Below are positions 1 through 64,000 of a stretch of DNA of 64,000 bases, piece after piece. Numbering within the stretch: the first letter of the stretch is position 1; each line of letters opens with the position of its first letter. Position numbers and translations under genes: made by a program. The stretch covers positions 73,036,001-73,100,000 of the forward strand of contig OX597823.1 in the NCBI GenBank assembly GCA_951406725.2, written 5' to 3'. The notes under the pieces were generated by a model. That model was not told the DNA's origin and ran no database searches. It saw only the letters and a list, made by a program, of their open reading frames with translations. This stretch comes from Octopus vulgaris (Eukaryota).

Positions 1-1224
1 AAATAAATTATGATGGTAATCGCTGGACAAGATCTGATAGAATAGAGGGTTTAGATATAAAAATGGGGTTCAGAAAGAACAGTATATAGAGTTACATAGC
101 CTGGGCTCAAACAAAAGAATTTACATATATAGGTGAAGTTTCAAAACGCGATGGTATAACTGCATTTCAGCATTTCAAAGACAAAAAGTGCAACACATCT
201 CTCGACAACCCACCGAAAACAAAAGGCAACGCAACATCTGGTCAGTGACAAAAACTACGAACCCGTACAATACAAACACAAGAATATGCAATAAGACCGT
301 GTGTGTCTTACTGTACGAGAATGAATGGACTATCAGACACTCTGAGAATATTATGAGGAATAACCATATACTTAGCAAAACTCTCAAGGAATTCTTGAGA
401 ATATATTTAACACAGGATCTTTAATTAGATTATTAACATAAGTGAATAACATATCCCTGAATCCTTCTATAACCAGATGGGTTTCATATATCAACGTCAC
501 TATTTCTGTAGGGATTTATATTAACATATGCGGAAATACCCGTGTTTATCTATGATTGTTGAATTATCTTTCAACAATATGGTAAATTTTCATTTTTAAT
601 TTTAGCTTGTATATTATTGATTATCGTATTGATGATATATGTAACGTATATATGCATATATGTGTGTATTTGTGTGTACGTGTGTGTGTATGCGTGTGTG
701 TATGCATGCATGTATGTATGTACGTATGTATGTAGATGGAAGTGTGTGTGCTTGCATTTATGAATATAAAAGAATGGAAAGTGATTGCTTGTTCCTTAAC
801 CATTCAAAATTTTAATTACTAGCTTTATTTATCAGCTTATTTCATCAATAGACACACTTCGTCGTAGTGGGTGAACAAGATAGACATAATTGCCCGCAAG
901 CCCCTTGTATATCAGTTAGAGGCGAACTTTTGAACTTTTGTGGTCAGACGACCTAATGACCTTAGGAGAGTCACTAGTTAATAAGACATAAGGATCTGCA
1001 GACACAAATTATGTTAAATTATTGGTTTATCTAGGTTTTGATACCTTTTCCTTCCACTTTTGTTCTTTTTGCACCGCATTGCTTGACGTGTTTGGATTGT
1101 GGGTTTATGATGTGAGGGTATTTGGTTTCGTTTTAACTAATATCTAATAATGGAGTGATAATAATAGCATGAACGTGGGATATATATTCTGTGAAATAAG
1201 GCTTAATTCATTAAATATTTGTAC

Positions 1225-1356
1225 ATGCACCTGAAGAATCAGCTCTTACCAATATTTTTGAAATAACAACGATACGATCTATTATTTCATATATCATACA
1301 AAAATATTTCGGCAATGATCGTCTGTTAAAGTGAAGATGAAACAATTGTAGCGTTA
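1225..1356 (+). ncRNA. Type I hammerhead ribozyme motif with long helix II (slightly decayed)
   Basis: CTGAAGA at 1231-1237; helix II closed by ATC/GAT and extended by AATATTTTTG/CAAAAATATT; GAAA at 1339-1342; palindromic helix III ACAATTGT; GUA cleavage triplet ending at 1350; helix I GCAC/GCGT has one mismatch. Confidence 0.6.
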
Positions 1357-2015
1357 TGCAATAAAAACGTTTTGCTCAATATTTTATAGATAGTCATGTA
1401 TATATTCAATGGATATTCACAGATTCCTAAAATATCTTCAATAATAAGATTGGTACTTCACTGTGTGTGTGTGTGTGTGTTGGATTGTAAATATATACAC
1501 AAGAAAATATGTATGTTCAAATATCAATAATAGAGCCTTTCATAGCTCAACTCAACATACAATTAACATGTATTTCAACTTTATCGGGCACGTTGAATTA
1601 TACAGTAAATGTTGCCAAGTCAGAAACCTTCTTTAGTAAAGCCCCCTCAATATTGTTTATTCACCCAAAGCACTGCTAAAATATTTGGCACAAAATAGTG
1701 AAAACTATTTCCTTAATGTTCAGTCAAACGGATCTAATATTCTAACACATTGCAATTAATCATTTCACCTTGATGACAACATGTAGGAAAACTGAAATTT
1801 CATCCTCTCCCTTCTCAACACTTACCTAAGCATGGCTAAAATGCCGCGTCTTCTCTTTAAATTGACCAGACAAAAGCCAATACGAATAACTCCGAATAAT
1901 ATCGGATAAATGGCTTTCGAGGCTAGCGTTTAATATCGAACAGATATAAATATATAGAAGCAAAAGTGTGTGCATACATACGTGCATACACACACTCATT
2001 ATTCATACACGAAAA

Positions 2016-2059
<44 letters not shown>

Positions 2060-3410
2060 ATGCACTTACACACCAACCTCACGTACATACCCACTTACTC
2101 AAACGTCACACACAAACACGCTTTATGTCAGGAAACATTAACTACATTGCTACGTTTGCTCAGTTTTCATTTATGATCTGTAGACAGCAATTACATAAAT
2201 TTGTGTCGAGATTAATCTAACATTGAACGTGGAACGTATATGGTGATATATTTAGAATACATGTGGATATAGACAGAAATAATACACATCAAAGAGAATC
2301 AAACATATCCAGGTACTCAGATTCATTATGTATCATTTCTCACCTTACACACACACATATATGTATATATGCATATACATATAGTTTCAGTACGTACACA
2401 CCAACTTTTCATTCGGTGTACGATAAATACACAAAACAGCAATCGTAATTTTCAAAATATATCATTCAGAAACTACATACGTTCGCTCTTTCCGACATCA
2501 AGATTGGCGAATTCATTCACGCGAACTGAATAAATTCACAAATATTGGAATCGGAAATACATTCGATCAATAGAAACATTTCGCAATTGGTTAAATAAAC
2601 AAAAGAACTCTCATAACGACGTAAAAACAAAAATACGTATGTGCATGTATGCTATTACTCTACTGTGCATATGTATGTCTATAAAAGGGGAGTAAATCAT
2701 GAGCGACTAGTTCGCAGAGCGCAAAAAAATGATTTTGACATCTACTAGTATATAATTAATATCATAAAATCGGTATATTTATACATTTATACTTGCATAC
2801 ATACGTACATGCATTCATACGCGTATGCATAACTGCATATATACAAACATTTATATTCATACACACATGCATACGTGTACCGTAGAAGAATTGGAAATGA
2901 AAAGTTATACAAATGATACACTGTACAAAATACAAACACACACAGGCTAATGAATGTATTGCAGAATTGTATTAACGGTCGATCACATTAGAAGTGACAG
3001 TTTTACCGTCAATCGGTTCATTGCCTGATGAACTTGAGGTGGCTTAATATCATTATATGCTTAACCGATTGGCTGTGAAACAGGCCGGTATAATGTGAAT
3101 CAGATAATCCAGCATCTGAATAAAACTAAACATACACACACACACACTTTATATATATATATATACGTAAGTGTTTCTGTTGATCTCTGTATTACTTTAA
3201 ATATCTTTGCATGCATGCGTGCCAAAATTGTGTTTTTGTGAGTATATGTTTCTGTATAGGAATGTGCTCTTGGCGCATGCACCAACAACAATCTATGTAG
3301 GTCAATAAAAGCGTGTGTATATTAATATGCACATACATAATACGAAATAAACACACAGAAACACACGCACAAATATTGATACATTTATATATTGATATAT
3401 TTATAATCGA

Positions 3411-3640
3411 GGGCGGCGAGCTGGCAGAAACGTTAGCACGCCGGGCGAAATGCGTAGCCGTATTTCGTCTGCCGTTCTGAGTTCAAATTCTGCCGAGGTC
3501 GATTTTTGCATTTCATCCTTTCGGGGTCGATAAATTAAGTACCAGTTACGCACTGGGGTCGATGTAATCGACTTAATCCCTTTGTCTGTCCTTGTTTGTC
3601 CCCTCTGTGTTTAGGCCGTTGTGGGCAATTAAGAAATAGA
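3411..3640 (+). mobile_element. tRNA-derived SINE, family A
   Basis: A-box-like GCTGGCAGAAACG and B-box-like GAGTTCAAATTC, central TTTCATCCTTTCGGGGTCGATAAATTAAGTACCAG; near-identical to copies at 23.6 kb (-) and 62.7 kb (+). Confidence 0.85.
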
Positions 3641-3904
3641 TATATTTATAATCAATATATATGTGTGTGAGCTGAAATAATAGAAGTTACTTATGAGCAT
3701 TGAATTCTATCATGCATTGCCCCAAAATACATTGAGAGTTTTTTCATTTGAAAATACCTCAGCGGCACTCTTACTGAGCCTTGAAAAAAATTTGGGAAGG
3801 AACGATTTAATAGTTGCCCAGTGCATTTTGCGAATAACCTCAGGGGAATATAATGGGTTGCATCTACAAAAAACTATAAATAATATGTATGTATGTTTGT
3901 TATA

Positions 3905-4350
3905 TAGAGGTCGCGTAAGATTTTTTAGGACAAATTTCTTTTTAGAGAAAAGCTTACAAATAATAATAGAAAAGAAATTTATTAATGAAAGTATTTGTAC
4001 TATAAACTAGATTATAGTTTTTATATAGTCTTATTCAAAGCAACCATTCCTGCATTAATAACTGCTACCATGCGAGATTTGAATCTTCATGCCCGAAGCT
4101 CCTGCTTCACATCGGATATAACTTTGGCTATGGTAGGTTTCATAGTATCCTTAGTCTTATGGGGATGTTGGTTGACCTCTCAGCAATGCTCCACACATGG
4201 ATTGTGATCTGATGAGTTTGGAAATCAAAAGCTAGGTTTTTATGTGTTCGTGAAAATTGTCAGTCAACCATTTTTGAGTTGATTGAGGCTAATGTGATGA
4301 GGCAGAGTCCTGTTCAAACACGTACGGCTGGTTGTTGCTGGCTTTTTCGG
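3905..4350 (-). mobile_element. Tc1/mariner-superfamily transposase remnant (C-terminal part)
   Basis: Minus strand gives YVFEQDSASSH (FQQDxAPxH-like) and PNSSDHNP (PxSPDxNP-like) with stops and frameshifts. Confidence 0.55.
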
Positions 4351-5341
4351 CGTAAGCTTGCATGTTATGGTAAATAGTACATCTGTACGTGTCAACGAGT
4401 GAGTTGCAATGGTATCTGATAGGCTATGTGGTGTTTAAGTAAGCAGATGTCCTGTAGACTTTCAGTTATACGATTCGCTAACGTCCGTTACGATTTGTTA
4501 ACATCTTCAAAGTATCGGAGACTGCAGAACAGACATTTAAGACAGTAAATAATATCAACAGCGGTACAGGTGAATTAGCTAGGAGCAAGGAAGGTGCGGT
4601 AGGTGAGTTCAAAGAGGACAGCAAGTAAAGAAGTGCGTCGTTATGGAATATGTGAGCGGTAACAGACTAAGTGAAGCCGTCAGTGATTGCTTAGGATGAA
4701 CCATTGAAAATATAAGAGGTTTGTGTGGAAGTCGAGGGAGTGCGCTAACGGATAAAGCCACGGAACGGTGTTGCTTGGAGGTGGGAGGAATGTGAGTGCG
4801 GTGGTAGACGTTGTTGACGATAGCTACGACTAGACAAAATGGAAGGCAGCGAGTGAAGTTGTGTGTGAATGGCGATATAGGGAGACAGAATATTTTGCGG
4901 ATACACGCTCACACCCTGACATACACCCCGCCCCTTTCATATACACATTGCACTCATACATTTTAAGCATCAAATTTTGACACAGGTGTTGATGGATATT
5001 TGCTAAGCACTTTCCGGTATGATATTTTTATGATTTTCCTGTATGTAAAACATAGAAGAATGTAAATAGAAGAGATCATTGACATTCTCAATGACAGCAA
5101 CGTTGGATTTTACCGCAAGGAATTCTTGCAAGGCTTCTCTTGATAAATACAGAATATAATGCTAGAATGTAAAACAAAAGCTGCAAATGAAAGTTTATAA
5201 GCATTTGGTTCAATAATATCTATGTGTATATATTCACACAGAAATACAAGCACACGCAGATGAACCGATGCATACAACCGTATATTACATGCATACGCTT
5301 CTCACACAAATCTATCTATTTAGTTATAAGCTTATCTCTTA

Positions 5342-5935
5342 TACAGGATGTTCGTGCTAAATTTGAGGATTTTTAGGTCTTCTATTTTACAGAAATTGCT
5401 TGATGTATCGGTGAACAACCAACGGCGTTGGAAAGCATAACGTTTACAATTGTAGGTGAGAAAAAGTTTGCTGATACGGAAGACGGGACGTCATCTGAAT
5501 ATCGGAAAGAAGTTACCTGTTTCATGTTGATTTGTATCGGAAACCAAAATACCGATATCATGCCTGCTGTTCAAGGCTCTAGGAACGCTGTAAACGCTGC
5601 AAGATGTGAGATGGACATCGGGAAATCCAAGTTCCCTCAAATTGTGATTGTCTTTGGGTGTGTATCTGGTGAAGACGACTTCATTGTGTCCCACATCTTA
5701 GGACAGGAACTCAGGATCAGTTTAAACAGCTATATGAAGCTGTTGGAGTCGGTTTCCAAACCCTGCCGCTGGAAAGTCATATGTGCGGCAGTAGAATTGG
5801 GTTCCTTACCATACCACCCGAGAGAGCAGAAATTGTTTTCAAAGAATTTTTATAACTTCAACAGCTTCAATTTCTGGCTTCGCAATACCCTCGATTGTAA
5901 TCCCATGGATTGCAATTCGGGAAATTTGGAGGCCA
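5342..5935 (+). mobile_element. Tc1/mariner (DD37D/maT-like) transposase remnant
   Basis: ORF 5428..6018 contains KFPQIVIVFGCVS, YMKLLESVSKP and FWLRNTLDCNPMD (WPxxSPDxNPxD-like); begins with TACAGG, a TIR-like start. Confidence 0.6.
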
Positions 5936-6064
5936 GAAATTGTACTTGTTCTCCACAGGTTTGTGTATTATGTTGTACTTCTAAAATATTACTTTATCTT
6001 CTTATTATAAGTACGTAACCGGTTATATTACACTAATACATACAAAGAGACATATATATGCGTA

Positions 6065-6282
6065 TGCGAGTGTGTGGCTTTGTGTCTGCTTGTTCACAAC
6101 CACAGCTTGAAACCTGGCACTGGTCTATTTAATTCCTGGTAATTTAGCCGCTCGGTAACACGGACCGATGAATAAGTTCTAGGCTTAAAACTATACTGGG
6201 TCGCTACTTTCAACTAAATCTTCTTCAAGAGGCAGTGCTCAAGCATGACCGCATAACGATGACTGAAAAAGTAAACGATAAA
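6065..6282 (+). mobile_element. SINE family B, 3' half (decayed)
   Basis: Ends in GGCAGTGCTCAAGCATGACCGCA...GACTGAAA, matching the family B tail. Confidence 0.6.
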
Positions 6283-6318
6283 ATATATATATGAATATGG
6301 TATGTCATCTGTTTTTGT

Positions 6319-6402
6319 TTTCCTCTGACGAAGGTGTAATTATCGTAATTTACCCTCGTGCATTAAATACGGTAATGAACCCCTGAAATGTCCATAGGGG
6401 AT
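6319..6402 (+). ncRNA. Type I hammerhead ribozyme motif
   Basis: CTGACGA at 6325-6331; helix II AGG/CCT; GAAA at 6385-6388; near-palindromic helix III ATGTCCAT; AUA site ending at 6396; helix I TTCCT/GGGGA with G-U pairs. Confidence 0.6.
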
Positions 6403-7889
6403 GTAAATATGGTTTCTTCTTTTTTGCTTGGACACTGGCTTTTCATAATAGGTTTTCCCCTTATCTTAAAAAGTAATTTTTAATCAGAACATTTCTAAAC
6501 GATGAACTTTTATCTTACCTTATATATTATATATTTATATGTTTCCTATATATATATATGTATTTTTATATATTTATATATTTCTTTATATTTTTTATAT
6601 ATTTATTATTCTAGAGGTTATAATGTTAATTTTGTTAGTCGCTAAAGTATTAATTATTAATTCTTAATCGAGATAGACTGTACTCACACATTTCTCTTAT
6701 ATGCTTGTATAAATGAATTATGTTTCATCTTCTGTGATTTGATGCATCTATATTCTATGTGTAAGAAAAAGCATTATGTGATTAAATGTTCGAGATGTGA
6801 TATGTTACGTTGATGATCTTATATTTGTTTTATCTGCAACCATAGTTTACTATTTTTGTCTCATTTACTTGAGCACTTCTATAGCAGTCCTATTTAACAT
6901 TTTGTTCCTGATAAGAAACAATCACTTTATTATTTATATATAATGTACAGAAAACGAAAGACAAAGACAGGTGAGGGAACAACAAGCTGGCATATTAGTT
7001 TTGCCCTTCTGAGAATTTTGTGCTTAAGGTGACTTGGCACCAAATCTTAGATTCATTCCGTTGGTGCATTGTTAGTTCTATCAAGAAATGTGAAGAATGT
7101 AGTATAATTTTTACATAATTGCAATCCATTGCTTTACATTTTACTTTTTCATTGAGAACTGTGCTTGTCTCTCGTTTTTTATTCAAGAACTTTACAATAT
7201 TTTTTGTCATGAATTTTATCGAAGTGTGTATACGTGCACACATCTTCCTATTTGCTATTTTTATAAACGTCAATTAGTATTTGGAACTATGTAAACATAT
7301 ATGAATGTGTCTGCTGAGAAAATATAAAGCAGAATTGATTTAGGCGTTTGTGATATTTTCATGTGTGACAATGGAAGCTGTCCTTTCTGTCGAATCCCTG
7401 GCTCAAATATTGAAAAGAATCTTATTATAAACCGTTCCTTTCCTTCGTTTCGAGGAACGCTGCATTTTTTGGAAATGTTCATGGATTATCGCTATTGTTG
7501 AAAATCGAATTCCAGACTGAATCCCCACCCCTTTCTTTTCAGTTAAAAAAGTGTTTAAAAATAGAATCAGGATATTGATTTTATCAACATTCCTGAGATA
7601 TTCAGAACAAAATATTTTTACGTCTTAAATGTGAAACGAACATAAAAAAAATATTCCTGAAATTTTTTTTAATGAATTATTTCGAGAATCTCGAATAAAA
7701 TATTAAAAAACGAAACTCAAATTGATATTTTAAATATTTCTTTCAAATTAGCATAATGAAGGAAACGGATTTGATATTTTTATTTTCATTCTTCCTATAT
7801 TTGTCATATTTTATGAGAATAATTTTCAAGTTAATATTTATAAGACATCTTACGTTCCAGAAGAGATTTTTCCCAACGATTTGCTCTCT

Positions 7890-8076
7890 TTTTTCACTCT
7901 TTCCCTTGTTTCAGTCATTTGACTGTGGCCAGGCTGGAGCACCGCCTTTAGTCGAGCAAATCGATCCCAGGACTTATTCTTTGCAAGCCTAGTACTTATT
8001 CTATCGGTCCCTTTTGCCGAACCAGCATCAGTTGTCAAATGATGTTGGGGGGACAAACAGAGACACACACACACAC

Positions 8077-8127
<51 letters not shown>

Positions 8128-8293
8128 TACGACGGGCTTCTTTCAGTTGCCGTCTACCAAATCCACTCATATCGTTTTGGTCAGCCCGAAGCTATAGTAG
8201 AAGACACTTGCCCAAGGTGCCATGCAGTGGGACTGAACCCGGGACCATGTGGTTGGTAAGCAAGCTACTTACCACACAGCCACTCCTACGCCT
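7890..8293 (-). mobile_element. tRNA-derived CORE-like SINE, family B, with internal (TA)n/(CA)n tract
   Basis: Reverse complement of the 31175-31582 copy: tRNA-like head, ACCTTGGGCAAGTG core-like motif, internal microsatellite, stem-loop tail. Confidence 0.85.
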
Positions 8294-8809
8294 GCTTTAT
8301 ATGAATTTTGACAAAAATTATCACTTTGGGGAATCATGTACTAGGCTTACAAAGATTATTACAAAGAATAAAAATGACACACTACTAACTAGACGAGAGT
8401 ATTCCACGAAGTCTCAGGCGGTATGAGGTGTCAACAATAGTGAATTACTCCTGCATCAATATATAAAGAATTTATAAAATGCATAAAGTAATAAAGAAGG
8501 AAATATAGCCTAGGGTACAATAACAATATAAGAACGTCATATTTAGCCGTTTCATAAGTAAATAATTTCCAGTAGTCCTATTAACGGGTATCCTACTGGA
8601 GATATCTCCTAGAATTTCATTTGCATAGAACCAATTAGGCAAAGTTGCAATATATGTTATTTAAACGATGTTAAAGATAAATTATCTTTTCAAATATTGG
8701 AGTCAGTGTAGTATTATTAATATTAGAAAATCTAATTAAATGACTCACACAATTCAGTCAAGTCATCAAGTCTCTAAACGATATAAATCCTTACTGTAGT
8801 TGGACGAAA

Positions 8810-9160
8810 TATATTAGGTTGGAAAGAAAACCCTTTTGCAGTTTGGATATGGTCACCTTCAGCGTATTTTTCGAATAGTTACGGTAAATGAGCATATCAT
8901 TTTAAATCCCATCCTTTTTTCATTCTTTGCAGATAACTTTATACAAAAGTGGTTAGATTTGTATCGATTTTAATCTTTCACAAAGAAAAAAAAATATTTC
9001 ATGCAGTATGAATTCAAGAGGAACACTTCAAAATTGGAAGTAGCAAGAAATATTTATTCAGTCTTTGTAAATATTAAGGAAGCTTTAACTGTCCGAATAT
9101 GACAATGATCAGGGAATTTTTTCTCTCGCACTTCGCACTCGATCGAGACGACCACATACT
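8810..9160 (+). mobile_element. mariner 5' remnant nested in the TIR element
   Basis: TATTAGGTTGG TIR-like start and decayed N-terminal coding sequence resembling the 19.6 kb and 30.0 kb mariner pieces. Confidence 0.4.
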
Positions 9161-9344
9161 GTCAATACTAGGCTTATGGAAAATGCATTACTAATGGGAT
9201 GACCCGATATCTATATCTATATAAATATAGATACATATCTATTTCAATATGTATGTATGTATATATGTATGTATGTATGTATGTATCTATCTATCTATCT
9301 ATCTCTCTATCTATCAGTCTGTATGTCTTTCTATATAAAAAGCC

Positions 9345-9500
9345 TATACAGGCTCACGGGACCGGTTTCCCGATTTCAATGGCGTATGTTTTCCCAGCTG
9401 GATGGGACGCCAGTCCATCGCAGCGTTACTAATTTTTGCCTGCTGAGTGGACTGGAGCAACGTGAAATGAAGTGTTTTGCTCAAGAACACAACGCGTCAC
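9345..9500 (-). mobile_element. CORE-like SINE fragment (third family)
   Basis: Minus strand GTTCTTGAGCAAAACACTTCATTTCACGTTGCTCCAGTCCACTCAGC resembles a CORE-SINE body. Confidence 0.55.
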
Positions 9501-9504
9501 GGTA

Positions 9505-9812
9505 CGCGTGCGGTACGAAAATTTGCTTGCCAACCACATGGTTCGGGGTTCAGTCCCACTGCATGGCACCTTGGGAAATCGACTTCTATTATAGCCGTTT
9601 GCCGACCAAAGCGTTATGAGTGGATTTGGTAGACGGAAACTGAAAGAAGCCCGTCGTATATATGTTTATATATGTATATATCTTTGTGTGTCTGTTTGTC
9701 CCCCGTCATCGCCTGACAATTGATGTTGGTGTGTTTACGTACCCGTAACTTAGTGTTTTGACAAAAGGGACCGATAATTTCGTTCTGAAACAAAGAGTAA
9801 AAGAATAAAAGA
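9505..9812 (+). mobile_element. SINE family B copy (internally deleted)
   Basis: GGTTCAGTCCCACTGCATGGCACCTTGGG...GGAAACTGAAAGAAGCCCGTCG, as in the other copies. Confidence 0.8.
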
Positions 9813-12717
9813 ATATGTAAGAGAATTTTATTTTCAGTTTAACAGGTTTCTTCATACAGTTATTTATCATGAAGAATTTCCAGATAGATATTGATATTGA
9901 CTATAGGAGATTTATGGTCTAGGCAGAGTTATAGATTGCCTTTTTTCTCCACTTCCATACATTGGTTATACATCCCATCATTCATTGCAAAACAGGACGT
10001 CATTTTAGTATAGATACACTTTCAATTAAGAACGCGAAACGTATCCCTGCTTGAACTCTACAGACATTGTACATATTAATTATCTAGAATGTACACATCA
10101 TATTTATAGCCGCTACATTGTCATAGCTGACTTATCATTTGATAGGACTACTGGAAATTATTTACTTATGAAACGGCTAAATATGGCGTTCTTATATTGT
10201 TATTGTACCCTAGGCTATATTTCCTTCTTTATTACTTTATGCATTTTATAAATTCTTTATATATTGGTGCAGGAGTAATTCAATATTGCTGACACCTCAT
10301 ACCGCCTGAGACTTCGTGGAATACTCTCGTCTAGTTCGTAGTGTGTCATTTGTAATTCAAATTCCTGTCGAATCCTGTCGATTTCTACAGGAATAAATGC
10401 TATTGAAGAAAACTTCTACAGTTATATGATAAAAGCCATGTCTATTCCCCTATCAGATGTTGTGAACTTATTCACTCAGTTCTTTATTAACTTAAAAGTG
10501 TGTGTATGTATGTGCATGTGTGAAGCAAGCTAATTTATCCAATGTCATTACACGGTCTTGTATATCTTTATAAATAGTGTAATTACAATGTTTCAACTGC
10601 AAAGAAACTTCATAGTAATATCAGTAGAAATAGCCGAGAGAATTCACTGTGGCTATATTCTTCTTCGGATATAATGAGTCGTGAAAAACAGGTCATCAGC
10701 AGGTTTATTTTCATTCTATGTAAACTGAAAAAGATTTGTGATGATAAAAGTGTTGATCAACTAAGCATTTTATCATGTTTTATGAATACAAATTTATATG
10801 GTTTTCCATATAGAATGACCTCCATAAAATGTAATATATGCTTAGTTGATAAACACTAACCACCAGAGAATTTACCATATGTCTCGTGTACATGAAACAG
10901 ATGTTTACCAAAAAATCTAATAAGGTATCGGAAAACTTTTACCTTAATAATTCTCTCATACTTTCCTGGATTTCATAAGTTATAATAGTAGCAACAAGGT
11001 ATTTAAAATAAATTGGTAAACTTAAATGACTACATCTATGCTTTCTTGATTTTAGATTAAAAAAAAAAGCAAATTATTTAATTGTCTTTCACATAAGCTG
11101 CCAAATTTGGAATGAACATTAGTGAAAATATGTTTCCAGCTCCGCACTACTTCACATTGCAGAAATGGTCATCAACATAAACAGTAAAGGGAAACCTTCA
11201 AGAAGGTGATGACTCAGAAATGAAACTATTTCTGTTGTACAACTTAAGCTATTGTTATTTGCCAGTTGAGAAAAACTTCTGCTGATGTCAAATAAAATGT
11301 GGCATTTTACATTATCTGTAATAATTAAGAAACCAAAAGTGTATTTTTCATGAATTGGAGATACAAAATATGAGTTACGGAGACAACTTGTATTGTGGGT
11401 GTGGAATGTAGAGTTAGAAAAGAAATATATATGAAAACGTGTGGCATAGAGTTATTTCATAGCTATCTTCAGAAAATGTATAGAATATATTTTTGCCAAA
11501 ATCTAAGAGTCATTTTCGTTTCTGTAGCTGAGAGTCTTTCAGGTTAGGGGTGGGGTTTAAACCATCCTGCTTGCAGTAGTTAATATCTTTCGTCAAATGT
11601 GTAGGCGGAATGATGACATTACTGAAGCACCCGATGTAAAAATTGAATTCAAATCTTGTGTCACTAGATAAAACAGGTATGAATAGAAGCCGTGCAATAG
11701 ATTGATTTGAGATGTTTGACTTGAATTGGATTGCATGGTAGAAAATCTGATTAAGCTGCATACGACAAAGTTAATGCTACAAACAATTTAGGCTTAACAG
11801 AATATGTAAAGCCATTTAGTCAACGTTTTGTTATCAAATTAATGAGTACTATTTATGTTTTGAAATAGACTTAAGTAATATCGTTCTCTTCACATAGCTA
11901 TTTCACTTACGTATGAAATTATTTCTAATGATTCTGTAGCCATGTATATTTTAATCTCAAAGTTAGATAACGATATTGCATTCGCGCTTCACGAGGAAAA
12001 ATAATTAATACAAATAAAAAGCAAGAAAATTATAAATTAAATTAAATATATAAAGAAATTAAAGAATAAGAAATTAAAAATGTAAAGAAAGAACAGAATA
12101 TACACAAAAATCCATATTCCCTGTAAAATCCATTAAAAGCAGAGAACAATTAAATTTTAATACTGAAGAGTAACTGATCATTTTTTTCCGATTCTCCTTA
12201 TTCAATTACCCATGACAATAAGAACGTTCACACAACGTTCATAATTTCTCATCGATCATTAGATAACGAAGGGTTTTAAAATAAATAAATGATATTTTTT
12301 GAATTTTTTTAATGAATCATTGTTGACACACTAGAATGTTGTGAAACACATTTATCATCTCATGGAATAGGCAAGGAACGGCTGAGGTTACGATCTAAGG
12401 AAATAATACCTTATCCAAGATTATATAAGGTTATACTCGTTTCCTCTGGCTTTAGTGTTCAAATTTCGGCACTGTCAAGTGGCTACACGTGGAATTCATG
12501 GTAACAATGCGTAAAATAGCATTAATATCAGCAGAATCGGGAAAAGGCTAGTGAGTTAGCATAGACAAAAGATCCCCAAACAAAATGTCTTCCACAATCT
12601 TCATTTGACTCCACATGACGCTCTACCTTCAAATCTCCTTAGTGACTTGCTACAATATAGGCATACACTATAGCGCGGCACGCGTGTAAGAAATGCCAGA
12701 TCCGTAATCTACTATCC

Positions 12718-12915
12718 CATGCATGTTTACACTATGAATATTTATTATATATTAATTAAACGCCCGAAAGACCTAACAGTTTTAAACGTACTGCGTATTT
12801 ATTCTGTGAAATGTTTGTCCATTTTTCATTTTTTTCTTTTTTAGCATTCTAATCACTGTTAATATACAGGATTCTGAAAGTCAAATAGCATCCACGTATG
12901 AAGACTTATTCTTAG
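12718..12915 (+). repeat. Unclassified ~200-bp dispersed repeat, copy 1
   Basis: Aligns by eye with 21175-21365 (CATGCAT.TTTACACTA.GAATATTTATTATA...GCCCGAAAGACCTA...GACTTATT). Confidence 0.75.
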
Positions 12916-15900
12916 TTTTTCACGATTCGTCTGTAAACTTCTCTTGTTGCCTAGGGTGAAAAATACTTCCAATGTAAAAGCTTGTTTTGATCCTAAGGAA
13001 TAAACGCTTGGTGGGAAAAGTGAGAGATCCTATCAACAATCACAGAAAGAAATCACTTCGAACGCTACACACCAACTTTAATACCATAACCTAAGATAAG
13101 AAGTCACCTGTTCATTTCTAAATAAAATCATTTTGTTCTATGTCTACAATATTTTAAGCTGATGTTTTATAACTTATTAAAATATCTTTTTTTAATGAGA
13201 TTGAAAAATCAACAAATTTATTCTCACGACCTTTTTACGAAATGACAAATGATAAAATATTTCAGAGAAACTTACGACATAAAAACAATTTTTTTTTCAA
13301 TATATATCTGATTATGTGTTTCTGGAATGGTTTCTATTACAATTTTATTTCATTCTTTGCAATAACGTATGAGCTATTGATTATTGCAAAACAATTTTTC
13401 AACTTTTTAATACTATCGCTCACGTATAATTACTAAACTTTAATCTGCAGTAAAAGCAATTATATGTATATCAAACTGAATGATGGAACTTATGCTAATA
13501 TCGTACAAAGAATTTACATAAGTCGGAATGCTTACAATTCTTTCCAATGATAAATAAAATTACCATACAAAATGGTTACATAAATATTCATGCATTGTCG
13601 CTTAAAATAAATCATCGATACATATGTGCGTGTGTGCGTGCGTTTGTGTGTGGCTGTCTAAGTGTGTTTCGTGTTATTGTGTCTGTGTGTGTGTGCGTAT
13701 GAGTATGTGTAATGTTTGACACTTTCATGTAAGCACATAAAATGACGGTGATAAATTGAGCCGACGTCTGCTGGTCTGTTTTTAATCAGTGATATCTATT
13801 CCTATCTATAATTTAGTTATTATTGACTTCGAAGGAGCAGGAAATAGATGTTTACTATCATTCTGGTAGTTTTAAAAGAGATTAGTAAAAATAAGTAAAG
13901 CGAGGTCATTCTCATCATAACACGAAACCCGAAAAATAAATGCTGCCTCAGTTATTCTCAAAACAAGATATATCTTTATAGCCACCTAAGAAATGATATT
14001 CTTCTCTCATATCGAAATCTGCTTAATCTCTTTAAACGGAGAAACAGAGCTTCAGACGAGGCACAAAATACAATTCATAAAAAGTATTTATAACGCATAT
14101 GTGACAGTGAATATCCTACTCTAAACAAATATTACAAACTTCATAATAGCAACCATTAATGATAGGCACTTTTAACGTACTCGCGCGCGCTAATGCCTAT
14201 ATATTTATGCGAATTATAGAATGGATTAATTATTTTCACAATTGTAGAAAGCACAAATATTTTAATAGCTTCGATTCCTTAGTAGCCTTCATGTATTATG
14301 AAGTATCAAAACTTTGATCGCATTTAAAGACGTGCTTACAAAAACAATTCAAATAGAGTTTTTGATGCACCGGTGATTAGCTCGCAGAAGTGGGACGAAA
14401 ATTAACGATTCATAATATTATATTTCAACGGACGTGAACTTGACAGTGTTTATGGCTTTGTTTTTTACAGTATGCCTAGCGTAATGATTCATTGCGTAAT
14501 CATATCATTTTTAATATTCAGAATTTTTAAAAACTTTTCATGCCAGTATATCATAGACAAATAAATCGTGTTGCGATGAATTGACATGATTTTATGCAAC
14601 TCGTGTTTATGTCTACAGGCCGAACTAAATACTCTAGTGTCATCGTGATGTATTCCGTAAAAAACTTAACATGTTTAGAAGTTGTTTATGCATCCGGAAA
14701 TTATAATTTTTAGCACGCTATCAGTACCTTACCATTTAATTCGTGTGTTTACTTCCCTCGTTTTCGTGATCAGAAAGTGCCACTACCCTACCTATTTTAC
14801 TTCTTCTCTTTTTTGAGTCTACTGATCAATTAGCTTTTTGTTCTCACATTTCAAAATGCACTTACTGTATTTAAGACAATACAGCATTCATGTTTCACTT
14901 TGAGATACGTCCTTATATCTTTTATTGTGTTTTCAATAACTTCCTTAAGTGAATCTTCGAGTCTACATAATTGCACCTCCTACAAGCTCTTGTAATTTGT
15001 ATCCTTCGGATATAAAACTAAATTGAATTTACCTTTGTGAATTCAGGCCCCTCTAGTTCTCTGATCCAGTGTGACTGAACGTTGGTTTTGAGAACAAGTA
15101 TCATTTTCCAGCAAACGGCTCTCTACCTTGTCTAAGCCTATTGTATAGCTTTAAATATTTTGGAGTGTATAGAAAAGCACCGTGAACTGGGTTACCCCTA
15201 GCTGTATCTATTCTTTAACTTAAAAAACGTAATACGATCTGGGAGAGCCGCTGCGGTTTGATTGTAGTCAATGATTGTACTTTTAACAAATCAATATTCA
15301 ATACCCACCAAATTGTTGGGAAGTCATTTCAACACACTCCAGCCATCTACAACAGCCAAATACACTACTTGGGCGTGTACCTAGAATGCATTACGTCTAG
15401 GATCTCTTACTAACACTTATGTTCCTAAGAAAATTTTCAGAAATCCGAAGAAATCCGAAGAAATCTAGCACTCGATCCCTGTCGGATCATGAATAGAGAC
15501 AAGACTCTCTGCATACTCTATAGAGCAGCAAGCATGTAAGAAAGGCTAGACCATGACCAAATCGGATTGAAACAGTTCGTCTATCATCTCCCATTTGTTG
15601 CCTACTGTGAAAAATAGCTATAATGTCCAAATTAGTTCTAAATAAAGTCATATTCTGTTTACTAGAACATATTTCGACTTCTCATGAAAAGTTATCACTT
15701 ATTAAAAAAAATTTAATTATTTCCAGTGCATTTGTAACAATCCGCCGCTACAGATACGCAACCCAATTTTGTAATTAAATTGTGTAAATGACATGTATCT
15801 AATTGGAGCTTATTAAATAAACACACATTATTAACCAGATGTGAAAACAGTTTTATTATTTGATTTGGCACTATTATTGAACATATTATATTATCTTTTT

Positions 15901-16149
15901 TGTCCTTGAAAGTTTTTAATTCTGAAAATAGTTTTTGAAATTAATTGAAACAGAGAGGTGCAAAGTAAATCACATATGGAAGTAAAACCATACATTTACT
16001 TGGGCAAACGGAGAGGCTACAGTAATCTCAATCATTCGCGCATTGGAAATACATTACACAGTAATAAAGAAAGTATACTGTCACGACAAATACCATTTCA
16101 CTTGATATTAGATCTGTACCAGTTATATCTTTGACAATTCTGCATGTTG

Positions 16150-17800
16150 TCATATCAGTGTCTTTCAAATCTTGGCTCTAAAATAACCATTAGTAAAGCA
16201 TTGTTCTTCAAATACAGTATATTAACTGGCAATGGAATTGATTGAGCGGCAAAGCAAATCTGGAAACTAACAGCTTTTAAATCGAAAAGTCAAACTTGAT
16301 GGTATGAGTGGTGTTCTGGGGTGTACTACATGAAATGTCTTGATAACATGTTATAATCTTCTTAGTCATTAATCATTTGGCATAGCATAGCCCTTAATTG
16401 ATCTAAAATGCACAGCAATATTATACAGAATACTTCCCTTGGTCAGAAGATTGTGTAATAGAGGACCCAAATGTTCCATGAATTTTAAAATTCCACAGGA
16501 TATTGATATATTTCTTTGTAGCCCGCAATACTGAACTGCTAAAGATCTCTAGATATGGAAATTTTCTTGAAGTGCTTGGAACAAAATCTGTTTCATGATG
16601 TTTGTCAATATATGGTTGTCAGTATATGTTGCAGAAAGTCTCAAATTTTAATTCGCCAAGTATTTTAACTATAGGGATAATACAAGCAGCATGTAGTGCC
16701 ATTTCTATCGAAATGATATATCCCATCCACTTAACACTCATTGTTATGCAAGTTCTGAAATATTTTGTGCAAAATTGTGCATTCATGTCAGACAATCTGT
16801 TAAGAAATATGTTTCTGAATTCTTGATAATATTGCAAGCAGATGCAAAATTTCCGCCTAAGGTCAAATGAACCATGAAAGCAAAATCCTGTATATGAACC
16901 TAGAACTGATTGTGACGACAATAGCTGAATATACAGCAGCAGCATTTATGCATTTATGTTGATAAACTTGGGACAACAATAGACTGAAAAAGCATTTATT
17001 TTCGCTGTACATGAACATTAAAAAGGTAAATCCCCGCTTCTTGTTGTCAAACGCTGGGTGATCTGTCGTTGGCCTATGATATTAATGTGTCAAAATTACA
17101 TGATGCATCTGCGGGAAGATTATTGACGTTAGTACGATTACGTTGAGAGAGGCAGTACTTCTGAATTTCTAGGTTACTCACATCCTTTTGTCAACGAGGC
17201 ATGCACTTTCGATTTTTCTGTAAACTTAATCTTATTGCTCGGGAACATCCGTTGAGCTTGACCCTTTAAAGCTGCGGCAAAGTTTGCGATGCTTAAGCCA
17301 ATACAGAATAAGATTAGATGTTTTATAGCCTATGAACATCATTGTGATAAAAATCTTAAGTTTCTTGGATGTTTGAAATGCAGGTACTTCTGATGAAGTC
17401 GTATCCCACTGAGTAATACTCTCCAACAATCAAACTGTAGTGCATGTCATTCTTTGTAGGTGGTGCACACTTCTATGTCATTGAATATTCGAAGATATTG
17501 AACTTAACTTCAAGTTAGTGTTTTATGATGATATATTGGAAAGAGGCATTCATATTGAGTGGCATATACAAATATATATTCTTTCCTGATAGTACATTCA
17601 AACCATTATCTTGATTCTCAAATCAATCACATTGCTCTCTAATTCTGCTCTACTCCATATTCCAAATATATTAGGTCAAAGTCTGATGGTACAGAAATGT
17701 TTTTGGAAAGAGATCTTGCTGGCACATCTTCAAAACTGTTTAACGCCAGTATCTTTGGATTTCTGCTTGCTGTGCAGCAGATGTGTGAATAATGTCAACG
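16150..17800 (-). mobile_element. Decayed Helitron RepHel / PIF1 helicase coding remnant
   Basis: Manual minus-strand translation gives PRTPLIPSSLTFRFKSC*FP then CFA/SIN near 16230-16320 (IPRIPLIPSDxPFxFKRxQFP..FAMSINK motif), LGGNF near 16850 (GGDFRQ), and VCTTYKE...LLESITQWDTT near 17400-17470; many stops and frameshifts. Confidence 0.75.
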
Positions 17801-18356
17801 TGCTAGCCGTTTTCGAAGCGGACAGAAAAAGTATTGAATATTAAGGAATATTCATGTATGAGTAAAACGAAAACACGCAAGGAATTTATTTACGGTTGAT
17901 TTGCTGTTCTAGGACCACATTGCGAAATCAGTTATATTTTGAAATATTTTGCTTAGAATTTACTGAATTGCTGAACCATAACTCAAAATTGATGCGGTCA
18001 TTAAATAACTGCGTGAAGACAACGCAATAGAGAACTATGCCTCTGTTGTCGATTTCATGCGGTCCAGCGAAGGCTCGGAACCCGACGTCTATGAGACAGA
18101 TAACCATCTCGCCTGTCTGACGTGATTGCTATCTATGAATTATCACCATTTTAACAGTACTGACGACTTGCGCTTTCTCCCTGCACAATCAGCATTACAT
18201 TGAACGAATCTTGTGTTTAAAATGATGCATTGCTAAAGAGAAGCATTTAGTGAATGAAAGAGAGAAAAGAAATAATATTCCCGAGCGTCAAAAAACGTTC
18301 AATGAGGAGTAGAAAGAAGGAAAAAGAATAATAAAATTAAAAATGATACCAACAAC

Positions 18357-18554
18357 AAGGCATGTCAGTGTGGTAAGAAGCTTTCTTCGCGACTGCATGA
18401 TTCTGGGCTAAATCCCTCTGCGTGGCATCTTATGCATGTGTCTTCTACTATAGCCTCGACCCGACCAACGCCTTGTGAGTAGACTTGGTAACCGAAAACT
18501 GAAAGAAATTCGTCGTATATAAGTATGTGTGTGTGCATGTGTGTGCGTGTGTGT

Positions 18555-18594
<40 letters not shown>

Positions 18595-18808
18595 CTGTGC
18601 TTGTCCCACCACCACCGTTTGACAAACGGTGCAGGTATGTTCACGTTCCTGTAACCTAGCGGTTCAGCAAAGGAGACGATAGAATAAGTACCAGGCTCTG
18701 AAAAATGAAAATGAGTGCTGGGCTCGACATATTCGATTAAAAATTCTTTAAAGTAGTGCCCCAGCATGGCCACAGTCAAATGACTGAAACAAGTAAAAGG
18801 ATAAAAGA
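18357..18808 (+). mobile_element. SINE family B copy with internal (TG)n
   Basis: Full head, body and tail; tail GTGCCCCAGCATGGCCACAGTCAAATGACTGAAACAAGTAAAAG. Confidence 0.85.
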
Positions 18809-19169
18809 ACAACAAAAGCTACAACAGCAACAATAGCCTTACTAACTATAAATTCTCTTCTGCCTCACAGCTGTTCGAAAGAACAAGTGATGGCGTTCCT
18901 AAGATTACCCTCAACTAAACACGTGATTAAACCAACAACAAGCAACACTGACAGTAACTATCACACCAACAACCAATGAACTAACCATCATGAGGTTCAT
19001 TAATTTCAAAAGAAACAAGATTGAGCTGGCATTAGAGTAAGAAAGAAAGAGAAAGTAGGGAGGAGGCGTCCGTACATCACAAAAATCGTTACAGATTCAG
19101 ACCCATTACGAATAACATTCGCATCATAGATCTGGTTTCATAAGTGACTAGCTTCTTGAGGCTTCTATA

Positions 19170-19695
19170 TATTGTGTCATCTCATAAATAATGTGGTTTT
19201 TTATACTTTCATTCTTCAAAGTTAAGATAAACAAAATTCTTTTTTAATCTAAAATATACTCTCCTCCATTTTCAACAATGCTCTTCCATCTCTCTGGTAG
19301 AGTTTCAAGGTATCTCTTCTAAGATTGACTTGTTCGTGGCAAAAAATACTCCTCCAATACTGTTTTGACCTAGTCCACAGAAATCATACTTTTTTCCGTT
19401 CAAATGATTTTGAAGACTGCGGAATAAATGATAATCCGGCGAATATAGTATGTGGAGCATCGTTTCCCATTAAAACTGCTCCAGCCTTTGGAATGTCATC
19501 CTCGCTGCATGTAGCCTGATAGAAGAACACTTTTCATCTTGAAACCAAAGATGGTCCCTTTCCGATGGCAAATCCAAGCTTCTCTGCTAGTTCTTTAACA
19601 GTTACGATGGGATTTTGTTCTACCAGGTTTTGCAGGATGCCCTCGTCGATCTCTGCAGGTCTTCCGGGACGAGGCTGGTCTTCTAGGAAATAGTT
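19170..19695 (-). mobile_element. mariner transposase remnant (internally deleted)
   Basis: Minus strand LEDQPRPGRP and LVEQNPIVTVKELAEKLGF, plus a C-terminal LPERWKSIVENGGEYILD. Confidence 0.7.
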
Positions 19696-20346
19696 CTATA
19701 CTATCACGTGCCACCTCCCACTTTAGCTCATGTTAATGTTGTTATTGTTGTTGTATCTTATTGCTGTTATGTAGGTGTAATGGCATGTTTGGTTGTTCGT
19801 AATTTTATGGACGTCATCAATTTCTTGATCTTCTTCCGAACAGCAGCTAAGTTGAGGAGGGCTCAGTAGTCGATATTGATTTGTTTCGGTTTTTGTCTCT
19901 GCTGCTATTGTTATTTTCATTATTGTTAGTCTTTTAATTCTTGCTGAGTTTGGGTCCTAGTGTGTCTGTTATTGGAGATTTTTGCCGTCGTTGCAATTTT
20001 TGTTGATGCTGTTGTTTTTATTTTTCTTTCGCATTTCATCTTTTGACCTACCAACCTTTCAGGTTTTCAGAATTGGTATGTTAACTCGATCATATGGAGA
20101 TTTCTGTATTCATATCAACCGCTGGATGTTGAGTTCAAGAAAGGTAAATACATCTGTATGTCCATATGAGCGTCATCTTTCTTGTCGTTTGATTGTTCCT
20201 CTTATTTAAGAAAGTTATAAGACAGATATTTTGATACGATACTATATGTATGTTTGTCCTTATTAGTAGACGTTTTAGTTCTGTATCCTTGTTGTTTGCG
20301 ATGATCTAGTTAACTATTCGTTTGTCAATATTCTGAAAGTGTAAGA

Positions 20347-20560
20347 TTGCGGGCTGGCAGAATTGTTAGCACACCGGACAAAATGTTTGGCAGCATTTCG
20401 TCCGTCTTTACGTGTTGTGCTCAAACCCCGCCGAGGTCTACTTTACCGTTCATCCTTTCGAGATCGATAAAACAAATACAAGTTGAACACTGGGGTCGAT
20501 GTAATCTACTTACCCCTCCTTCAAAATTGCTGGCCTCATGCCAAAATTTGAATTTCTAAG
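20347..20560 (+). mobile_element. SINE family A-related copy (diverged, different tail)
   Basis: GCTGGCAGAATTGTTAGCAC...CGCCGAGGTC...TTCATCCTTTCG...CTGGGGTCGAT. Confidence 0.7.
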
Positions 20561-21174
20561 AGTGTGTCAGGGTTGTTTTGTTGTATTTTATTTTGATTAT
20601 TTTGATTATTTTTATCTATATCCTTTCTTATTTCTTCAGCTGCTGGTTATATTTTCATTGGTTGTGTTTTTGCTATGCATTTTTTATTTCTGATTTTTCC
20701 TATGCATTTTTCTCGATTCCTCATTTTTTTTCTCTGACATTTCAATTATATCATTTTAACATTGCTTGCGGTTTAATACTTGAATACTATTTTTAGTTTT
20801 CCAATGTGAACCGCTTAAATCCTATATTATCGTCCTTTTTTGATGAGAAGTGTATTGTGAAGGTGTAAAGTATGCATGCAGATGAAAAACTTATTTCCCG
20901 TATGCCCATTTATGGCTTACGTTGATTATTATTTGTGAGGCTTATGAGATTAAGCCCCTGATTTATTTATATTGCTACATTTTCCATTGGGTGTCGGCTT
21001 ATTTGATTCTGGAAAGGTCGAGATGACTTAATGGAATATTTATTGTATTTATATGTATCATGTTTAAAGCATGCATTCCCTTCGGGTGAATGACGCAATT
21101 TTTATTTGAATAGTTTCTCTACTCTTAGTGGAGTGGACATATACGTATATAGGGTGTTTACACGTAATGTACAC

Positions 21175-21365
21175 CATGCATCTTTACACTAGGAATATTT
21201 ATTATACATTAATTAAAGGCCCGAAAGACCTATAACTTTTAAATGTATTACGCGTTTATTCTGCGAAGTATTTGTCCATTTTTCAATTTTCCGCATTCTA
21301 ATTACTGTTAATAAACAGGATTCTAAACAATCAAATAGCATTCACGTATGGAGACTTATTATTAG
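21175..21365 (+). repeat. Unclassified ~200-bp dispersed repeat, copy 2
   Basis: Homologous to 12718-12915. Confidence 0.75.
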
Positions 21366-23007
21366 AATTTTTAATGTTTTAGTATTTAATGGTATTTCAT
21401 CTTGGTGTTGTTACAATGTTCTTTAGTAGTGCTAATTTATAAATGACTCCTATACAAAAATACAAAAGAAAAAGCTTGGAAAAGTCAGAATATTATATTC
21501 ATTTTTAGTACATAATACGTATTTTGTATTTTCTCTTATATTGGTATTACTTAACAATAAATATATTTTGATCCAGGTGGATTTTTAGATCGTCAAAATA
21601 TCAAATATTCTCCATAACATTCATTTCTTTGTCGAATTCTTTACTTCATTTAAGTATACCCAAAATGTATTTTATTGATTTAATGACTAACAAAAGAGAT
21701 CTATATATACGGCAGGAACAACAAAATCTTCCTGGTGGCGGAGTATTGATGCAGCTGCGTAGTTCAAAGTTATTAGATGGCGGTTGAGCTATCCAGACTT
21801 TTAAATATAAAAGCATGAGAAAGCTAGAAGAAAGCTGTTTTTGTTCATATAAACGGCAATAACATAGACATTGTAAAGAAGAGAAATATAATGATATTCA
21901 AGTAAAGAACCTGCATAAACCTATAAACTTATACTACATGTTCTGGGAATTCAAAAGACCAAAGTGATAGACTGTAAAATGCACACTTTCACACACAAGT
22001 GCATGTATATACTTATATATAGAAACACATACTTCAAACGTATACACACATACACACAAACACACACACACACACGCACACAGACACACACACACACGCA
22101 CGCACACACACACACACATATATATATATATGCGTGTGTGTGAACTTCTGTGTGAATGAGTGTGTGCATGTGTGAATGGATGCAGGTATGCATATACATA
22201 TATATATATATGTAAATGCATCTATACATATGGCGTTGTAGTTATTTATCCCATTATAGATCATGTGTGATATTATATATAATGTTAGATATTTAATATT
22301 TTATTTGCCGCATAACATCACACGAAAGCTACGCAACGTGCCACAATTTTATGTGTAATGAAATTTCCATTTAACGTACAAAGAAAAGTTTTGACATTTT
22401 ATATTATACAATTCTTTTAAAAAACCCATACGGACTGTTTGCAGACATTTCTATGAAATTCATGATCATATTCAAGAGCGTCTCGCTGGGATAAGAGACA
22501 GAGCCCACGAGATTGATTATCATTAGGGCTTAAGGCCAAAGAATAGGGATGGCCTGAATGCTTCCAAAGAAACTGCAAACTAAAAAACACGTTAGTTATA
22601 TTCAGCTAAATGTACCAAGATGTCTGCTGGGCTGAAGGTATAAGACATTCAGTCTAGCACGTAGATTTAACCGCTACATTATATAATACATTGGATTATC
22701 AGAGCCAAAACAACTTCATGGAGAATGGCACTAGGCTGCCAAATGGTTTAGTCCCGTGGAAAGAGTCCCAGAAGCTGGTGATTTTCAAGTTTCAAATCTT
22801 CAGTACGCTTGCTCTACATAGGAGGCATAAAAGTGGATATGTCGATACCCACGGTTTTTCGAAACGGTTTTTCTAGATTTTTTTCTTTGTTTGTTAGACG
22901 TTACGTGACCTTCTGTTCAGGAACTTTAACATACTTTGAATCAATAACACCTCTCTCTCTCTTTCTCTCTCTCATTCTCGCTGTTTTCCTTCATCCTACA
23001 CACACAC

Positions 23008-23039
<32 letters not shown>

Positions 23040-23059
23040 ATATTGTGTGTGTGTGTGTA

Positions 23060-23135
<76 letters not shown>

Positions 23136-23609
23136 AGATGAAAAGTTTTAATTAAATTGAAAACAAGTTCAGTTCAATGTTTCAGACTAACTTCATTTGA
23201 TTAAATTTCCTGACCGTATGTGCGTGCGTGTATGTGTGCGTGTGAGCGAGTATGCTTGTGTGTGAGAGTGTAAGTGTCCCTATGTACAAAGGTAAAATCA
23301 TATGTATGCGTATATGATTCATATGTATGGAAATATATGAAAAATGGTGTAATGAATCTATGTAATGAAGCCACAATATTCAATTTTCTCTTGGCATTAT
23401 GAATCTATTTAATGAAGTCAAAATATTCATATTTTTCTTGAACATGTTCTTAATAAATAACAGAAATAATTTATAATGAACGCCAACTGTTGACCATAAA
23501 TCCATGCCCAAAGAATGAAACGGAAATTTAGTTGCAACAAATGCCTAGCTATGAAATCTATCAAAAAAAAAGAATTAAACACGATATCTATTCTTTCAAG
23601 ATATGTGTT

Positions 23610-23837
23610 TCCTTACTACCCACAAGGGGCTAAACACAGAGGGAACAAACAAGGACAGACACACGGATTAAGTCGATTATATCGACCCCAGTGCGTAACT
23701 GGTACTTAATTTATCGACCTCGACAGGATGAAAGGCAAAGTCGACCTCGGCGGAATTTGAACTCAGAACGTAACAGCAGACGAAATACAGCTACGCATTT
23801 CGCCCGGCGTGCTAACGTTTCTACCAGCTCGCCGCCT
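23610..23837 (-). mobile_element. SINE family A copy
   Basis: Reverse complement of 3411-3640. Confidence 0.85.
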
Positions 23838-24872
23838 TCTTTCAAGATATGGGTTATATCTCCAGCTATAACTGAGTAGCAGCAACTGTTGACTCTTTTA
23901 AATCTAAACAGAATATATAAATTGTATAAACACGCACGAAATCTGATGTGAGAATAGCTGGACTATAATAATGTAGAACATGCCTGCCCAAGCCGAAAAA
24001 AAGATCAGACTGAAACATCAAACGCACAAACAAAACAAAACTTATGTGCGACGTCGTTATATTGATCAATTCTGACCCAATCATCGCCTGCGTGGTAGTC
24101 AAATGTTATTAGCATACATGAGCTAGACATGGAAATGAATAAGATGAAAGTAACCATTGTAACGTATTATAAAACTATCATGGACGAAAGCATTGATACT
24201 ATATCGAGCTGATAACATTATAGACAGTCTAAACACTATTTTTGTAAAGCACAGTAGACATTTTCATCCAAAACGTTGTCGATTTACATTTCCACAATTA
24301 CAGCGACATCTTGCATGTATGAAAATACAAAACCGATTGCCCACATCTAAAATCTTACTACCTTTTACTGCACTGCTAGCTGCACCTCCGTGTCTCCGAT
24401 ATGTATGTCAATGTATATTCAGAGTGTATCATGCTGAGTATACACAACACCGGTTTTAGATTAATGTATAGTTTGTTTCGTGGTTTTAGTTTTCTTTAAT
24501 CGATATTTATTTTCTGACACAACGATGTATGCTGGTGATTATGTAAAGTATGCATTGTCTATAATTTTCATAACTGCTTAATGCAGAGAAGGATCTTGAT
24601 TTACTGATGCTGAGCTTTAGAGGACTTCTAATATGTTTTGTGTTACCTGCACCATTTTTCAACATTTACGTTACATAGTTGTTTTGTATCAATAGCCTCA
24701 ATAGTTGTCTTCGACTTCAAAATATATAAATATAAATGAACTTCAAAAACGTAGAAACTGTCCGCATCTCGAAATCAATAAATCTTCCGTGAAAAATCTC
24801 TGATAATTTTTAAAACAGTTTGCCATTCGCATGTATAATGATATGTCTTCTTTTCCAGTAGACTGTACTGTG

Positions 24873-25770
24873 ATACGAGTGTGGACTGAAAAGCTCAAAG
24901 GTGGACTATGGGAAAGTTATGTTAGCACTGTGAATTCTTGCATGCATGCATAATTTTACATTTTCATATGAATAACCGCACTGGTTTCTTCCAGGTCATA
25001 TATGACTATTCAAAGAAGATTTCAAAATTACCTAGTAGAGACTACTCTTGAAAATGAACAAATGGACAAAATGGTCGAGTTATCAAATATCTGCAGAAAA
25101 GAAAGCTTACCCCTACATAAAATCATGGTTGCTACAGTAGAGCATGACGCTCCAGCTTCATCAACAATGTAAATCAGGGGAAAGTGAATTTAGGAGGGGA
25201 GGATAGAAGATGACCGAAGATCTAGATACTCTACAACTGACACCACCGAGGCAAACATTAATCGTGTTCACATGAAAATGGATGACAAACGATTGATTAT
25301 AAATTAAACACCCTTTGCTAAATGCATATCTCGTGGGAGAATTCATAATATTTTGCCCAACGAATCTGGCATGATGGAGGTTTCTTGCTCGGTGGAAACC
25401 AAGTCCTCTGACACCTGATAAAATGTACGCCAGGTGAATCACATTACGGCAAAATCTGACATTATTTGAAGCAGCTCCGACTAGTTTCGTTGAAAGTTTC
25501 CAAAGTCAGAATGAGTGTTGGCTTTATAATTTTGAGTCAGAGAGAAAGAGACAATATATGTAGTGGAGACAACCCTCCTCACTTGGTTCAAAAAGGCCAA
25601 ATACATTTCAGTAGCAGCGAATGTGACAGCCGCAGTTTTGGGGGTGCAAAACGCATTGTGATTATTGAGTATGTTCAAAATAGCCTCACCGTCGATGGAG
25701 AGTACTATGCCAACTTGCTGAGGCATTTACGAAAGGATATGAAGACCAAACAACCAGAAAACTGACGAAC
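24873..25770 (+). mobile_element. mariner transposase remnant
   Basis: TACGAG TIR-like start; decayed ARW.P..LTP and AAVLG..KRIVIIEYVQNSLTVDGEYYANLLRHLRK motifs. Confidence 0.7.
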
Positions 25771-27632
25771 ATATGAGATTGAATAAAAGGCCTTTTTATA
25801 ATCATCCTAAGCACATGACAGGCACGTTCATGCACTTTCACAACATTCTCTTCTGTTAGTTGATCTACATATCCTGGACACAGACCCATCTTTACAAGGG
25901 GATTTATATGCCTATTGATCCTTATGAATATTATTTTCGGGAACAGTTTATAAATTATGAGAGAAAATTCATTGTTTTCTTGTCTTGATTTTTGTCGTTG
26001 TTTTTTGTTTTGTACACGGAATTATCATTTAGATTCTTGGATTCTCTTGTGTAGGAGTATTTTACTAGAATGTTTTATGGCGTTACAATATGTCAAATGA
26101 CGAAGGCAAGCATGTTAGATATTTCCAGTTCCCAGTGCTGTATACATCATGTTCTAAATAAAATATCAAAAACTTTGGCGAGATTGTCAAGCATTTCAAG
26201 AGTCAGAACCTTTCAAAAATGGCAGAATCTTTCAAACAACACTCCGCTGCTTCTATGTTGATGACACTTTAAATGATTTAGTCCTGAGTACATTCATTTT
26301 AATGAGACAGAATCTACATGACTAGAATGTCTTTGTGTGTGTTTAATCAAAGATTGTTAGGCTTAATCCTCGAGAACATAGCATGAGCATAGGAATAGAA
26401 CAGCTTTATGTATGTATGTATGTATGTATGTATGTATGTATGTATGTATGTATGTATGCATGTATGCATGTATGCATGTATACATGTATGTATGTATGTA
26501 TATATGTATGCATGTATGTATATAAATAAACTTTTACATGGATGAACACAGAAAGACATATCACAGACACCAAGATATGTACACTTGGAAACAAAGAAGG
26601 AAAAGGTCACGTCTGAAGAATTACCAGTTAAAATTAAGAGAGTCAACGCTCGTAATTGTGAGTCGGTGCTTGTAGAAGTCCATATTCAGAAAAGAACAAA
26701 AATATCTGTATAAACTATCACAATCTTAAAAAACAAAACAAAAAAAAAAGGATAACTTAAAGAATAACAGAGTTGTGTTAAGTGTAAAGGGGTAGATTCA
26801 TTGCAAAGGAAGAAGAGGTTCGGTGTTGTGTAAGACTAGTCTGCTGATTGAGTGTGTGATACGCCAAGTAGGTGACAAAGTGAGGACACAGACGGTAACT
26901 GTGAACTATTTTCAGCCAGTTATAAATACAGAATATTCAAACGGTTTAGTGTCTCTTTTCCATCATGGTTACTTCAGCTATTGACTCCCCTCCACTGTAC
27001 ACCTGGTCATGTCTTTCCTATATGCTTCTTACATTATTCAGTTCTATTGTTCTATCAACACCCACAGATTACTTCAAAAAGTACTTCATACCGAAACGTC
27101 AGAACTGAGCAGGCTTTAAACTCCAGGATTTATCCGTTTTGTAGATTTTATTGGGGCTCTAACAATATCTTGAATACAGGGGCTTTTCCTGACATGAAAA
27201 GCAAATTCCCATTTCAAATATCGACCAGTTCAGCATCTTCTGCTACATGAATAAAGAATGCTACACGAATGCATGAATAGAAATATTTATATGAATATAA
27301 ATATGAATTTACATGAATACAACTATTTATATGAATAAATACAAATGCTTATATGGCATCGGTGCAATAATAAACTTAAGTTAACTTCAAAGTGTCCGAA
27401 ACCGTATAATATTGACCAGCTTTGAACTGCTTACTAAATGCTTCGAATAGGGAATATTTTAAATTGTCTATTGGAAGCGTATAATATGGTCCTAGCGGAA
27501 AGCACCTACTCGCGTTCTAATGTTCGGAATAATTATTTTGTATTTATACCTAAAGATAATGTAACAATCCCGTCTCTGAAAGGGCTGACGAAATGCATAA
27601 GAAGTGTAACTGAGATATATTTACATATGTGC

Positions 27633-27695
<63 letters not shown>

Positions 27696-27745
27696 GTATA
27701 TATATAGATAGATAGATAAATAGATAGATAGGTAAATTGATTGAG

Positions 27746-27779
<34 letters not shown>

Positions 27780-28833
27780 GTATGTATGTATGTGTATTTG
27801 TATATAACACATATAAGCACAACCTTATATATATATACACATATATATATACATACGTATTTATAGATACATATATATGTGTGTGAGCGTGTTTGTGTGA
27901 GTGCGTGCACATGTACGTGTGCGTATAGAAAAATCCATGCACATAATACGCCCACGCATACGCACATGCGTGTGCATTTACCCACTGTTGTACAAAATCT
28001 AAAGACAGAAAGACACGTGCATACCATTAGACCTCTTACACCTTACTCCCTCATACATTCACACGTAGGCACTCGCACAAATATTCCTCCAAAGTAAGCT
28101 AAGAAACATTTCATCTCACTCAAACAACCTCCTCTGGTGCTATACCAAACACTCACATATAAAAAGGATATTAAGAATCACAACGAAAACACAAAACACT
28201 AAAAACAGTCGGCCACAAATACATCATTCCTTAACAATATATTCATCCACAATAGATGTTCTTAATTTTACAGTTAACACCTCTCACAGACATTCATAAT
28301 CTCAAACACACTTGCACACGTATTTTTTTTTACTTCTAATTATATTTTCTCCACAAATACCAGCAAAATATCAACACCCATTCTAATTTTATAAACTAGC
28401 ATAATGCAAGCTGCCAGGCATCCATACACAGATATATGCCCTTACATAGGTATCAAGAAATAAGATCCTTATGAAAAACAAACTGCCACGCAGACATACA
28501 CACGTGTGCGCGGCCGGAAACATTTTCCAACAGAAGATAAATGAAATTCCATAACAATCAAATGGTTTTTATACTGACAAACAATCCCTCAAACTACTTC
28601 AGTCACGAAAAGCACCATTCATCCGATTTATATCTAATAGCTATGTCTTTTATTAATTTTTCAAATAATCCATTCATGAATAACCTGTCTCAAAACACTT
28701 ATTTTAAGCTTTACATGTGCGTACACAGTGGCAAAGAAATAAGCACCTCCCATCACAAATTAAACAACAAACTCTGAACAAGCAATACACTATCCAACTG
28801 AGAATTTCAAGAAATACATATATTAGACCAAAA

Positions 28834-29071
<238 letters not shown>

Positions 29072-29601
29072 ACCGGAAAAAACTGATGGAGTGATGAGAA
29101 AATCACTACCAAATCGATTAAAAGGAAACTCCAAATGATAAATAATAACATACACCAAGCGAGAAGATATAAAATCACTTTAAATTCATACGTATATGTA
29201 TATATGCATCCATATATCTATCTATCTATTTATCTATATATCAATCTTTCTATTTATTTAGGGATTTACATAAGGGCAAAGTTGGTAACAAAAACAGGAC
29301 GGTGTAAATAATCAGTAAGCTATATCGAGCTGAGGTGGCGAACGCTGGAGAAACGAGCTTTGACAGAAGAAAAGATAGATGAGATAGACAAGAATGCCTA
29401 TGATCTGTGTGGCATATCGAAAGATGGCCGATGGTCACGTATGAGCAACCAGAGAGTAAAGGAGTAAGAGTGAGAAATTGAGAGGGACAAGTAGAGATCG
29501 GTGAAGGGGAGAGAGAGAACAATGCAGAGAGTCGCAGCAAAATTATTAAGATAAACTTACTTGGAAATGGATGCGTTGCACTCAATCATATAATATATGT
29601 G

Positions 29602-29663
<62 letters not shown>

Positions 29664-29799
29664 TATATACATACGTATATGTACAAACATATATGTATAT
29701 ACATATGCATATATGGGTACATGATGTCATAAAATGTAAACAACATGAAAAACCAAGCCAACATGGAATACAAGTATTGCAGTGCAATAGACTACTTTA

Positions 29800-30265
29800 A
29801 GCCCAACTGCCACTACGAAATCCCAGCATTAAATCTACGGATAACAACAAGTAATCGAATCTGTGCCAGTATTTTATTCATCATCTATTTGTATATTTTG
29901 CACAATTTCTACAGATCTTCCAGGACAGGGTTTGTCTTCTAGGCTGTAGTTTCCGGCTCGAGATTTCTGGGACCACCGTTGATACTGGCTTACGCTTGTT
30001 ACCGATCCCCATATACTCGCACTTTCCCTTACGTTGTTGCCTTTATTGAACTCATAAAGCAAATATGCCGAATATGTTCCGTTGTCACTTCCATTATAGC
30101 TTTGAAAAAATAACTGTTAAAATCGAACTGTGCTCTTCAAAACTTGCACTATGAATACAGACAAGGTAAATTTACTATCTGCTTTTATAGCAAATTCATG
30201 CAGGTAGTTTATCCTGTCCCCCTCCGACTTTTAAAAAGCCGCAATATTTATGGGATGACTCGATG
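29800..30265 (-). mobile_element. mariner 5' remnant
   Basis: ORF 29874..30062 LYEFNKGNN...QRWSQKSRAGNYSLEDKPCPGRS is a mariner N-terminal HTH region, same family as 19.6 kb. Confidence 0.7.
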
Positions 30266-31174
30266 TATACATGTTTGTGACGTTACGATACTTAGCCTGT
30301 TGTACTAACATGTTGGCTGCGTTGTGACATAAATATCCCTTCTGTACTTGAAAAAGTTTCTGTTGCTCTGTGCAATTGAAGGATTTTCCTGCCCACTAGA
30401 TAGTCCCAGCACTCACAAAAACGGGGCAGTCACAGATTCCAGCACCTCGCGCCAGTTTCTGAAGTATTATACATAGCTAAAGTGGAAAATAAACTTTATT
30501 CTCAATACAATCTCCTCCATATATCTAGGTGACACATTCATGGTTACACATACTGATCAACAAGGTGATACATGTAACAAACGTGAAACAGCTCTGTGCT
30601 TACATTTACAATTCAAAGGAGGTCTACAACTTACCTAATCTAACATTTAAAATAGCAACTATAGACAATATACATATTACCGCAGTTTACAGAAAATAGA
30701 TACAAACATAAAAATCAAATTTCTTTGGCGAGTTTTAAAATTTTCAGCTATTAATGAAGTCTTAAATAATGGAATCCTACTCGTAAAACAGACATTACTT
30801 AATGGGCACTCTAATAAATTAAAAGACCAGCTCAAACAATATTTAAAGAAATTTACTCACATTGATACGGCATATGCAGCACTTACTAAAGATATACAAA
30901 CATCACACGAAACAAATGCACTGATATACTGAAATTCATATAACCGGAAATTCATAGTCAGAGTAATTTGTATACTTCGGACATATAATGAAATATATAA
31001 AATTTACTATGAAAATGAAAGATGTATACTTCATAATACAAATTGTTACATCGAACAAAAATCATGGTTGATGTGGGTCATATATTTAACATGAGGATGT
31101 ATTGCGACTCATAATGCAGTCCAGAACGTAAAATTATATAATGAATAATTTGTTTTTATTTTAAAAAATTAAAT

Positions 31175-31582
31175 AGGCGCAGGGGTGGCTGTGTGGTAAG
31201 TAACTTTCTTACCAACCGCATGGCTCCGTGTTCAGCCTCACTGCGTGGCATCTTGGGTATGTGTCTTCTACTATAGCCTCGGGCCGACCAAAGCCTTGTG
31301 AGTGAATTTGGTAGAGAGAAGCTGAAAGAAGCACGTTGTATATATATATGTATTTGTGTGTTTGTGTGTCTCTGTTTGTCCCCATCCTCATCCCCAGCAT
31401 CGCTTGGCAACCGATGCTGGTGTGTTTACGTCTCCGGAACTTAGTGGTTCGGCAAAAGAGACAAATAAAATAAGTACTAGGCTTACAAAGAATAAGGCCT
31501 GGGGTCGATTTCCTCGACTAAAGGCGGTGCTCTAGCATAGCCGCAGTCAAATGACTGAAACCAGTAAAAGAGTAAAAGAGTG
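31175..31582 (+). mobile_element. SINE family B, full-length copy
   Basis: GGCGCAGGGGTGGCTGTGTGGTAAG head (A box), GTTCAGCC (B box), CORE-like TTGGG..GTGTCTTC, internal (TA), tail ending GTAAAAGAGTAAAAGAG. Confidence 0.85.
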
Positions 31583-32719
31583 AATTCCGCATGTAATTAT
31601 AATAACGATAGAATCTGTACTAACAGTAAAGTACAAACCTTAATTAAAAGAACATGTCATAGGTAAAAATCTTGATATCATAATATGTATGCGATTATGA
31701 TTTACTCTCATAAAATTTCTAATTCAACATCAATCGTTTCATCAACTAAAAAAATTATTCCGATACCCTTTTAGAATTGCTGGCGAATGCGCGACCAATT
31801 TGAAGTTACAGCAGTTTATTTTGAAAATAAAATTATACAGATTTCAAAAGGTAAACCTTAATAGATTTAGGCATTTTATGGCCCAAAACCAATATCAATG
31901 ATTAATAATAAAATACGAAAAATCCTTTAAAAAAATACTTGAATATAGTTGTTTGTTGATATTCTGTTTGAAAAGTAGCTGTTCTCAATTTACACAAACA
32001 CGCACATGCACACAAATGTGTACATGTGCATGTGTATGTATGCCTATATATATATATGTGTGTGTATGTATGTATATGTATATACATGTATGTATGTATG
32101 CGTCTGTGTGTGTGTCTCTGTCTCTGTGTGTATGGCTGCATATATTCTGTCATGCTACCGTCATGCTTGGCTGCAAAGTCATGATGCCGGGTAAACATGT
32201 GAATATGATGTTTTATGACTTGGACACACACAAACTTAGATGAGCGTGGAGATATCATGAGCTTCAGCTATATCCTGCATATTTATACAAGTTTAATTAT
32301 GTTAACTTTATCTGGATACCGGAGATACGTAGTGGGAATCAGTGAGTATATTGTTTACACAGTTCATTACAACTTAATAAAAAATTTCGCTAATTCTCTA
32401 GAGTGCATAAGCATGCAACAAAGGAACTGAAATACATCTAAGAAGAAATGTTTCTCTTTGTTTGAGCATTTAAAACACTTCCTGTTATGAAATATTAGTA
32501 ATCAGGAAGATACAGGCGCTAGAAAGGTTCAGCGAAGGCAGAGTAGAAACGCCAGAGAAAATTAAGAAGGTGGAAGAAATGTGTTATATTTTGTATTTGA
32601 TGTATATAACATTTAATATATTTTATGTGTCTAATTTGTTTTATCTTTATAATTGCCTCTATACTCGCTCAACTGGATCCCTCTTATAGCCTTTCTTTAC
32701 CTAGTGAAATTATCTCTTG

Positions 32720-33183
32720 TAAAGACGTCGGTATCTCATAATATACACCTGGAAGATCCTGGAGGGACTTGTCCCAAACTTTGGCATCGAGAGTTACACA
32801 AATGCCAGAACTGGGCGCCACTGCGTGGTGCCTAGGACTCCAAATTTGCCATCAAGATGTAGGACAAGATACTGTGATAGCCTGGGCTTCCGAGGCCCAC
32901 AGCTCTTCAATATCCTCTCGAAGAACCTAAGAGACCTGCATGGGGTGGATGCAGATGTCTTTAAAATGAAACTGGATCTCTTCCTGTCAGGTATCCCAGA
33001 TGAACCAACTTCACGGCAGGAGGTGCAGATGAGGGCAGCTGCATCAAACTCTCTCATGCACCAAATGGCAGTTGCTAAAAAGCTTTCGTGAAGTAAAACC
33101 ATGTAGCAACACCAAATGGCGGTGCCCCAGCGTGGCCACAGCTCATGAGCTGAAACTAGAATCAATCAATCAATCAATCAATC
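32720..33183 (+). mobile_element. CR1-group LINE 3' end (5'-truncated) with (AATC)n tail
   Basis: RRRYLIIYTWKILEGLVPN...GPQLFNILSKNLR...FKMKLDLFLSGIPDEP with stop at 33091, short 3' UTR, ATCA tandem tail. Confidence 0.8.
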
Positions 33184-33580
33184 TCAGTTTGAATCTTTTG
33201 AACGCTATTAAGTGCCTTCTCTATGGGGAATCTCTGGATCTAATCTGTTAATTATATATATATATACACGACTATCTTTGCACAGTGGTCACCCGAGCTC
33301 ACGCCTCAGCTGTGAACCGGAATCGATTTTCTCTTTTAGTTCCTTTAATCATTACGTTCCACCTCTCGTCATCTAAATCCAACGCCGCACATTCTCCACA
33401 TGCCTCCCACCTTTAACAGCTTCTCCCGTCCATCCCAATTATCTCTCAGCACCATCACTACACATACAACACATAGATACATACATATATACGCACGCGC
33501 ACACACATAAGAATATATAAAGGCGTGTGTTTGTATGCGTGTGAGTATGCTTGTTCGTGTGTGTGTGTATAGATATAAGC

Positions 33581-33611
<31 letters not shown>

Positions 33612-33851
33612 CGTGTGTGTGTGTATAATGTATATATGTATTATTTATATAAGTAGATGTATACATGAATTCATATATATATGTCACAGTAGATTTGAGT
33701 GCAGGCATCTGTGTTTACACATTTGTGTAATTGTATGTTTATACAAAAAAACATAGAAGGTTATGTTGATTGTGATAGTACAATTCTCTTACAGAATTTT
33801 GACTCCCTGCACATAACCGAAAAGAAAATCAATGGAATAATCGAAATAATA

Positions 33852-34120
33852 TGAGGTATGTTTGCCATCTTAATATGGCTGACCACTAAGGGTGGGTGTT
33901 ACTGTAACTTGTAGCCCCAGGAGAACATCGTCTCCAGCTGGCTATTGACACATTTTCTGTGCCCTATCGGTATTGTGTCAATAGCCAGCTGGAGACGATG
34001 TTCTCCTGGGGCTACAAGCTACAGTAACACCCATCCTTAGTGGTCAGCCATATTGAGATGGCAAACATACCTCACATTGTCATGCAGTTACTGTTTATAC
34101 CTCATTCAGAGATTTATTAT
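33852..34120. repeat. Foldback insertion: 101-bp inverted arms, 21-bp spacer, 15-bp target duplication
   Basis: Arms 33852-33952 and 33974-34074; TAATCGAAATAATAT is repeated at 33838-33852 and 34121-34135. Confidence 0.9.
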
Positions 34121-34399
34121 TAATCGAAATAATATTTTTTGAAACCTTCATTTCTTCACTTTTTCAGTTTTCTCTTTACTTCAATATCTGACGTGTCTTA
34201 CAACTAACGATTCAATCATTCATTCTTTTCCGCCTATTCAGACATCCTGTATTTTATCCACCATTTACATTTGTTGCGTTTTACAATGCAGTTCCGGCAA
34301 ATCCTAATGGTTATCCGTGCTGCGCGCATGTGCATACCGTCAGTATTTCTGCGTGTCATGTGCACTGAGTGTTTTTCAGAGAGAATTCTGTGTGTTGTG

Positions 34400-36230
34400 G
34401 GGGAATAAACATTTTATATGTCCTTCTAGATCGGATATCTGTATACTTAGCAAAAATATTCTGGATATATACACATTCCTTGATTAACGAAACTACTTAA
34501 ATTTAATTTATGGTATAACTCTTTCCAAGTTGAAGATTGGGTCAATTCTATCGATAATAAACTAAACACTAAATTTATCCAGTTTGATATCTGAAGCTAT
34601 TATTCCTCTATCAATCCTATCATCCTTGATAAAGCCCTGTGGTTCGTACATAATAAAGCCGGCCTACCTCGCGTTGAAATTGATATTGTCCTAGCGGCAA
34701 GAAAATCTATCATCCAATTTTATAACAAACTTTGGATTCGTAAAGATTGACCAAATTACTTCGATATCCCTATGGGAAATAAGTACTCAGCACAGGTTTC
34801 GGATTTGGCCAGAATTTATATCCCATTTGAAATAGAAGACCAATTGACTAATATATTCGGTGGTTTATATCGTGATGACTGCCTCCTTTACCTACGAAAT
34901 AGCTCTAATCAAAAACTACGAAACGAAATTTAGTATTTCCTTCGATGATGATAGAACTAGGGTTAACTTCTTCAATTTTACCCTAAACTTAAATACAATC
35001 TTGTATTTCTCATACCAAAACCTTCAATTAACCTGAAATACATCAGCATCTTTAGCAACCACCATAACAATATCACAAAAAGTTTGTTTAAAAATATATC
35101 GCTTAGAAAATCTAAATTGCACGACAACGAAACCGTTTTCAATATTAACGCAGATTTTATAACTCAGCTTTACATAAAGTAGAATATAAGGAACAAATTA
35201 CATATTATAACTAATTTGTATCTAACACTCCCTCTAATCTTCTGATTGATGGTAATTACGTTCTTGATAATAATTACAGTTGTAATAATAACAATAATTA
35301 TACTATTAAAAATAACTAATTATAACATTATTAACAGTAATAAACACAATAACAAGAGTACTTATTTTGTTCCTACCGTCGTCAATAATCCAAATAAAAC
35401 CCCATTTCATCAAAATATCCATATTCCTTACCTTCGTAATCCCAAAAAACAAACAGTCAAAGGGAACTAACTAAGTCTCCTCATCCTTTTTACACTTCTT
35501 CAAGTTTTTTAATAACAAATCTCGCAATGAATCACGCAACCATAGCAAAAGTATCCAAACAAGTAAAACTTGTCTTATTTCGACAAGCTATAGAAAGAAA
35601 ATTCCCCATTAATTCAAGGTACCATTCCATTTTCAACACACACATCGTATCAGGATAGGTTTCTCTTACACCACCAATATCTCACAAATTATATCATCAC
35701 ATAACATCGATACTCTAAAAGGTAATAGTGTCTCTCCTAATAGCTCTAATAACTTTAATAATATTATCAATATTAACGATAATCTCTCCTTAAATGATAA
35801 TATTAATGACATTAGATCTTGCAACTGTAGCCCAAATAAAACCTGTGTCCTAAATGGAAATGGCCGTATTAAAAATATCGTGCACCAATGCAAGTTTACC
35901 TCTGGAACCAAGGATTTTTCTATACTGGATTATCTGCAACGGATTTGAAATCCAGACACGCGAACCATTTTTCTACTTTCATATACAATCGTAAGCGTAT
36001 TTCCACAAGAATTATTAAGCTAATCTGGCACCTTAAAGGCTCTAACAAACTTTTTACTTTAGGTTGGAAACTTTTATCCAGATCGTTCCCTTATGACAAA
36101 GGGAAATCTCTTTGTCCTCTCTGTACGGAAGAGCAATTTATTATCCCCTTTTCCAAACAGAAAACAATGAACACGTTTACGGAGCGAGATTTCAGGTGTT
36201 CACATTAGGAAAAAGAACAACTTCGCTTTT
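34400..36230 (+). mobile_element. Decayed Penelope-like retroelement (RT + GIY-YIG)
   Basis: QFDI..YYSSI, FDIPMG...SAQVSDL and GLYRDDC (about 34860-34885), then CNCS...CVLNG...NIVHQC and FYTGLS..KSRHANH..TF (GIY-YIG); multiple stops and frameshifts. Confidence 0.85.
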
Positions 36231-36699
36231 TATGAATAGCATCTACCCCGTGCCTAATAATTTTTGCAAATTATCTTTTCTTTTTATAATTATTACTTAA
36301 CATAAACTTTATTTCTGCCTTCATCTTTTCTTCCCATATTTTTATCTATCCAAGTTTGCCCGTAACTTCCCCTCCTCTCTCTCTCTCTCTAATTTAACTA
36401 TTTTCTCCTTTCCACTTCCCTATTTATCTATAACTTCACTGCTCTCATCATAACGGCATTTTCAAATATTAGCGTTCCCTTCACATCTTAACTTTCCATA
36501 TATGAATATGCATGTATATCTGTTTTTGTTATGTATGCGTACAAATGTATGTATGTGTTTATGTAAATATGTGTTTGAGCAAGTATGTGTTTGGGTGTAT
36601 CTATACATTGGGCATGTGTATGATCTTGTGCGTATATGCGTATGTGTAAGTGTATTTATGTGTGTAACTACGTGGTCGTACACGTCTATAAATGTATGC

Positions 36700-36742
<43 letters not shown>

Positions 36743-36910
36743 TGTTTGTATATATATGTGTGTGTGTATGTATGTGTGTTGTGAGCATATGTATGTGTGT
36801 ACGTGTACGTGGGTATGTATTTGTCCATGAGTGTATATATATATATATATAACATTATTGGTGAATTGAAGAAATGGAGCTGAACGCAGATTGAACAGAA
36901 ATCGTTTTAT

Positions 36911-36997
36911 TTCATTCTACACGTGTTTCGAAAGGCACAAATTACCAAAATCCGATGGAATAATGGGACCATATTGTGTCTTTCTCTTCAGGAAGAA
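36911..36997 (-). ncRNA. Type I hammerhead ribozyme motif (antisense arm copy)
   Basis: Reverse complement of the 37179-37266 motif; TCTTCAG at 36985-36991. Confidence 0.8.
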
Positions 36998-37178
36998 AAT
37001 AGGAAATCCGTTGGAAAAACAAAAACAGAACAGAGGCGGAGCAAAAACAAATCGAACACCGGTTCTCAACATACACTGATAAACAGTTTCGCCATGGGCT
37101 CTTAGGAGCATAGTTCGATTTGTTTTTGCTCCGCCTCTGTTCTGTTTTTGTTTTTGTTTTTCCAACGGATTTCCTATT

Positions 37179-37266
37179 TTCTTCCTGAAGAGAAAGACAC
37201 AATATGGTCCCATTATTCCATCGGATTTTGGTAATTTGTGCCTTTCGAAACACGTGTAGAATGAAA
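37179..37266 (+). ncRNA. Type I hammerhead ribozyme motif, intact core
   Basis: TTC-CTGAAGA(37185-37191)-GAAAG...CTTTC-GAAA(37247-37250)-CACGTG-TA-GAA. Helix II is 5 bp plus the CACAA/TTGTG extension, helix III is the palindrome ACACGTGT, and the GUA site ends at 37258. Confidence 0.85.
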
Positions 37267-37475
37267 TAAAACGATTCCTGTTCAATCTGCGTTCAGCTCC
37301 ATTTCTTCAATTCACCAATAATGTTCTAATTTCAATTATCCGAACCAACGCACGGTTGCAACACCATATGGTTGTACCTCCAACCGTGCTGTTTTACTGC
37401 TGTGATTTTTGCTACTAAGGTATCGGTTAAACTTTTGATTAATCTACTACAAGATTATTCATCTTTCTATTTCAC

Positions 37476-37512
<37 letters not shown>

Positions 37513-37524
37513 TCATGGACAAAC

Positions 37525-37556
<32 letters not shown>

Positions 37557-37732
37557 TTGCATAAGCAGCCTGTCTCCATGAAACCTGAAAGAGACGAGCT
37601 TCTTTTAAAGGCCCAAGAAACACTAAGTTGCAATTTTAAATAATGCATGTAAATGTAACCAAATGTGACGATTGTCTTTTTGTTTCCTTAGTCCACTCAT
37701 ACACACACACACATACACACACACACACACAA

Positions 37733-37777
<45 letters not shown>

Positions 37778-38250
37778 TGTATGTATATACATGCATGTGT
37801 GTTTGCTTGTGCTTATAAAATTAACTACACTGAAATTAATTTTTGAAATCTGAAACTAAGTGGTTAATACTTATGCATTATTTATCTAAAATTAATAAAT
37901 ACATTCATCAGCATTAAAATTCCATTAAAGGTAAATAATTTGAGAAGAATAAAATGTCATTATTCACCTTATTAAATATCTGTGTACTTTGTATATTATA
38001 AATTTTATTAAAGTAATTATTTATGTTTGAAAATTATGCATTTTCTGGCAATCATTAAGACTCACTAGAAGTTATTCTTATTAAATATCACCATTAATAT
38101 TTCGATTAGCTTAAAATGTCTATATTACGTAAATGACACTACACACATCTCCAACTCAACTAACTGAAGCTTAGATATCATACGGCCATATACGTATACA
38201 TATATGCATATATAAATATAAGTGTGTATGCATGTATGTATGTATGTATG

Positions 38251-38301
<51 letters not shown>

Positions 38302-38536
38302 TACCTATGTATGTATGCATTTATGTATGAGGAGAATTCACAAAAAACAAACGACAAAGACAGATGGTGTAGGCTATAAAAACAGACGTATTAGTATAAC
38401 GTTCGGGAAGTGAAAATTTCTTTAACGGTTGGAGCCTAAGCTCTTCCAGAGAAAGGAACACCGTAAGAAAGATGGAGGGAAAATAAAGAATGTGTAGTGG
38501 CTAGCGATATGCCTGAGTATGTATGAATATTTTTTG

Positions 38537-38586
<50 letters not shown>

Positions 38587-38849
38587 CACACGCTTTTATA
38601 AATACGTATATGTGTGTGTGCGTGTATGTGTGTGTGTGTTTGGGGGTAGTTCACATATGTAAAGATATGGTGATGCAAAGAAGAAAATAGAACTCAAAAG
38701 ATGAGTATATATATATTGTATTAATAACCCATAAAACTTATGGAACCATTCAAGGACCGAAAGTTTTGTGCGTTCAAGTCGACCTCTGTTTTATCTTCCA
38801 TCATTTAGGGAACGATAAAATAAGTGCCAGTTGAATGCTGGGACAACGT

Positions 38850-39410
38850 ATTCGAGTCTCGAATGTATTTACACATTCTTCTATATAGTCTCATTCCGTT
38901 TTGATGCACTTGGTCCATTGGTCCACAAACTTGCATATTCCCTCCAAGAAGAAGGCTTTGGGTTGATCATGCAACCATTTGTGTACCGCTTCCGTCGCAT
39001 CTTCTTCCGTAGGAAATCAACGGCCCTCGTACACCGTGTTTGAGCGGTCTAAAGATATGATCGTCGCAAGTGGCGAGATATGGGTTGTAGGCAGAGTATT
39101 CCAGCACCTAAAAACCCAATTGGTTAATGGCTTCAACGGTTTGGGCGGCCGTGTGTGGTTGTGCATTGTCATGCAACAACAAAACTTTCTTCGACAACAA
39201 GCTTCGTCGTTTGTTACCAATTGGTGGCTTCGGTTTGTTGGCCAGTAAAGCACTGTATCTTGCACTGTGAAACCCAGAATGAAAAACGCTCAAACCTCGA
39301 TCATGTGTCCACAGAAGTACCTACAATAAGCACGCACGCGCAGAAAGTATTGTGACAAAAATAAAGATATGTTATGGTGGGAGTGCAGATGAGTTTTGAC
39401 TTACCCTCAT
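38850..39410 (-). mobile_element. mariner transposase C-terminal remnant
   Basis: LLLHDNAQPHTAAQTVEAINQLGF followed by YNPYLATCDHIFRPLK (YSPDLAPSDYHLFGPLK-like). Confidence 0.8.
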
Positions 39411-40100
39411 AGATTCCCAGCTGATTCATTAATCTTCCATTCCCTTGTTTCAAAGCCTGTTTTTTCCAGGTCAAACAAACCTATGGAATTAATATTACAC
39501 TGTAATCCTCGTATCTAGATACTTTGATGTTTGAATCTGACCACATTATATTCTTGCACTTTTCCATATAGTAACGCCGGATTGCATATAATCCAGTAAC
39601 ACTCCCGTGATGTTTACTTTGTCACGTGCACATAAAAGTGACGTGTATATTTATAACTTCATGTATACATCCCAGCGTGAAATATAGAACTATGTCGATG
39701 GCAAATATGTATAGGATATGTATACTTACTTAAATACATGAACATTGATTTTTTTCACATTGTTATTCGACATCAGGTTGTTTTGCATTATCATATATAT
39801 TATTAGCGCTCTAAAATTTGATTTTCTATATTTCATTGACCAATATGCTAACATCTTACTAAAATGAAGAAATTTTGTCGTTATAACTACATAATATTTA
39901 TGTCCATCTTTATAGTCGTTTCTCATACTTATAAATATTTTTTCAATATTTGTCTGCTACAGCATAACGGTTTAAGTCGCAACATACGTAGTTAAAGTAA
40001 TATAGAATATGAAATTCAATTTATTTATATTGGCATAACTTTCTGAGTCTCTTTTCCACAAATCTTTTCTATCCCTTAATAATATACACGGTTACGTAGT

Positions 40101-40158
40101 CTGTTAAACAGTAACAGCTGTTAAACAGTAACAGCTGTTAAACAGTAACAGCTGCTAA
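40101..40158. repeat. 17-bp tandem repeat (CTGTTAAACAGTAACAG, about 3.4 copies) at the LINE 5' junction
   Basis: Read directly. Confidence 0.9.
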
Positions 40159-40159
40159 A

Positions 40160-41875
40160 ATTGAGGACCCTTATCAACAGAGTCAATTATTTGCCGAGGC
40201 TTTTTCAACTATTTTCAAACAAGATGATGGTCGTGAACCCCCTCCATTTGTTAGATCGGTACCTCCAATGCTTCGATTGGTCATCACGCGGGACGAAGTC
40301 AAACGTGTTATTCAAGGCCTCGATGTCAACAAAGGTCACGGCCCTGACGGCATACACCCACGGGTTATCAAAGCGTTGGCTCCGGTCATCTGCGAGCCCT
40401 TAACACGACTATTCAATATGTCATTGGCGACGGGTGTTATACCTGCAGACTGGAGAACAGCGATAATCTGCCCAATTTTCAAGAAAGGGAGCCGCGAAGA
40501 CCCGCTTAACTACCGACCGGTTTCCCTTACATCAATTATCAGCAAGATGTTCGAAACCATCCTTAAGAAAAGTATGATGCTCCACCTCCTAAACACAGCC
40601 TCTACCTCTGATTCCCAACACCGCTTCGTGCCGAAGAGATCATGCTTGACCAACCTACTAGTAATGGAAGAATTGGTGACGCGCATCCTCGATGATAGTG
40701 ATGCTGTTGACATCGTTTTACTGGACTTTGCCAAAGCTTTTGACTCGGTAAACCACCGCCTATTGCTTGTCAAGCTTCAAGCATATAGTTTCCATCCGGA
40801 TATTGTACGATGGGTTGGTGCCTTCCTCTCAGATCGCTCCTTCCAAGTCCAAGTTAATGGTTCGTGGTCCGACGTCTCCAGTGCGAGTAGTGGCGTGCCT
40901 CAAGGTTCAGTGCTTGGGCCCTTGTTGTTCTTAGTCTTCATAAATGACTTGCCTGACGACCTCACGCAACACACCCTTCTATTTGCCGACGATATCAAAC
41001 TGGTCGCTCCTCGCGGTAATATAGAGGATCTTCGTCGATGCCTCCACCAAATTTGGAAGTGGTCTAACAATTGGGACCTGTGTCTGAACGTGTCAAAGTG
41101 CTGTCATCTGCCTGTCGGCTCTACTCCTGCAACTCAACTTGATTTCGAGCCGGGTCGTCTGCTGCTGGAGAGGACCGATCAGGTAAAGGACCTAGGTATC
41201 TTGGTGGATTCCTCCTTTTCGCCTTCGGCCCAGTGCGTCCATGGTGCCAACAAAGCACGCAGAATTCTGTTCTTGATTCGACGGTCATTCGGAATGCTCA
41301 CAGCAGCCATATTCCTACCACTCTATGTCACGCTGTTGAGACCCATATTGGAGTACGGGATTCAAGCCTCTTCTTCTTATCTCCTCAAAGACATACAGCA
41401 TCTCGAAAGAGTCCAGAAGCTGGCTACCCGCATGGTTCATGGTCTCAAAAATGTGTCCTACGAAGAAAGGCTGAGGACGCTCGACCTTTATCCTCTAGAA
41501 AAACGCCGCCGCCGTGGTGATCTCATTCTCGCCCACAACATCATAAGCGGAAAGTGTAACCTCTCGAAAGAGCTGTTCTTCACTCCTGCTCCAGAGCGTC
41601 GGCTGCGGGGTCATTCCGAAAAGCTCTACCTGCGACGATTTCATCTCAATCGAAGGAGAGGAGCTTTCTCCGTCCGGGTTGCGGATCCATGGAACAAGCT
41701 GCCAGACGAGATGGTGAAGATGCCGACGACCGCTTTGTTCAAAGCCTCCCTTGACCTCAAGTGGCCTGAACTCTTTACATGAACACCACCCTGTACTTAA
41801 CTCCATGTCCCCCTACATGGCCTTGCTATTTGCTTTTGAGCCAAATTAACTAACTAAGTAACTAACTAACTAAAA
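40160..41875 (+). mobile_element. 5'-truncated CR1-group LINE with (AACT)n tail
   Basis: GC-richer block with an open RT frame, a short 3' UTR and the tail AACTAACTAAGTAACTAACTAACT. Confidence 0.92.
40268..41782 (+). CDS. Non-LTR retrotransposon reverse transcriptase (ORF2 C-terminal part; endonuclease lost)
   Basis: GPDGIHP, NYRPVSLTS, LDFAKAFDSV, GVPQGSVLGPLLF, LFADDIKL, KDLG and LERVQ motifs; the frame is also open upstream to about 40160. Confidence 0.92.
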   Translation: MLRLVITRDEVKRVIQGLDVNKGHGPDGIHPRVIKALAPVICEPLTRLFNMSLATGVIPADWRTAIICPIFKKGSREDPLNYRPVSLTSIISKMFETILKKSMMLHLLNTASTSDSQHRFVPKRSCLTNLLVMEELVTRILDDSDAVDIVLLDFAKAFDSVNHRLLLVKLQAYSFHPDIVRWVGAFLSDRSFQVQVNGSWSDVSSASSGVPQGSVLGPLLFLVFINDLPDDLTQHTLLFADDIKLVAPRGNIEDLRRCLHQIWKWSNNWDLCLNVSKCCHLPVGSTPATQLDFEPGRLLLERTDQVKDLGILVDSSFSPSAQCVHGANKARRILFLIRRSFGMLTAAIFLPLYVTLLRPILEYGIQASSSYLLKDIQHLERVQKLATRMVHGLKNVSYEERLRTLDLYPLEKRRRRGDLILAHNIISGKCNLSKELFFTPAPERRLRGHSEKLYLRRFHLNRRRGAFSVRVADPWNKLPDEMVKMPTTALFKASLDLKWPELFT

Positions 41876-42239
41876 TACAAACAAAATTCAAAGCACACGC
41901 GATTAGCCGTGAGCTGCAGAAAATATTCGAGTCTTGGGGATTCTGCAAGCGAATGTCACGTGCTTGTAAGTCCAGGTCACCTTCAAAAGACACACAAGCA
42001 ATAAAAATAAATACTGATACCTAGATAAAAATCTATAAAAAGAACGACTAATTTCCATGCCGGTTTCTTTACTATCAGAATGTATATAAAACATTAGAAA
42101 CTGAATAAATCCAAAATCATATGGTCTCTCTCATTTTCTGTATCTCTCTTTCCGTTTCACTATTGTTCTCTCTGATTCGCATTCTACTTGATTCTGAATG
42201 GAGACCATGATTGCGTATACAATTTATAATAACTAATAT

Positions 42240-42590
42240 TGAAGAAGCAGTTGGCAGGCAGTAAACTAACATATGCGTTAGCCCGCCAGACAAAACGCTT
42301 AGCACATATCGTCCATCTTTACTGTCTGAGTTCAAACTCTGCCAGGGGTTGACTTTGCCTTCTCTCCTTTAAAGGCAGTGAGCTGGAAAAATGATTAACG
42401 CATTCCGTTCTTCTTCACTTTCTTAGTTCAACCGTCGCTGGGGTTGAATTTAACTTTCATCCTCGAAGGGTAGCAGAATTCCACCGAGATCAATTTTGCG
42501 TTTAATCCTTCGGAAGTCGATGAAATAAGTGCCTATTCAAGACTTAACCTGTGCTCTGAACTTACTTGGCTTGTGATAAAATTTGAAACT
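42240..42590 (+). mobile_element. Decayed SINE family A-related pieces (tandem partial units)
   Basis: GAGTTCAAACTCTGCCAGGGGTTGACTTTGCCTT and TTTAATCCTTCGGAAGTCGATGAAATAAGT. Confidence 0.55.
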
Positions 42591-42813
42591 AATATTCAAA
42601 TGTAACTTACTTTATACTCATTAGACACGAACATGCAGAAACTATTTTTTTAATGATGTAGAATAAATATATGATACTATATTAATTGAAATTTAATTGA
42701 ACAAATATGACGCTCTGAATCACACGAGAAATTAAAGACATACACCTTTCAACAATTGTATTGCTTCCCTCCCATACATGAAAGAATGTTTACCGAGTCA
42801 GTAAACCGTTTGC

Positions 42814-42868
<55 letters not shown>

Positions 42869-42950
42869 CATATATATAGATAGATAAATACACACACACA
42901 CGCACATATGTATATAAATGCGTGTGTGTGTTTGTGTTTGTGTGTGTGTG

Positions 42951-43010
<60 letters not shown>

Positions 43011-43199
43011 CATCCTTATATTACTTTCATTCAACAGACTTGCGGCTATTCTGATATACCTTATTTAATAATGTAGGCGATTAAATGGATACGGAATTGT
43101 AAAGAGTCTACACCTTGTATTGTTTTTTCCGCTCTCTTTTTGTCTCTGTGTTACTCATTTGTTAAAACGGCAACTTGAAGCCTAGTTGGAAGTCACCCT

Positions 43200-43480
43200 A
43201 TAACTACACAGTTCGACAAACACAAATTAGGTGCAAATAGGTCAGCCGAAAAGGAGCATATCCATGAAACTGTTGCTTTGACGTAGACTTCCTATTACAG
43301 TGATATAGTGGCAAAAATTGGGATTTCTGAAAACCTATTATATGCTGATCGCTTCCACAATACACCAGAATTATGAAGAGGAAATTGGTTTCAGTCACCC
43401 TTGGAAATGAATGTAAACATCAACACAGTGAAGGGCTTTTATTTCAATCAAAACTCCATTTTCCACTTATGGAGCAAATT
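43200..43480 (+). mobile_element. Possible Merlin/IS1595-type transposase remnant
   Basis: NINTVKGF resembles the HTNTIEGFW motif, with a decayed H..N-type segment upstream; heavily mutated. Confidence 0.3.
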
Positions 43481-44220
43481 TAAGAAACTTATAACAGTAA
43501 TGATATTAAACGCAGCTATACTTGTCTCAATAACATCGGTTGGCATAATTAAAATGAACAGCCAGACTACTCTAATATCATCGACCAAATTAATACTACA
43601 ATAACCCCGCAAACTCTTTCGTATTTACATATGTACAAGTGTTATAGTTACGGTTGCAGAAGGTTTGGAATCATTGTCTATGCATGCAATTTCATTTGAG
43701 TGTTTGTGTGTGTGTGTCTGTGTGTGTGTGTGCGTGCGTGTGCGTATTCATTAGAATTATTTTTGTCTGTGTTTAAATCTAGTATAATTCTAAAAAGATT
43801 TATATAGAAAAATGAGCCATCTATATAGAATTTCATGTGTAATTGACACTTGTAAGGAAGATGATTTCAAAATTTAATTAAAAATACACTTCTTCTGTTC
43901 TTCGCACAACCTACGCAGAATATTTTACTCCTATCGGTGCCCAGGTTTTTGATAAAAGCCTAATTATCCAGCCACTGAAATATCAATAATTCCGGACTTT
44001 GTTAAATCTCTCCAAGCCGTCGTTGTTCGTGATGTATGAGATTATATGAAATTTGATTTCAGACACATCAAAGCTACTCGCGAAAACACCAATTCTATCT
44101 TTTTTCACACACTAAATATCATTATGATATCTATGACGACTTGTTTCAGTCCTAAGACTGCGGCCATGCTGGGGCACTGCCTTGAGAAAGATCCAGCATT
44201 CCCATCGCTAATGCTGGAAA

Positions 44221-44482
44221 ATATACTTAATTGAGGTATTTCATGAAAATATTTCAGGTATATACTTAATTGAGGTATTTTATGAAAATAATTGAGGTAT
44301 ATACTTAATTGAGGAATTTCATGAAAATAATTGAGGTATATACTTAATTAAGGCATTTCATGAAAATAATTGAGGTATATACTTAATTGAGGTATTTCAT
44401 GAAAATAATTGAGGTATATACTTAATGGAGGTATTTCATGAAAATAATTGAGGTATATACTTAATGGAGGTTTTTCATGAAA
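44221..44482. repeat. 39-bp minisatellite (about 6.5 copies)
   Basis: Unit GAAAATAATTGAGGTATATACTTAATTGAGGTATTTCAT, with an internal AATTGAGGTAT duplication. Confidence 0.95.
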
Positions 44483-44699
44483 ACGTATAGCGATTGGGTA
44501 GATAATTGCCAGCCTCACCAGCAATCTATAATATAACTTACGAATTGCATGACCTTAAGTTGGGCAACTGAATTTAGGAGGGCAAAGGAGAGAAGATAAC
44601 CCGATGTCTGGACGTCACATAAAACTGCCACCACCGATAAAAAAAAACATTGATCGTGTTCAACACATGTCGAAAGATAATAGTTGAATGACTATAAAA

Positions 44700-45512
44700 C
44701 AAATAGTCAAAGTTATTAATATATCCCGGGAGACAGTTGACAATATTTTGCACACTGAATGTGGCATAACGAAGGTTCATGCTCGATGAATGCCAACACT
44801 TCTGTTACCTAATCAAAAGCACACCAAGCTGATGACAAGACGGAAAAATTTGACATTGTTTGAGGCAGATCCAGATGGTCTTCTTGAATGTATCCTAACC
44901 CGTGAAGAGTGTTAGGTTCATCACTTTAAGCTAGAGCTAATCCATGCCACTGTAATACTCCTCCTCACCTGCCCAAAAGAAAACAAAGGTCGTTTCATCT
45001 CCAGGGATGGTAACGGCCTCGATTGTTTGGTGTGCAAAAGGTTTTATGTTTGTTGACTGTCTTCAAAAGGGCCACACATACGGAGTATACTAAGCCAATA
45101 TGCTGAGGGGGCTACCAAACGCTCAGGAAAGCTGATGAAATGGAGACTTCTTTCGTTAAGGCAATACTACAACACACATGCGCTTGGTTTCAATGACAGC
45201 TAAGCGTAGCTGTTGCTTTGAACTAGTTTAATACCGTCCCTATTCTCCTCCATTTTGAATATCATCTGTTCGACAACATGGAATACATATGGCTGGGAAC
45301 CAGTATCGCAGTGATGATGATGTCATATCTACTGCCGATAATTTTTTAGACAAACAGGATGAAAGCTTCTTCACGAATGGCATCCAAGCTCTGCAACACC
45401 AATGGAAAATGTGTGGAATTCAAGCGGGGTTTATTCTGAAAAATAGCCCTCATTTGGTCACTTTTCATGCGAAATTTTGGTCAGCCTATAAACTTTTCAA
45501 TCCAGCCTCGTA
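44700..45512 (+). mobile_element. mariner transposase remnant (C-terminal two thirds)
   Basis: MAGNQYRSDDDVISTADNFLDKQDESFFTNGIQALQHQWKMC; related to the 24.9-25.8 kb copy. Confidence 0.75.
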
Positions 45513-45561
45513 TTCATTGCATGACCAACTTCCAAAGTCACCGGACGTCATTGATATATAA

Positions 45562-45602
<41 letters not shown>

Positions 45603-45703
45603 TGTGTGTGTGTGTTTGTGTGTGTATGTGTGTGTGTGAGTATGTGTGTATGCGTGTGTATGTGTGAATGTGTATGTGCATGTGTGTGTGTGGACTCATA
45701 CAA

Positions 45704-45741
<38 letters not shown>

Positions 45742-46278
45742 CTGCGTATGAATTGCGTAAGTCGAATATATACTATGCTTAGTATACTTATAAGTCTAAA
45801 TTCACGTGGTTCTAGATTACTAAACAAGCAATATTATGCATCGGATGTGTAGAAAGAAGACATAAAATTATGTTTAAAAACGTATATATTTAAAGTAATG
45901 GGGGAAAATACGCATTTGCGATAAGACTTTACATAATTCCTTCTTTTATTTTATAATCTCTTTGTAAATATATATCTGAAGCCAAACTATGTTTCTATAC
46001 CTTAGTACTTCCATAGCAGCTAGATAAGGATGGAGCTTAAAACTAAGTTTCGAAGTCGATGAGCTGTGCCTGGATAAAGACGTTCGAGTTCATATTCATT
46101 TGTGTACTACGCTGTGCTACATACACTGAGCTTATTTTGCTTTCACCTAGTTAATCTGTATTCTCCAAGCTACCGAGAGCTTCTTATAGTTACCACGTAA
46201 TGTCGATGTTAGGGTGATATATCGGAAGATTGTAATAACTTGTCGAATCACAATTAATACTGTAGCTAAGCAGATACT

Positions 46279-46512
46279 TAGATGTACTTGCATAGCAAGT
46301 GATTTGATCTGAGATCGTGTGCTGAAACGAAAACAATTGCAGCGTGGAAGGTGTCTGTAAGCCATTTAAGAAACACACAAAAGCCGTTCGGTCTTAAAGG
46401 GACGAAAATATTTTGACAAATTAAACTTAAATGTTGAAGTGAATCGAACGGCTTTTGTGTGTTTCTTAAATGGCTTACAAACACCTTCCACGCTTCAATT
46501 GTTTGTTTGAAT
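46279..46512. repeat. Foldback insertion with 60-bp inverted arms
   Basis: Arms 46331-46390 and 46445-46504; possible 7-bp target duplication AGATACT at 46272 and 46513. Confidence 0.85.
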
Positions 46513-46706
46513 AGATACTCTTTTTCTCATATAACAACATATATCTCATAACACCCATCACTCAGCACAGATTCTTACATACATTTGCATATATACACAT
46601 ATGTATGTATATATGAATGCATGTATGTATGTAAGTCACGTTATAATTAATACATATAAATACATATGTATGTATGTATGTATGTATAAATACATATGTA
46701 TGTATG

Positions 46707-47128
46707 TCATTATTCAGTTCTATTTCAAGATTTCTGACCAATAAAGAAAAATCTTGTTTCTAGCTTAGATCCAAGTCTCCTTTATTGGAATTTCAATATC
46801 AATAACAGGGTATCTTTGAATGCTTGCATGTATGTATGCATGTACGTACGTATACGTGAAGATTCTTGTGGCTTATGCATATACTTGCAAATCTAGACAT
46901 GCTCATATATAATTAAATGATAAACTTCTGGGAAGTTTACAGATTTTACAGTTCCAGTGATGACTTGGATCTGTAGACTTAGAACCAGCTTTCTGCTTTC
47001 TGGTATTGGGAAGCCTAATATCTCAAGATTGGTATTTAGGCAGTCTATTACATATCCCAGTGCCACAATAGTTACAGGTATATATCTGAACTTGTAATCT
47101 GGAAAGAATAGCCGCAGATTTCTCAGTA
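46707..47128 (-). mobile_element. R4/Dong-type (restriction-like endonuclease) LINE 3' end within (TATG)n
   Basis: Minus strand LRNLRLFFPDYKFRYIPVTIVALGYV...LEILGF...LQIQVITGTVK matches the PIIIGALG...LQ..xxGT C-terminus; 3' end AAATAGAACTGAATAATGA. Confidence 0.65.
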
Positions 47129-47548
47129 TGTATATACGTATGTATGTATGTGTGTATGTATGTATGTATGTATGTATGTATGTAGGTAAGGTAGATACGT
47201 AGGTATGTAGGTAGATAGGTAGGTAGGTAGGTAGGTAGGTAGGTAGGTAGGTAGGTAGGTAGGTAGGTAAGTAGCTAGGTAGCTAGATATATATGTATGT
47301 ATGTAGGTACGTACGTACGTAGATATCTAAGTAGGTAGGTAGGTAGGTAGCTAGGTAGGTAGGCAGACAGACAGGTAGGTAGGTAAGTAGCTAGCTAGCT
47401 ACCTAGCCGTCTAGCTAGCTAGATATGTATGTAGCAAGCTAGATATGTATATATGTATGTATGTAGCAAGCTAGATATGTATATATGTATGTATGCATGT
47501 ATGTATGTATGTATGTATGTATGTATGTATGTATGTATATGCATGTAT
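47129..47548. repeat. Compound tetranucleotide microsatellite (TATG/TAGG/TAGC)
   Basis: Read directly. Confidence 0.95.
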
Positions 47549-47940
47549 GAGTGTGTTCGGTCTCCATAAAAAATATTCACGTTAGTGAGTACCATGTATA
47601 CATCTTTTTAAAGATCTGTTGATTACATAGATCACTTCAAATTCCTGCCAGTTTTAATATATTCTCTTACTGCATTTTTATATATCTTTCATCAGCATAT
47701 TCTTGGTATTACGACGCTTCATTAGTAGCGTCATCATAGATAGTCTTCCATCGATCTTTTATCATTTATGTAAATTTCCTCCTCAGTTCCATTGTTCTAT
47801 TTGCTGAAGACTTAACCTCAACTATTCCTGCTTATTAGGACACTATATTTTTATCAATCATTTTGTATACGACTTACGTAATGAAATCCAATATGGATGA
47901 ATTATACTATATGTATGTGTTGATTATATACGTGTGTGTT

Positions 47941-47982
<42 letters not shown>

Positions 47983-48327
47983 CCTGCTCGCTTAGCCAGC
48001 GGGGTGGCGTCATTCGAAGGCTAAAACAATGCGAACGCATTGTGACCAGCGATGTGTAACTACATCTGATGGACTGGTCGTAAAAACAAAATTTTTTAAA
48101 ATTATATATATATATACTTAGCTTATTTTTCCTTGGTGCTGACCTGATTGGAGCAATCTCGAGTATAACCAGCCGAAATTTCAAAGATAATCTGGAACTT
48201 GACTGAGGAGAGAAAACGCCGAATGATCCGTCCTTGTTTTCCTTATAGCGTCTGTCTGGATATTTTGTTTTCCTTTTTTGGTTTCACCTAACTGTCTGGA
48301 TGTTTTGTGTTCTTGTTTCATTTTTGT

Positions 48328-48376
<49 letters not shown>

Positions 48377-50039
48377 ATTTCGGGATAGTTATTTTCTTCC
48401 AAATAAACACACGCACTATATATTTCTTCTTCACTGTTTTTTTCCTGTTCTTATTCTAACTCATGTCCACTATTCAGAAATATTTCGTCACACATCTGTG
48501 ATCGCTTCAGCGACAGCTTCTGACTTCGTATGTGTGAGTGTGTGTGTGGGGGGGGGGGGGCTGTGCGTGTGTTTTTACGTGCACGCATGTATGCATAGCT
48601 ACAAGCATAAGTGTGTTGGTAAACATTTCGCTTCAAAACCTGTACTTCTATGACGAAACACTTGGTTGATCTTTTTTCTACTAGAGACATGCCAAGATTT
48701 ATATGAATTAAATGTAGTAGACGAAACGTATTCAATTGCATATAAACATATTTCTATTCAGGTGTGTGTATATGATTATATGTGAATGTGTTTGGATGCT
48801 TCACTTGGTATATTGGAATGCATAATCGTCCTTTAAATCCGTTCGAATTATTTTCCCCTCTTCAATGGCCACTGTACTTTTTCTTTCATATGACAATAAT
48901 TAGATACACTCTATGAATGCTACGTGTGATGATAGAATCGATTAAAATCCTTGATGCCCCAAACCAATAACGAAAATCACTAAAAGAAGAAAAGGTGAAT
49001 GAAAATGTGGAAGGACTTAATCCGAAACCTCTGATGACTTCCCTTTCTCATGTAAAACTATCTTGAGTCCCAAGGCATCCCAACCATGATTGGGTAGTCC
49101 TCGTATCAAAGATGATCCATCCAATTATGCTGTCATATATATATATATATATATATATATCTTTCACTCTATAGTGAAATGTAGTTTTCGTTTTGTATAC
49201 TTTTTTCTTTCTAGTAAAATTGAAAGACACGTTCATTTAGTTGTGATGTGCATAGCATAAATATACTGTTAGAAAATATATAATCTTACATTAAATCACA
49301 TCTCAACAAGATAGCAATTGATAAAAAGAGACAATTTTTCGACTATCCTGAAGACATTTTACCGCTAATGAATGTGTCCAAAGGCAACTGAAATAAAGTT
49401 GTGAAAATAATTGAAAACTCGTGATGATACCGTATTTAGAATGTGTAGTTAAGCTACTTGAAATCCTACTGCAAAACCCAATTATAATATTAAAAATGCA
49501 GTATGCCTTTAGAAATGACACGCAGTTTTCTTATATTGAAATTATATCCTACATTTTTGATTTTCACTCTCAACTGGTTTGACGTTACTTTACATGACAG
49601 CAAGACATACCAAATGTTAGTATGAATATGACTTAAGAATTAATAACGTACGCACCTACTCTTAATGAGGACTTACAACTAAGTTCACTCATGGTTTAAT
49701 GTATAAGTAGTTTGTATTTAGAGGAAGTGTTCTAGATATTGTTTTTTTTATATACCAACTTAATCAGGTAGAATAATTTTTTTTAGATAGTAGTTACTTT
49801 AATATCATTTTGCACTTGTGATCTCCTAACTGTTGATGTTGAAGTAAAGAGTAAACAGGTTAAGGTATGAAAGAAAAAGAAATGTATTTTCAAAGCATGA
49901 ATATTTAATTTAGGAGTAAAATCAATATAAACAGTACGATGTAACTTTGAGTTTGACTAAGCGCGAGTCTTCCTATTATAAAAGCTGTTAGATAACTACT
50001 CGATGCAACTTTTGTAATCTCTCTCTCCCTCCCACATGA

Positions 50040-50111
<72 letters not shown>

Positions 50112-50118
50112 ATGTATG

Positions 50119-50161
<43 letters not shown>

Positions 50162-51074
50162 TTATACATACATACATAAACATATATATGCATATATATA
50201 TAGGTTTGTCTGTTTGTGTGTGTTCCCCCAACTATAGCTCTTCTACCCCTTCCTCTCTTTAAATATGTGCACATGTGTGCGTATGTCTTGTGGTGTATGT
50301 TTATACATGAATATACATAGATTTCATTAAATACTTGCTTACACATAAACATACACGACTTCTTATCAACCATAAAATATAAGATTAAAGCGGTACCGAA
50401 ATGAAATTTTGTAACGTTCAGAACTTATCATTTGTGTTTAGATATGGTAAACAATTTCGAGAATAAATATAAGGCTTGTATCTACGAAAGAAAGAATAAA
50501 TAACACTTTCATTATCATATTCTTCATTATCATCATTAACATTATGAATAGCAATTAAAAAATAGCACCATTCTAGAATTTCAATGAAAGTTTAATCACA
50601 CCAGATAAAGCTAAAATCAGATATAGTTACAAATATAAGGAACGTCAATAATATAGACAACAGAGTGCAATTTAGATTGAGTTACCCGCTACATCAAATG
50701 CTAACAATGATAAGCAAGACTCCCTTGTCGGTTATTTCTTTTATCAACTTCTGAACGATAAATGACAAAGTCAATCCTGTGGGGATTTCAAATCAGGTTG
50801 TAACCGGAAGTAAATGTTATATTAGTCCCAACACCTTCGATTCTGACAATGATAATAATAAACACTAGGTTCCAATGTATTGATAGTCTTCACACAGTCT
50901 TCCTTGTACTGCAGCAATTTTAAACTGATCCGCGGAATATTTATATTTAAAGTAAAACCACAAATAATACATACGAGCATCTATAAACAAATGACTCTAA
51001 TAATGATTTTTTTCCTGATAATATCAAAAATAGTTTAAATATCTCCAATAAGAATACTAATACAATCTACGATA

Positions 51075-51260
51075 GACACAAAGCCTGAAATTTTGTGGGA
51101 ATCAGTCTGGTCGATAATATTGACCTCAGTATTTAATCAGTGCTTATTTCATCAACTCCGAAAAGATGACTGGCAATTTCAAGACGGAATTTGAACGCAG
51201 CCACGGACAAAATGCTATTAAGCACTTTGCCCGGAGTGCTAACGATCCTACCGCCTTTCT
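51075..51260 (-). mobile_element. SINE family A-related copy (decayed)
   Basis: Reverse complement of the family A head and core (ATTTGAAC...CCGGAGTGCTAACG). Confidence 0.55.
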
Positions 51261-51266
51261 ACCTTG

Positions 51267-51324
<58 letters not shown>

Positions 51325-51331
51325 CAACAAC

Positions 51332-51494
51332 AACATTCAGAAAATTGCACTACTAGGCACTACACACATCCTACGCAGAACACTTTCAATACAGTAACCA
51401 TCAGAGCATCACAAAAAATCACAGCACATACCCAAGGCACACAGAGCTGCGCTCGGTAGTGAAGTGAAAGCACGTTATAAAAATAAAACTACTG
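51332..51494 (+). mobile_element. R4/Dong-type LINE extreme 3' end inserted in (AAT)n
   Basis: NIQKIALLGTTHILRRTLSIQ* followed by a ~100-bp 3' UTR ending AATAAAACTACTG; flanked on both sides by (AAT)n. Confidence 0.75.
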
Positions 51495-51533
51495 AATAAC
51501 AATAATAATAATAATTATTATTATTATTATTAT

Positions 51534-51587
<54 letters not shown>

Positions 51588-51787
51588 TGTAATAATAGAT
51601 TTTAAAAAGGATTGACGTAACTCTTCAAAAAGGTAAACAGTCAAGACGAAAATTGTAAGATATCTTATTTGTTGAACGATATTTCAACAGTACGTCTGTC
51701 TTTGTCAAGTCCAAAATAAGAAGTGATAAAAATTCAAAATTATAGAAATTTAAACGTAAAGTGTGAACGAGAGCAACCAGCGTCCAC

Positions 51788-51881
<94 letters not shown>

Positions 51882-52401
51882 AAGAAGAAGAAGAAATGCC
51901 CTGATGCAATACCAGACATGCCTCTCATGTCTCCTTGTCTCAATTGATTGGAAGTGTTAACATGTATATGTTTTGTCTTGGTATAAAAAATGGATTCCAG
52001 CAAATATTTTGCTCAATGCCACAGATTTGCATGCCAGTTGTTTGGTCTTAATCAGTTGGGAGCTGACAATATGTGCATATCTGATCACAAGCAGAAGTAT
52101 TGTGGGGAAGAATCATAGCCTTTGGGGTTTGACTTATTTTACCTCTGGAAACATGGGTGTTTCGTTCATCATGAATCAAATCTTATTAAGGGACCTTTGG
52201 AACGAGATCGGCTACTCGACGTGAAGTGAATTTTATCTGGGCCCCACCTACAAGGTCATGCACTTTTTATCTTGATATGAGATCACCATAACGCGTAAAT
52301 ATGGTTGTGATGCATGTGTCTTGTGTTCTCTTATGAGACGGATAATCTGGGCTTCGTATATTCGTATTCCAGTATTTTAACAGTATGCGCTGCTCTCTCA
52401 C

Positions 52402-52501
<100 letters not shown>

Positions 52502-53327
52502 TCCGCAATGCAAAATTTTAAATTTGGCAATTCCCTGTTATTGGAGGGGCAAAATAAAACAGAAAATTCACGAAAAGGTAGATGAGGAATTTAAAATTAA
52601 GCATATCACAATCTGGGTGAAAGCGAATACTATATAGAGCCGATATTAAGTGTGACTTTCCTACCCATGTGACTAGTACTGCCGCTGCTACTACAACTAC
52701 TACTACAATTGCTACTACTTCTACATCTGCTGTTACTACCACTATCGCTGCTGCTTCTGTTGCTTATGCTTATGCTGCTGCAACTGCTGCTGTTGCTACT
52801 ACTGCTTCTGCAACTTGAAAATATTGTTGACAATGAATGTGAGGAGGTCTAAAATATTGTATGATCATTGACTTGGCGGGTATCGCTGAATAACGACAAG
52901 TATATGATTAGATCTGTAGCAACAAACTGTCATTGCAGAAGGCAGAAAACTGGTAAAACAAAAATATTCGAAAGAAGAACGTGAGGCAGAAAAGCAAAGA
53001 AAATATGAAAATATGGAGCTATATGGCCAGTTTAAAAGAGATAGTAAGCCCTAAAATTTTTTAACTGTCATGGGATTGGTTGAGAAGTGAAACCTAAAGC
53101 GGAGATCTGCCAGTGTAAAGAATGCAGCCGAAAACCAGCGCCTTAATAAAATTTGTCCCATTGTGGGTACAGTTCAGTCACGGCCTGCTCGAAAGCGGTA
53201 CTACTCTGCTTTGGGTTACAATTCATGTGGTCGCAGTAATTCGTCACAGATTGTTTTCTTCTCTGAAACTCCGTTGTCCGGACCCTTTAAAAAGCAATCA
53301 GTGTTTTAGCACACTGACACAAACAAA

Positions 53328-53433
<106 letters not shown>

Positions 53434-53496
53434 AATAAAACCCCATGCGTTTTCAGCGTCAAAAATAGTGAGGATCATTTCCGCCGCTAGCATATA

Positions 53497-53892
53497 GGGG
53501 CAGTTGTGGCTATGTGGTAAGAAGTTTGCTTCTCCACCACATGGTGTCGGGTTCAGCCCCACTGCGTAGAATCTTGGCAAGTGCCTTCTACCATAGAATC
53601 GAGCGGATCAAAGCCTTGTGAGTGGAATTGGTAGATAGAAACTGAAAGAAGCCCGTCTCATTTATATGTATATGTGTATGCGTGCCTTTGTGCCAGTGTC
53701 TGACCCCCACTTCCATTGTTTGTGTATTTACGTCCCCGTAACTTAGCAGTTCGTCAAAAGTTTCGATAGAATAAGAAGTACCAGACTTAATAAAATAAGT
53801 CCTGGGGTCGATTTATTCGACTAGAAGCCTACAACGCATTGGTGCCCCAGCATGGTCGCAGGTAGTTGACCGAAACAGGTAAAAGATAAAAG
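53497..53892 (+). mobile_element. SINE family B copy
   Basis: Head, body and tail match 31175-31582. Confidence 0.85.
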
Positions 53893-56754
53893 ATATATTT
53901 TGGCATGTATTTCTCTGTACATCTCGTAAGAAATATAGTAGCACTGCAACCCTACTATTCTCTATCGTACTCTGCTCCGATTCACATCACTTGTCGATCT
54001 CCTTCGTCAGTACTTGATCAACTAGTTCGTCAGTCTTAATGCTGAAGTCATCCATACAAACGAATTTGTCACTATTTATTTACTCTCACTTGTTTACAAA
54101 AAGCAGGAATTTGTAGTCTATGTAGCTAACTAGTCAAAGTCTCAGATAACTTCAAACAATGCTAACGGACAAACCGATGATTGTGTATAAGACGCTGAGT
54201 ATGAAGTAAATAAGCCGATGTTTTCTTTTTCAAATCAACACTGGTGCAGCAAGAAAAATCCAAGCGAAATCTCAGTGAGTTGAAGCTTCTTGGGCAGGTT
54301 TGTGAACTTTTAAACCACTTTTACTTATATGCTACTAACATGCATCTTTTGAATGCATCTTCTACATACAAAACATGGAATTGCAAGACGAATTTTTATG
54401 AGACTCGGGTTACAAAATATCCCGAAGCACACTAGGAGGGAAGGCAATTAATGACAAAAATATCAGATACACGCAACCCGATCACCTTAAATATTTTTCA
54501 CACACTTGATCATATTCATTAGAAATATTGAACGAGGATTCCGTTAAAAGGTTTGTTTTATCGTCTTTTTACCAAGAAAAATTTTTGTAACCTCAAATAT
54601 TTTTCATTCACTGTGGTAATTCTTATTCAAGTCAGAAACGTTAAAGGATTTTTTTTTTCTTGTCTATGATACACTTTTTTTCCCGATCGAAAAAGCTTGA
54701 TGCGTTGCTCAATCTGTGATTAATAAAGATAATAATAATAATACTTCTTAAAACCCATGTTTTTATGTAGACCTCAATATTTGACCACTGGCTGGTCTAA
54801 TGACTGAAACAAGTGAAAGGTAAAAGACAAAAGACCACCTCAAATTCCCCATCCTTCTGAGGTATCACATGTATGGATCAAAGGACTCACATCTACCAAT
54901 ACGTTTTTCTGTCTTGTGTAGAATAGTTGTGTTATTTTGCTTGTTGCTCTTTTGCAAACATGTTGCTTGGCATTCTTATATTTCTCCATCATGTTTGACA
55001 TAAGAACTTCTATCATATCCTGGATCTACTTATCTACTTTTCCAACGCTTTCTGACGGACCTATATGGCGCTGAGCCATATTATATTTAGGCTGGCGTAG
55101 TTCATTATTGCTTGTGCAGCCTAGAATCTTTCATTTATATATGAATGGCATACTTCTAACAATAAACCACTTGACGATGACAACACACTATACTCTATTG
55201 ATTATTCATTCACAATTTTCATCAACACAATCTAAACACAAGACATAGTAGTATTTCCAATTTGAAAAGATACCCACATACGGGGATACAATTTCCTGTG
55301 CCGCAAAATTACATTCGTTATTCATCTGAAATAATCTTGCGCTGCATGCTTCCTTATAACTAAGTAGTACATAACATACGCTTTCAAAGTTGTTATTGTA
55401 GGATGCGAGGAAAATAACCATTTCTGTCAAACTCTTAATAACATCACATATAACACTTCAAAGTAGAATTATAAGAATATTCTTCTTCGAGGTTAGTAAT
55501 TCTTCCGCCTTGATCAGTTTCTTCTGACATATTTCAAACTTCAGATGTCACTAACATTAAATATTTTCATCAATCTGTGTTAAGGCTATTGATTATTTCT
55601 ACAAGTAAAAACACACAAAACTGAGTTTGTTAAAAAGCAATCTGTTGATTAGCAAACAGTCAGTCAGCAAACACTGTAACAAATGTTTTATATATTCATT
55701 ATTTCAACTATGACGGCTTCTGTGGCAAATAATTGTATATCTGTCTATTCACAAACGGAATCTGTATTTTGGTGTTTATGAACGTCCTTAATACCTTTTA
55801 CCGCTTTAAACTATTGCATAGTAACTGTCACTTTCCTCCAAACTCTAGTTACTAGTATGCGGGGAGCATATATATGTCCGTGATTAAAATGTTATTAAGC
55901 ATATTTTCCAAGCTTATTACAGGTTTTCTTCAGTCGAGTACAATGCAGTAAATATTTGAATACTTGATATTTTATTGCTAACAATGAAATCCAACATCAT
56001 AAAGGTTACTTTATAAGCTATAAAAGAGGATGAATGATGAGACGGGAAATATTCCCATAGAGATACTCAATCACAGTTTATATGGCGCTTTTGTATTCTT
56101 GTATTATAAAAAAGTGACTATGTTGTTAATTATGTGATTCAAAATATGCAGTTCACTAATGTTTATTGATGGTATCAGATGTTTGTGTTTTATTTCTCTT
56201 TTACAATATCAGGCTACAAATGTATTTTTGATATCTTCTGATGCCAAATTATGTTATTATATCATAGGGGCCGTGTGTAAACATAGCTTAGAAATTCAAA
56301 TCCATAAGATACTTTGAGAAATTAGTATGCTACCGACTAAAAGAGTAAAATAAGGAAACTGAGACCGAAATTTTGAAGCTCAGGCTCGTTTATTTTATGT
56401 TTCATGTTTCAGAATCATACGGAACTGATTTCTTCTAACTCTGCTATACTGATATGCATCCTGGTGCGTTTAAAAGAAGGTAAAGTAAGATTATAACACT
56501 TACTTGTTGCGTGGAGAGGAAAGGGCAGTGCCCATGGCTTTGCAAGACATTCTAGACACCCTAAACTGATAAAATGGATGGCATTAATGTTTCCTACCAA
56601 TTTTTATGAAAACTTGTGAGAAAAATTAGGGCAGGAATTCCAGAGGAGAAAGAATTTTTATATTCCAGTTTGTGGGGTTGTTCAATATATTTACCAGCGA
56701 ACACTAATCAAGCAGATATTTTTAATATTTATAATATAATGGATGGTGGAGTAA

Positions 56755-56960
56755 TATCAACTATGTTCCTTTCCTGGGAAAGGTAGAACCTGACATTTAT
56801 AGTTTAGCCTAAGACATAAGACTTGCAACAGAATGAACTCTGCTAAAGGTAGATAAGATACTGGTGGAGGTGTTATGCTGGAAATTAACAGTATCATCCT
56901 TAAGTGCAAAGCAGCCAATGTGGGTCTGCACAACTCCTGTTTGTTTAATTGTTCATTTCC
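56755..56960 (+). mobile_element. Possible LINE AP-endonuclease remnant
   Basis: FLGKVEPDI... and R*DTGGGVMLEI (DR...GGGV motif); decayed. Confidence 0.35.
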
Positions 56961-57059
56961 CACTCAAGGTCTGTATCGATCTGAGAATATAGATAAGGTG
57001 CCGAATATGGAACTAGGTGATTGGATGATTGTGGCGTAAACTTCATACGACTAATAAAC

Positions 57060-58690
57060 GCATACGACAAATAAACGCATGCAAGATAGCCACAGACATA
57101 ATAATCAAAGCCCCTACTCTTAATGATCTCAAACTGAGACCTATAATAGCTGGTGCCTCATATGAAACCCAGTGTCTCAGTAACTTTTTAGATACCCTCT
57201 TAAAACCACTCCTCGAGCATGCCAAAAGCTATATAAGAGACGAGCTGGGTATGCTCAATCACCTTCCTATAATAATAAAGAAAAACACCCTACTAGTATC
57301 CTTTAATGTAGTCAAATTCTATTCCAATATCCCCCACAACCTAGGAATAGAGGCAATTCAATTCTGGCTGGAGAATTACCCCCAGTGAACTCCCACATCG
57401 CATGAAAACAGAATTCGTGATAGAAGGGCTAAAATTCATCCTGGATAATAACTACTTCGTCTTCAAATACAACTTCTACCGACAAAAATCGGGGACTGTG
57501 ATGGGTACCAGAATCGCCCCTCCTTTTCTAACCTAGTCATGGGATGTCTAGAAATTAGTCTTTATCGTAAGGATCTAGAAAGATACGGCTCCCATTTTCC
57601 CTCTACATAGAAAATAACTGAAAGAGACACCTGGATGATTGTTTCATTCTTTGGTATGAACATGTAGAAAAACTTAAAGAATTCCAAGCACATTTAAATG
57701 AACTTGACGTAAACATTCAATTCACAATGGAATATAGCCAGCAACAACTTGCCTTCCCAGACGTCCTCATTAAGAAATCTAACAACGTAATTGAAACAAA
57801 TATATATACTATAAGCCTACAGACTCCAAGCAATATTTACCGTTCCACTCATGCCACTCCAGACACACCAGAATGAATATCCCATTGAACCTAGCAAAAA
57901 GGATATGTACTATAGTTTCTAATGCAATCACCAGAGACACACGACTACATGGACTAAAGGATACACTCATCACCAGAAACTACCCACCCTCACTAATTGA
58001 CATATGCTTTCAACGTGCCCTTCAACTCAACATCCAGGAACGCAAACATCCCAAATTAAAGAAGGATTTACAACCAAAAGCCCTACCATACACCTCCACA
58101 CACAACCCTCTCAACAACGAAGCATTTGACGCCATCCTTCAACACATTCCCCTGCTAAAAAGGGGCCACATAATGAACTTAGTACTCCAAACAGACACCA
58201 TCATAAAAAGCAAGAGACAGCCCAAATCTATGAAAAGTCTCCTAACACAAGCCCGAATACGCTCAAGAACACAGAAGCCGTCAGTAAAAAAATACAGAAG
58301 ACCCAACTGTGGGATATGCGTCAATTTAGTTGAGCGATGAGAGTTCTCCTTCAAACAGGGACAACGTTTCACAGCGAAAAGCAACTTCACATGTGCTTCG
58401 GAGAATATGATATACGCACTAACCTGCTCTGGCCAAACAAAAAACAGTCTACATAAAAGAATGGCTCTGCACAGATCCCAGATCAAAATTTCCCCAAAAC
58501 AGAAAAATAGCATTCAGCCAACACATAGACATTTGCGCCAATAACAAAAATCCAAGCTTCAGAATTTTCCCCCTCTACCAATTCAGGGACGATACAAACT
58601 GTAGCGAACGAGTAAAGAGACTCGCTTTAGTAAAGAGACTCGCTTTATTACAAAATACAGATACCTTTTGAACGCGTTTATAACAAACGA
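57060..58690 (+). mobile_element. Decayed Penelope-like retroelement (RT + GIY-YIG), second family
   Basis: LRPIIAG, LVSFNVVKFYSNIPH, FYRQKSGTVMG, HLDDCF, IQFTME, YYKPTDS, NIPLNLAKRICTIVS, RPNCGIC and NMIYALTC motifs across frameshifts. Confidence 0.9.
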
Positions 58691-59064
58691 TATATCCACC
58701 ACGGCCTTAGAATAACACAAATACACACGCAAATATTAAAAATGATACACTCAAGAGATTCCCGAGAATTTATTAAAAAACAGTCACAATCACTTCTATA
58801 ATCCATAACGAGTCAATTTTAGGTCACATGCCCATTTAACACCTTACTGCTATCATACTACCTATATTCCTTCTTATTCTCCCTTCTCTGTCTCCTTCTT
58901 CTTCTTCGTCTTCTTCATCTCCGCCACCTCCTTCCTAATTTTACCACTATTGCTATTTAGAATAAGACCTACGCAAAATTTATAAACGAAACATTCAAAA
59001 GAGATGTTTCAGGAATTCAATCACTACTGCCATCCACATCGGATCACTTGCGGGGCAGTTAACC

Positions 59065-59343
59065 ATCTTCTTCTTCTTCTCCTTCTTCTTCTTCTTCTTC
59101 TTCTTCTTCTTCTTCTTCTTCTTCTTCTCCTCCTCCTCCTCCTCCTCCTTCTTCTTCTTCTTCTTCTCCTTTATCTTCTTGTTCTTCTTCTTCTCCTTCT
59201 TCTTCTTCTTCTTCCTCCTCCTCCTCCTCCTCCTCCTTCTTCTTCTTCTCCTTTATCTTCTTCTTCTTCTTCTCCTCCTCCTTCTTCTTCTTCTTCTTCT
59301 TCTTCTCCTCCTCCTCCTCCTCCTTCTTCTTCTTCTTCTTCTT
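59065..59343. repeat. Polypyrimidine (CTT/CCT)n tract
   Basis: Read directly. Confidence 0.95.
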
Positions 59344-59594
59344 TCCGATCAAGAATTCACAACGACCTCGCACCCAAAAAAGTAAACAAGAGAGACTGAG
59401 AGAAACAGGCAGAAACAAGGAAAATGCCCCTTGTATTTGAACACTATGAAAATATTCTTTTAAAAAACTTTTGTTTTAATTTTTCCAAAATATAATTGTT
59501 TTCCATACTTACATTTGAAAAAGTTCCAATGACTGAAACGGGAACTGAAATGATTTTTAAAAAAATATTTTAGCATTTTCTATCTTGAGTTTTT

Positions 59595-59667
<73 letters not shown>

Positions 59668-60346
59668 AAGTTAAAAGTTATCGGTAAACGTTTTTGATTT
59701 TCACTCTCGATAAATTCATCCCCTTTTGTGTTCCCAGCACTCGGCATCTTAATTTAGGAGCCCTTAATTGTATAACTACATGAATAATATTTTTTCTATA
59801 TGAATAATATTTTGTCTTATGACTAATTCGTCTTTTGTGCTGGGCACCTGGTAGTAAATAATATTACTACCCTTCTTGTTTATATTCGTATATTACATGA
59901 TGGATTTATACGTAAAATTCTTCCCGGCATGCCCTATACTGCCGTGTAAATTTTGCGTCTGCGCAGAGATTTGAAAAGTTAAGATCTGCTAGTAGTCGGG
60001 TTCAACACATGGTCCCACATCGCTGCAGACCTCGATTAAATTTAGGCGACTCGCTGATGAAGCTAGCCTTAGCAAACATATTCTGTGTTTTGCTAGAAAG
60101 AAGCAGAAACCGCGGTTCGAGTTGTAAAAGTTATCGGTAAACGTTTTTGATTTTCACTCTCGATAAATTCTTCCCTTTTTGTGTTCCCAGCACTCGGCAT
60201 CTTAATTTAGGAGCCCTTAATTGTATAACTACATGAATAATATTTTTCTATATGAATAATATTTTTGTCTTATGACTAATTCGTCTTTTGTGCTGGGCAC
60301 CTGGTAGTAAATAATATTACTACCCTTCTTGTTTATATTCGTATAT
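59668..60346 (+). mobile_element. Non-coding 453-bp unit in 1.5-mer tandem containing a hammerhead (retrozyme / Penelope pseudo-LTR-like), inserted in (TA)n
   Basis: 59672-59893 is repeated at 60125-60346; the hammerhead lies immediately before the second copy; TA tracts on both sides. Confidence 0.8.
60046..60125 (+). ncRNA. Type I hammerhead ribozyme motif
   Basis: Helix I GCGACTCG/CGAGTTGT; CTGATGA at 60054-60060; helix II (A)GCT/AGC(A) plus inner hairpin TAGCAAACATA/TGTGTTTTGCTA; GAAA at 60106-60109; palindromic helix III ACCGCGGT; GUU site ending at 60117. Confidence 0.8.
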
Positions 60347-60361
60347 ATATATATATATATA

Positions 60362-61971
60362 CAGTTGCGGCCAAAATGTTCAGAACGGCATTGTTTTCGT
60401 CAGAAAAGTAGGTATAAGTTTTTATTAAAGTTGTTTTATATTCTATAATTTTCAAAGACAATAAATACGATATGAATTGGTATTGTCTGAGATTTTGGTG
60501 TAATTTGAATGGACAATACAAACGTTATGGATGATATAGTTATTTACTGCAAAACCTAAGGCGGCCAAAACGATTAGAACGGTTGAAAAAATAACAAAAT
60601 AATCAAAAAGTGACAGAGAGTGCTGGAATTATTTCATATTTAGTGTGAAGCCCTTTAGCTTTAATCAAAATTTGACATTTTTGACTGCATGGCGAAATTA
60701 AATTTTCAATTTTTTACTGGGTGATCTTATCCCGTTCTTCCCGAAGAGCATTTCATAATTGCTCGGTTGTTTTAGGATTTCTGGCTTTCAAACGTTCTCC
60801 TAGAATATTCCACACATTTTCAATAGGATTGAGATCTGGGCTTTGAGCAGGCCAATCCATATCAATAACCTTTTCAGCCTTGAGGAAGTTCATGACCACC
60901 TTAGCCTTGTGACATGGGGCATTGTCCTGCATGAATATGGGTGGTCGCATAGTTGAATTTCTCAGCACAGGCAAGACATGATCTTTTACAAGTTGTTTAT
61001 AAACTCCTGCATTTACATTTCCATGTAATCGCACCAAAGGGCCCACAACATCTCCAGATATCATCTCCCAAACCATGACACTTCCTCCACCGAATTTAAC
61101 ACTAGTCTTAAGGCATTTAGGTGACAATTTTCCACCTGCTTTTCGACGAACGTACTTTTTCCCATCTGAGTCAAATTACATATACTTAGATTCATCACTG
61201 AAATGCACCGTTCTTGAGACCACAACACATGTTCGGAGGCAAAGGTAAGACGACACTTTTTATTCTTGGAGCTGATCAGTGGCTTCACTGCAGGTGGTCT
61301 TGCTTGTAGGTCATGTTTAACTAAAGGACTAGACACAGTTTTTCGAGATAAAGTTTTCTTCAGTACAATGCTCATTTCCCGAGAAACAGCAGCAGCAGTT
61401 TTAAATCTGCCCTTTTTAACCAACTTTACCAAAGCGCGATCTTCTCTCTTGGTCGTTTTTCTTGGCCTACCTGTAGACTTTCTTGCTTCACACGAACCAA
61501 AATCATCGTAGACCTTAAGAATACCGTTAACAACACTTTTTGACTTGTTAACAATCTTTGCAATAGACCTAATACTTAAATTATCCTTCTTTCGAAGCTT
61601 AATAATCTGCTGACGAATTGGTAACGGAGTAAGTGGCTTTATATTAACAAAGTACACTGCAGATATTCTTATTAATGTTTAGTAAACGAACTGTCACGTA
61701 AACAAATTCAAAACATTAGAGTTCAACGGTTAAATATACTAAAACATGGAGTAAAAGCAACCGTTCTGATCATTTGTCCACCATGGGTTTTGCAGTAAAT
61801 CACTAAATCATGCATAACTTTTTTATTATCCTCTCAAATTACACCAAAATCTCAGACAATAACAAATAATATTGTATTTATTGTGAAAATTATAGAATAT
61901 AAAACAACTTTGATAAAAACTTATACCTACTTTTCTGACGAAAACATTGCCGTTCTGAACATTTTGGCCGC

Positions 61972-61976
<5 letters not shown>
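60362..61976 (-). mobile_element. Tc1 (DD34E) DNA transposon with ~225-bp IR/DR-type TIRs, inserted in (TA)n
   Basis: CAGTTGCGGCCAAAATGTTCAGAACGGCA... at 60362 and its reverse complement ending at 61976; TA flanks. Confidence 0.95.
60633..61657 (-). pseudogene. Tc1 transposase, frameshifted near 61210 with a premature stop at 60753
   Basis: Paired-like HTH and GRPRK, FSDESK, GGGSVMVW, QDNAPCH and SPDLNPIENVW; 34 residues counted between the second D and the E. Confidence 0.92.
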
Positions 61977-62041
<65 letters not shown>

Positions 62042-62695
62042 GTGTGTTCGAGTGTGTATGACGGGGTTCTGCGCAAATTTAATCTACCAATCACAAGTCA
62101 GATACTTGCTCAAGGGCATCTAACTGTTAATGACATGATTGGGGAAGGATATTCTTAATATCAAACCCATACCAATGAATGGCAAGTGCCAATAGCTATA
62201 CAAGATTATCTTCCAGTTGCTATAATTTGGTCTTGTATTTGAAACGGTGTTCGATCTACTTCAGGTTATCATGAAATCCACTTCGTAATAAAAGTGTTAT
62301 AGAATGGGGTGGGGTGCAATATCCAATATTTTCTTATATGATTATGAGTTTGATATTCGATTGCTAATATAATCTGTCACATTTTTTCTTAGTTATGGAT
62401 GAGTGATCAGAGCTGATTTAACATATAATATTTCTCCATTTGACATTCGATACATGTTACAGCTCAGTGGCGTTGAAATGTCAGGCCGTATCGATGAACT
62501 TCATTATTTTTAAGTTCAGCTTTATTGCAATTATTAGGTAAAACATTTTATACTCATTCCATTGTATGTGTACACACACATACAAAAAAACACATGCACA
62601 CACACACACACATGCACGAACTCACACACACATACACACATGCATAAATATGTGTGAAAACATTCATGCACTAACAAATATATCTACATTCATAA

Positions 62696-63045
62696 AGGCG
62701 GCGAGCTGGCAGAAACGTTAGCACGCCGGGCGAAATGCTTAGCAGTATTTCGTCTGCCGTTACGTTCTGAGTTCAAATTCCGCCGAGGTCGACTTTGCCT
62801 TTCATCCTTTCGGAGTCGATTAAGTAAGTACCAGTTACGCACTGGGGTCGATATAATCGGCTTAATCCCTTTGTCTGTCCTTGTTTGTCCCGTGTGTATT
62901 TAGCCCCTTGTGGGCAATAAAGAAATAAGAAAGGTTAGCACGCCGGGCGAATTTCGCCAAGGTCGACTTTTCTTTTCATCCTTTCGGGGTCGATAAATTA
63001 AGTACCAGTTGTGTACTGGGGTCGATCTAATCGACTAGCCCCCTA
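62696..63045 (+). mobile_element. SINE family A copy followed by a partial second unit
   Basis: Full copy at 62696-62930; deleted repeat of head and core at 62931-63045. Confidence 0.85.
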
Positions 63046-64000
63046 CTAATGTACTAATGATTAATATCCCGTTTTATACTACTATTGTACTAATTTTTGA
63101 ACGTGTAAATTGTTTGTTTTATAAGAGTGTAGTTTCGCAGGTAAAATCATCTATGAATTCTTTACAAGACTGTCTTGAGTAACTTACACTATATAATATT
63201 ATTCGTTTTGTTAAAAATTTAATTACGTCTCTTAGTAACAATTCGATTAGATTCTCAAGCACTGTGTTTTATTTTTGGTATCTTAGTAATAAAAAGTGGC
63301 CTGCTTTGGTGATAATATATCACGTTTATTTCTTTAGTATTAAAGCTTTTAGCTATTACTATCAACTGGCTTTTTGCCTTATTTAACAGAATGATATGAA
63401 CGAAAAATCATACTGCAATATCAATGCTAATATGGTAGTCGCTGCTATAAGATCAACAGTAGCAGCACTAGTTTCCATTCAGTGTTGATTCTTCTTATTA
63501 TTCTTGTATCAAGCGTTTGTATCACTGCACAATCTACTATTGAGTGACAGACTCTGATACGCATTAAAGGAATGTAAAACATAGAGTAAATGAGCGAAAT
63601 CTTAGTGAATAGATTTTAAAGCATATTTATCCATTAAGTCGAAATTGTTGCTAGGGTAACAGCTGATGCTGGGGAGATATTATGGACTTTCATTTAAATA
63701 GAATACGACTTAACTCTCATCAATAACATTCAACAGATGAGAACCAATAGAATATCGATGGAATCTGCTTCAGTAACAGAACACAACTACCAAACAGAAC
63801 GATATAGAGCGATAATTGATTGCAGAAGTCCGTCAATAATGCGATATAATGAGCAAAATGTATTGCGATTACTACTACTTCTACCACTACGTAAATTATT
63901 GATTTTACTCTAGAAACAAGATCATTTTTTTTCTTTTTTTTTTAAGCGACAATTACACATTCGATTAAAATATCTTCGATGAATTTCTGACATCTTTTTT

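Follow-up and report, generated by a model that had tools for sequence, protein, structure and literature searches.

How two hammerhead motifs on opposite strands came to lie within a single foldback, and why the host DNA on either side of this foldback is itself mirrored, are the questions raised by positions 36813-37530 of the stretch of DNA analysed here (64 000 nucleotides in all, referred to as the window). From left to right, the locus consists of a 21-nt host flank (36813-36833), a (TA)9 tract (36834-36851) whose last base is common to the end of the inverted copy that follows, this inverted copy of a repeat end (36851-37057, minus strand), a 55-nt spacer (37058-37112), the right arm (37113-37325), about 155 nt of additional sequence, a (TA)15 tract (37479-37509) and a second 21-nt host flank (37510-37530), which mirrors the first and leads into a (CATA)n tract; both TA tracts form part of the likely insertion target. 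The inverted arms of ~207 bp reported by the sequence-only reading are confirmed, with 36851-37057 facing 37113-37325 and 205 of 206 aligned bases identical between 36852-37057 and 37113-37324, apart from a single 6-nt insertion in the right arm. The structure is asymmetric: the direct copy (37057-37479, plus strand), a likely pseudo-LTR covered by related contigs across 37057-37480, is longer than the inverted copy by 55 nt at its 5' end (37058-37112) and by ~155 nt at its 3' end (37326-37479), and about one base is common to both copies at the central junction, 37057. Since the inverted copy is shorter at both ends, it was not the template. The last 423 nt of the element are present, and no coding frame is seen in them. 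The locus is genuine and, as a retroelement footprint, ordinary except for one small feature that is not random, the mirrored flank; in our judgement it is fairly probable that it comprises head-to-head 5'-truncated copies of a high-copy hammerhead repeat placed in (TA)n by what was likely one insertion of a Penelope-like retrotransposon, with a separate snap-back event at the flank.

Judged from its core and its potential pairing, each arm carries an apparently intact hammerhead motif, on opposite strands, as had been claimed. The core, CUGAAGA...GAAAC-ACGU-GUA, lies at 37185-37258 on the plus strand and at 36918-36991 on the minus strand. The plus-strand motif spans 37175-37268, comprising stem I, the core segments 37185-37191 and 37247-37258, a long stem II and a 2-bp helix III; the identical minus-strand motif spans 36908-37001 (core 36991-36918), and the 95 nt around the motif do not differ between the arms. 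The core pattern occurs three times in the window versus 0.07 expected, the third match belonging to another element at 60054. Stem I forms nine of ten pairs and stem II ten of 11 with G10.1-C11.1, while helix III consists of two pairs and a four-base loop inside a self-complementary 8-mer (37250-37257). The triplet GUA ends at 37258, where H17 is A37258, and the cut is predicted after this base. The CUGANGA / GAAA / UH core, the G10.1-C11.1 pair and the open helix I are those of a type I hammerhead. Rfam gave no match to the window at the gathering score, and none of its 38 matches at E<=10 is to a hammerhead family, so that the assignment relies on the core motif and pairing; the matches to microRNA precursors, all far below the gathering score, were discarded as reflecting merely a long hairpin. 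Paired hammerheads on opposite strands are not new, as a 2014 study described dual minimal hammerheads of Schistosoma mansoni, separated by ~100-700 bp and lying on opposite strands, and ascribed them to truncated elements (PMC4209133). The present motifs resemble those described there in their spacing, long helix II and palindromic helix III region, but have no extra base between 9 and 10.1, a longer stem I (nine pairs) and a helix III of two pairs with a four-base loop.

The repeat was followed in public contigs. The wider stretch, in whole or in part, is present in 20 of the 24 runs listed, four of which were examined through their contigs: X1 and X2 (organism A), X4 (organism B) and X7 (organism C), which represent three organism labels and three studies, X1 possibly being the source sample. 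Contigs of the family were aligned to 36745-37695, with the microsatellite-rich flanks left out. Each of the four runs contributed 802 to 5429 contigs to this stretch; the summed depth, which is not a copy number, is mostly 1e5-1e6 on the element but does not exceed 96 on the unique right flank. The repeat is plainly a very abundant, dispersed and 5'-truncated family. Within the span of the hammerhead its core shows no variants at >=3% among family contigs, all eight variable places being confined to loop II or the distal part of stem I. Two scans of metagenome contigs with exact patterns returned no copies of the element.

The ends of the two copies at the locus can be read against this family. 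Loose ends before 37057 occur in all four runs; the family therefore continues upstream of this base and both copies are 5'-truncated. In X2 and X7, loose ends behind 37057 match the spacer in reverse complement, and from the loose ends of family contigs the 55 nt of 37058-37112 (plus strand) are seen as additional 5' sequence of the direct copy and not as foreign DNA. At the other end, copies that stop at 37325 and pass into (TA)n were found in at least five contigs of X4 and at least six of X7 (24 of 187 loose-end rows), and 37325 is the same base at which the inverted arm stops. The ~155 nt beyond it (37326-37479, plus strand) correspond to an optional 3' extension, or tail, which at this locus is borne by the direct copy only and is predicted to fold into a stem-loop. 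The letters found in the window at 37219 and 37326 account for ~28% and ~52% of the depth, respectively, in X1 but for less than 1% in X2, X4 and X7, which suggests a young subfamily and makes it likely that alleles lacking the insertion exist.

The 15 joints listed of 42, and three others, all run from an inverted arm into a direct copy, at different points. Each listed joint is found in one contig, at a depth of 36-477; the shorter side has only 23-29 letters at 85% likeness, and joints of this kind often come from repeats, so that some may be false, and letters between the two halves are unknown in six of the 15. Taken together, the listed joints indicate that head-to-head joins are a habit of the family. 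Among the 32 pieces listed of 8765, none bridges 37057 itself. Nor is a joint of an empty site among those listed, a negative without weight since the survey excluded the flanks. Short inverted patches do occur at joins, since the X1 joint from 37025 to 37084 contains a short insert of which the last eight bases are the reverse complement of 37085-37092. In three X1 joints the direct copy begins at 37084-37086, which may be a hot spot of truncation. Two further arguments were abandoned: as a joint may be read from either strand, it is uninformative which copy reaches further 5' at other joints, and, given the ambiguity of the frame, the first bases of the direct copy cannot be assigned to the end of a coding frame.

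Comparison with known systems places the locus close to the endonuclease-bearing Penelope-like elements, four structural features of which are present: an inverted truncated copy, a one-sided tail, a type I hammerhead and a high-copy 5'-truncated family. As described for Penelope/Poseidon, Neptune and Nematis (PMC8557442, PMC3846280), a head-to-head inverted truncated copy is combined with an extension at one end, a microsatellite target and a type I hammerhead in the terminal repeat. An inverted 5'-truncated copy, a one-sided tail of 30-40 bp and a bias for (TA)n are reported in PMC8557442, whereas the tail here is ~155 nt; inverted pseudo-LTRs with direct duplications of 8-10 bp or none are reported in PMC3846280, whereas 21-nt mirrored flanks are seen here. 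These elements have a single frame with a telomerase-like reverse transcriptase and a GIY-YIG domain, whereas the copy at this locus is truncated at 37057 and has no frame, and no reverse transcriptase or GIY-YIG frame of the hammerhead repeat family is present within the 64-kb window. Naiad elements are likewise found in (TA)n targets as inverted truncated copies, at very high copy number in invertebrates, but are described as lacking a canonical hammerhead (PMC8557442), whereas the hammerhead core is present here. In the case of Neptune, which is characterized by a CX2-5CxxC linker before a C-terminal endonuclease and by microsatellite targeting, compatibility is limited to the (TA)n target and the hammerhead. 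Poseidon of Anolis carolinensis (PMC11167929) shares an AT-rich target, and its two-strand cutting and extension from two reverse-transcription starts correspond to the mechanism proposed below; stem II of its hammerhead contains the start of the coding frame and its tail is 30-40 nt, whereas no such frame is evident here. The Penelope-like origin with an inverted pseudo-LTR end that had been proposed from the sequence is supported by the head-to-head truncated copy, the one-sided tail and the (TA)n target, and this frame-free copy may be linked to an autonomous Penelope-like element.

Several other explanations of the element were weighed against this one. The family might be a non-autonomous retrozyme, that is, a tandem repeat with a type I hammerhead that forms circular RNA, and not the end of a protein-coding Penelope-like element. 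This is improbable, even though no coding frame is seen, the combination of a 2-bp helix III and a tetraloop resembles invertebrate retrozyme hammerheads (PMC7229834) and retrozymes have been proposed to be derivatives of Penelope-like elements (10.64898/2026.07.22.740005). Non-LTR retrozymes are head-to-tail tandems of 150-450 bp units, each with a type I hammerhead, whereas neither 34000-40500 nor the window as a whole contains a direct repeat of the element, the locus has no tandem unit and a comparison by eye shows no repetition of the copy's 3' end in the upstream loose ends; moreover, inverted joins and a one-sided tail have been reported from Penelope-like elements, and the insertion machinery would be identical. 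That the foldback or its flanks are an artefact of assembly or of chimeric reads is most unlikely. Inverted repeats in microsatellites are hard to assemble (PMC8557442), and the survey, which excluded the flanks, lists no contig across the junction; however, a substitution and a 6-nt gap distinguish the arms, one base and six TA units distinguish the flanks, the end of the inverted arm is a recurrent terminus of the family and similar joins occur elsewhere in contigs of X1, X2 and X4, at depths of at least 36.

The sequence-only reading had favoured a single snap-back or template switch, in which the polymerase copied the new cDNA and then the target, yielding the inverted arm and flank in one run. 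One event would then account for both arm and flank, and the arms are nearly identical and have the minority letters of one subfamily in common; foldbacks from self-annealed cDNA ends have been described for L1 (PMC11702581) and self-priming has been proposed for Penelope (PMC3846280). This explanation is also improbable and we do not retain it. A single snap-back through element and target fits poorly because the 155-nt tail is missing from the inverted arm, so that the polymerase would have had to skip it exactly where other copies end beside (TA)n, at the recurrent 37325. In addition, the central junction offers only about one base in common, the TA tracts differ (nine versus 15 units) and the flank copies differ at one of 21 positions. 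Two separately primed cDNAs fit better than one snap-back.

On the insertion model preferred here, the endonuclease of the element would cut both strands within (TA)n, and each 3' end would prime its own cDNA, one from an inner start site (37325) and the other from an outer one (37479); the use of two start sites would leave the tail on one side only. Both cDNAs would stop early and then be joined end to end at 37057. The Poseidon protein of Anolis cuts and extends both strands of AT-rich DNA in vitro, and two reverse-transcription start sites define the tail (PMC11167929); the locus would be a tidy natural example of this two-start-site, two-strand priming model.

The mirrored 21-nt flank is the one unusual and unexplained feature, the rest of the architecture being already in print. 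Read outwards from the (TA)n tracts, 36813-36833 and 37510-37530 give 14 matches, one mismatch and six matches (20 of 21). Of the inverted-copy flanks that had been claimed, the mirror itself is real, but the claimed 28-mers include seven bases of the TA tract. The 14-mer of the flank is restricted to these two places in the window even when two mismatches are allowed, and under an order-4 model of the window an exact match of 14 bases has a probability near 2e-9. When the (TA)n ends of the window are compared in pairs (1406 in all), 11 pairs have at least 14 exact bases in common; ten of these are (GT)n runs, leaving the mirrored flank as the only complex match of this length. The mirroring is not due to chance. 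None of the remaining 36 (TA)n runs of the window is flanked by mirror sequences of more than five exact bases; pre-existing palindromes are therefore rare, which favours either a connection to the insertion or a preferential use of such sites. One mismatch in 21 for the flanks versus one in 206 for the arms is too few to date the flank. A mirror extending to ~46 nt, which would have made it much older than the insertion, was rejected, as beyond base 21 ten of 74 control ends score as well. Both ends of the element lie inside (TA)n, where a direct target duplication would be hidden, and target duplications within (TA)n are likewise described as not discernible in PMC8557442. No description of mirrored host flanks of Penelope-like elements was found in the literature searched, although this feature, or the family itself, may be on record in subscription papers or supplements.

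It is very unlikely that the 21-mer is not unique host DNA but the end of a repeat, or a 3' extension carried by the family, lying beside both TA tracts. The 21-mer begins with CA beside TA, and by eye it has nine of 14 bases in common with the inverted repeat end of a Tc1-like element at 60362; its start presumably resembles Tc1 termini. Only two copies, however, occur in the 64 kb even with two mismatches, both of these lead directly into a microsatellite, and where family copies break off at 37325 the 21-23 letters given of their loose ends consist of (TA)n only. Moreover, the flank is the same although the two copies of the element have different end points.

Taking the 21-mer as host DNA, the mirrored flank would come from an event separate from the cDNA synthesis: a broken end would fold back in the self-complementary TA tract, copy ~21 nt of its own flank and rejoin via the (CATA)n tract, producing a palindrome the centre of which takes the insertion. 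Snap-back primed by TA/AT, as proposed here, ranks with the commonest routes by which insertions arise at DNA breaks in flies (SD-MMEJ; PMC5728401), and local inversions and inverted duplications are described at L1 target sites (PMC11702581). Non-canonical L1 insertions and SD-MMEJ are thus alike in the short inverted flank copies made during processing of a broken end, but these cases concern human L1 and break-repair assays in flies, whereas here the insertion itself forms the centre of the mirror. We can only infer in which order the events at the flank took place: that the palindrome was made in the same break episode as the insertion is a tentative reading, to which we give a little under an even chance, and that it was made earlier is doubtful.

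A broader proposal, that breaks made by Penelope-like endonucleases in (TA)n regularly leave, or prefer, short host palindromes centred on the microsatellite, is unlikely. If it were true, mirrored flanks would be a recurring target-site signature of Penelope-like elements, missed since direct duplications are unreadable in (TA)n, as well as a clue to the priming and resolution of the two cDNA ends. The formation of inverted structures and the choice of microsatellites by these elements are stated as unresolved in PMC8557442, and mirrored flanks, if they recur across copies of the family, would provide a directly countable test of this step.

With regard to RNA, a transcript of either strand would carry one sense hammerhead only, downstream of its perfect antisense, so that read-through RNA would be expected to form a ~207-bp duplex that buries the ribozyme. 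The long double-stranded RNA previously suggested is borne out as a prediction, with a fold of -459 kcal/mol, fully paired arms and a z of -53 versus 20 shuffles. The suggested competition of this duplex with ribozyme folding is likewise upheld by the model, the hammerhead with its own antisense being predicted at -164.7 kcal/mol versus -13.4 kcal/mol for the ribozyme fold. Unconstrained folding of a single arm returned no hammerhead fold (z 0.0). Predicted pair probabilities in the monomer are 0.99 for stem II, ~0.10 for stem I and ~0.02 for helix III, and a dimer of the helix III 8-mer is predicted at -10.3 kcal/mol; the two hammerheads, lying on opposite strands, are unable to dimerize in cis. 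From these folding models, the locus is likely to be silent as a ribozyme. Related hammerheads are described as showing no monomer cleavage in PMC4209133 and PMC11167929, the Anolis Poseidon ribozyme requiring protein to cleave (PMC11167929), and other related motifs reach 22% cleavage in an hour, or better (PMC7229834). Since monomers of related motifs show little or no cleavage, poor cleavage by a single arm would be a weak refutation of the insertion model. Elsewhere in the window, a stop-free frame of 204 aa at 5404-6018, which is ordinary in composition, may be an exon; if the window lies within a gene, read-through of the foldback becomes plausible.

The window holds further elements. 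A second, unrelated element lies between two (TA)n tracts at 59668-60346 and is a partial tandem with a 453-bp period and a 222-bp direct repeat (98.2%); it contains a hammerhead-like motif at ~60047-60124 with a palindromic helix III region, although the base of stem II looks mispaired, and is retrozyme-like or pseudo-LTR-like. The neighbouring element at 60362-61975, also in (TA)n, has inverted ends of ~225 bp (88% over a 252-base alignment including TA runs), and its two minus-strand frames at 60753-61678 look to us like a broken Tc1/mariner transposase. A broken reading frame at 57030-58700 has no DNA similarity to the foldback element; it contains motifs that we take to resemble a Penelope-like reverse transcriptase, CxxC linker and endonuclease, and the one piece tested had no Pfam match. 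Finally, a 546-aa open frame at 40142-41782 encodes a LINE-like reverse transcriptase domain (Pfam RVT_1, E 3.2e-31), directly preceded by three tandem copies of a 17-bp unit at 40101-40159.

Follow-up and report, generated by a model that had tools for sequence, protein, structure and literature searches.

The window analyzed here is a 64,000-nt stretch of the Octopus vulgaris genome (assembly GCA_951406725.2, contig OX597823.1, positions 73,036,001 to 73,100,000 of the forward strand), and coordinates are those of the window unless otherwise stated. An insertion made of 1.5 head-to-tail copies of a 453-nt unit lies on the plus strand between a (TA)n/(TG)n tract (59597-59667) and a second (TA)n tract (60347-60361). 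The first copy is 5'-truncated (59672-59893, unit positions 232-453) and is followed by a complete unit (59894-60346); its 222 nt recur at 60125-60346, at a spacing of 453 nt, with two substitutions and two single-base gaps. Units were numbered such that position 1 is 59894 and position 453 is 60346, and the predicted ribozyme cut falls between positions 224 and 225 (60117/60118). At the 5' junction, AAAGT (59667-59671) echoes letters 7 nt downstream, and this 5-nt reiteration with a period of 7 is likely a product of re-priming by a reverse transcriptase (RT). The complete unit contains a TGCGTCTGCGCAG-core motif region (59951-59981), the only complete hammerhead of the window copy (60046-60125), and two zones where other copies of the family end (60219-60234 and 60327-60346), the second of which is also where the window copy terminates. 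GC content of the unit is 37.5%, and the repeat has neither coding capacity (the longest ATG-started frame is 43 aa) nor an LTR layout. A preliminary description of this DNA had reported a direct repeat of ~220 bp with a period of 453 bp, (TA)n on both sides and no ORF, all of which hold. It had also let the first copy begin at the cleavage site; clean alignment starts at the counterpart of 60125 (cut +7), a few nucleotides past the cut and not coincident with it. Because the flanks are mostly (TA)n, a target-site duplication is unreadable.

The tract on the 5' side is the tail of an older, degraded Neptune-type Penelope-like element (PLE; 57038-59597, plus strand) with RT and GIY-YIG pieces 40-61% identical to an intact family. 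The ORF of this copy (57038-58673) has its own 3' region extending to 59597, and its (TA)n tail is the site of the insertion. By eye, a hammerhead-like motif of minimal type, with a U3-A8 core, could be read at 59515-59556, and a similar motif is found in the intact Neptune-type family. On the 3' side, a Tc1/mariner element with long imperfect inverted repeats (60362-61975) adjoins the same (TA)n tract and contains a transposase fragment (61061-61678, minus strand, PF01498). Elsewhere in the window, a 546-aa frame with a LINE-type RT domain (PF00078, E 3e-31) lies at 40142-41782 on the plus strand. A second hammerhead element (36897-37290) is built of two inverted arms with cores at 37185 (plus) and 36991 (minus), a canonical G-C pair at the helix II base and a palindromic helix III.

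The predicted ribozyme, with its cut after 60117, comprises helix I of eight pairs (60046-60053/60118-60125), the core segments CUGAUGA (60054-60060) and GAAA (60106-60109), a long helix II (60062-60104) with A60061 and A60105 unpaired or mismatched at its base, and a 2-bp helix III formed by the palindrome ACCGCGGU (60109-60116; self-duplex -14.1 kcal/mol), with GUU at 60115-60117. Unconstrained folding did not yield the hammerhead, whose fold (-18.5 kcal/mol) lies 3.2 kcal/mol above the unconstrained minimum (-21.7 kcal/mol) and is not more stable than those of shuffled sequences (z = -0.7 to -0.9). A search with Rfam models, proposed as a check in the preliminary description, returned no hammerhead from 54000-64000 at E<=1; its matches were to miRNAs, driven by microsatellites, and, weakly, to one riboswitch. 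The assignment therefore rests on the core sequence, helix I and variation across copies. Among 87 loci, variants common to at least three loci alter the core only at N7 (U/C) and H17 (U/A) and hit no invariant core base; the probability that two variable positions of 15 would both be the free ones by chance is 1 in 105. Other shared variants in the hammerhead fall at two outer helix II positions and in loop II; in the remaining ones, loop III gains 2 nt and helix I loses 3 nt at its outer end. Core positions are thus under selection, with variation confined to tolerated positions. Judged by its sequence, the type I hammerhead is real and present once per unit, as had been proposed for 60046-60125, and the suggested examination of core and helix covariation also came out in its favor, both through these core variants and through compensatory changes in all three helices of a sister family.

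The base of helix II is unusual. Both positions are A in every locus that covers them (62/62 and 65/65). The G10.1-C11.1 pair of PLE-type hammerheads is not found directly before GAAA, an A intervening in 65/65 loci, and a genome-wide pattern for a non-A base before GAAA gave two matches, both of them truncation junctions at loci already in the set. The A-A mismatch had been explained as a possible post-insertion mutation; it is fixed family-wide and shared with older relatives, which refutes that explanation. Cleavage of the unit is predicted to be slow and dimer-assisted, given the odd helix II base and the 2-bp palindromic helix III. No account of this core variant was found in the literature searched, which covered few subscription journals.

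Two related hammerhead families occur in the genome. The sister family (663 candidates) has a 400-nt unit, 63% identical to the focal unit over 356 nt, with a canonical G-C pair at the helix II base and compensatory changes in each of its three helices. Unlike the focal family, it showed no inverted arms in the 20 loci fetched. Sister copies at 6380-6940 (minus strand) of locus L100 and in L158-L177 are young, with a fixed 3' end in (TA)n. The second, older and diverged family (L178-L207) was found through the TGCGTCTGCGCAG motif (139 matches), which lies upstream of the ribozyme in all three families and may be a promoter element. In the older family, an A precedes GAAA in 17 of the 19 parsable loci among 30 fetched, and a G-C pair comes next in 12 of the 19; the A before GAAA is therefore an old variant that has been kept. 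Many of these copies have U at core position 3, and one separate PLE piece was found in the 30 loci.

To count copies of the focal unit, the genome was searched by DNA similarity and by exact patterns. The similarity search gave 140 matches from the 40 scored of 1060 candidates, with full-length matches 95-99% identical. An exact 29-nt motif from the 3' end matched 269 times (its reversed control, 0 times) and the hammerhead core pattern 203 times, such that the genome search called for in the preliminary description speaks against a single-copy unit. Loci with the exact 3' motif appear to number ~160. Set A consisted of the 60 loci that hold the first 100 of the 269 motif matches and was not chosen by length; set B consisted of 19 loci with the best full-length matches. 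Together they provide 79 loci and 129 arms, after one duplicate arm each in L109 and L137 was dropped before the arm count; L105 is possibly two separate insertions. The family is a young, dispersed one of well over a hundred insertions of an ORF-less 453-nt hammerhead unit, the majority of them in (TA)n tracts.

The 3' ends of the 129 arms fall mainly at unit positions 434-453 (74 arms, grading into (TA)n) and 326-341 (33 arms). Selection of the main set by a motif close to the 3' end favors arms that extend that far. Ten further arms end at 301-316, three at 350-362 and nine elsewhere, mostly running into (TA)n. The main 3' ends lie at a constant distance of about 220-229 nt beyond the cut, and 5' truncation is variable. 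By type, the 79 loci comprise 31 with a single arm, 43 with a back-to-back pair and five complex ones. Of the two-armed loci, 41/43 combine one main end with one upstream end, and it is the inverted second arms that stop at 326-341. In set A, 42/94 arms wrap past the unit boundary, in line with the earlier proposal that copying continued for more than one unit, and an array with nine cores is located at C5:72143527-72147138. These insertions bear the marks of PLEs: partial tandems, 5' truncation, an inverted arm, two internal start zones and an AT-rich target. In 12 of the 43 two-armed loci the 5' ends of the two arms lie no more than 20 nt apart in unit coordinates (p = 3e-4). Fold-back synthesis and collision of two enzymes are candidate causes of this proximity; a simple collision model with two enzymes on one circle was dropped, since arm lengths differ by more than 600 nt (e.g. 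L002).

The preliminary description had the 5' ends set by the cleavage site. None of the 129 arms starts at unit positions 219-229, and the genome contains 0 matches to the exact pattern for a start at 221-225, so a pile-up at the cut was rejected. Individual starts near the cut are found in L143, a diverged copy (88% identical) that begins at unit position 224, the cut itself, in L150 (227, cut +2) and in L155 (220). A cluster at 230-233 (cut +5 to +8) comprises 6/60 set A loci, with 0.83 arms expected if starts were uniform; a 4-nt window holding six was produced near the cut by 1.3% of simulations and anywhere in the unit by 24%. The genome-wide pattern for the test window matched 13 times at 11 loci (10 after removing L155), and control windows matched 8 and 6 times. 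A pile-up at +5 to +9 is modest, at ~1.4- to 2-fold, and is not confirmed by these controls. There are 132 read-throughs of the cut site by arms and nine arm ends in the 10 nt that follow it. The cluster lies where helix I has its outer end (unit positions 225-232).

Junctions of the window type occur in L058, L109, L122, L147, L149 and L151. Reiterations of at least 5 nt are found in 4/11 arms ending at unit positions 225-240 and in 5/118 elsewhere (Fisher p = 0.003, post hoc), an excess confounded by the local GTT-AAA-GTT, which supplies a built-in slip register; for reiterations of at least 6 nt the counts are 1/11 and 5/118 (p = 0.42). Among eight further loci, reiterations of 34, 15 and 13 nt were measured in L147, L151 and L149, and the short repeats reach about seven GTTAAA units in L147. 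We read this junction pattern as stalling at helix I with re-priming, and a template that ended at the cut is a less probable reading. The literature searched, again with few subscription journals, yielded no report of reiteration at a hammerhead in PLEs.

Units within a locus are nearly uniform. At 28 diagnostic columns, within-locus comparisons agreed in 1024 of 1037 cases, and between-locus comparisons disagreed in 19928 of 65741 (30%). Private variants include 13 that are common to all copies in their locus and 87 that are not shared within the locus, the latter being expected from copying errors and later mutation. The 55 fully covered loci resolve into 32 haplotypes. So many haplotypes combined with uniform arrays imply repeated passage through a single unit followed by re-expansion, a history more easily reached from a circle or by template jumping than from a linear multimer. 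The circular fold of the unit has z = -1.8, with 2 of 60 shuffles as stable. Contigs from four sequencing runs guessed to be RNA cover the unit and neighboring repeats too, and such contigs, which carry no information on strand, level or circularity, were not used as evidence; none of the runs with the unit is on record as RNA. A head-to-tail joint in four runs of unknown kind was rejected as a sign of circles, being expected from tandem DNA anyway. Near-identical sequence is found in runs labeled as six organisms.

A possible source of enzyme is a young Neptune-type family in the same genome, with intact 781-aa ORFs encoding RT and GIY-YIG endonuclease, a Cys motif before the endonuclease, and copies ending in (TA)n. 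In L091-L099, members of this family have an additional ORF upstream of the 781-aa ORF (479 aa stop-to-stop in L094 and L099), for which no Pfam match was obtained. The terminal repeat of the intact family is unrelated to the 453-nt unit, and a search of 30 GIY-YIG loci and 17 wider stretches turned up nothing that convincingly resembles the unit; the best match in a PLE locus was an AT-rich 47 nt (E 8e-4). Unit-like matches in L100 were discarded as a partner because they are the focal family itself and its sister family. Given the lack of DNA similarity to the fetched PLE pseudo-LTRs, the link to a partner rests on insertion anatomy. The partner is likely a Neptune-type element. PLE ORF pieces were found in the flanks of 6/87 loci, in varied orientation and separate from the unit, and the unit was continuous with an RT ORF in 0/87 loci (of roughly 160 or more). 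The unit therefore behaves as an independent non-autonomous element.

We interpret the window copy as a 5'-truncated retrozyme insertion of 1.5 units that was likely written into (TA)n by a PLE RT and GIY-YIG endonuclease acting in trans, and we put the probability of this reading at about 80%. The Penelope-type insertion of an ORF-less hammerhead tandem, put forward in the preliminary description, is supported by fixed 3' ends, inverted arms and partial tandems. The PLE enzyme would nick (TA)n and prime inside the RNA at unit positions 434-453, and the other strand would often prime at 326-341 to give the inverted arm. A unit-length template would be copied for more than one lap. The RT would usually read through the ribozyme and would sometimes stall at the outer end of helix I and re-prime a few letters back, and such an event would have made the 5' end of the window copy. 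A circle joined at the hammerhead site is the most likely template, at odds slightly better than even, the alternatives being template jumping on a linear monomer and an uncleaved multimer.

Note that a linear multimer made by transcription of a tandem array and left uncleaved, with the ribozyme slow or idle and no circle formed, accounts for the 132 read-throughs against nine stops as well as a circle does. It also suits the lack of an exact 5' end at the cut, the weak-looking core and, in the part of the source used here, the finding that unprocessed RNA was the main substrate of one PLE in vitro (PMC11167929). Such a template, used by the same family and enzyme, is nevertheless on the unlikely side as a full account, since it cannot supply the single-unit passage implied by the 32 haplotypes, the uniform arrays and the 13 locus-private shared variants, and core positions are still under selection. 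The form in which the preliminary description explained the 5' end, as the template end produced by ribozyme cleavage, some letters of which went missing or were scrambled on joining, draws on the six unselected loci at cut +5 to +8, on L143 and L150, and on the excess of reiterations, as expected where a template runs out. We consider it doubtful, because the arms and the exact genome-wide pattern are empty at the cut, the ten test-window loci compare with 8 and 6 control matches, a window of six is not rare when placed anywhere in the unit, and the peak matches the outer end of helix I, which is present in uncleaved RNA too.

Two further explanations dispense with an independent retrozyme or with retrotransposed tandems. 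The unit could be the pseudo-LTR of an autonomous PLE and its copies truncated insertions of that element, for which the degraded Neptune-type ORF upstream on the same strand and the PLE-type ribozyme traits (an unpaired base after A9 and a palindromic helix III, as listed in the consulted part of PMC4209133) can be cited. This is improbable: the 3' region of that ORF ends at 59597 and is unrelated to the unit, what lies upstream of a unit is another unit and not coding DNA, and, in the 87 loci read, the ORF pieces in flanks differ in orientation and are never continuous with it. The possibility that copies always abut a Penelope ORF, raised at the outset as the mark of an ordinary pseudo-LTR, is thus answered in the negative. 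Local DNA duplication of single insertions by unequal crossover, in the manner of a minisatellite, would produce uniform units within a locus and is put forward for retrozyme arrays in a recent survey, in the part drawn on here (10.64898/2026.07.22.740005). It leaves unexplained the common stop positions and variable starts of arrays, as well as wrapped inverted arms that obey the same end rule, and is the most improbable of the explanations weighed here.

Retrozymes of this kind are known, and the following comparisons refer to the parts of the cited sources available here. Metazoan non-LTR retrozymes range from 150 to 450 bp, with examples in coral, Mytilus (350-390 bp) and axolotl (330/350 bp) (Cervera and de la Pena 2020, PMC7229834). 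Where they carry a target-site duplication, it is longer than 4 bp. The focal family resembles them in that its tandem units are non-coding, a few hundred bp long and below 50% GC, each with a single type I hammerhead and a short palindromic helix III. Judged on sequence features, the family belongs to this class: it is dispersed, multi-copy and tandem, with one hammerhead and no ORF. A parallel to its core is axolotl HHR_Amex2, which has a U-U mismatch at the helix II base and a 2-bp helix III; the axolotl retrozyme with this mismatch cleaves slowly and does so better as a dimer (PMC7229834). Differences from the retrozymes in that source are the 453-nt unit, at the top of the 150-450 bp range, a long helix II whose base has the A-A (or a G-C pair with an additional A on each side), and the (TA)n target with no readable duplication.

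Animal retrozymes have been argued to derive from and depend on PLEs (Li, Clavereau and Pollet 2026, 10.64898/2026.07.22.740005), in a survey with units of 51-972 bp in which 8/9 Xenopus retrozyme dimers did not cleave in vitro. Arrays with at least two complete hammerheads, such as the nine-core array, fit its definition of an active retrozyme. That argument uses co-occurrence in vertebrates and pseudo-LTR homology, whereas insertion anatomy is used here and no homologous pseudo-LTR was found. PLE insertions are described as partially tandem, with an inverted arm truncated at its 5' end, a tail on one side and (TA)n as the target (10.1101/2021.04.23.441226), and one PLE in vitro primes internally at two sites on both strands, with hammerhead cleavage unnecessary for insertion (PMC11167929). 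PLE hammerheads have an unpaired base after A9, a conserved G10.1-C11.1 pair and a palindromic helix III (PMC4209133). The focal family shares with EN+ PLEs of the Neptune and Poseidon clades the partial tandems, the inverted 5'-truncated arm, AT-rich or (TA)n targets, the one-sided tail from two internal start sites and the unpaired base after A9. It differs from them in its lack of an ORF, in not being the pseudo-LTR of the elements examined, and in a tail of ~110-120 nt compared with 30-40 nt.

Since both the class and its proposed dependence on PLEs were already known, the finding itself is ordinary, and the value of the family is as a record of mechanism. For in vitro tests it supplies a defined RNA, two zones where copying would start and a site where it would stall, with which one could ask whether circles are the templates of retrozymes and whether a Penelope enzyme can add repeats like its relative telomerase. 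With its conserved A ahead of GAAA, the core is a naturally occurring variant of a kind that standard hammerhead models can miss, as the lack of an Rfam match illustrates. Telomerase adds repeats at its template boundary, and the Penelope RT is a relative of telomerase. A tentative extension, which we hold to be clearly less likely than not, is that helix I acts as a telomerase-like template boundary for the Penelope RT, and that the core variant, an N and an A on either side of the first G-C pair of helix II, slows cleavage so that circles persist; the RT would stall at helix I, slip back 6-7 nt and add short repeats.
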